A DNA stretch of 63,568 nucleotides, filler included, from Olpidium bornovanus S191 (GCA_017911155.1; 31 parts of 31 records of this genome joined end to end with filler, not necessarily neighbours in it); one strand, 5' to 3'; counted from the first letter of the whole stretch, positions 1 to 63,568 are shown. Notes: generated by a model not told the origin, from the letters alone. Numbers and translations: made by a program.

Positions 1-1
1 C

Positions 2-120
2 CGCGAAAGCCGCATGGAGCGCGAGGCCGACTTCCTCCGCTCGGTCCACGAGTGCGTCAAGGGCGGCGGGAGGGTGCTCATACCCTGCTTCGCCCTCGGC
101 CGCGCCCAGGAGCTGTGCAT
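2..120 (+). CDS. INTS11: Fragment of a beta-CASP metallo-beta-lactamase nuclease, most like Integrator subunit 11 (CPSF73-like family)
   Basis: The frame from nt 2 reads [39 protein letters not shown]. This matches INTS11 [30 protein letters not shown] better than CPSF73/Ysh1 (..RAQELLLIL). Homology stops abruptly at CATG 118-121. Confidence 0.7.
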
Positions 121-335
121 GACCCATCCGAACCGCCAAAAAAAAGGAAAAAAAAACAAGGAAAAAAACAAAGAAGAATAAAGAAAAAGTCCGCCGCCCA
201 ACAACCCCCAAACACCGGGTCACCGCGCCGCACCGCACCGCAACCGCCCTCCTTCACAGCGTCCCTTCACAGCCCCCCCCCCCCGCGCGCCACGCGGCCT
301 AAAAACAACACGACCAGAACTCCCCGAGACTCGAC

Positions 336-2185
336 ATGTCGGACCCGGACGCGGTCGTGAGCGCGCTGCGCCGCTGCGACTTCTTCAAGGACTTCGACGA
401 CCAGGTCCTCGATGCCATCATCAGCATCGGCGCGCCGTCCCACTTCAAAAACGGTCAGGTCGTCCTGAGGGAAGGCGAGCTCGACAAGAACTGCTGTATC
501 GTGGTCAAGGGCGAGGTGCAGGTCTCGAAAAGGGGTCACGACGGCGCGGACGTCCCGCTCGTCCGGCTGCGTCAGGGCGACTTCGTCGGGCTGGGCGCGC
601 TGGTAAGGGAGAGGGGGGCCGGGGCGCGCGCGCGCGGGAAGCAGGGGGGGAGGAGGGGGGGGGGCAAGAAGGAGCGAGGAGGATTGAGAACGGGCGTGCT
701 CACCCCATCAGGGCAAAAAATCATGCCCCATCACATCTCGCGCCTTCCGCGTTTTTTCTTTCTTCGCTTTTGTTCCGCGTCGCGCTAACGCTCCCGACAC
801 CCCGCCCGCTGGCCTTACCGGTTGTCTTTCGCAAACACTTCCCCGCTCTCCCTCTCCCCCACATTACCGAAATCAACTCCCCCCTTTAGCTCTCGGACAA
901 ACCCCACAACGCCACTGTCTCGGCCGCAGGGGACGACACGGTCCTCTTGCAGCTTTCCTCCGACGGCCTGCTTGAGTTCGTCAGCCAAAATCCCCTCGTC
1001 GCCAAGGCCCTCCTCCGATATTTCGCCGAGGAGCTGCGCCTGTTTCGGTCCAAACTTGTCGATGTCGTGGGCAATGTGCCCGACGAAGAGGAAAACACGA
1101 TCGTGTTCTTCGACGCCAAGCAGTACGAAAAGGACGTGTTCGACCGTCACCTTCAAGATGCAAAGGAGGCGCTAGTTCATTTTAAGTACGTAGACGCGAA
1201 GCTCAACAAAAATTCGGTTGCGCTGGCGGCCGGTGCGAAGGTAAGGCTGATCCGCGGGCGTGGTTTCCTCTTCGTAGTTGTGTTCCTCGCACGTCTCGTT
1301 AGAAACGGAGCAGATGTTTACGACGTCATGTCGCTGCAGGCCGTTTGTATTTTTGTCAACGACGTGTGCGATGCGGACGTCCTCGTCGAGCTTAGCGGGC
1401 TCGGGGTGGAAATGGTGCTGCTCCGCTGTGCCGGGTGAGACAGGAATTGCGATGTCGAACAGCTGCCGCTTCCTCTTTCGCCTTCGCCGGCAGAGAGCTT
1501 ACAATTTTCCGTTTGTTGCCAATGACGCGCGTGCAGGTTCAACAACGTCGACCTGAGCGCGGCCGGCGCCCTCGGTATCACGGTCGCCACGGTGCCACGG
1601 TACAGCCCGTACGCTGTTGCGGAGCACGCGGTCGCGCTCTTGTTGTCGGTGCGTCTGCGTTTCAAAACTCCCCGCGGGCGAACGAAGAGCTCTTGCAATT
1701 TCGGTTCGAACGTCTCTCACGATTCGCACGCCCTCTATTCTTTTTCCAGATGAACCGCCGGATACCGCGGGCATGCAACCGCGTGATGACGGGAAATTTT
1801 ACTCTCGACGGGCTTGTCGGCTTTGACCTCCATGGGAAAACCGTCGGCGTCATCGGCACCGGTAAGGTATGTGCTCTAATTAGCTTTAGGATTCCCTCTG
1901 GCGCCCTGCCTGTCAGTAATGGGCCAGTCTTGTCCGCAAATATCTTCTTTCCATTCCAGATCGGCCAGTGCTTCATCAATATTGTGGTCGGCTTTGGCTG
2001 CAAGGTGCTGTGCCACGATCCGTACCCCGTCAAGGATCTGGAGAAGCTTCCCGGTGTGAAATACGCAGATCTCGACACGGTGCTTCGCAGCTGCGACGTG
2101 TTTTCACTGCACGCGCCACTAACCCCGGAGACGAAGCACATAATAAACAATGAAACGATTGCGAAGATGCCCAAGGGCGCCATGA
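336..2185 (+). CDS. Fusion protein: N-terminal cyclic-nucleotide-binding (CRP-like) domain + LdhA-type D-lactate/2-hydroxyacid dehydrogenase; 3' end truncated
   Basis: Exons 336-602, 890-1240, 1340-1434, 1537-1648, 1750-1866, 1960->2185, all GT..AG and phase-compatible. CNB part: FFKDFDD..FKNGQVVLREGE..CIVVKGEVQV..GDFVGLGAL|LSDKPHNATV. LdhA part: AKQYEK, AVCIFVND, LRCAGFNNVDL, AVAEHAV, GKTVGVIGTGKIG, SLHAPLTPET. Confidence 0.92.
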
Positions 2186-2402
2186 NNNNNNNNNNNNNNN
2201 NNNNNNNNNNNNNNNNNNNNNNNNNNNNNTTAATTAATTAANNNNNNNNNNNNNNNNNNNNNNNNNNNNNNNNNNNNNNNNNNNNAGAGGAAAAGGGGGA
2301 GTTGAGGAAAACTCGCGCGCGCGTGGCCAAATCTTCCCCACCGAGGCTTTGTGCATCCCGGGACTTTGCCTGCTCGCGGGGGAAGCCGCGCGTGCATCGG
2401 CG

Positions 2403-3202
2403 ATGAAGGAGAAAGACCCTTTCCGGTGGAGAGGGACGTTAAAGAAGGACCGTAGGTTTTGCTCCGAACCCGCGCCCGAGACTGCTTCGCCGCCACGGCC
2501 TCGCGGGCGTGTGTGAAAAAAAAAAAAAAAAAAACCGGGCGCGCAGCCCCTGCGCGGACCGCGGCTTTTCTTCCCCCCAGGCGAAACCCGCCCGCGAGAG
2601 AGAAAGCCCGGCTGCGGGAAATGAACAAAAAAAAAGGAATGCTTACGTGCAACGCCGCGCGCGACAACTCTTTCCCTTTCTCCCCCTTCCCCCCTGAACT
2701 CCGAGCCCAGTGGTGGAAATGATGTACGGTTTCGGCGATGTGAAGCACCCGGCTAGCGACACGCTGGACCTCGTGGAGGAACTAGCCGTTGACTACATTC
2801 AAAACCTGGTACAGAGCGCTTTGCAAGACGAACTCCCACTCTTCTACGCTGTATAAATCGTCTTTCTGGCGACGTGTTCTGCTTGCAGGGCACCGCGGAG
2901 GGGAAATGGGTTGGGATCGGTCGGTCAAGTCAGTTTTGCAAAAGCCTGACTCCTCGGCGGTTTATGTTCTCTACGGCTCCGGACCGCAGTGCCTCGAGGC
3001 CTCAAAGCTCGCCGAGCGTCGAAAGAACGTTACCGTGAACGCCAACGATTTTCGGCACGTTCTCCGGCGCGACCCGAAGAAGCTCGGCCGAGCAGAGTAC
3101 CTGCTGCAGATGCAAGCCCGGCTCGATCACTTGAAGGACGGCTCTTCGGCAGCGTTGGAGAACATCGGGGAAGCGCGCAGCAAGGGAAGGCTCGATCATT
3201 AA
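2403..3202 (+). CDS. TAF13: TFIID subunit 13 (histone-fold TAF), complete 3-exon gene
   Basis: Exons 2403-2451, 2711-2808, 2990-3202 give MKEKDPFRWRGTLKKDLVEMMYGFGDVKHPASDTLDLVEELAVDYIQNL|CLEASKLA..DFRHVLRRDPKKLGRAEYLL, with the TAF13 MMYGFGD and RKDPRK motifs. Confidence 0.88.
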
Positions 3203-3496
3203 ACGAGCGGCCTGGAAGTTGGGTAATAAAAAAAAAAGCCGCGCTGGAGGGAACGTCCTTGGCCAATAGGAAAGATGTCCCGGCCAAAAAAAAAAACAAG
3301 ATACGCGCCCCGCGTTGTTTTGTGTTGCGTCTGTTGCAGCTTCGCCGCAGAAACGGAAGCGCGAGCCCACATTCGACTGATTATGCCAATAAAACTGAAG
3401 AAGGCGCGTGAAGCCATCAAACGGGCAGCCCAAGCCGAAGTGAATGGTGAAGACTTTTCACTTCAAACTGCCCAAAACAAAATTGATCTCAGAATG

Positions 3497-4256
3497 CTAA
3501 GTTACGAAGGGCATCCCCTTTATTTTCTTCGCCATTCTGACAGCCCCAAACTTTTCCTGGCATCTCTTGGTCAAGTGGTTAAACAGCGACTCCCACACGT
3601 CCCTGTCGCTACCCCGTGTCAGCAGCATCTCCAACTCCGCTTCTTTTTCACTCCGGTCCTCTTCGACCCCGGTGGCCTCCCTGAGCACGACCGCGAATTC
3701 GAACAGCGGCTTCCCCGCCAATGACGGCACCGCGCTTTTCTCCCACGCAGCCGCGACGCGGTCATGTTGCGCGTCCTCATCGCGTTTTTGCTTTCGTCGG
3801 TCCCGGCGAGTCCAGGTCTTCTGGTGTGCCGTGCCCCTGAAAACCACCGCGGTTGGGGTATTGGACACGTCGTCAAACACACGCAGCTCTTTGAGCACCG
3901 ACGTGATGAAATTCTCCAGCTGGTCCAGAGTGGTCGGATACTTCTTGCCAAGTGCAATGCGCGGCGGCAGAAGCTTTTGCATGCGAGACCCCAACCGGTT
4001 CCGATCCTTTGAAAAAGCCCAAAGTGAGAAAGACGAATTTGCCATATGCAATTTCAGTAACATTTTGGGCGACTGGAATGACCCTTCGCTAGCGAACGCC
4101 GCACTTCAGACGGTGACTGCTTGCAGTCGTCTTGTCATGACGCCGTAGTCACCACAGACCGGCCACAGACCGGCCTTCAACTCACCGCGAACGCCCTCTC
4201 GTCTCCAAAACTCCAAGCAACTCCCCATCGTTTGGTGCGGCCGCCTGCCTGGAACT
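3497..4256 (-). CDS. METTL16: U6 snRNA m6A methyltransferase METTL16/RlmF family, 3' part
   Basis: Exon 4256-4186 reads FQAGGRTKRWGVAWSF (METTL16 FCQGRTMRWALAWSF). Exon 4006-3497 ends ELEMLLTRGSDRDVWESLFNHL, resembling the KA1/VCR C-terminus. Confidence 0.8.
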
Positions 4257-4674
4257 NNNNNNNNNNNNNNNNNNNNNNNNNNNNNNNNNNNNNNNNNNNN
4301 TTAATTAATTAANNNNNNNNNNNNNNNNNNNNNNNNNNNNNNNNNNNNNNNNNNNNCATGCTCTCATCCGTCGTGCCAGGCTTGTTCTCTCCGAGGCAGA
4401 CGAGGCAGACGAGGGATTTCCCACAGGGTTTCCTCCACCGGCCTCGGGCGGGTCCTTCTCTCCAGTCTCAATTGTCGTCCTGCACGACCCTCTTCCTGCG
4501 CCAGGGGCGCACAGCTTGGGGTATTGGTGAGCCAGATGCGTCAACCTAAGGACCATTCCAGGAGAAAACAACCCCCTTGGTACACCACCTCCGCCCCTCT
4601 TGGTTCACAGCGGGACTGGCTGCGGCGACAGTGCGAGAGGGAACAACCGCGGAACGACAATCCGACGGGTTAGC

Positions 4675-5968
4675 ATGAGCTACTCGGCGGCCGAGGAAAG
4701 TCGACCACGAGCGCCACCGCCGCAGAGTAACAGTCTCGGAGATTGCCGTGATCCCTCGGCGTCCACCACTGTCGTTACGCGCCGCGCTTTTAACGTCGGG
4801 ACATGGGAACCGTTACCCGAGGTTTCCCGAGACCCCGCTGTTCGCTTTCCGGAGTGACCTCAACTGCTGCCTCACACCTTTGTCCTCCACAGGTTTTTGA
4901 AAGGCTCTTGAACTATCTCCAGCCGGAGGAGCGTGCACGGATCAGCAGATTCCGCCGCCAGCGCGACGCGCTTCTCGCAATGGCGGGACGGTTAATGATA
5001 AGGTCATATCTCGTTGAGAAACTCAAGGTGCCGTGGGACAATGTCCGTCTAGGAAGGACACCTGAGAACAAGCCGTTCTTGGTGGGTATCCCCGACAATG
5101 ACAGAATCCCCAGAATGACATGCAGTTAGCGTGACCCTCTGTTGACCGAGTAAACTGCCGGCAAGAATTCCCAACGCAGATCACCCCCTCGGCAGGCAAC
5201 GGCATCCACATCGCATTTAACGTCTCCCACCACGGCGACTGGACTGTCCTTGCCGCCGTGGAGGCACCATGTTCACGCTCTATCGGCGTTGACGTGATGC
5301 GTATTGAGCTGTCTATGATCCCGGGGGAAAGCACAGACGTTTTCCTCGATTGTTTCAGATCTCAGGTCTGGACCGCCCGGAGTGGACGCCTTTTCGGACA
5401 GGCACTTCCAATTGATGGCTGCTGAAGGATGTCTATTTTTCCTTGTTGAAAAATAGCTGACGCCTCGCGAATGGTCGTACGTCAGGGCTGCCACGGTCGA
5501 CCGCGGACGATTAGAACGTTTTTACAGGCTCTGGTGCCTGAAGGAGAGCTACGTCAAGGCAGTAGGACAGGGGCTGGGGATCGATTTACGCACGCTGGAA
5601 TTCGTCATTCAAGAACCGCTGGATGCTCAGGTGCGAAGGCGATACCGTTGCTGTCTGCTCGTCGGAGGACGGCGTGTACTGAAGGACACACGCCTGCCGT
5701 GCGGTAATAGCGGCCGGGCCAGGCCGTGACTTCTCCCCTGCTTTTCATCCCGCCACTGGAAAAAGATTATCCGACTGATGACATAGGCTTTCGTGTGCCG
5801 GAGAGCTACATTTTTGAGGAGTACTTTCTCGACCAAAACCACTGCGCAGCCGTTTGCCTTGCTTGCGACGCCGCAAGGGGACAGCTGCCGCCGGCGCCGC
5901 CAACACCCGCCCGCTTTGAGAGAATTGAAACCGTGAACCACCTGTTGCGCCAAGCACAATCGCTGTGA
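4675..5968 (+). CDS. LYS5: Sfp-type 4'-phosphopantetheinyl transferase (LYS5/AASDHPPT), probably complete, about 5 exons
   Basis: RRAFNVGTW, LQPEERARISRF..DALLAMAGRLM, LGRTPENKPFL, FNVSHHGDW, IGVDVM, FYRLWCLKESYVKAVGQGL; GT-AG introns at 4822-4892 and from 5082. Confidence 0.92.
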
Positions 5969-6410
5969 CGATATGCCCGCCAAGGTACCTTTTCGAGTCG
6001 CATTCGTCTCGCGGCCAATTGAGGATTGTGGAGCAAGCTAGAAAGAACTGGCCCGAAGGTGAATCTCCACCGCTGCGGCAAAAGAGCCTCGTCCGCTACG
6101 CCCGTGATTTTCAGCGACCAAAGCGCCTAAAGCCACCAATGGTTTATAAGCGTTTCTCGTAGCTGTTTCGACCTCGTCTAAACTTATCTTTTCCGTGAGA
6201 GTCGCTGGGCCAATCCTCCGGAACGATGCCGAGCACAATTAGGCGCCCTATACCTGGATCCTGGAAAGGCCAACTACGTCTCCAATAACCACTGCGGGAT
6301 GGCGCCATGNNNNNNNNNNNNNNNNNNNNNNNNNNNNNNNNNNNNNNNNNNNNTTAATTAATTAANNNNNNNNNNNNNNNNNNNNNNNNNNNNNNNNNNN
6401 NNNNNNNNNC

Positions 6411-8631
6411 ATGGTGCTGGGGGGCCCGCGGACGAACCTGTTTGTGCTCTCTTTCGTGGTCGTCCTGGCCATAACGTCGCTGCTGCTGTACGCGAACACC
6501 GCAGGAGTCTCCTGGACGGCTTCCCAGCCCCCACCTTCGCCGGAAGGGCCGGGCGCGGAACCGCTGGAGTTCCTGGTCGACGATGCGCAGGCGTTTCCGG
6601 AGTCTTCGGAGAGCGAATCCTGGTTGGCCAGCTGGTTGGCTTCGTCGCGAGCAAAGGAAGCGGCGCAGCCGGTTCCGCCGCTGGTTCCCTCGGCTCCTCG
6701 GCCGGCGGGCCCGCAACAGCACTGGCACCCGGTGCCGATCGTCACGGTGGGCGACGAAGCACGCTTTCAGCAGCTGCGTGAGCTCGTCGGAGTGAGTACC
6801 TACCTAACCGTGCAATGTTGCCGCCGGTCCGCTGCGGACGGGTTTGCCCCGTCTGGAAGTCGCGAGAGCGACTAACGCCGAAACGGCCAATCCGCAAAAA
6901 ATTCTGCTGCAGTCAGTCCACTACTTCCGGTCAGACAACCTTGACGTTCCGCTCGTGACCGTCTACGGGTTCAACCTGTCCGAGAAGCGGAAGCGGGAGA
7001 TCCGGATGTGGAGAAACGTCGAGCTGGAGGACATCTCAGAGACCGTGTTTCTGGGCCCGCGGGGCGTGCCGCCGGACGCGCCGGAGATCCGGACGGGCGC
7101 CGCGGAAGGGAACGCGCCCGCGGCGGCGCCGCAGCTGGACTCGCTGGCCGTCGTGGCGTCGACGGTGAGCCTGGCGCTGCGGAAGTACAGTTCGGCGTTG
7201 TACGTCGACGCGTCCCTGCGGTTCGTGAGCGGAGGTCCCGGGGGCGGCGCGGGGAACCAGATGTTCGCGGATCTGGAAAAACTGGTCGTCGACGGGCCCG
7301 AGGGCGCGGTCGTGCTTGACGTCGAGAAATCCGCGGCGCAGAGCGTGGGACAAGGCGGCGGCGGCAGCGACAGCGCACAGCAGCAGCAGCAGCAGCAGCA
7401 CGACGGCGGCGGCGACGACGACGACGGCTCCGCGCCCAGGGCCTTCGCTCTGCGCGCCGGGTCAGAGTTCGCTAATTATTTTGTCGACTACGAGCTCCAG
7501 TGCGTCCGAAACTATCAGTGCTCGCCCTCGGTCCGCCGGGCCCTCCGCCGCAGGCAGCGCGCGCTCCTCGCGCAGCTCTCCCGGCCTGCGCTGACTTTCG
7601 GCCTCGACGCGCAGCTCCCCGAGACCGACAGCACGTTCTGCTACACTCTCCTGCGGGACGACATCCTCTACTCGGAGGTTATGGTCGAGCACTATTTGCC
7701 GAATGCCCAGCCGGCGGCCGCCTTCGAGCCGAACGCGCTGCCGCCCGTGTCCTCCGTGGACGGGGTGCCCCGGAAGCGGATGGCCTTCCTCATCGCCACC
7801 TTAACGACCCCAGACGTGCCGAGCGCGGCCGAGGTTTCGGTGTTGCGGCGGCTGCTGCCGTCCGTCCTTACCACGCTCTCTGAAGAGGAGATGCGGCGGT
7901 TCGAAATCGTCGTTTACATCGGTTTCGACGAGGGCGACCGGTACTGGGACGACCCGTCGACGCGGCGGGAGCTCGACGGCATGATGAAATCGCTCATGTT
8001 CAAGTCGGGCGCGCCGGAGCGGCAGGCGGCACCGCTGCCGGCGGAAAAAGCGGTCGTGCACTTCCGCTACGTGCGCCTCCCCTTTTCCAAGGGCTGGGTC
8101 ACCTACGTGTGGAACGGCCTGTTTGTCAAGGCCTACCACGACGGCTGCGACTTCTTCTTCCAGATCAACGACGACTGCACTTTCGAAACCGCCGGCTGGC
8201 TGACCGCCCTGACAGCCCCGCTGTCGGCTCCGCCGGCCGACGACCCGTCCGCCTACCCGGCGGGCTTCGGCGTGGCGGGTCCCCCGGACCTCGGCCACGC
8301 CGCCCGCATATTCACCCAGGCCGTCGTGTCGCGCACCCACTACGAGATCTTCGGCCGCCTATACCCCATCGACATCAAGGACTGGTACTCGGACGACTGG
8401 ATAACCCAGGTGTACGGCGACCTCGGGCGGCACCGTGCGGAAGGCACGGTGGTCAAGAACTGGAACGACAAGGGGACCCGGTACAACGTCTGTTCCAAAC
8501 CGCGGTACGAGGAGGTCCTGAGCAGGAGCAAGCAGGTCGTCCAGAAGTGGCTCGAGCGCTGGAGGGCCACCCGCGACGGGACCGTCGCGGAGGATAACGC
8601 GATGTTCGGAGTGGAGATCCTCGTGCAATGA
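6411..8631 (+). CDS. Type II membrane protein with two glycosyltransferase-like (GT-A) regions
   Basis: N-terminal signal anchor LFVLSFVVVLAITSLLLYA; intron ~6792-6900. Region 1: SVHYF..LVTVYGFNLSE..YSSALYVDASLRF. Region 2: YIGFDEGD, FFQINDD (DxD-like), GVAGP, TQAVVSRTHYEIFG, DWYSDDWITQVY. Confidence 0.7.
7378..7398 (+). repeat. (CAG)7 coding microsatellite (poly-Gln)
   Basis: cagcagcagcagcagcagcag within the 6844-8631 ORF. Confidence 0.9.
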
Positions 8632-9883
8632 AGAACGACCTCCCTTCCCTCTCTCTCCCCTCCTCTCCCTCCGGCCCCCACCCCCCACCGAACGCGACTC
8701 TTGCGTCGCCTCGCGACGCGATTTGTGCCACCCGCCCAATCTCTCCCCACCTGTACATTTTGAGTTTGCCTTTGCTTCGCGGAGTTCGCTTTCCCGTGCG
8801 CTTTGGTTTTCCTGCGGGCGCTGGCTCCCGTCCCTTCCCCTCCCCACCACCCCTCCCCCCTTTGCCCCCGCCTTTATGTATTTATTGCAGAAACCCGGAG
8901 CAGGAAAAAGAAATAAAATAAAAATAAAAAAAGAAAAGAAAAGAAATGAGTTTTTTTGCACAATATCAGTTTCGGAAAACGCGACGGACGACGCCTGCGG
9001 AGCGAAGAGACGATGCAAAAACGTAAAATCCGATTGCTGCACAGCACCCCCCCTCCGCCCAGCCCCGTTTCCTTTCCAACCCATTCCCGCCTTCGCCCTC
9101 CCGCCTGCGCGCCCGAAGCTGTGCGCAATCTGACGATTTTACGTACGTACATATACATGTTCGGGTGCGTTTCGATTCTTCCTTCTTGACTTAACCCCCC
9201 TCCCCCTACTTCCCCCCTTTCCGGACTCCTATGGTCCGACCGGCAAAAACTCTGATAGAAAAAAAAAGAAAAAGGATAGGGTCCGGCGAAGGGATTACCC
9301 CGGAGGCGGAGGAAGACCGCGTGGTAACCCCGTTATATACATATGTGTATTTTTTTTGTTTTAATCTTCGGGCGCCGAAAGCCGCGGCCGGAGCGGGTGC
9401 CGGAAAAGGGGGGAAAGGTGGGTGGGGGTGTGTCAACGGATCCTGTTGTGTGACACGAATGGGGGTGAAATACAAAATAAAAAAAAAATCACAAAATATA
9501 AACAGGAGACGGCGGGGAAATTTCTGTTGTGCGGGGGAAAGAGGGGAGGGAGCATAGGGGGGATGGGGGAGGGTGGGCGGGGCGGGGGGGGCGCCAAACG
9601 CACGAAGGAGAAGGGGAGGGGGCGGGCGGGCAAACGGATGGCGCCGTATATGGAAAGTCTATGAGTAATGGAAAAAAAAAGAAAAGATGAAAGAACAGGT
9701 ACAGGGACAGCTGGACTCCCCCCCCCCCCNNNNNNNNNNNNNNNNNNNNNNNNNNNNNNNNNNNNNNNNNNNNTTAATTAATTAANNNNNNNNNNNNNNN
9801 NNNNNNNNNNNNNNNNNNNNNNNNNNNNNAAAAAAAAAAAAAAAAAAAAAACCGCCGAACGCCAACCGGGGAGCCGCGCCCGC

Positions 9884-10783
9884 ATGTCCTTGCCGGAAGT
9901 TGACGTGAACGGGGTGGGACCCATGGACACGGGAGAGATAGAACCGCGCGAACAAAAGGCGGAAATCGTCACGGACGGAGGAGGCGCCGCCGCCGCCGCT
10001 GCCGCTGCCGACCCGCCCGCGCGGATCGCCGTCGAGGGGACAACTCCCACAATCATGAAGGAGGACGACTGGGTGCTCATTGAAATGCCGTCTGAGAATG
10101 TAAAGCTTGTGAAGCTGACCAAGGGCAGGTACAATTCTTGCACGTGCCGCTTGTCACGCGGGCCAATCGCCGCGCGGGAAGCGGTGCTGCAGCGATGCCC
10201 GCTGCTCGCGAAACAACCGTTACAAACTCCTCCCGCTGCGCACCCGTTGTGCGCGGGCGTCCCTGGCTTAGTATGGTCCAAATGGGCAAGTTCGGGTCGT
10301 TCCCGGTAAACGACATTGTCGGGCTGCCGTACGGACATCCCTATGAGGTGGTTGGCAAGACGATAGAGCCCTTTGAGCGGGCGGAGCTGGAGGAAGTTGG
10401 TGCGCGCGAACGAATACCGTCCGGCGTGGTTTTGAAGCGGCGTGCATCCGCTGACCGTCAGAAGTTGGTCATTCGTAGACGAGACGGAGGCGAACAATCG
10501 AACAATCACGAACGACGGCTTTGCGCAAAAGCTCGCGTCTGACGAGATCGAGAGACTGAAACTGGAGGGCCTGAAGGGCGAGGGCACCAGCGACGTGAGC
10601 GACGGCAGCGGCCGACCAGCAGGAAGTTCATCCCCAGCGAACTGCAGGTAGCGCACTCCTCTTGACATTTCATTTGTCCTAAATTGCGAAGGATATCATA
10701 CAAAAGATTGTGCAGCATCACGCGGAATTCGACAAGAAGACGGAGTACTCCAAGGCCAAATACATCAAGAAGAAAAAGCAGAA
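9884..10783 (+). CDS. TRM6: tRNA m1A58 methyltransferase non-catalytic subunit, 5' part
   Basis: Spliced segments: DWVLIEMPSENVKLVKL|MGKFGSFPVNDIVGLPYGHPYEV|NNRTITNDGFAQKLASDEIERLK|IIQKIVQHHAEFDKKTEYSKAKYIKKKKQK (Gcd10/Trm6 hallmark). Confidence 0.92.
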
Positions 10784-10979
10784 GTGGGATCACTTGTTCC
10801 CGTCGCAGGGAATAGGCAGGTTGTTTTCATTATTTCCGCGTTTGCGGGTGAATTCACTCTCGACGCGCCCCGACATGCANNNNNNNNNNNNNNNNNNNNN
10901 NNNNNNNNNNNNNNNNNNNNNNNTTAATTAATTAANNNNNNNNNNNNNNNNNNNNNNNNNNNNNNNNNNNNNNNNNNNN

Positions 10980-12391
10980 AGTGTTCGATCGCCTGATTTG
11001 CGGCCTGGTGGTTTTCCAGGTAGGTCTTGTCCCTTTTACTTCGCTCAGAACCGTACGTGCGGTTTATATGACTAATGCTCGAAAACTGGAGTTGACCATG
11101 ACGGGCATATTTAGCTTGTATCAAGCGATCGTTCATGCCGGATGCACGTTCCTGCTCGTAATCGTCACATTGGGTTTCAAGGTGTACTGCGACATCGGGT
11201 TTGGGAAACTTTCGGAAGTCATACCGCTTTCGAGTTTCGAAAAGTCGGACAAACGTCCCCCGCCCATCGTGACGGACACCGGCGACGCCAACAACAACGA
11301 CGAGAGCGACAACAGTTCCAACGCGGACAACGAACCCGCCAGCCCAAACCACGGCCACAAGCCTGAATCCGCCGCGCCGATTTCGACGGGATCCCTCCAG
11401 CGGCTCTGGCCGCGCAGTTCGGTGGAGTCGACGAACACGTGCGACGCGGGGCGCAGCGGCCTGCCGGCGGGGATTTCCACGGACACGTTGGACCTGGACG
11501 GTACCGGAGTGGGCTCCAACTGGGTCGCGATGTGGGACAAGCAGGAGATGCACGAGCGCATCCGGAACCAGACGTACCGGCCGACGGCTCTCGTCAAGCG
11601 GCTGCCGAAGAGGCTGTGGCTGCCCCGGGATCCCACGTCGATGTGGAAGTTGGAGGTAGCTCTCGTCGGTCTGGGAAAAAGCGGATTGCAAATCCCCGTT
11701 TTATTGCTAAATGATCAGTCGATTCCCCTCTATACACACGCACACCCACCCTTCCCGCCCCCTCCCCTTCCGCCTTCCGTGTTCCAAGCTGAAGGCGACG
11801 GTCAAGATCAAATCCGCTCCCGCAGTTTCGTTCCGGGACGATCACCGCGACAGTCCGGCGGAACCCGCGCACCCGGCGGCGTTCTCGCCGGATGTGGGGG
11901 AATTCCCGGAGCCGTGGAGCGGGAACAGCGCGACAGGCAGCAAGCTCCTGCCGGATACGGTCCTCGTCGAGCTCGGCCGGGACAGCGTCCCGAGCCGCGG
12001 CAGCACCAGCGAGAAGCTGACCGCGCGCTCAGGCGCGCGGAGGAGCCACGTCAGCCCGTCGCTGTCCATCGCCTCCGTGGTGCCGGCGCCCTTCGAACTG
12101 GGCGGTCCGTCGGGAGACCGGGAAGACGACGACGACGAAGACGACGAAGACCCGGACGACGTGGGCGGCGGCGCCGGCGCGGAGTACGGCGGGAACCCCG
12201 TCGCCCGCGAGCCCAGCGACCGAAGCCCGTTGGTGACATCCACGCCCGAGATCCGCAGCCCGTCCAACGAGAGGCTCCTTCGATCTGCGCCGCGAAGCCG
12301 GCCGGGCGGCGGAGGCGACGGCGAAGGGGATCATGATAAGGTGGCGGCGGCGCCGGTCCGCCGGTCCGGAGAGGTCGAGAGGTTGGTGTGA
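10980..12391 (+). CDS. OSCA/TMEM63 (CSC1/PHM7-type) osmosensitive cation channel, 3' part with long low-complexity tail
   Basis: VFDRLICGLVVFQ|LTMTGIFSL..LGFKVYCDIGFGKLSEVIPL and YRPTALVKRLPKRLWLPRDP (PHM7 extension motif). Introns 11020-11091 and ~11656-11789. Confidence 0.8.
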
Positions 12392-12773
12392 AATCTTATT
12401 AGACCGCAACCACACGTTTTACCTCCTGCTCCTCCACCTCCAATCCTCCCTTCTTCCCTTCCCTCTCCCCTTCCTCCCTTCGCAGCGGAGGGTTTTGGAA
12501 GCCTTTTTTGCATTATTTGCTTTTTCTTTCTTTCGGTTTCCCCATTCTACATCATGTAAAAATCTTCGCATTATATCATCGCTACGGGACATAGGAGGCT
12601 AGACCCCGATACCCCCCCCACCCCCCCCTCCCCGCCTGCGCCGTAAGAGATTGTGTAAATAGGGAACGCCTTGNNNNNNNNNNNNNNNNNNNNNNNNNNN
12701 NNNNNNNNNNNNNNNNNTTAATTAATTAANNNNNNNNNNNNNNNNNNNNNNNNNNNNNNNNNNNNNNNNNNNN

Positions 12774-12871
12774 CTCCCGTCTCCCGCCCCCCGTCTCCCG
12801 TCTCCCGTCTCCCGTCTCCCGTCTCCCGTCTCCCGTCTCCCGTCTCCCGTCTCCCGTCTCCCGTCTCCCGT
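12774..12871. repeat. (CTCCCGT)n heptamer tandem repeat, 14 units, running off the contig start
   Basis: Direct reading; one variant stretch at 12781-12794. Confidence 0.95.
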
Positions 12872-13042
12872 CTTCTTTCCTTCTTTCCTTCTTCTCTTCT
12901 TTCCTTCTTTCTTTTCTCTTTTCTTCCGGGGCGGAAGAAGGGAGCGCGGCGCGCGCCGCGCCCCCTTTTATCCCCGGGGATCGCGCCTTTTTTTCCCTCG
13001 CCGTTTGTTTTGGCTTTTTTTTTTTTTCTTTCTCCCCCCGCC

Positions 13043-13140
13043 CGGCCGCGCGATCACGTGACCAACACCCGCACACCGCAAAAGAAAAAAAAACGGCCGC
13101 GTGATCACGTGACCAACACCCGCTCACACCGAAAAAAAAA
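13043..13140 (+). promoter_or_regulatory. 51-bp tandem duplication upstream of VPS17, each copy with a TCACGTGA palindrome, followed by a ~68-nt poly(A) tract
   Basis: cggccgcgcgatcacgtgaccaacacccgc at 13043 and cggccgcgtgatcacgtgaccaacacccgc at 13094; TCACGTGA at 13054 and 13105; poly(A) ~13132-13199; ATG at 13269. Confidence 0.75.
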
Positions 13141-13159
13141 AAAAAAAAAAAAAAAACAA

Positions 13160-13201
<42 letters not shown>

Positions 13202-13268
13202 GACACCGCCCCCCACACCCGCTTGCCTTTCCCCGCCATCGCCTCCGGCACCCAGACCCCGCACAGTG

Positions 13269-15023
13269 ATGGACGGCCCCGATGCGCACGTCGGCGGCGC
13301 TTCCGCCCCCGCGCTAACAGGCGCCTACGGCGGCGAGGCTGCCGCCCTTGCCCCGACGCCGCCGGCGACGTCGGGCTCGCCCGCAGGATCGGGAGGGCAA
13401 CGGCAGGAGCCGCCGGCGAGCACAGGCTCCCAGGCGGGCGCCACAGGGGCAGACGGCGGCGGCGCGGAAGGCGAAACTGCTTCGCAGATCGAGTATATGC
13501 GCTTTGAAGTCATCGGTCTCGATCGCGCGAAGAAGGACACTTTTAAGTTTGAGGTCTCGGTAAGATGGCCGCAACACAGATCGCGTCCGCTGTGTGCCGT
13601 GTAGGCTCCCCGTCCCCTCCCGTTCCCCATTCCCCCCCCCCCCCCCCCGCCTCCCCCTCCACCCCCGCTTCCAACTCCCGCTTCCGGCGCGTGCGTCGCC
13701 CTTGGTCTCCCTGGAAGTACTGGAGGACAGCCTCACACCGTACAGTCCGGCCTATTTGGGACTGAAGAAGCGTCATCCGACCCACACTTCCTATGTCGCC
13801 AGACAAACCTCCGACACTTCAAGCGGCCGCAGTGCGTGAAGGAGCGGACGTACATCGAGTTTGAGAAACTACGAGCCCACTTCGTCGCCACGTACCCTCA
13901 GGCCATTGCCCCTCCGCTGCCCTCCCAATTCTCCAACGCGTTGACCGCCGAGGAGAACGAGCGGCGAGTGAAGGCGGCCATGACACGATTCCTCGCCCGG
14001 GTCGGCGAGCATCTTGTACTGAGGAAGGACGACGGGCTCAGGGCGTTTGTCGAGAGCGAATTTGCGGTATGTTCCTGCCTTCGGAGTAGCGGACGATGAG
14101 GTGAAGGAGTAGCGGCCGACAAGGCCAACAGTAGCGGACGATGAGGCGAATTTTCCACGAATGCTGGTCGTTCGCCGCCTTTATGCGCATGAAGTTGGGA
14201 TGGGTGGAGAACATACAACGTCGAAATTGCTACTCTCGTACCTCGTATGAAGTTTCCCGCAACTGCACCCGCGCTGACGTACGCCGTTTTCGCTCCGGCG
14301 TTGCAGTTCAACCCCGCAACAAAGATCAAGTACAAATCTAGCGTCTCCAGCCTCCGGGAAAAGTTTTCGCGAATGGTTCCGTCGTCGTCCTCCAGCTCAT
14401 CTGGCGCGTCCTCGCCGCGGAGCACGGGCAGTGCGAGAGAGATAGCGCAGGGCTCGTCGGAGGCCGGACATGCCGGGGAGTTCGTAATCGACGACGACGA
14501 CGTTGCATTCGAGCGGATGCGCAAGGATGCCCAGATCAACGAGTCCATGGGTTCCTCCTGCGGGAAGGCGCTGGCGAACGTAGTCAAGGCGAGGAAAGGT
14601 GATCATCATCATGGTTTAGCCGGGGGATTTTCGCCTGCTGGTCGATTGTTCCCACTTCTGCTTCGCCGCTATAGATGTTCGGTTTCAAACTTACATCTTA
14701 CATTTTACGTCTCGAACGATTGGTCTTGTTCATCACGGCTCTTCCGATGCTATTTATTTGCGTACGCGAAATTGCTCACGTAGCCATCGCATTTAGCTAT
14801 ATAGACGTCGCGTCAAAAGCGGGCTTGATGAGCAGTTTGGAAGCAAACGCGTCATGGGCTGCGTAAGTCACTTACTCCTGCTATCGATTGAGAAGAACGG
14901 TTTACATTTGCACCCGTGCCGCTTCACTGTACTCGTGATTAAATGGTTGTTTTGTTCGCATGAAGTGGCTTGCGGAGATTCGGCAAGTGCCTGCAGGCCA
15001 TGGGCGAACTGGAGCAGGAGCAG
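13269..15023 (+). CDS. VPS17: Retromer SNX-BAR subunit (PX + start of BAR), 3' truncated
   Basis: EVIGLDRAKKDTFKFEVS|TNLRHFK..KERTYIEFEKL..PPLP..FLARV..LRKDDGLRAFVESEF|..FGKCLQAMGELEQEQ resembles the fungal Vps17 PX domain. Confidence 0.82.
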
Positions 15024-15369
15024 GTGCGTAATCGGCGGGCGGATCACTGCTTACGGCGGTGCCTTTACAGATGCGCCCCGTTGCGCGCTAGGTTTCTTGA
15101 TTCCGCTTTTCCAGCCCAANNNNNNNNNNNNNNNNNNNNNNNNNNNNNNNNNNNNNNNNNNNNTTAATTAATTAANNNNNNNNNNNNNNNNNNNNNNNNN
15201 NNNNNNNNNNNNNNNNNNNAAAAAAAAAAAAAAAAAAAAAAAAAAAAAGCGGCGGAAAGACGGTTTGAACCTTTGAAAGAGGCGCGAGGGCAGTTTCTAT
15301 TTTTTATTTTACTTTATTTTATTTTTCGCTAAAGGTGCGTTGCGGATTTTTTTTGTTGTTGTTTTGCAG

Positions 15370-16042
15370 GACGGCGAAGTCAACGTCTGGAAGGTCGACC
15401 AGCGCGGCAGGCCCGCTGGACTTTGCCGGTACCGGCTGATCGGCGCGGTCGCCCACTGCCTGTTCTGCCCGGCGCAACACGGTTCCGTGGCGGCGGTGGC
15501 GGCGGCGGCGGCGGGGACGCACGCGACGACACAGAACCGGCAGGCCGCCGCAGATCAACCAAAACGAACGCGAGCATCGGGTGTGATCTGTTCCGCGTTC
15601 GCGCCAGCGCCGTCGCCGTCGTTTTTCCTGACCACGGCCGCCGGGAAAGTTTACCACGCCGACACAAGCGGCCACTGCACGGAGCACTTTACCTGCACTT
15701 CCGCGGCCGCCTCCGCCCCACTCGCCGCTACTCCCGCCGCCGCTGCCGCCGCCGCAGCGGCGAGCAGCCTCCTTCCGCTGCCCATCGTGTCCGTGCTGTA
15801 CTTTGCCCAGCGGGACTCGCTCATCGTGCTCTCGGAGGACCTCACCCTAACCCAGGTACCGCTGGAAGAGGGGGGGTCAAGGTTTGGGGCGGTGACGCAG
15901 GTCAAGCTGAGTGCGGGGGCGGAGAAGAGAAACATGCACGTGCTCTGGGTGGGAGCCGGCCTGTTAGGTCTCTGCACCGGTGGGCCGATCGTCAGGGTGT
16001 GGGATTTGATTAGGGACGAAAACGAAAGCTTGGTCGTGCCTG
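15370..16042 (+). CDS. IFT140: Intraflagellar transport protein 140, internal WD40 exon
   Basis: VWKVDQRGR, GKVYHAD..G, IVSVLYFAQRDSLIVLSEDLTL, VKLS, VRVWDLIRDEN align with IFT140 LWRLDQRGR..LFYMEKREALVVVTENL..VKLSG..RFWDIERGEN. AG at 15368-9, GT at 16043. Confidence 0.88.
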
Positions 16043-16644
16043 GTAAGCGGCGCGCACATCACAGATGGCGTGGGGGGTGGCGGGGTGGAGTGTTCGACTA
16101 GACTCTATCAGTTGCTTTGTATGCGAAATAGTCGGGAGGCCCTTTTTTTTCCGGTTCTTAATTTGTTTTCTCTCTGTTTAAATTACTTTTTTTGTTTCAA
16201 GATTTTAGCTTCAATTTTGTGAACACCCAAAATCGCTAAACGCTTTCGTGTTTTGCGTTTTTATTTCTAAATTTTTTTTTTGTTTCTTCTGCTTTGTCAA
16301 CTTGTTGCCGTGCGCGACGGCGTTCCGTGTCCTTTGTTCTTCACTTTCACTCTAACTCGCCCCCTCCCATGNNNNNNNNNNNNNNNNNNNNNNNNNNNNN
16401 NNNNNNNNNNNNNNNTTAATTAATTAANNNNNNNNNNNNNNNNNNNNNNNNNNNNNNNNNNNNNNNNNNNNCATGAATGCTCTGCATTTGTCTGCTTTCT
16501 TGGGCTGGTTACTGGAAGATCGTTATTGAGCAAAGCCGCCTGTGCTTTCCCAAGCAAATTACTTCTGGCCGTCTCAAATGACGTCAGTCCCTGGGTCCCG
16601 CTGAATTAGGCGTGATTAAACATAGAGTCCGCAGACAACCGCTC

Positions 16645-16770
16645 TGCGCCGTTGGAAGAAGACAGTACGTCGTTCAACGGCTTGGATACGACGCGTCAGA
16701 AGCTACCTGGGAATGCAAAGAAACCCGAGGAAACGCTTCGAGACGCAGTCACCGAATTCCAACTGCGAAA
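16645..16770 (+). mobile_element. Decayed chromodomain, probably the integrase tail of a chromoviral Ty3/Gypsy element
   Basis: RQYVVQRLGYDASEATWECKETRGNA resembles the chromodomain consensus YLVKWKGY..SEATWEP.ENL.NA, with W->R decay and no clear gene structure. Confidence 0.5.
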
Positions 16771-17398
16771 GGTCACACATTTGGACGGTGCCGGGAAGAT
16801 GCTGCCCCAATGGCACCACGGTCCGGCTGCTCTCGCTTTGAATAACCTCTGGAAAATCATCGGAAAAGATCAGCGGCGTGGCGATCTGCGCCTTTGACCT
16901 GCTCGTTTGGCTGCGCCGAAGGTCACGTGCATCTGCTGCTTGCTCGGGCGGCGCCGGACGTCACGTGATCTTCGTTGAGAATCTCCGGTTTCCAAGTTCC
17001 GGGGGGGGAACTGGGAAGCGGGAGAGCGCCGGGCGGACGAGGGCGGCTGGCGAGGAAACTTTGGCCACTTCGCGCGCGCCCAGGCATTCTCCCCCGGGGC
17101 GCCCGGTCCTTTTGCGCGCGCGGAAAATAATCAATCCTCCGGCGTCGCGCCGCCCGCCGCCGTGCTGCGGCTCCGCTCGCCGCCGGTCTTCCGCGGCCCA
17201 TGCGTTTTGGCTGCGCTTCGTGCATTGCCCGGCGGCTGTGCCTCCGGCCCCGTTTATACCGAGCGGAAGTCGGGCGAAGCGCAGCGGATCTCCTCCGCAA
17301 CCTTTTTGCCTTGGCCCATCCCGCCACCGGCCCGCCCTTCCCTCCGACCGCCGCCGCCGCCGCTGCCGCCCGCGCAAAAAGCCCGGCGAGCCGAGCTC

Positions 17399-19028
17399 AT
17401 GGCTACCAGCCTGCCTGCGCTCGCCGCCGCGGCCGCGGGCACTGCGAGCTGCCGCCGCCCCTCAGCCTTCGCCGGATCGCCTGCGCCTGGCCCGCAGCAG
17501 GCGGCGGCGTCGTCGTCTCCCGCCGCGCATCTTCTGGCCGACGTGTGCGAGCGCACCGCCCGCGGCGTCGCCTACCGCTTCGAGTTCGACGAGTGGGGAA
17601 ACTTCCTCTGCGCCGCCACCGTCACCGCCCCCGGCGCTGCCGCCCAAGCCGGCGCGAAGCAGAGGCGCTGCGAGTACGGCTTCTCGCCGTTCTCCGCCGT
17701 CGAAGCGAAGGAACGCGCCGCCCGCAACGCCCTGGAGTCCCTGAGATCCGGCTCCAAAACGCCCGAGTCGGCCTACTCGTCCGCCAATTGGCCGCTTCCG
17801 CCGAAGGTCAGCGGTCTACCCGCGTCGCCACCGCCGTCCCCGGCAGGCGGCACCCACCCTTCGGCGCCGCCGCAGCCGGCCCCGCTCCCTCAAGGGCAAC
17901 CGGTGTTCTCCGACTTAGGAATTCCCGCAACTCCCCTCAGGTACCACACGGGCGTGTCACCGAGCGGCACTGCCTCCGTTGCGGCCCTTGCGCCGGACGT
18001 AACTCCTACCGGGATACCGGCGCACTCCGCCCCTCCATCGGCGCGGCAGGCCGCTTTTGATCCTCCACCGAGCGGCTCGCCGGGACCGGCGGCGGCGGAA
18101 AATCCTGCCGCGCGGAGCGACCGAAGGTCGAAGCAAGGCTCCGGCCAACCGGAAAACGAGGTAAAAAGGGCCGAGGCGGGCGACCGCGCCGATAGGTCAG
18201 TTCGAGCCCGCGAACAAAATGATCTTGACACTGTTGACCAGATTGGGATTTGGAACTCGGGCCGTCTGTTGCCGGAGTCGGAGGAAGGTGGACTATACAG
18301 CCCTTCGAGCGCTGGAAACGGTGTCGAACGCAGCGACTCGTTATTTGTTCTCGATGGAGCAGGAGATCCGTCAATCGCCGACACGACCCGCACAATTTAT
18401 GATTTGACCGAATCAGAGGTCCCTCCTACGGAGGCAGAAGCCCGCGAAATTTGGGAAGTAGGCGACACGGTTGATTGGGACTTCGCGGCAAAAGCGGATA
18501 GCCGAACTCGTTTGCTGCTACCCGGGGCTGGGAATTCTCCCATCCCGGGCCTAATTCATTCGGAGGGCAACGCGCCGCCGCCTACAACGAAATTCATCCC
18601 GGTAAGCACTCCCGTCCCTGGGCCGACCGTGGGCGGGCCGAAACGCTCGGCGAAGAAGAGGAAGTCCGCCGTGGACTTTGCCGGCGATCCAACTCGGTAC
18701 GAAGCCGCTTACCGCCGGGGAGCCGAACGACGCTCGGCGCAGCCTTCCGGCAAAGATGCGTTTCTGTCGAGCAGAGCGAACGGGCATTCCCTCCCGTCGT
18801 ATTCGTGGGATACGGTCGCGGCGGGTTCGTCTCCACGTACTGGAAGCACTCCACAGCTGTACGCAAACGCTTCGCTAAACCCTCCCCGCAAGTTTTCTCG
18901 ACCCGAACCACAACCCGAAAGAGCGAATGTTGACCACCGCGAAGTGCATTATCCGCCGGTCGCACAGCCGATGATTGACGTGCGGCGGCTGCAGTCTCGC
19001 TCGGAGTCAGCGGTTCTGGCGAGACATG
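17399..19028 (+). CDS. Orphan protein with N-terminal double-stranded RNA-binding-like motif followed by a long Pro/Ser-rich disordered region; 3' truncated
   Basis: Uninterrupted ORF of >540 codons. HLLADVCERTARGVAYRFEF..GNFLCAATVT..GFSPFSAVEAKERAARNALESL fits the dsRBD alpha-beta-beta-beta-alpha pattern with an AK..AA..AL final helix. Confidence 0.6.
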
Positions 19029-21624
19029 NNNNNNNNNNNNNNNNNNNNNNNNNNNNNNNNNNNNNNNNNNNNTTAATTAATTAANNNNNNNNNNNNNNNN
19101 NNNNNNNNNNNNNNNNNNNNNNNNNNNNCATGGAGTGGGGTGCAGTTCGCTGCACCCGTCGGACCTATCAGCCAAACCTTAGGGAATGCGTAGTGGAATG
19201 AAGTACCGCCATTGTGCAGCTTATTTATTGTGTTGAAACGGGAGTTACTGCGGATTCTACGACCGCGACGACAAACGGAGACGTGGACGTCGATGTAATC
19301 CGTCGTTTTGCGTCGTTAATTTTAGCCATTGAGCTTAGTGTGTTCGGTCAGTGTTCCATAATAATGGACTCGGCGAGGCGGCCCGAAGGAGAGCTACCAG
19401 ACGTGCGTGTTTCGTATGCATTCAGACTGGGCAAGGCGTCCCGTACGGGAGATGCCGGACGCGAGGCGGCCGTCGTTGTGCGGTATCCGCTCCATAAGAA
19501 AGTCTGGTGCGAATGCAAGTAGGTGGGGTCGCTTTTCCACGTTTGTCCAACCCCTCTGGGCCTCATGGAATATTTCCTCAGCTGCACCCCTCGCTTAAGT
19601 TGAACCAGGAGATATACGAGGCTCCCAAACCTCCGACGATGTCCCCTTTCATCGTCGATGACGTTCATGTTTGCCTGCTTTAAGTTACCGCGTTGCGATT
19701 GAAGCATTGTGGCTTCCGAGGCTTCGACGTGAACTGACGGCAAACTTGTTTATCAAGCGAAGTACATTTGTTGATTACCTGAGGTAGTTTGTGCTGAAGG
19801 GAGTTGTCATCGAGGTGAACGCGTGCATGCCTGCACTGTCGGAGTTATGTCTCTTCGGTATCTGCAGCGGGTTCGTCCCTGTGGGAAATTGTTTCTTGCC
19901 ATGCGTTGCAGACTAACATTCCCAGCTCAACTGAGAGGGACGAGCGACACGGTTTTCGCTCGCTCCTGCGGTGAGAAACGCTGGGACCATGTACACATGG
20001 AAGCATGAGACCCCGGGCCAAACGTCCCGGACGGCCAACGTTTTGGGACGGGAGGCGAGAGAGATCGAAACGCTGGGGGAAAATTGAAGCGATCCGCCCC
20101 GAGGACGCGGATCGCCGGAGGGAAAAGACGGGGGGAATCCCAGAGGAACGGCCGACAAGGCCCTTGTCGTCCGACGAGCACGCAATTAGACTTCTGTGCT
20201 CCCCAGGATCGGAATTTGCTGAGGCTGTTTTTCCACCGCGGGTACGGTGGACATCACCACCGTTTACGCAGACTTTAGACATGTTGCTCCACGAGCCGGC
20301 GTGAACCGTTTGCCGAATGCCAGGTTCTGGCCGACAAGGTCTCCGTAGCCCCCCTCCCCCTCCCTCCCACCCCCCTCTTTTCTTTAACCGTCGGGCGTTT
20401 CGTGCCAACGCAAAACCACAAAATTCACAGCTCACAACATTCCGCCTGCACGAATCGGCGGAAGACGCAACAACAGCAATTCCAACACCTGTGCGCGATT
20501 GGCGCGAGCCAACCTTCTCGCTGGTATGCGGATGTTTTCAACAGCGGACCTACCTTCATGATACCACATACAGACCCTCCGGGACGAGTACAATTCGCAA
20601 AGCCCAGGGGAAAAGTGATACATTGTGAGGGTGCGGGGGGGGGGGGGGGGGGGGGGGGGGCGGGGGGGGGAAGGGGGGGGGGGGGGGNNNNNNNNNNNNN
20701 NNNNNNNNNNNNNNNNNNNNNNNNNNNNNNNTTAATTAATTAANNNNNNNNNNNNNNNNNNNNNNNNNNNNNNNNNNNNNNNNNNNNCCTCACACAGAAG
20801 ACAACCACGCCCCCAACGCCCCACTCCAACCATGCCGAAGGTGTCAAAAGCTAAAGCAGCGCGACGAGCCAACACGGAGCATGCCCATCTCATCTCCGTC
20901 AGTCTATATATATTGATCTTTGCTCTACAAATCCTATAGAGAAAATCATGGAATTGTTTAGTTTCCAAAGACTTGATTTCCTTGGCGACTCGGTCAAAAA
21001 ATGTTGGAGTCTAGGCGATCTGCACGATACTATTCACATCTTTTGTATTCAGCTGAATCTTTCTCGTCCTGGGTGCCCTAAAAACGGTGATCAGCCGGCC
21101 ATGCAGGCGACTCGCTCGACATAATACCACAACCATTCGTCCACTTCATCATCAACTGCGGCTGCCGCTGCGTCCGGCAGAGGGTCCCGCGTCGTTAACC
21201 CACCGCTGTACTCGAGCATGATGCGAGCTGGCTCCAGATGACCCCGCCGCTACAAATCGCCGTCCCTTATGGTCAACTTGGTTAACTAAACTGCAAATTG
21301 CCTGAGCACTGACAACTGAGAATCCGTGCGATGGAATTATGGGACCGGGATCTGCACGATCGGGATCGGTTGATCACGGTCGGCATGATTGCGATCGCGG
21401 ATCTAACGATTGACATGATCGGCACTGGCGATTGGCACCACCGGCGATAGGCGGACATGAGTGCGCCGGACTGGTGCTCGGGATCAGAGTTCAGGGTCAG
21501 GTGCTAGGGACCACAGGATCGGGAAATCAGCGATTTCTGCGGCGTTTCGCTGCGCTGCAAACCTCCTCCGGTCCAACGAGGGCAGGGGGCGGGGTGAGCA
21601 CGCACCGGGCGCGTCTCGTCTGGA

Positions 21625-21636
21625 GGTCACGTGACC
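21625..21636. promoter_or_regulatory. Perfect 12-bp palindrome GGTCACGTGACC (extended E-box)
   Basis: Direct reading; non-coding context just upstream of a splice-signal-rich stretch. Confidence 0.55.
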
Positions 21637-23339
21637 ACGGCCCCTGAGTGTGGGAAGCGCAGGCTTCTCCGCCACGCGCGCTGCCCCGTCCGCCCTTTTC
21701 CTTTCCTCGCTCCCTTCTCTGCTCGACACAACCTCTCTTAAGCAACCAGGCCACCACACACCCACGCTGCCCGCCCCCGCTCCGGCACCCGTCAGTCTCC
21801 TACCCGCTCGTGGACAGAGCGTTCGGCTGCGGAAGAAAGAAGTTGCGAACCGGCTGTGAGAGCTTTCTGCTGCAGAAAAGGCGTGCCCCGAAGGTGCGCG
21901 CCCTGCGGCCTGGTTAGCGGAGTGCGCTGCTGCTGCCGCGCAGCAGGCCGGCCACGAAACCACGCGCCTGCGGGACGGGAGTGGTTTCTGCGCTTCGCTT
22001 GCCAAGTCGACGGGGACTGCCCGCGGACGGCGCCACACCGCGGGGGTGAGGGTGGGCTGCGGCCGCGCGCGCTGGACGGTTGGGCGACGCAGGGGAGAGA
22101 AAAGTGCGCGGCGCGAACGGAGCTCCGCTTCCTCTCGCCCCTTTGCGGCGGTCTTCGGGTGCGAGAGGATACGGGGCGTGGGAGGGAAGTGGGAGTGGGT
22201 AGCAGCGGGGCTGTACGTTACGAGCGGTACGCGCTGACAACGCCCAGGTGTGGGTTAGACGCCGGCGGACGTCGCTCTCCGTGTTTTCGTTTGTTCCCGT
22301 TTCTGACACGACTCTGCGGCGAGTCCGCCTCATAGAAACAGAGGCGCTTGTCCAACGTGCAAGACCGGCGAAGGCCCGCACTGGTGCGAGCGGTTCGGCA
22401 GACGAAAAACGTCGTTCCGGCCCCCGGAAAAGTTGCTGACCACCTCTTTCCGCCGTTTCCTGCAGCACACGATCAGCCCGTGGCAGCGGGACCCACCCCA
22501 ACGTTTATTTAAAGTAAGATCAAGGATCAAATTTTTTTGTATATTCTGCCGCGACTTACTTGGAGAATTCGTTTGTCGCTCGTCTTGCCAAAAATTCTTC
22601 TTCCAATTCGATCGCAGTGGAAAGTACATTTTTGGAGAAGTTCTGAAACGGTTCAAACAACCAGCGTGGATGTTCTTTGAAGTCGCCGTTGGGGGGTTGG
22701 GAAGGCGGGGAATGGGGGAGAGGGAACGATATTGCTGGAAACCCGCAAAACTAGGTGATATAACTTGCTGCAGTTGCGGCTGGGTTTTATTTCATTTGCG
22801 CGGCTCAGCATATTCGATTCGAAAAAAAGGTCAAGGACGGTAACCTGAAAAGTCTTCGCAGCGTATCAACTGATCACTGGCGTAAATGTCACATAAATGC
22901 AAAGGAACGTCGGGATAGCACACCATTTACTGAGTTTGTTTTTTGGGACGCGTGGGCGTCGGCAAAGGATTTGTCTTTGGCCCATCGACCGCCATCTGCA
23001 GAACCCGTCACCCTTCCCCCATCGGGGCGATGGCCGACGGCCGAGGCCTAACGCCAATAGTCCAGATGACGAATTTGAAAGATTTTGCGGAGTCGGCCGC
23101 TCGGAAACGACCGGTTGCGGCGTTAATATGGGGATGCAAGTGCTCATCAACTTGCGCGCGCACGTATGATATTTTCACCACGGTCGTAGGAATGCCCCGA
23201 GTCCCTCGGAATCGGCATCTAATGTTGGCTCCAGGGCGGTTTACAGACACAGGGGGAGAGAGAGAGGACAGGGGTTATTCAGTTCGGTGCATGGATCGGT
23301 TTACAGACCCAGGCTCTCATTTAAAGCTTGGTCGCGATG

Positions 23340-23727
23340 TAATTAGGTCCTTTCAAGATGATATTACGACGGCGATGGCGGAATATCGAAGCGTTCAAAT
23401 CCTGTCAATAAAAATGAGCTCTGCCTGGTTCTCTGTACGGGAGGCGGGCCTATCCGAGAAGGTCGCCTTAACGACCGCCTGCTACAAGCTTACCGACGTT
23501 GCGCAGGATTGGTGGTTGGACCATGCGCGCGACCATCCGGTCGGAGATTCCGGCCACATCCCATCGTGGAAGAGACTCTGCAATGGTTTGGTGTGAGGAG
23601 GGCCGGATCGACGATTCACTTTTCGCCTGCCGGTTCGCCAATTCCAATAGCATTGTCAAGTACAATGCTGAATTCAACCGGCTCTCAATTGCAGCTCGTC
23701 CCCACGCCCAAGTGGATGATCATTGAN
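23340..23727 (+). mobile_element. Frameshifted Ty3/Gypsy-like gag relic
   Basis: KVALTTACYKLTDVAQDWW..HIPSWKRLCNGL, then in another frame SIVKYNAEFNRL; both are Retrotrans_gag-type motifs. Confidence 0.6.
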
Positions 23728-24539
23728 NNNNNNNNNNNNNNNNNNNNNNNNNNNNNNNNNNNNNNNNNNNTTAATTAATTAANNNNNNNNNNNNNNNNNN
23801 NNNNNNNNNNNNNNNNNNNNNNNNNNCATGTTTTTATACCAGTTGTCCACTCCCTCCTCTTCGTCCCATTCCTGTTCGTTTTTCACGTCATCTGACTCGT
23901 TGACATTCGGGTATCTTCGTGTACGACCATCTCAGCGGCTTCTCTGTCCTCCACGTCCTGCTCTGTTGTGCCGCTGGTTGTGACACATTCTTCCCACCTC
24001 TGCTTGATCCTATCACGCGCAGTCAAATCTTGCCAGTACCGAAGACACAAGCCTAACGATGACGACGGCGCCCAGGAACTTCCCCTCCCAATGCAAAACG
24101 AAAAACGGGTGCTCCACCACCCCCGTCCTCCCTGCGCCGTCGTGCATTCCACATCCGGCTCGCGTGGTTGGGGCGGGATTACTCTGCACTCCTGATGACA
24201 ACAGCGGGATGCTTGTGACAGAACAAGTCCGGAATTCAGATTTACTGGCGAAATCGAGTTCTGCAAACAAACGGGTGCTCGGCGGGTAACACTGCGGTTC
24301 ACATCAGTCGAAACTTTCCTCTTACTCCTGACGACCGAGGGTAGTGCGCGGTATTTTGCTTCCTCCCCAAGATCAGAAATCAATTTTTTTTCCTAGTGAT
24401 GCTGGGATCGGTTGCACGTGACCCGCTCCCAGAGCGACCGACGCCGCGGGAAAACCGCGCGGTCCTCTCCCGCGCGAGGTGCGCGGTCGTCAGCTTCCTC
24501 CGCACGCTCCCTGCACGCCCCACTCGCCACTCGCGCAGA

Positions 24540-25805
24540 ATGCGAACGCTGCTGCCGCCACGGCGCCCGTTGCAGGCAGCGGTGTCGACCGCACCCTGGC
24601 TCGCCCGTGCGCCTGCGTTCCTTTTCGGCCTACCCGGGTCGCCCGTGTTGCCCCCTCGCCAAGCGCTCGCCGGAGGACGAAGCCGCGCACCTTCGAGATC
24701 CACGGAGCCGGCGTGTTCCGCCGGACGACCGTCCAGCGCGCGGACTACGCGGACGCGCGAAGCCAGGTTCTTTTCATGTACCGCCCCCGCGGGTGCAAAG
24801 CCCCGGAAGGGCGATGCGGCGGGAGCGCCGAAGAAGCTGCTCGGTCGGCCGTCTAACAACTTGAAGATCGGAGTCGTGGGAATGCCCAACGTGGGCAAGT
24901 CGACAATTTTCAACGTCGTGACGTCCTCAAAGGCCGACGCAGAGAACTATCCTTTCTGCACGTGAGATTTTGAACGTTCCTAAATGGGAACAACACGGCC
25001 CCAGCCAAATATAACTGACAATAGTTGACTGCGTCCCCAACTGGGCTGCACTATGCAGTATTGGTACGACTCGTTTCCTGATCTATGTTTTGCCAACTCT
25101 TTTGAGTCAACGGTTTCCATCGCGCTTACCAGCCTGACAAAACTCAGATCCGCAAGAGGCCCGAGTCGCCGTGCCGGACGTGCGGTTTGAATGGCTCTGC
25201 GCTCACTACAAACCGCAGTCGGAAATACCGGCATACCTGACGGTCATTGACATCGCTGGTCTCGTCAAGGGTGCTTCCAGCGGCGAAGGACTTGGAAACG
25301 AGTTTCTTGCGAACATCAAGGCGGTCGACGGCTTATTCCACGTCGTGCGAGCCTTCGAGGACGACATGATTGCCCACGTGGAGGGCAGCGTGAACCCCAT
25401 CCGAGATATGGTGCGTTCGCTGGCTGTATATTCGGCTTGCGGATGTGTGCGAGGCCGACCGTCAGGCTTCGGCGTCTCACCAAGCAACTTGGCACGTAGG
25501 AAATCATTCACACAGAATTACGTCTGAAAGACGAAGAGGCACTCGTTCGAACTGTTGCCGATCTGACTAAGCAAACCGATAGGATGCCGAAGACTTCCAG
25601 CGTGCGGGAAGAGAAGCTCAATGAACTAAAAGTAGCAAAAAAGCTGCTGAAGCGCGTGGGCGAGGAAAACAAAGATGTTCGCACGGGGGACTGGACCAAC
25701 GACGAGATCGACTTCATCAACACTTTGCGCCTCCTCACGGCAAAGCCACTGATCTACCTTGTCAACGTTTCTGCGGACGATTACGTCGCAGGCAAAAACA
25801 AATGG
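24540..25805 (+). CDS. OLA1: Obg-like ATPase OLA1/YchF with N-terminal extension; 3' truncated
   Basis: [33 protein letters not shown]|, [34 protein letters not shown]|, [18 protein letters not shown]. Confidence 0.95.
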
Positions 25806-26104
25806 TGGGACAGACTCGGGCAACTGTGCGTCTGCGGCGGNNNNNNNNNNNNNNNNNNNNNNNNNNNNNNNNNNNNNNNNNNNNTTAATTAATTAANNNN
25901 NNNNNNNNNNNNNNNNNNNNNNNNNNNNNNNNNNNNNNNNCATGAAAAAAAAGGTACCGCGACCGGGGACGAAGGGACGCGGGAGGTAGAAACGAAACGG
26001 GTGTCCGGGGTCAGAGATGGAGGAGGCTGTGCGGGGCGGCGAACCAACAATAATATCATCTCCTTCCGATGAACAAAAAAAAAAAAACAAAAAAAACCCC
26101 GGAC

Positions 26105-26284
26105 CTCGTCGGTCACCAGCTCGTCGTCCTCGAACAGCCGCAGCGCGAACTGTTCCGGGGCCCTCTGGATGTTAAAGTGCTGGTGGCATATGTTCGATAT
26201 GATCTCGGGAAGCGGCCGCGAGACCTCCACGCTGCACTCGGCTTGGGCCTTCTCGTAAAAGACGATCACCCCGTTGATGAGCAT
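26105..26284 (-). CDS. ELMO/CED-12-like protein, N-terminal Ras-binding (ubiquitin-like) exon
   Basis: VEVSRPLPEIISNICHQHFNIQRAPEQFALRLFEDDELVTDE|gt resembles the ELMO N-terminus (IDQKKPLSAIIKEVC..FAL; fungal ALR..DELVTD). Confidence 0.6.
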
Positions 26285-26935
26285 GACGGGCGGAGGCTTG
26301 GGGAGAGTGTGGGCAGGCGGGGTGGGACGGGCGCGGGGTGCTGCCGCGATCGAAACGCGCGGGGCCGAGGACGGGTCGGACGGCAGGCGGAGGAAGAGGG
26401 GGAAGGGGAGGGAGTTGCCCTATGTTATATGCGTATAACGGCGGTTGGAGATCGGGGAGATCTAAGAGCTTTGCGGCCGTTTGTGGGGGTCTCCTAGGCA
26501 ACCCCAACCAAAACGGCCACACCCCCACCCCGTCCCCCCACTCCCCTCCCCCAATTCCCCCTCCGTGCAAACGCCGCCCGGAAAAGGTGAGGGGGGCAGT
26601 GGGAAGGGGGGGAGGGAGGGGGGGATTTTTGCTTGCGCGATTCGGGGGAAGGGTCTGAATATTCCGAGAGAGAGAGAGAGCTCCTTCGGGCGCGACGTGC
26701 CGACGGGCGGGTTTGTTTTCGTGCAGCAGAGAGACATTTCCCGTTTTGCTCGGCAACCAACCGACCGACCGACCAACCTCCCTCCCACCTTCCCTCCGCG
26801 CGGAAACGGTTTTTTTTTTTTTTTTTTTTTTTTCTCCCCTCGTTCGCCCGGTGAAAAGAAAACGCGCCAAAACAAAAATGACGACACATCGTGTGTGTGG
26901 GGCGGGGCGAGGGTGGGTTGCAGGGAGTACGCGTG

Positions 26936-26945
26936 GTCACGTGAC
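26936..26945. promoter_or_regulatory. GTCACGTGAC palindrome in the divergent ELMO-like/LSM1 intergenic region
   Basis: Direct reading; lies between 26284 (- strand start) and 27368 (+ strand start). Confidence 0.6.
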
Positions 26946-27001
26946 GCGTGGCCCCCCCGCCCTTCCCCACCGGAGGAAATAACCGTGGCGCGCGCGCGCC
27001 C

Positions 27002-27002
<1 letters not shown>

Positions 27003-27033
<31 letters not shown>
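27003..27033. repeat. (TC)n microsatellite
   Basis: Direct reading. Similar tracts at ~37692-37710 and ~46191-46241, (TA)n at ~44343-44361, (AAT)n at ~54199-54222. Confidence 0.9.
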
Positions 27034-27035
<2 letters not shown>

Positions 27036-27367
27036 ACGACGCCGCCCGCCGGCCCGCGCTCGTCCTCGTCCTCGTCCGCGTCCTCCCGACGTCCTCCTGC
27101 GCCCGACGTCCTCCGTCGCACATACTCTTTTTTCCTTTTTTTTTTCCCTTGTTTCGCTTTCCCTTCTCCCCGTTCCCTCGTGCTCCTCTCGCCTCTCCTC
27201 TCCTCTCCTCTCCTCTCTCCGCTCCTCCTCCGCCTTTCCGCCCCCGTCCCGCCGCCACGCGCGCGCGCAAAAAGCCCCGGCTCCTCGCGCGGAGGAGCCG
27301 CCGGGCCGGAGACGTACTTCCCCTCACCACCCCTCCCACCTTCCTTTTCCCCCCCCCCCCGAGGGGG

Positions 27368-28599
27368 ATGGACAACTTCCTTCCCGGAAGCGCCAGCCTG
27401 GTCGACGCCGTTGACAGTGAGTTGGGCCGGAGGCAGCGGAGAAGAAGACAAGAAAAAAAAAAAGAAAAGCGCTGCACCCCACCGCTCTCGTCGTCCCCCC
27501 CTCCCCACCCCCGACCGACCGGGAAACGTGGGGTGGAAGCGAGTGCGGTGAGGAGAGGGAAGGGGAGAGATCCTGCGAACCGGGACTCTGCTTCTCCGGG
27601 TTGGGCGGAGGGGAGGAGAGGGAGGTTTGCGTGGGGAAGGGAAAGGGGAGAGGGTGGGGTGGGGCGGGGGTCCGCAGTTCCCCGCGATTTTGCGTCTGCC
27701 GCCCGCCCTGACAGTCTCCGTCTTCCCCCCCGCACCTCTCTCTCATTCTCTCTGTCTGTCGCTTTTCTTTTCCCGGGTGCCGAACGCCCCACCACGGCCC
27801 CCTTCCCGCGCCGGTCCCCCCCTTTTCGACCGCCCAATCTTCCTTCGACCGCCGGGTCTTACAAAGAGAAACTGCTCGTCATGTTGCGAGACGGCCGGAA
27901 GCTGATCGGCGTGCTGCGCTCGTACGATCAGTTCGGTACGCGAGTGGAGGCAAAAAAGGGGCCCCGGGGGGAAGGAAAGGCGGGCGCGCGACCAAACCAT
28001 ATCCTCGCGCCGACCGGGAAACCCCTTGCCAACGCGGGCGCGCCTGGGGTCCCCCCCTCCCCCCCCCTCCACCTAATATTTTTCTTTGGAATTCTTGCAC
28101 GTCCAGCGAACCTTGTGCTGCAAGACACCATCGAGCGAGTTTACGTTGGGGACGCCTACGGCGACATCGCGAGGGGCGTGCTCGTCGTGAGAGGGGAGAA
28201 CGTCGTGTTGCTGGGCGAAATCGTGCGTATCTTTTTTTTTTTGTTTTTTTCTTTTTGCTTGTTTTCGTGCGGGGAGAAGGGGGGGATTTGGCGGCACAAT
28301 TCGAGAGTAACGTGGGGGAAAGAAGGAGCAGGTGGAGGACGGGCGGGACGTCACCCCTTCCCGCCACCGGAAAAAAAAACCCAAAAAAGACCAAAAAAAA
28401 AAAATCTCGTTTTTTTTTTTCGCGCGAAAAGGATCTCGACCGGGAGGAAGAGCTGCCGTTGCGCCGGGTTCCGGTGGAGACCATCCTGGCCGCGCAGCAG
28501 GCCGAAATCGAGTCTCGGCAGCGGAGGGAAAAGGCCAAGGCGAGGGTCCTCCACGAGCGCGGGTTCGCCGCGAACTTCGAGGAGACCGACGCGTACTGA
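27368..28599 (+). CDS. LSM1: Sm-like decapping activator Lsm1, complete 4-exon gene
   Basis: MDNFLPGSASLVDAVD|KLLVMLRDGRKLIGVLRSYDQF|ANLVLQDTIER..VRGENVVLLGEI|DLDREE..HERGF..TDAY*. Confidence 0.96.
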
Positions 28600-31500
28600 C
28601 GAGCGCGCGCCACGAAACCCCCAACCCCACTTCGCCTTCCTCCCCCCCGCGCCAAATTTTGCGAATCGGGCCCGACGGGACGAGCGGGCCCATTTTCTTT
28701 TTTTTTTCCCCCATTCTTCCCCCCTCCCCCCCCCGCCTTCCCCGCCCCGGCCCCGCCCCCGGCCCCCGGAGGACGAGGAGGAAAAAAAGGCAAAAGGGTT
28801 TGCGGCCGACAACCCCCTCCCCTTCCCCCCGCCGCTGCCGCAGCCGCCGCCGCTCCTCTTCCGGCCCCTCGCGCTCGGAGGCGGACCGAAATTCCGAAAG
28901 ACTCCCCGTCTACACGAACTTTCAAGCGGGGAAGGAGGGGAAGGTGGGGGTGGGGGGGAAGGCAGTCCGGCCGCCCCTTACGCCGTCACGGACCGGGTTT
29001 TGAACGACGAGCCCGCCCGCGGCGCTCCAAATCTCGCCGGCCCGCCAGGGAGCTCCGGGGAAAGGAAGGGACGCGGGTCGCGCGTCGATTGCTGCTCTCG
29101 GCACCGGAGGGTACACTCGCCGCCGGCTCAACCTCTCCCCGGCGAAAAATATGGCGCACCGCCGGAGCGCCAGATGTGAGGGGTTCTCGCCGCGCTTCAG
29201 ATCGAATCATACACTCCTCCCAACCCCCCTCTTCCCCCACCCGCCCGAGCCAGAGCTACTGCGGTAAATATATATCACAACGGCGCCCCGGAGCGATCGA
29301 CCGCATGGGACGGAATTTGTACATCCGCGGTATTCGTGCGAGCAAGGACCCGGAAGCCGCCCCTGTGGAAAGTCGGCGGTTCGGCGGGGGGAGCGGCTGG
29401 ACGGCGCGTCCCGTTTTTCGGGCCGAACCTGCCTACTTCTTCCTCCTCCTTTCAGCCGGCCGCCCCGCCACTTCGTCACGGAAATGTACGCAGAAAAACA
29501 AATCCCTCTCAGAACCGTTTCTCATCGGCAGTCGCGGGGACCGGGCAAGCTGTGCGCCCGCGCGCACACACGGTTTTGACCCCCCGCCGCCGCCGACTCG
29601 CGACATGACGAACTCTCGTCTGCCCCCTTCCCCCTCCTTTGCCGGGTGCGCTTCATTTCCTACTCCCCACCACTTCGAGGCTCGCGGACAGGGGGTAGTT
29701 TTCCGCGGCCCCGAGGCCGTTCAGNNNNNNNNNNNNNNNNNNNNNNNNNNNNNNNNNNNNNNNNNNNNTTAATTAATTAANNNNNNNNNNNNNNNNNNNN
29801 NNNNNNNNNNNNNNNNNNNNNNNNCATGTACCTTGTCCAGGTAATTTCCCTACCTGGAAAAAAGCCTCGTAAAAGGGGAAGTACCCCACCCGGCAGTTTA
29901 TTTCGTATAGGTTGCTTTTTACAACGGGTCAGTCTCGATTCAGCATTCAGATATTTAGCAACTACGCCGTCGACTGGAGGGTGTGGTTCGCAGAAACCTT
30001 CATAGGCCTCAAGCCTTCGGTTCGCACTTGGAGTAACGCAGCCCGCGAGGTTCTCGTTGCGGCTTTTTTCTGTTGTCGTAATCCCTTCGCGAGGTGGCGA
30101 GACGGAGCAAACGGAACGAACTCGGAGCAACAACCTGACGCAAAAGAAAACTCGAACTGCGTGAGGCGCAGCGGGACTCGCCCGCCGTCGTCGTGGAGCG
30201 GGAAATCCTAATCCGATCCTAAGCTCTGCAAGCGAAGCTCGGGGAGGAAGGCGCTCAACGCGGCGACCTTGTTTGGACCGCGGCGCTGTAGAAAAAAGCC
30301 GTCCCCTCGTCCCTCTTCTCCAGATCCCACTCCCGCCGTAAACCTTGCAAGAAATCGTTAACAGAGGCGAGCCAGAGTCCACCTTTGCTGCGCAAGACCA
30401 CCACTTGGCGTGGCGCCGCGTCTCTTTATGTCCCGTTTAATCAAAATTGGTCCGCTTGACTATCGTCGGTCAACGGTGCAAAACCCGGCTTTTAAATAAA
30501 AAAATTCGAGAAAATCGATAAAACAAGAAGAGAGCTGCCAATGTCAATAGACGCCAAATATTCGCCTACACTGCCCAGAGGAACGCAAGGAAAAAAAAAA
30601 GAAAACGCGGGCACGTTGGTGGGATCCTTCGGCGAAACGCAAGCGTGCCCGGCCGTTGTTAACTTTTTCTTCCAAATTCCAGTCTTTGTTAATGCAATAT
30701 AACTGAGGTCGAGCAAAGCGCACCAAGCAGTCAGCTGCACGATGTCGCAAAATAAACTCACCGCGGCAGCTGCCCACGGCAGCCGGCCCGCTCGGTTTCC
30801 GAGCTTTATCAGCGGCGATTAAGCGGAGTTCGAGTATTGACATTCGCGCTCCGCAAGCCGGCGCTCGCGGCGGGTGATAGCGTGGGAACCTATGCAAGGT
30901 CGGCGTCGGTGGGGGCAGCTTAACCGTACACGTATGTCGGCCGCAGAAATCTTACCTGCGAGAACGCCAAATTTCTCGCGCACGCGTGCCGGAAATAATT
31001 TACCCATTACCGGCCACCGCGACCCGTGATATCTCACCGTTGATGCCGCCGGAGCCTTTGAAATGTTAAGCTTTGCAAGGCAGAAACCATTGCCAAGGAA
31101 GCACTGTGTGGGGGTGTTTGCACATTCTTTTCCAAGGAGCACAAACCCCCCCACATGAGGGAGTTTTGTGGGGGGAGGGGGCAACCGGTTCGGGGAATTC
31201 ACAGATTCACGGGGATCACAAGATTCACAGAATCTGCGGAGGTGGGGGCAGGAGCTAGAGCAGGAGCAGAGACCNNNNNNNNNNNNNNNNNNNNNNNNNN
31301 NNNNNNNNNNNNNNNNNNTTAATTAATTAANNNNNNNNNNNNNNNNNNNNNNNNNNNNNNNNNNNNNNNNNNNNGAATGTGCCTACAGGTGCCAACATTT
31401 CGTGAGTTCTGATTGTCGTAAAACACCGGTTTATTCGGATAACCGCACACGTGACTTCTCGAAGTTCTAAAAAACAATGCAACATGAAGGGCGGGGGGAA

Positions 31501-32152
31501 AAAAAAAAAAGGAGGGAACATAATACAATAAATAGGGGGCGGCCCCGGAGACGGGCGGAAGACAAAAAAAAAAAAAGAAAAAGAAAAATAAAACGGGAAA
31601 GAACGTAGCCGGGTATTCGATCGAGCGGCTTGCTCGCAGGACGGGGTGGTTTGAAGGGGAATAAAGGAAAAACAGCGAGGCGAAAAACGATCGACGGGGA
31701 AGGTGGGAAGAGGGGAAGGGTGGGGTGGACGAGCGCTTAATCAGATATCAGGGTGCTACAGGAAAGAAAACCTCGCGAGCAAGCAGGCGACAAATCGCCG
31801 TCTCAAACGAGAGGCGAGGGCGGGGGGAAAAGGGAGTTCGTGCAATCTCTGGAAAGGGGGGAAAAACCAAAAAATCGCCGACGATTTGAATAGAAGAACA
31901 AGCCCCCGGACTAGAGAGAAACGACAAATGCGAGGACGATTAAGCGATAAAAGAAAACGAGAAAAAAACAAGGGAAGGTGGGTGGGGGAAGGTAAAGGAC
32001 AAAAGGCGATGGGCAGCGAGAGGCCAACAAAAAAAAAAGACGAGGCAAAAGGAGCGGATACGGGCCGAGGACGGGCGGGGGGAGGGGGGAGGGGGGCGAA
32101 CCACGACAACCTTTTTTTTGCTTTTTTTTTTCTTCCCCCCACCCCACCCACT

Positions 32153-32559
32153 TCACTTCTGGTTTTTCCCTTCGTCCGTCGATTCGGTCGCCGTCGCCGT
32201 TGCCAACGTTTCCGGGACCATGGGTTTGAAGGGGATGCCGCTCTCGGACTTGGCCAGCCCGTTGCACCCCGTGCCGGCGGTGGTCGAAGGGACGGCGGAG
32301 ACGCCCGACGAGGTATCCGCCGTCGACCGGTCGATCGCGCCGACGTCCTTGAAGGCCATGAGGTCGCCCGGCGCGCGCTTGGGCCGGGGCTTCGTGTAGT
32401 CGTACACTGTGAACTTGTCCTCCATCATCTGCATTTCCGGGCTGCGCACGATCCCCTGCCCCGCCTTTGGCTGCGCGCGCTTTTTGACCTTCAGCGGGTT
32501 GTCTTCCAAGAGGAGCTCCTCGAGCTCGTGCGTCGCGTCGAAGTTCGCCTTCTTCGACT
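32153..32559 (-). CDS. STK32/YANK-family AGC kinase, last exon
   Basis: NFDATHELEELLLEDNPLKVKKR..EDKFTVYDYTK matches the STK32 C-tail [24 protein letters not shown]. Acceptor ttttgcag precedes the exon. Confidence 0.8.
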
Positions 32560-33307
32560 GCAAAAAACAACAAAANNNNNNNNNNNNNNNNNNNNNNNNN
32601 NNNNNNNNNNNNNNNNNNNTTAATTAATTAANNNNNNNNNNNNNNNNNNNNNNNNNNNNNNNNNNNNNNNNNNNNCATGTTTTGTCAGAAATCGATAGAT
32701 TCGGGAGTTCCCGCAATTACACTTTGTTTGAAACCGTGAAGGCACGTTATTTAGAGTTACACTAGCGCAGGGCCAATGACATACCTTTCTTGGCGTTCAG
32801 AGTAAGCTTCCTTGTCTATGTCAGGTAAGCGACAGGAATTTTAGCTTGGTCGAGCAACCAACCATAAAGAAAAGCGAGGGTAACGATTATATGCATCACG
32901 GTATGGGAGGCGACCGAGGAATAGGTGTCATCGAAATCATCTCCAGATTGTTGTGCGAAGCCGCGGACTGCACAATGCGCATGGTCTTCGTCGACCGTTT
33001 AATCAGCGTGAAAGTTGCGCTTGAATATTTATACAAAACGCCGGCTAATGTCGTTAAACCACCAGGGAACCTTGGCGCGCCGAAGAGTGCGAGTTCACTG
33101 GTGGCAGCAGAGCGTAGGCGGCAGAGGAGGCTGTTCAGTGACGCAGCGGTGGGGCCGGCGGCGGGCCACCGCCGGTCGGTATTACGGCGGCTGAGCGGGT
33201 CGAGCGCGCGTGTCCCGCCCGTCCGTCTGAGCAAAGAAGTGCCGTGACGCCGACGCGGTGGCCCAACAAACGTCTTCTGCCGTCGCGTGTTCACCCCGCC
33301 CGCCGCC

Positions 33308-35339
33308 ATGTTCAACTACGTGTTCGGCGCCACTGCAACTGGCGATCCCAAGTTCAAGAGGAGGCTCAAGGTTACCCCCGACCTGGGGTTGGCCGACGCA
33401 GACGTCGCCTCCCTCGACGCAGCCAGGGACCAGTTGCGCGCCGCCCTCGCGTCTCCCGCCGTCGCCAAAGACGCCGCCCTCTGTATGAGGGACGCCGCTG
33501 TCGCCTGGGGAGAGCTTGTCGCGGTGCGATCCAAAACTTCCTCTTCCCCAGCCCCCCACTTCTCTCTTCCCTCAACCTGCTGTAGAAGCTGCCGCAGCCG
33601 CCGACGCCTCGTCGCGCGGTCGCATCAGGCTCCTGGCGGCCAGTCGATTCGTCGCTGATCGCGGCCGTTTGGTTTCCCCTCACACCCTTCCCCTTCCCAC
33701 CGACGGGCTCACCCTCGCCAACCTCGACCCACTCGTTTTTCCAAGGCGTACGAGCGGTACCTACCATGGCTTGAAGGTCTCCGGTCCGTCGTTGGGCGCG
33801 CCGTTGAGAGCCGTCGGAGCATGTACAACGACGCTTTAGGTGCGGGACTCCCGGCTCGAGCGTTGCGTTGTTCTCGTGCGCCCGAAACGCGTGGCTGAAC
33901 CGCGTTCGACGGAACGCCGTGTCCCTCAAAAAGTCTTTACGTGGAAGACCGTTCTGGCTCGCGGCCACAGCAAGGGAAACGTCGAGATCGATTCTCTCAA
34001 CTGGGAGCTGACCTACGTGTACATGGTATGCTCCTCGACGGCGGCCAGGAACCCCAAGCAAAGAAGTCTGCCACTCAACCCGGCCGGCGGGCCTTGCCGC
34101 TTGCGCAGTCGTACGCATACGCGCTGTCCAACCTGGCTACGTATCTTGTGGCGTTCGCCAACAAGTGGCCGTCCCCGCAGTCGCCAAGCGATCCCAGCGC
34201 GCGGCTGTCCGGCAGCCTGGACACTGGCACGCTGGAGTCTCGATACAACCGTGCTGGTCCGTGACAGGCGCAGTTTCCCAATCGGCTGTCTCGAATACCC
34301 GGCCCGCTGATCATCGCCGAACGAAACAGCCGACTTGCTGTCGCACGCGGCCGGCGTGTTCGCCTACGTGGAAGACAAGCTGCTGCCGCTGTGGGTGAAC
34401 AGCCCGGCGAACCGCCCGGTGGAAACTTTGCCGGGGGTGTGCAAAGCGCTGGCACAGTGAGTGCTGGCAATTTCCAACGCGTCGGGGAGCGGGAGGGATG
34501 TGCTGGGAAAACGGTCCGCACCGACGGGGGGACTGATCTCACCAGCTCGCACCGCCCCGTGGTCCAAGAATTGCGCTGGCGAACGCCACCAGGGTGGCCG
34601 TCCAGAAATCACTGTTTACCTCCATACCCTCCCCCGCGCTCTGCGCGAAGCTGATGGCGGACGTATCGCATAAGTACATGCTTGCGCAGGACGCGATCAG
34701 CGCCGGACTCTCCCATCGCGACCGAGACGCCCTGAGCCGGGAGCTTACCAAATGGATGCAGGAGTGGTCCGGGCGCGTTGGTCATGCCCAGATTGAGCGC
34801 TGGGGGGCCATAAGCGAGGAGAAAACGAAGTAAGGCCAGGCGAACTCATCCGCTTCCTAGCAAACACATTGCTCCTCCTCATTCTTTCAGATATAACCTG
34901 GTCTAAAGCTGGAAAAGGGAACCTGTTCTAACCAAGCTTTTGCCCCAGCCAGCTAGGCCTTGCCGTTGGCCGCTCACGGTCGGCGCTAGCGCGGCTCAAA
35001 GAGGCAGATGCTGAAAGCCACGGTGCGAGACAGTTCCGCGCCTTTCTAGCCAGCGAAATCCACGAAGTAGAAGCCCTCGTCCGGAAGTGAGTTGCAAATG
35101 TGTAACGCTTTACCGCTGAAATTTTTGGGCCCTGTCCGTCGCGGCCAGATTGGGACCTGACCTCGCGGCGTTCTCGTCGCCGAAAAATTTGCTACGTGCT
35201 CGAAAAAAGGTTGGAGCTGGACAACGATTCAATCACATTCCAACCCGTGGTGTGCGACCTGTTCAGGCCATTACCGAAATCTCTCTACACGTTGCCGGAG
35301 TACAGTCCGCCGCGTCCGGCCTTCGGGACAGTATTATGA
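33308..35339 (+). CDS. BRO1-domain protein (PalC/BROX-like), probably complete, about 8 exons
   Basis: AYERYLPWL, FTWKTVL..SLNWELTYV|SYAYALSNLA, LLSHAAGVFAYV..LPLW..RPVE..KALAQ|IALANATRVAV..ALCAKL, GLAVG, final exon LELDNDSITFQPV..YSPPRPAFG..* (TGA 35337-9). Confidence 0.78.
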
Positions 35340-35670
35340 CGGGATATAGTATAGATATGACGTCGAACAGAAACAAATATATACCAACGTACGTAACGTA
35401 TCGTGCCACCTACGCGAAGCAGCAATTTCGACGGCTGGTTTGTTTCGTTCCGGAATTCCGGCGCGCTACCTGTGTGATCAGCAATGAGAGCCTTGGAGGC
35501 ACAGCCTGGCCGGTGGATGTGTCGGCGCACGCGAACAACCAGCAGCACGAGCATTTGTGTCGTTGTCGACTCTGCCGCCAAGCCTGTGGTGACCCGTGGG
35601 TACATCGCAGGCACCCACCCACGCCATGGCGCCGGGGTTTTGAGGCTCCGGGCAGAAGAGGCAGACCGAT

Positions 35671-48130: not shown

Positions 48131-48226
48131 GGTGGGCGGCGCACGCCTCTTTCCCCTTCCTCCCCTTTCCCTTCTTCCCCCTTTCCCCCCAACCGCAAAC
48201 GTCCTCCTCCCCCCGGAAAGATAAAG

Positions 48227-49055
48227 ATGAGGTGCGTACTTTCCCGCAGACCGCCGGGAACCCGCGGGGCCCCATCCCATCGCCGCGCCGCATCCTCCCG
48301 CCGTCCCGCGCCGGCCGCCTCGCGCCGGGAGACCGCCGCCTGTGCGCTGCCAGACCCTTCGGAAAAAGCCCGGCTTTTGCCCCGCCGCGCCTCCCTTCCT
48401 GCCACCGCCGCCCCTCCCCAATCTTTTTTTTTCTTTGTTTTTGCACCGCCCCCTAACTCGTTTTCCCGTCGCCCGGCGCACCCCGAACCGGGCCCTGCCC
48501 TTCACAGCAAAGTACAAGTGCCTGCCGTCAGGGCGTCCGTGCGAACGGTGCTCGAGCAGTCCCAGGAGAAGCCCCGGAAGTTTACCGAGACCGTCGAGCT
48601 GCAGATCGGCTTGAAGAACTATGACCCCCAACGCGACAAGCGTTTCTCCGGAACCATCAAGTGAGTGCGCAGCCAGACGGTTTTCTCCCTTTCCTAGCCT
48701 TTCTTCCACCCCCATCCTCTTCTGTATCGGCCCTGCAAAACCGGTGCGGAGCGGACGCCTGGCTGTGCCTCAACTGGCCCTTGCCCCCCCCCCCGACCCG
48801 CGAAAGGTTGCCGAACATTCCGCGTCCGAACATGAACGTGTGCGTCCTCGGCGACGCGCACCACTGCGACCAGGCTGCGGCCGTGGGCATGGAAGCCATG
48901 TCTGTCGAGGACCTGAAGAAGCTGAACAAGAACAAGAAGCTCATCAAGAAGCTGGCCAAAAAGTACGACGCCTTCCTTGCCTCGGAGTCCCTCATCAAGC
49001 AGATCCCCCGTTTGCTCGGTCCGGGTCTCCTCAAGGCCGGAAAGTTCCCCACCCC
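48227..49055 (+). CDS. RPL1: 60S ribosomal protein uL1 (L10A/L1), 3' truncated
   Basis: Exons 48227-48231, 48508-48660, 48807->49055: [29 protein letters not shown]|[31 protein letters not shown]. Confidence 0.98.
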
Positions 49056-49339
49056 NNNNNNNNNNNNNNNNNNNNNNNNNNNNNNNNNNNNNNNNNNNNT
49101 TAATTAATTAANNNNNNNNNNNNNNNNNNNNNNNNNNNNNNNNNNNNNNNNNNNNACATGTCAAAACTGGCGGACCAAATAAAATCAGAACCTTCGCGTA
49201 AATGGATCGGTCATCAAAATTTTCATTCGCGCGTACCGGTCCCCGTGAATCTTAAGCTCCTTTAGCTTAGCAGCAAGAACCACGTATAAAACCGATCGAA
49301 ATGGTCAGTCGAACGTCAAAGATGCCGCTCGCGGTCGAT

Positions 49340-50640
49340 TTAATTCATCCTGACCTCATCCCACCGCGTGCGAACTGCTCGACGGCCCCCAAGCCTCTTT
49401 TCGTTCTCTTCGACCGCCTTCCGATTTTGATAATCTTCCCGCAACCAATTCTCGACGACGGTGAGCAAAGGGGAATCCAATCCACCGCTTTCCACAGCTT
49501 TTCTCCGTGCACGGTCAAGCTCTGGAAAGTCGGCAACGACGTCGCAGATCACCCTGGTCAACGATCCGTCTTCGGTCCGGCGCACCACGGTTACCGGTGC
49601 GCCGGTGGTTCGCACCCCCGCGATTTTGCCGAGAGCCATCCGGATGACGTGGGTGGGAAAGGAGCCCAGGCCGTCGAAAATGTGGGTCGCGTACAGAACG
49701 GAGGCTCCGCCTTCCCGGGTCTCCGTCTCGCGCAAGAGGAATTCGAGGAGGTTCCGGCGCACGAGGACGTCGAGGTCCACCGTCACCTCGTCGAGCAGCA
49801 AAAGCCTCCACGGAGTGAGCAGGCCGAGCATGATCTGAACTCGCCGCCTCTCCCCGTCTGATATCGTGTGCATGCGCCAGTCCGGGTCTATATCCAGGCA
49901 ACTGAACAGCTCGTCCCGTCGGTCGGGAAACTGGTTGCCGCCGCGCGATGCCACCAACGCCTCTACCGAAACGTCTGACCTCGTTGCCAGGTTTCGGACG
50001 AATTCCGTGCCGAGGTAGGTGATTCCCTGGAAAAATCGAAAGTTAAAATAGCCGCATTTACGTACGCTGCTGGTAAACAGACCCCGCGGCCATTCCGGTC
50101 GCACAAGTGCCGCCTTACTTTAGGCATATCGGAAAACGGGTCTCTGCCAAGGGTGCTGACGGGCGGGCGGACCATGCCTGCGAAACCATGAACAAGGGGG
50201 GGGGGGGGGATCGTCGCCAAAACCCGCGAACGAGGCTGGAGGAGCTATCGAACCTGGCCGCTGCAAAAAGGTGCAACACTCACGCTTTCCCGCCAGAATC
50301 GTCAGAAAGGTCGTTTTCCCGGCGCCGTTTGCGCCGACGAGAAGCGCTCTGCATCCGATTGGTAGCTTAACGGTGACGTTCTCCAGGATGGGCGGCCCGC
50401 CGAATCCGAAGGTCAGGTTCGTCACTGCGCAGGAGGAATCAAAGAAAAACACGTTAAAACGGAGAACCCCCCCCCCCCCCAACACCGACCGAACCTGCAA
50501 CGAAAATCAGAAATCGTCGGCGTTTGCGGCACCCGTGCCCATCCGCGGCTGGTCGCTCACCTGAAATCGCAGCGTCCGGGTCCGCGTCGGGCTGGCAGGC
50601 CCCAGCCAGCCTCACAGGGTGATCCTCCTTGTTGTACATG
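49340..50640 (-). CDS. CAF16: Soluble ABC ATPase CAF16/ABCI-type
   Basis: Walker A GANGAGKTT, ITYLGTEF, degenerate signature ISDGERRRVQI, LLLDEVTVDLDV, LYATHIFDGL. Confidence 0.9.
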
Positions 50641-51702
50641 GTGCAGCGGGCAGTAAAGCAGCGGCGCGGTGCGTCCGAGCACGCGGTCGACGGCGCGCGG
50701 GGGAGAGAAACACGTTGCGCAGCCGTTGGACGTTGTTGGCCTGAGAAGGCTTTACGGAACTCGTTCTCTGCTCTCGCTCTCTCGCTCCGTTGCCTGCAGC
50801 GAAAGGACGAGGGAGGGTTAGAAGACGGGCGTTGAGCCAAGGCGACAAAAAATAAAGAAAGAAAGAAACCCGCCAAGCGGAACTCGAACATCAACGGCAT
50901 TGCAGCGCATCGGCGGCCCACGGAATTCATGACCCCGAAGAGCAAGACCGGCAGGAGCCACTTTACTTTGCTCGCGATATGTCCGTAACTACAAAAATCC
51001 CTCACACGCACCAGGGCTTTGTGGAACGCCTTTTTTTTCGCGTCGCGTACGGATAGGATTTTCTGGGCAATCGGAGTTGGGGGCTCAGTTTCGTTCTCTT
51101 CCGTTCGGTGTCTGGTCCACGTGTACCGGATCATATCTTTTGTGCATGTCTGGTTGGCACGGCTCTCCGTCAGTCCTGGAGGGTGCCACATAAATACCCC
51201 CCTTACCAACATGATCTTTTCTTCAAGACTTTACCGTCTGCAAGCGAACTTGCCACGCCCATCTACGTTTGTAGCTCCCCTAGCTTTTCCGTTACTGGGC
51301 TGACAAAGTTTCAGGAGTGCCCTTCCCGGGGGCTGAGATTTCTTCAATCGAAGCGCAAACGATAGCTAGAGTCCGTAAGCGTGTCCTAATCCAGCTGTGC
51401 GAAGGAGATGGACAGCGAAAGGGCTGCGACGGCTGGACGCGTCAAGCAGCCTCCTTCAACTGGCATGATTTAGTACGGTTGGCCGTCTCGCAGGTCGCGC
51501 CAGCACGTGCCCCACCCTCCCAGTCTCCCGGATCTGAGTTACTGGACCACGTCAGTTTCCTTCAGACGGACTGACCTGGCGCAGNNNNNNNNNNNNNNNN
51601 NNNNNNNNNNNNNNNNNNNNNNNNNNNNTTAATTAATTAANNNNNNNNNNNNNNNNNNNNNNNNNNNNNNNNNNNNNNNNNNNNGGGGGGGGGGTTGGGT
51701 CC

Positions 51703-51716
51703 GGGTCACGTGACCC
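51703..51716. promoter_or_regulatory. 14-bp palindrome GGGTCACGTGACCC
   Basis: Direct reading; near a contig start, downstream of RHEB, so possibly the promoter of a gene beyond the break. Confidence 0.5.
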
Positions 51717-52243
51717 TGGCGCCCCAGACGGGCCCCAATGCGCGCGCGCGCACCACAACTGGTCTGTTTTTTATTGACAATATTTTTTATACAAGCTCAC
51801 GATCATTGCGACTGTGCCGGCGAAGACATCCACTGTGAGTTGACCTGAAATTCCGATGATTCCCAAAAATAACGATTGCTGTATTTTCTCTCCAGCCCAG
51901 TTTCTAACGATACAATCAGTGGTAAAACGGAAAACACGAGGGGGAAATTGAGTGCAGGATACGCGACAGTTGTGGATGATTATTCGAATAGAAAGCAGGC
52001 AGTAGCTACGTGTTATGTGAGAATGCGGAAAAACAAAATGCGCGGCAGGTGTGGAAAAATTAAACCGAAGTTGTTCAGGGACTGTACCTGCCGCTTGGGT
52101 TCTCTCCACATCACGGCTGCAAGGTTCTCAAAAAGCAGGAGTTTGAAGGAAGTGTATTTTCTTGTTACCAACAAGCTTCGGGCCTTGCAGATGTCCCCAC
52201 ACCTGGCGTGCGGTGCTCCGGTGACGGGCAGGACCTCGCGACT

Positions 52244-53162
52244 TCACATGACGACACACGGCTTCTTCTCCTCTGCTGCGCCGCCGGACGTGTCCTTCTC
52301 AATCTGAGCAATGATGCAGTCGAACACTTTCCCTGCGTATCAGGAAAGCAGCGCGGCAACGGGAAATGGGCGAGTGTGTTGGTATCGCCGTCACCCCGCC
52401 AGCCAGCGGGGAGAGAGAACAGAAAAAATAACCTCTCGCCCACCAATGTTATCATTATTCTTGGCCGACGTTTCGACGGCCACGCAATTGTACTTCGTGG
52501 CGAGCTCCTGGGCTTCCTGAAAGCTCACTTGCCTGTATAAGCCGCGATCGAAGAGGGCCGGGGTTGATTGTGTGCGGCAACGGGCGGGAGGGGGGGGGGA
52601 AGAGGTGGGGGGGAATGAGGGAGACGGTATCAACAGGCGGTAAATTGTGGACGGCGGCGCTCCCGAAAACGGGGTGGAAAAAACCCTTCTTGTTCTTTTG
52701 GGGCAGAATAAAAACCTCTGCGTCTCCAGATCCACTTTATTCCCGACGATCACCATCGGAGCGTAGTCAGTGCCCATGTAGTTCAATATCTTGTCACGTA
52801 TAATCTTGACCATCTCGAATGACGACCGAGAGGTGACGCTGTAGACGAGGATGTACCCGTGGATGCACACGGCATGCTTGGAGTTGAGGATCGAGTACTC
52901 GTCCTTGGACGGGGAACCGTTTTGGGAAATAAAACGGGTCGGTCATTCCGCTCGAGTCGCGGTATCTTCAACTTTGCCGCGGTTTGGCCTTTCCAGCCCG
53001 GACCTAGGCCAATCCGCCGTTCTCACTCTTTTCACCCCCCCCCCCCCCCCCCCCCCCTTCACCCCGTTTACAGTCGTTTCCCCCGGTCTTCCTACACCCC
53101 GCGCGAACACGCCCACACACAACCACACCTGACCGGCGGTGTCGATAATCTCGATGCAGTAC
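52244..53162 (-). CDS. RHEB: Rheb small GTPase, 5' truncated
   Basis: IIDTAGQ|DEYSILNSKH..GYILVYSVTSRSSF..IRDKILN..VGNKVDL|..ETSAKNNDNI|..EKKPCVVM* (CAAX box). Confidence 0.95.
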
Positions 53163-54070
53163 NNNNNNNNNNNNNNNNNNNNNNNNNNNNNNNNNNNNNN
53201 NNNNNNTTAATTAATTAANNNNNNNNNNNNNNNNNNNNNNNNNNNNNNNNNNNNNNNNNNNNAGGGCCATTGGCCGCGCGGTCGGCGCCATTCGGCGTGA
53301 AATTTTGTACGTCGCCTTCAGGAGGTTGTTTGACCGTGGGGCTCCGCGGGTCATAATAGATACTTTAAGTTGTAACACACATGATTCCAAGCCGGACGAC
53401 CGAGGGGCGGGCTGGCAGTCTTTGCGGAATGCGGGGGAAAGACGGAAGGGATGGCGGTTTGTATAGGCGGGGGAGCCCGAGTCGCGGGCACGCTCGAGCG
53501 CGACGGGGGGGTAACGACGGAGGGAAGCCGCCGGTCGACGCAGAGGACGGACGCCGGTCGATGGGTGAAGTGAAAGAAGAAGGCTGTGGGAATCATGACT
53601 TCCCTGAATGTTTTCGGGGCAGCAACGGCTACTGAACCGGCGTCTAAGAAAGACTTGAGGCGGCCGTTTCCGAGGGACTACGCCGCGCGCGCGCGCGCCC
53701 AGCCCGATTTGGAAAAGACTGACGACGAGAACGATCCCCGACACGGGCTCGCAAGAGTTTTGAATTTTTTTTTTTTTTTTTTTTTTTTTCGTCCGGTTGT
53801 TTGTTACCCGCACGGGTCCGCGGTTTGTCATCTGACGACAACCCGCTCTCTCCACACGGGGGGCCCCCCGACCCGTTCCCGACGATTTTCCCCCCTTTTT
53901 GTTCCGCGAACTGCCCACATCGAACGGCCCCGCGCGGCCATTTTGAATATTTCTCGCCCGAGGATAATTGTTTTTACGTACGCGCGTTATGCAGGTACCG
54001 TCGAAGCACGGTCGCGACGATCAATTAAATAACCCGCGGGGCGCAAGTAACGTGATCCGTGTGTGTTGTT

Positions 54071-54105
<35 letters not shown>

Positions 54106-54952
54106 GGGAGGGGGTGCGCAGGCTCATCCTCCTCGCTTCTCGTCCTTCGCCTGCTTGTAACAAATATGCGGCGCCACTGGGGGAAAAACCAAACAAAAAT
54201 AATAATAATAATAATAATAATAAAAAACGGAGTTATTAACGGCGGGAAGGGTTTCCTCCCTGGTTTCTGCCAAAACTATCGCAACTTGCAGAACTCAAAG
54301 AAGGCGCAGAAAGGCGAGAATGTAATGCCTTCCCATCTGATCTGAACAGCCGTCCAGTCTGTTGTACGTGGCTGCCGGTATGGAGAACAAGGGCATCCGG
54401 AAGGTTGGCGTGCGCATCGCATCCCGCAAGGCGAATGAGCCGAGTTCCCATGGAAGTCGAGACGGGGACGGCCCCCTCTGCTGTTACGGGTTCATTTCCT
54501 TGGGATGCCGTCCATCGTTTCTCTGGGATAGTTTTGGACGCCTACTTTGATGTCACGTGATTCTTCGNNNNNNNNNNNNNNNNNNNNNNNNNNNNNNNNN
54601 NNNNNNNNNNNTTAATTAATTAANNNNNNNNNNNNNNNNNNNNNNNNNNNNNNNNNNNNNNNNNNNNCCCCCCCCCATCCTTTGCGGGGAAAACCTCGTC
54701 CGCAGCCGTCTCGGGCAACGTACTCCGGCACGCCGCCGCGCAAACGAGACGGAGTCGAACGCGAACGGGCCGCGAGTCGACGCACAAGATTATTTTTTTA
54801 CAGTTGTTTTTACAGTTGCGCCAAAGCTTACACGTTTCCGAACGCCGCGCCTCGTTGCCAAAACGGGGGGCTTTGACCATCGGTCTACGTCGACGGGGGC
54901 CCGAAAGGCCGCCGCCGCTGCTGCGATGGGCAACGACGCCGTCCCGCCGATC

Positions 54953-55851
54953 TCAGACCGCCTGCGCTGTCAGGCGAACCGGTTTCGCCTCCAGGAGCCC
55001 GCGCCCCAGGGCCTCCCGCTGTGCCAACGTCGCCTCCGCCAGGGCCCGCAGCTTTTCCGACTCGTTCCACGCGTCCTCGAGCAGACGCCGCACGCCGTGC
55101 CGGGCCTCGAGCGTCCCGGCGCGCGCCGCCCGCACCCGGGCGCCGTCCACGATCCGGCGCCAGTGCTTGCCCGTCGGTCCACCCTGCAGATGCAAAACGG
55201 CTCGCAAGAGGATCGACGGGCGCACTCCTGCCGTTTGCTGCTCGTCTGCGTAATCTGGAAAACACGCGACGGGGGGAGCGAGCGAGTTGGCCCCGCGTCA
55301 AAACCGGGCCAGAGTGAGTCCCCCGGCTCGGACGAAGGTATGCCCCGTTCCGCGTCATCGGGCACGCGAATGCGGAAAAAAAAAACCGAACCTGCGTATC
55401 TCGCCAGCACCTCGCTTCTCGTCAGCAGCGCAGAACGTTCGGTGCCGTACAATTCTGCACGGTCCGCGACAAAATGGTACATCCCGACTCGGCCAGTTTA
55501 GAAAAGTTCCGGGGGCGTTCGCGAAAAGAAAAACCGTGACGCCCAAAAAAAAAAAACTGCCTTACCCGGCTCGACCACCTCGGCAAGGTAGTAGACGTCG
55601 TTTTGCACCTTTCGACCGACCATGACGCCGTCCATGCCGGCGGCGAGGTGCTCGCGGATGTCATCGATGGACGAGATGCCTCCGTTCGCGGTGAAGAAAA
55701 GTCGCGGGAAGTCGCTTTTTAGGCGCCGCGCCCGAGGGTGGTCGAGTGGCGGAACCGTCCGGTTCTGCTCCGGCGACAGGCCTTGGAGGTACGCTTTCCG
55801 GGCGTGGATGACGAAATGGCGGACCGGAGAATTGTCGGAGACGACCGTCAC
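54953..55851 (-). CDS. dusA: tRNA-dihydrouridine synthase of the bacterial DusA type, 3' part, with introns
   Basis: HFVIHARKAYLQGLSPEQNRTVPPLD..RLKSDFP..NGGI..DGVMVGR and G.PTGKHWRR align with DusA [33 protein letters not shown]. Confidence 0.85.
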
Positions 55852-55983
55852 CTGCGCAAGGATTCGCGCGCGCAAAAAAAAAAAAAAAAAAAATTGCCGG
55901 GCGGCGCGGATGTTACGTGCGAGACAAAAAAAAAGCGGCTTTAACGCAACTCGCCCCCCCCCCCCCGGCGAGCGAAAACCCCC

Positions 55984-56028
<45 letters not shown>

Positions 56029-56136
56029 CTTCGCCCNNNNNNNNNNNNNNNNNNNNNNNNNNNNNNNNNNNNNNNNNNNNTTAATTAATTAANNNNNNNN
56101 NNNNNNNNNNNNNNNNNNNNNNNNNNNNNNNNNNNN

Positions 56137-56493
56137 CATGAGGGCAGCATTGCGGCTGCACGGCGGAGAACTGGAAACGCTTTTTTTCTGCGGCCAGCTG
56201 AGGCTCGTTAAAATATCTGCCCCGCCGGCCCTTTGACCACGTTTGGTAACACCTGCGAAGGGGACAACGGGCATCTCATAGCGGTTTATGCTGTAGGTGG
56301 TGTCGAGATCGACGACATTAGCGAAGTCGCGGTATGACCGCACAGCGGACTGCGCTGCACCAAAACACCGTCCGCGGGCGATTTTCAGCATCATCAAGTA
56401 AACGTCGGGACCGCTGCCCTCGGCTTTCTTCAGGCAGCAAAGCAGCTCAGTCGCGTCCATCGCTCCATTTTCGGCTGCAGCTTCACGCTTCAC
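56137..56493 (-). mobile_element. Mutator/MULE (FAR1-like) DDE transposase fragment, degraded
   Basis: YRDFANVVDLDTTYSINRYEMPVVPFAGVTKRGQ matches MULE Y..FGDVV.FDTTY.TNRY.MP..PF.GVNHHGQ. Confidence 0.85.
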
Positions 56494-57242
56494 GCAATTC
56501 GAAACCGGAAAGGTTTAGAAATGTCCCGCTCTGTAAAGCCAACGTGCGCGACGGCGAATTTCATAGCTGCCGCAATTGCCGCTGGCAAATGCCGGACCTT
56601 TCACCCCAGGCAAGGAAGGACGGAACGAAGGAGGAGGAGGAGGGGGGGGGCGGGAGGGGGGGACGCACAGAACGCCCAACCACACACATAAAACAGCGAA
56701 TCCCAATTTGGCCCCAAAAGTGGAATCCACAAGAATTTTGACGGGATCGGCGACACGCTTCGGCGGCGACCGGTTCAAAAGCGAAATTCCCCCGCGCAGG
56801 ACGGCCGCGGGCGGGCGGCTGAGCTCAGAAGTCGGCTACAATAAGACGCCAAGCGTCTAGTCGAGCACATGAACATCGCGCTGGGCCGGGGCGAGCGCCC
56901 GCTCGGCGGTGCCAGCTGTGACAGCGGGAGGGGGACATGCAGTGTCGCTGCCCGGCGGCCGCGCCTGTCGGCAAGGAGCGCGTTCCGTCGGCGCCAGGTC
57001 GGTCACCGTCGGGCACAGTTCAAGATGACTGAGGGAGCGATTTCACGTACATTCAAGCATACGGGTGACCCTGGCTGGTGATGGGATCACAAACGCTAGA
57101 CCGAGAGCATTTCACCATTTAGTTGCGAAAGAAGTTTGGCATGNNNNNNNNNNNNNNNNNNNNNNNNNNNNNNNNNNNNNNNNNNNNTTAATTAATTAAN
57201 NNNNNNNNNNNNNNNNNNNNNNNNNNNNNNNNNNNNNNNNNN

Positions 57243-58392
57243 NGAAACCGCGGGCAGACGCCGTCCTCAGGGTTGGGCGACGACCATCCTTCGCGCCGAT
57301 TCGCAAAGCACGGGGTAATTCCCAGGACATTGAAGTTTTACCGAGAGGAAGCGTCGTAAACATGTTCATCCCGAAGCATAATCGAGCGAAATTGACCAGA
57401 GAACTGTCGTGAGGAAAGTTGTTCAATATGTTTGCTACGGAGCGGAAATTTCCTGTTTAGTGGGCGCGGCACATGAGCAATATTGTTCTCAAAAAACCCC
57501 CCCCCACACACACAATATCCTACCCTGCGCCTTTTTCGTAAACACCCAGTATCCACTGACCGCGAGCACAGACGATGCCAAGAGACTGGTGCCAGTACTC
57601 AGATGCGTCACGACCGCAAACCGGTCCAGGGTGGGCTTTTGTAGTGAGCCGTAGATGAGAAACGTGTTGTGGTGGCACACGAACGCTGTCGGGCGAAGAG
57701 AACCGGCCAAACGCGCAAGTTCAGTCTTATTCCGCCGTCAACTGTTCTCCTAAAGGAAACGGAATGAACGGGAGCGGACCCTCACCGAAGCTGATTACTC
57801 CGATTGCCTGAATGACCTCGCTGTTGGCAATGCTCAATCTATACGAAGGGTCCCCTTTGAGTTCCGCAGCGACGTTGGGGCCCTCCACCAAAATGGTGAT
57901 GACGATGACCAGTATGGCGACAAGCGCCAACGCGCTGGCCTTGGCCAGCTTCGACATGTCCCGGTACAACGAGAGCGGAAAGGAGATGAAAACCGTCGTG
58001 GCGAAGATCATGAACTTCCGCGAGACGAGAAGCCAGATGACTGGCAGCGTAGGTATCGACGGGAACGTGAAGAGGAGGACGCTCGGAATGGTGTCCCCCA
58101 CAATGACGGTGTAAGCGGCCATGCCTGCAAAATCAAAGCGGACGTTTCGGCCCTGAGCGCGTGACGCTAAAGACGCGCGCGCGGCGCGCCTCGGGAGCGA
58201 GGAACGCGAGGAGGCGGCCGGGGGCGTTTTACCTCCGAAGGCAAAAAGAAACTGAAACACGGATATGGCGACCATGCCCGCTCTCCCGAAGCAGTACTCC
58301 ACGAGGCCTTGATAGGTCGTCGTCTGCCCGGAAAGACGCGATGATTTAATGAGGATCCGAATGGTCCAGTCTGCCGGGGAGATATGCCGAGC
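57243..58392 (-). CDS. AAAP/SLC38 amino-acid transporter (AVT2-like), internal part
   Basis: TTYQGLVEYCFG, AYTVIVGDTIP, PLSLYRDMSKLAKAS, QAIGVISF|AFVCHHNTFLIYGSL..LDRF..VTH, NILNNFP..NFARLCFGMNMFTTLPL. Confidence 0.9.
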
Positions 58393-58498
58393 NNNNNNNN
58401 NNNNNNNNNNNNNNNNNNNNNNNNNNNNNNNNNNNNTTAATTAATTAANNNNNNNNNNNNNNNNNNNNNNNNNNNNNNNNNNNNNNNNNNNNAGTTTA

Positions 58499-58531
<33 letters not shown>

Positions 58532-58939
58532 CGGCCTGAAGCACGAGGCGCACGTGCTCTTTCCCGGCCCCCCGGGGGAAGCTGCTTCGGGCTGCGGCCC
58601 GGACGGACGCGCGTTTCGTTGCGACCGCATCGTCCGCCCTGCAAGAGCTTTGGCTCGTTACCGTCGTAAAAATCGAAGGGGTCTGGAGGTCAGCGGAGGG
58701 GAGCGGTCGACGTAGTCGACGCCTGATACCGGGATCGAGCGCGTCTGGATCGGGCCGGCCGCGAGAGGGACGCACACAACGAGGGGCTGCCTGTCGTCGC
58801 GGGCCGACGCGCGTCGCGACACGCGCTGCTGCCTCTTGGCCTTAGGCGGACGACGGCCCGGAACGGCGACGTCTGCCCGAACACCGCTAAAAGGCGCCGG
58901 GCTAGCAGAGGTCCTGTAGATGGCTTGGGCTGTAGGAAC

Positions 58940-59400
58940 GCGCTCTCAATGCGCGGGGCGCGCAAGGCCCGTGCACATCGGGAGCGCGGACGCTGGTCGG
59001 GATGGAGCCAAAGCCCTGGAAGGAGTATGTCTCGACACACAGCGACGCGGAGGCGACCGCCGCGACCCGTTCGGGCAGAGCGAGACTTCTCCCTGGCGCC
59101 AGGGCGTTGCCGCCGCGTGACGAAACGACAAGCGAAAAACCCGTGTCTTTTCCGCCAGAAAAGTCTGCGCCGGGGCCGTCTGCGCGGGAGTCGTCTGGAG
59201 GTTGCGCGGGAGTCATCTGGAGGTGAGGAGGACTACGAAGAGGCGCGCCGTGTTTCCGTCCGGCGAGCGCAGGCGAAGCAGGACCTAGATGCGGCGAAGC
59301 CGACAGGGACAAAACACGTAGCCTTCCCGTCCGTCTTGCCCGGATGGTTTGCGCGTTTTAAGACTGCGGATCGACCGATGAGGGCCGCGTGCGCACTCCA
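58940..59400 (+). pseudogene. Unassigned reading frame broken by a 22-bp tandem duplication (59181-59224)
   Basis: MEPKPWKEYV..PSARESSGG continues as GEEDYEEARR..GWFARFK only if one 22-nt copy is removed. Confidence 0.35.
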
Positions 59401-59975
59401 CCTCTCGCTTACACTACCCCGTGCACGTTGTTGCACGTCGGCGAGGGCGAGAGGAGGAAAGGATCCAGGGCTACGAATTTGTCCCTGTTGGCCTCGCATT
59501 CCTCCCCGTACGGGGGTATAAAGGGGAAAAGTGGGGAGACCGAGTCACGGACACACTGCGCGCACGAGCCCTTTTCCACCTCCAGCGGAGCTTTTGGGTT
59601 CCCCCCCCCATACAAAAGGGTAGATGGGCTCGGGACAGAACGACGAAAAGCCCTCGGTTCGCCGCTTCCTCGCCCGCTCAGCTGCGTATTTCCCGTTTTT
59701 CCTTCCGAACTATGTCAACCGCATATTCCCCTGCACTATAGAGACCGGAATGGGGGAATTCGGGGGTGTGTCGCCTTAAAATGCGAGCGGGGGCCAATAA
59801 TCGCGGCCCCACGCGGATGCCGCCGGCCAATCGCGCGGACGCTCCGATCACGCGGCGGGGACCAGCCGAGGGAACACAAAGCCTCCTCCCCACCACCGCA
59901 CGCCAAAAGCTGCCCTCCCCCAAGACACCGCCAAGAGCAGCGCCGGCACGTTGTGTAAGGTGGTCCATTCGTCAA

Positions 59976-60733
59976 ATGCTCGCAAGACTGCGAGCTGCTG
60001 TCGCGTCCGCACGTCAAAACTTTGAGTTCGCCAGGCCCGTCGCGCGGCTTCCCCGGCCCGATGTTCCGGAAGCGCCGCCGGCGGCGCCCGGATCCGCCGT
60101 GAACGGCCGACGCGCCGGCCGCGGGCGTGGTGGTGCCGGAAGTGCGAGCGGCCGACGGAGCAGTGTGTTGGGCTCGCAGCATTTCGCGCGTCCGGGCTAC
60201 AATGCTCCGCGGCTGCCGATTGTTCTATGCCACGGTGAGCGAGATTGAGTCCTGAAGGAACGCCGCGGGGCGACTGCAGTTTTGACTTTTTTTTTCTTTT
60301 TCTTTTTTTTTTACACCCCTTGTTCGTTCCGGGAAGGTCTCTTTGGGTACGCCAAGCTGGGCCCGTCCTTCCTGCCTTCGATGCAATTGTGCTACTGGGG
60401 CGGAATCAAAGAAGCACTGGAGAAGCTCGGCGCGACCGTGATCGTCACGGGAGTTCCCGGCGCCGGCCACGTCGTCGACCGGGCGCGCGCTCTCAACTCG
60501 CGCCTGGAGTCGATTTTCTCCCGGCTCGCGGGGGAACCGGGCTCCAAAGGCTCGTTCGAAGTGAACCTGGTCGCGCACTCCATGGGCGGCCTGGACTGCC
60601 GCCAGCTCATCGCGCACGAGCGCAAGCGCGGGTTCAGCGTCAAAAGCCTGACGACGGTCTCGACGCCGCACCGGGGAAGCCCGTTCGCCGACGTGTGCTG
60701 CGAGCTCTTCGGGCTGTCCGCCGCCTGCACGCC
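59976..60733 (+). CDS. TGL2: Triacylglycerol lipase TGL2-like (alpha/beta hydrolase), 3' truncated
   Basis: PRLPIVLCHG|LFGY..YWGGIKEAL..VNLVAHSMGGLDCR (nucleophile elbow)..LTTVSTPHRGSPFAD; intron 60235-60336. Confidence 0.9.
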
Positions 60734-60903
60734 NNNNNNNNNNNNNNNNNNNNNNNNNNNNNNNNNNNNNNNNNNNNTTAATTAATTAANNNNNNNNNNN
60801 NNNNNNNNNNNNNNNNNNNNNNNNNNNNNNNNNCATGTTTTACAGCATCCTTCTGACTATCCAAGCTTTTTCAAGCATCGAAAAAATCACCAAAACCATA
60901 ATA

Positions 60904-61300
60904 AATGGTGGAGCTCCAGGGATGTGACAACGCTGATACGGTTACGACAAACGATACCGGTTGACTGGGCATTTGTTAGCCGTGTGCTTGGGCGCAGTCC
61001 AAAAGCCTGCAAACAAAAGGTCGGGGAAATTTTCTTTATTGGCACCAGGCCTAAAACTGATAAGGCCTTACGCTGGTATTTGCAGATTTACAAATCGCGG
61101 CTACCTGGAACCCTGTCAGAGTTTCGAATAGTTGAGCCCATCGATTGCAAGAAGGCTGGCAGATCAAGGCATTTTTGGACGAAGCGAGAAAGAAATGCTG
61201 TGCAACCATTGCGCAACGTGCACGAGCTCGTCGCGCTGGTTTCGGCTGTCGGAAATCATTCCGTGGCGCTCGATGGAAACCTGCAGAGCAAAAGTACGTA
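60904..61300 (+). CDS. Myb/SANT-repeat protein fragment
   Basis: WWSSRDVTTLIRLRQTIPVDWAFVSRVLGRSPKACKQK and HFWTKRE..ELVALV..VGN show Myb-like W spacing. Confidence 0.55.
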
Positions 61301-62771
61301 ATGTTTGTATTAGACGAGATTTTAAGCGTCAGGACTAACTTGGCGCCTTACCAAGTGGCTGAAGGTCACTCGCCGGTTTGAAAGTCTGACGGAAAGATAG
61401 AATTCAAACGCCGGGGGGGAAGGGGGGGGGGGGGGGGGGTGGTGAGGGAACTGGCAACGGATGAAGGCCCCGCGCTTTCATTCAGTTTTCCGCCCCGGAG
61501 GGGAGGCCGGGGTGCGGGATGGTGAAGGGCCGGAAAGCGTCCGGGAAGCCTATGGAGCAAGGAAAAATCAACAGAGTTCGGAACGACCCAAAAGCAACGG
61601 ATTTTTCAAGACCGATCAGTCCTTAACCGTTCACCATCTAGTCGCGCTTTCCCGCAGGTTTTGTATGGTTTTGTCCCCCTCTGCCATCTCCGCGGCCCCC
61701 CTCCCTACTCCCCTCTCTCCCTTTTTCCTCCCTCCCTTCTCGTTCTCCTCTTTTCTCGCTCCCCTCCATTCTCCCTCGTCTCTCTCCTCATCTTCACCGT
61801 CCCCCCCCCCTCCCCCACTCCACATTCCTCGACCTTTCCATCGGCTTCCCCCGCCCACTTCCCTGAATCCGTATATACTTACTTCGTATTTACGCCACGC
61901 TCTTCCTCCGAAGACGAAAATCATCCCGCCCATTTTTCCCCCTTAAAACAAGACAGTCCAAGCAAATCGAAACTTTCGCGAACCACACCCCTTTCTCACT
62001 CCTCAACGAAGTCCCCACCGTCGCAGAACTTCTTTCTCCTCCCCAAACATGATCATCGTCCATACACCCCCCCCCCGTTTTTTTTCTTTGAATGCGCAAT
62101 GAACTTTTTGTGAATAAAAATTGGCCTGGTCTATCGACTTTTCGCTGTACGGCATTAGCGGGTGGGGCGGGGGGGAAGAGGTGGGGGGGGGGGATGGAAG
62201 GGTTGGGCCGATCTGCGGCCTGAAAAACCTTTCGCCGTATATGTGTGCGCGTGGTTGTAGTGAGGGAGGGGATGCATGCCGGGCGGATGGGACTTTGGGG
62301 GGCGCTGGGTGTTCCGTTAAGGCTGGCGCAGGGGATGCACCGGCGGCAGCTCGTGGAGGGTTGGCGCGCGTGTGCGCACGCGAGTGCAGGCACGGNNNNN
62401 NNNNNNNNNNNNNNNNNNNNNNNNNNNNNNNNNNNNNNNTTAATTAATTAANNNNNNNNNNNNNNNNNNNNNNNNNNNNNNNNNNNNNNNNNNNNCATGT
62501 AATCGCCGCAGTTGCAGTGTTTCGTCTAACGTTCTTCCGGGCGGGGGGGAAGGGAGACGTGGGGGACAGCCGCCAAGTCCCTTTGTGTTTGCGGCATGCG
62601 ACGAACGAGAAACGGGGTTCCGTGTGGAGGTTTCGTTTTCGCCGTTGCGGCCAGGCGCGTTCACCGTAAGCGGAAAGACGCCCCGCGCTTGACATCGCAC
62701 CGAGAGTGCCCGGCGCCGGCCGTGTTTGGTTCAACCCGCTCGCGTCGGGAGCAGCCGGAGCAGTCGCGGAC

Positions 62772-63568
62772 ATGGCTGCCGCCGCGGCTGCCGCGGCGTC
62801 CTCCGTCCCGTGTCGCGCGCTGTCGTGCGGCGGGAGCGCCGTCGCCGCGGCCTTGCCCTTCCGCCGCGCTCGGCCCTGCGCATCCGTGCGGCGTGGCCAT
62901 CTGCGGCGAGAGCGTGAGGCGCGGCCGCACTCCTCCTGCCGGCGCGTGGAGCCCTTGCCCTCGCCGCTCGGCTGGGTGTACCTCGGCCGCGTACCCTACC
63001 GTGCCGGCCTGGCGCTGCAGGAGACCCTCGTGAAGAAGAGGCTTGACGTCCGCGACGGGCACACTGGTGACGCTCATTTCGACAGGGACGTGCTGCTGCT
63101 CCTGGAACACCCCCCGACCTACACCGCAGGAAAGCGACTCAAGGGAAAGGTGGACCAGTGCGAGTCGAATCGGCTGCGAAACCTGGGAGCGGACTTCGTC
63201 GAGGTGCGACCGCCGACGTCGAGGCTCTAAACGGGCGGCGGGAAGTGAGATGACGCCGCGGCCAACTGTTTGACACGTTTCCCCCCCCTGAACGCGCCGC
63301 GGCACGTTTCGTCGCAGGTTCCCCGTGGCGGCCAGACGACCTACCACGGGCCGGGTCAGCTCGTCGGATACCCGCTGTTGGATCTCCCAGGAAACAAGGT
63401 GCCAGATCCCGAAATGACGTCCGGGGACGCCTCTCCTCCTTAACGTCATTACTAAAGATTGACTGCAACAGCTGCCTACCCGCTCCTACGTTGCAAACAT
63501 AGAAGCGCTCATGATAGAGACGTGTCGGAGGCTGGGTCTGGCGGCGAGGACAACGGAGCACACGGGGG
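62772..63568 (+). CDS. LIP2: Mitochondrial lipoyl(octanoyl) transferase LipB/LIPT2, truncated by the window end
   Basis: R/A-rich presequence, [25 protein letters not shown], |[23 protein letters not shown]. Confidence 0.94.

Follow-up and report, generated by a model that had tools for sequence, protein, structure and literature searches.

A cyclic-nucleotide-binding domain fused to a D-lactate dehydrogenase in Olpidium bornovanus: an expressed gene with a candidate allosteric sensor

LdhA-type D-lactate dehydrogenases (D-LDHs) are usually regarded as stand-alone fermentation enzymes. The locus described here raises the question whether such an enzyme can be joined to a sensor of its own, that is, whether a cyclic-nucleotide-binding (CNB) domain and a D-LDH are really encoded by one gene and, if so, what kind of ligand the sensor might read. 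If real, a built-in sensor would let some microbes adjust the final step of glycolysis directly by a small ligand and not by transcription or substrate levels. The window, i.e., the whole stretch of DNA that was analyzed, comprises 63,568 nucleotides from Olpidium bornovanus S191 (GCA_017911155.1). Its positions 1–2185 are the whole of the 2185-nt contig JAEFCI010006595.1, which carries the gene.

Gene structure and transcription

Six exons with GT..AG at all borders are read in frame into a 389-aa partial fusion protein, the 3′ part of which is cut by the contig end at 2185. The ATG at 336 is the earliest start codon downstream of an in-frame stop. The first-pass annotation had described six phase-compatible exons as encoding the CNB fold; the exons are indeed compatible in phase, but the CNB domain is encoded by exons 1 and 2 alone, and the six exons together code for the CNB domain and about two thirds of the dehydrogenase. 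The Pfam scan was run exon by exon, and exon 2 by itself stays below the threshold because it contains no complete domain, only the end of the CNB domain and the beginning of the dehydrogenase. The features, all on the plus strand, are as follows.

1–121, +: exon fragment of a beta-CASP (CPSF73-like) ribonuclease, outside the fusion gene (NCBIfam aCPSF1, 7.5e-7)
150–335, +: 5′ leader of the fusion transcript, start approximate (X1 record 2 begins at 150; X9 record 21 covers 118–487)
336–602, +: exon 1, N-terminal helix and beta-barrel strands of the CNB domain and first half of the cassette, GDFVGLGAL (Pfam cNMP_binding, 2.2e-11; PKG and CRP matches in the PDB; CRP alignment)
591–593, +: Leu codon at the position of the cassette Glu (alignment with CRP)
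603–889, +: intron 1, 287 nt, GT..AG (spliced out in RNA contigs of X1, X4, X9, and X10)
890–1240, +: exon 2, the junction exon with CNB tail and D-LDH head (one unbroken RNA contig piece, 889–1238; alignments)
905–907, +: His codon in the second half of the cassette, KPHNATV, which is followed by the last strands (exon 2; CRP alignment)
about 992–1072, +: B and C helices (exon 2)
1070–1096, +: acidic linker GNVPDEEEN (exon 2)
from 1097, +: first strand and helix of the D-LDH (exon 2; E. coli LdhA alignment)
1241–1339, +: intron 2, 99 nt, in frame and stop-free (spliced out in X1 and X9)
1340–1434, +: exon 3, substrate-binding domain of the D-LDH, AVCIFVND with the Phe51 equivalent (58% identity to E. 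coli LdhA)
1435–1536, +: intron 3, 102 nt (spliced out in RNA contigs)
1537–1648, +: exon 4, FNNVDL...VPRYSPYAVAEHA, with the Tyr100 equivalent (Pfam 2-Hacid_dh, 5.9e-9; E. coli LdhA alignment)
1649–1749, +: intron 4, 101 nt (spliced out in RNA contigs)
1750–1866, +: exon 5, beginning of the NAD-binding domain with G-T-G-K of GxGxxG at 1855–1866 (Pfam 2-Hacid_dh_C, 1.4e-4; LdhA alignment)
1867–1959, +: intron 5, 93 nt, interrupting the motif GTGK|IG (spliced out in RNA contigs)
1960–2185, +: exon 6, truncated at the contig end, Rossmann fold including the NAD-type Asp at 2017–2019 (Pfam 2-Hacid_dh_C, 4.6e-20; PDB 5z20, 4.2e-16; LdhA alignment)

All five introns are confirmed by RNA contigs of four studies (runs X1, X4, X9, and X10), in which precisely the stretches 603–889, 1241–1339, 1435–1536, 1649–1749, and 1867–1959 are missing. 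One of these contigs, X1 record 2 with a length of 906 nt, is composed of 150–601, 889–1238, and 1338–1436; CNB domain, junction and beginning of the dehydrogenase thus stand together in a single RNA contig, so that one transcript runs across 1000–1200 as the proposed fusion demands. Another RNA contig covers 1414–2185 and continues for 487 nt beyond the contig end; altogether the RNA contigs reach 439–487 nt beyond 2185. There is no Met codon in the junction exon 890–1240, and the dehydrogenase can therefore not be translated separately from a start inside this exon. Two raw runs of 2026 carrying the same species label (X21 and X15) yield almost no reads on the gene, too few to bear on its expression.

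DNA contigs from soil and root metagenomes (X25, X26) stem from a relative with about 95% identity and span 1057–2185, introns included. Within the gene this relative shows seven indels, each of them inside a predicted intron; an eighth one, a deletion of 3 nt at 148, is located in the A-rich tract where the 5′ leader begins. Its intron 2 carries insertions of 9 and 1 nt and is thus 10 nt longer, from which it follows that this intron is non-coding. Among the listed substitutions 16 are found in 391 nt of exon and 24 in 274 nt of intron, the exon rate being about half. The presence of such closely similar DNA in these metagenomes means that a close relative of the source organism lives in soil.

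That adjoining genes or an assembly chimera were misread as one protein is extremely improbable: it could be suspected because the contig measures only 2185 nt, the deposited gene model is poorly spliced and the contig shows an odd break near its 5′ end, at position 121, but the junction lies within one exon under continuous RNA contigs in four runs, the soil DNA contig of the 95% relative spans 1057–2185 and the identical junction is present in more than 100 homologues. The earlier judgment that a junction inside exon 890–1240 speaks against a chimera was thus correct, and the gene is a real, spliced and transcribed single-gene fusion of a CNB domain and a D-LDH.

The deposited gene model (P0001, 501 aa, positions 336–2184) is erroneous, and the present data allow its correction. 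In this model intron 1 is spliced correctly, introns 2 and 5 are read through, and a wrong splice after 1434 puts the model out of frame between exons 3 and 5, up to about 1750. Retention of intron 2 would add 33 residues.

Over positions 1–121, at the start of the contig, RNA contigs of four runs agree exactly with the sequence and then go on with CTGCTCGAGGCCTACTGG..., thereby leaving the window. Positions 122–123 are AC and not a GT donor, and an RNA contig (X9 record 21) runs unbroken through 118–487. The break at 121 could be a mis-join of the contig, a partial duplicate of the beta-CASP exon or an unusual splice. Low-complexity tracts, long and rich in A, C or G, occupy 128–200, 270–285, and 640–665 within the 5′ leader and intron 1. 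The one rich in A draws many unrelated contigs, at very high depth in X9.

The two halves of the protein

The first-pass annotation had proposed a CNB fold including the C-helix, and this is borne out. Such a fold consists of an eight-stranded beta-barrel, the helices flanking it and a C-helix. Exon 1 matches Pfam PF00027 (2.2e-11) and the first half of exon 2 can be aligned with the C-helix region of GlxR and other members of the CRP family. Both structure models used here are those of the homologue P0002, which is the nearest full-length homologue (51% identical), and not of the Olpidium protein itself. The CNB part of this model (pLDDT 93.5) superposes best on GlxR, M. tuberculosis CRP and T. 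thermophilus CAP with TMq values of 0.74–0.79 (0.79 for GlxR and Mtb CRP) at about 2 Å and with the long C-helix included; the CNB-B domains of PKG follow closely behind. A protein atlas search with the junction exon yielded weak leads only (0.78), namely small bacterial CNB fragments, and a word-based homologue search limited to the CNB part of P0002 returned nothing useful. A possible correspondence between T127/S128 of the CRP C-helix, the motif E-T-S conserved in the bacterial members and F-R-S of the Olpidium protein was dropped, as the register is off by one and uncertain.

Between the two domains lies the short acidic linker that had been noticed before, GNVPDEEEN. The C-helix Arg and the FFD strand are 24–25 residues apart in 87 of 112 sequences and 25 residues apart in the Olpidium protein. 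Judged from the alignment, this near-fixed spacing between C-helix and dehydrogenase argues for a defined mechanical connection and not for a loose tether.

For the second half we aligned the protein directly with E. coli LdhA. The segment TIVFFDAKQYEK, encoded by the second half of exon 2, aligns with residues 2–13 of LdhA, and exons 3–6 are 45–62% identical to it, in agreement with the earlier assignment as an LdhA-type D-LDH from its first strand on. The Rossmann motif GVIGTGKIG is identical to that of E. coli LdhA and the NAD-type Asp is kept (CHDPYP vs. AFDPYP in E. coli), as had also been predicted from the GTGKIG and HDPY motifs. In the 2-hydroxyacid dehydrogenases this conserved Asp marks a preference for NADH, and in the E. 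coli enzyme Phe51 and the Tyr of the beta5–alphaA loop limit the substrate to acids of the size of pyruvate (PMC6303947). The equivalents of Phe51 (in AVCIFVND) and Tyr100 (in VPRYSPY) are both kept. The best PDB matches are D-LDHs, and both Pfam domains, 2-Hacid_dh and 2-Hacid_dh_C, are present (exons 4, 5, and 6). The protein stops at ...MPKGAM, about 5 residues short of the motif NTSRG with the catalytic Arg; as the contig ends there, none of the three catalytic residues (Arg, Glu, and His) is visible. In 93 aligned homologues these three residues are invariant and the NAD-type Asp is nearly so. The dehydrogenase part of P0002 matches the characterized D-LDHs 5z20 (P. aeruginosa) and 5z21 (F. 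nucleatum) at about 1e-104, and its model superposes on both with TM values of 0.91–0.93 by target. By these alignments, the dehydrogenase half is an LdhA-type, NAD-type D-LDH (2HADH, LDHD subfamily). Within L007:264-5158, on a Logan contig, P0002 is encoded by an uninterrupted ORF that adjoins a gene for a poly(A)-binding protein; P0002 therefore comes from an intron-poor eukaryote or from cDNA.

Each half thus has well-known counterparts. The D-LDHs E. coli LdhA, 5z20, and 5z21 share fold and motifs with the fusion from the first strand on, but the characterized enzymes of this type have about 330 aa and no extra domain, whereas the Olpidium protein has about 158 additional N-terminal residues which make up the CNB domain. 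With CRP and GlxR the fusion shares the beta-barrel and the long C-helix (superposing at about 2 Å in the P0002 model), the C-helix sequence resembling that of GlxR; their output is a helix–turn–helix, while that of the fusion is an enzyme.

A widespread family

A profile search found more than 100 protein clusters which combine PF00027, PF00389 and PF02826. The eukaryotic members come from many chytrids, including Batrachochytrium and Rhizoclosmatium, from holozoan protists, from Corallochytrium, Abeoforma and Nk52, from Balamuthia and from a diatom-like entry; the many bacterial members are of the Planctomycetota/Verrucomicrobiota type and are labelled Planctomycetota, Opitutaceae, Omnitrophota, Kiritimatiellaeota and Aureabacteria. 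In the databases they bear the names "Cyclic nucleotide-binding domain-containing protein" or "D-lactate dehydrogenase family protein". The full-database search with the junction exon returned the gene's own model P0001 and full-length fusions of 495–513 aa, and the AlphaFold DB cluster representative A0A1Z5K380 aligns over the full length. Structural matches in Swiss-Prot cover the dehydrogenase part only (residues 163–499 of the model).

A FastTree phylogeny places the Olpidium protein in a clade with chytrid proteins and Nk52 (97% local support), apart from a mostly bacterial clade. This placement fits a zoosporic fungus outside the core chytrids. To judge from the sequence comparisons, the combination of CNB domain and D-LDH is old and widespread and the Olpidium gene is an ordinary member of the family. 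The architecture had been put forward as uncharacterized. This stands in so far as literature searches aimed at the fusion or its domain pairing gave no description of it and we found no reviewed or published characterization of the architecture, and a 2007 census of CNB families lists no dehydrogenase family. The architecture is not new, however; it is common and already annotated in the databases. Its value lies rather in offering a testable case of sensor-controlled fermentation with natural variants of the pocket, and the family provides the comparison set: canonical bacterial members, fungal and protist members with a His, and members with neither of the two cassette residues.

Two long relatives, P0011 and P0012 (811–818 aa), have the dehydrogenase domains, show no PF00027 match and form a separate long branch.

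The ligand pocket and the possible sensor function

In the phosphate-binding cassette of CNB domains the Glu contacts the 2′-OH of the ribose and the Arg contacts the phosphate. In the Olpidium protein the residues equivalent to E72, R82, and S83 of E. coli CRP are Leu, His, and Asn; in place of the canonical cassette G-E-x-A-L...R-[ST]-A it has G-L-G-A-L...H-N-A, and the part of the cassette that makes backbone contacts (x-A-T-V) is kept. Among 111 homologues, 37 have both Glu and Arg and 77 have kept the Arg, and these are mostly bacterial or metagenomic sequences. The Olpidium protein and 13–14 of the 111 homologues form a His class with the pattern G-[LMIAF]-G-x...H-S-A-[ST]-V, the position of the Glu being taken by Leu, Met, Ile, Ala or Phe. 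The core chytrids have kept the Glu and have replaced the Arg by Leu, Ile or Met, and the Balamuthia group has neither Glu nor Arg. The Gly of the beta2–beta3 loop (Gly169 of PKA) is missing in the Olpidium protein (EGELD) and in the other His-class sequences, while most of the canonical members among those listed have it within the motif EGExGD.

The first-pass annotation had proposed that a second messenger, cAMP or cGMP, binds to the CNB domain and gates the enzyme directly, e.g., in zoospores or under hypoxia. We regard this as unlikely. The fold is that of the cAMP and cGMP receptors, many bacterial members carry the full canonical cassette (P0043 matches CRP at 1.2e-15) and the backbone-contact part of the cassette is retained. 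However, because the cassette Glu and Arg are missing, classical binding of cAMP or cGMP is unlikely in this protein; in addition the Ser is changed to Asn and the beta2–beta3 Gly, which is reported to co-vary with the cassette Arg (PMC2246266), is absent as well. In PKA the exchange of Arg for Lys alone lowers the affinity for cAMP about ten-fold; in PDZ-GEF, His or Met takes the place of the Arg, and its crystal structure contains no ligand (PMC2246266). The pocket residues thus make direct gating of the Olpidium protein by cAMP or cGMP doubtful, although a cyclic phosphate could still be bound by the His that takes the place of the Arg. As far as their sequences indicate, those bacterial members in which the cassette is canonical are likely to be true cAMP-responsive versions.

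Quite improbable, in our view, is that the CNB domain is a ligand-free remnant which serves solely as dimerization or scaffolding module via its C-helix. Within the eukaryotic classes the identity of the CNB domain is low, in the His class on average 28% compared with 56% for the dehydrogenase, which could mean a relaxed constraint, and across the eukaryotes the position of the Arg is variously occupied by His, Leu, Ile, Met or Ala. Moreover, four chytrid proteins of 334–342 aa (P0027, P0084, P0117, and P0124) are plain D-LDHs without CNB domain nested in the fusion clade and could point to a secondary loss of the sensor domain; their gene models may, on the other hand, simply be truncated. 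Against a remnant speaks that the domain is retained across fungi and holozoans and that the best-conserved columns of the CNB domain in the His class are those of the cassette: G81, G85, G87, H95 (12 of 12), A97, V99, and A101. Going by this conservation pattern, the His class is not simply decaying.

We therefore favor, as rather probable, the reading that the gene encodes an expressed NAD-dependent LdhA-type D-LDH with a CRP-like allosteric sensor, the ligand or binding mode of which is most likely not classical. We read the domain as a working sensor because the pocket is the best-conserved part of the CNB domain and because its C-helix stands at a fixed distance from the dehydrogenase. 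In such an enzyme a small ligand would bind to the beta-barrel pocket of the N-terminal domain, and binding would be passed on by the long C-helix and the connector of fixed length to strand 1 of the substrate-binding domain, where an altered domain closure or oligomer state would change the rate of pyruvate reduction. In the subclass of the Olpidium protein Leu and the invariant His stand where ribose and phosphate are held, and ligand or binding mode would then probably be non-classical. Appended regulatory domains act in this manner in SerA, and CNB domains do so in Pat or PKG.

More tentatively, we suggest that the invariant His marks a change of ligand in the opisthokont subclass of the family, away from cAMP and cGMP and either to a gas or redox signal sensed by bound heme or to a non-cyclic purine nucleotide or nucleoside, e.g., GTP. 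In that case lactate fermentation would be directly responsive to oxygen or energy status, and the members of the family would show how nature has exchanged the ligand repeatedly on a single enzyme scaffold. Older work on nucleotide allostery of such enzymes, mentioned in the first-pass annotation, does exist, to judge from the title of a 1971 JBC paper on GTP inhibition of fungal D(-)-LDHs; GTP is said to inhibit these fungal enzymes according to that 1971 report, and the CNB domain may be the structural basis of this old nucleotide inhibition. With regard to heme, a His at the analogous position ligates heme in CooA (PMC2246266), and with this precedent a change of ligand is a concrete possibility.

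Among known systems the mycobacterial acetyltransferase Pat (PDB 4ava) comes close to the proposed sensor enzyme, as its CNB domain is likewise fused directly to a metabolic enzyme, though the catalytic domain is a different one. Pat is activated by cAMP through a canonical cassette. It matches the family members P0043 (4.8e-14) and P0002 (3.2e-5), and 4ava is among the PDB matches of exon 1. D-3-phosphoglycerate dehydrogenase (SerA), found among the sequence matches as PGDH, belongs to the same 2-hydroxyacid dehydrogenase superfamily and also has an appended ligand-binding regulatory domain, which is, however, C-terminal, of the ACT type and serine-binding, whereas that of the fusion is an N-terminal CNB domain. 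In CooA, CprK and PDZ-GEF the residue at the position of Arg209 of PKA is replaced within a CNB fold, as in the Olpidium protein (PMC2246266). These are transcription or exchange factors, unlike the fusion enzyme, for which heme or another ligand is at most suggested by analogy. Finally, the kinetoplastid PGK-like proteins combine the fold of a glycolytic enzyme with a CNB domain in a protist (PMC7729029). They differ in domain order and in that the catalytic residues of the PGK domain are gone, while those of the CNB–D-LDH family are invariant.

Around the genes of two bacterial members we saw neither a conserved partner nor a cyclase. In an Opitutaceae genome (L003:5576-7476) a stand-alone cNMP_binding gene of 142 aa lies directly upstream of the CNB–D-LDH gene and overlaps its start by 4 nt, and this pair of genes recurs in a second contig (L004).
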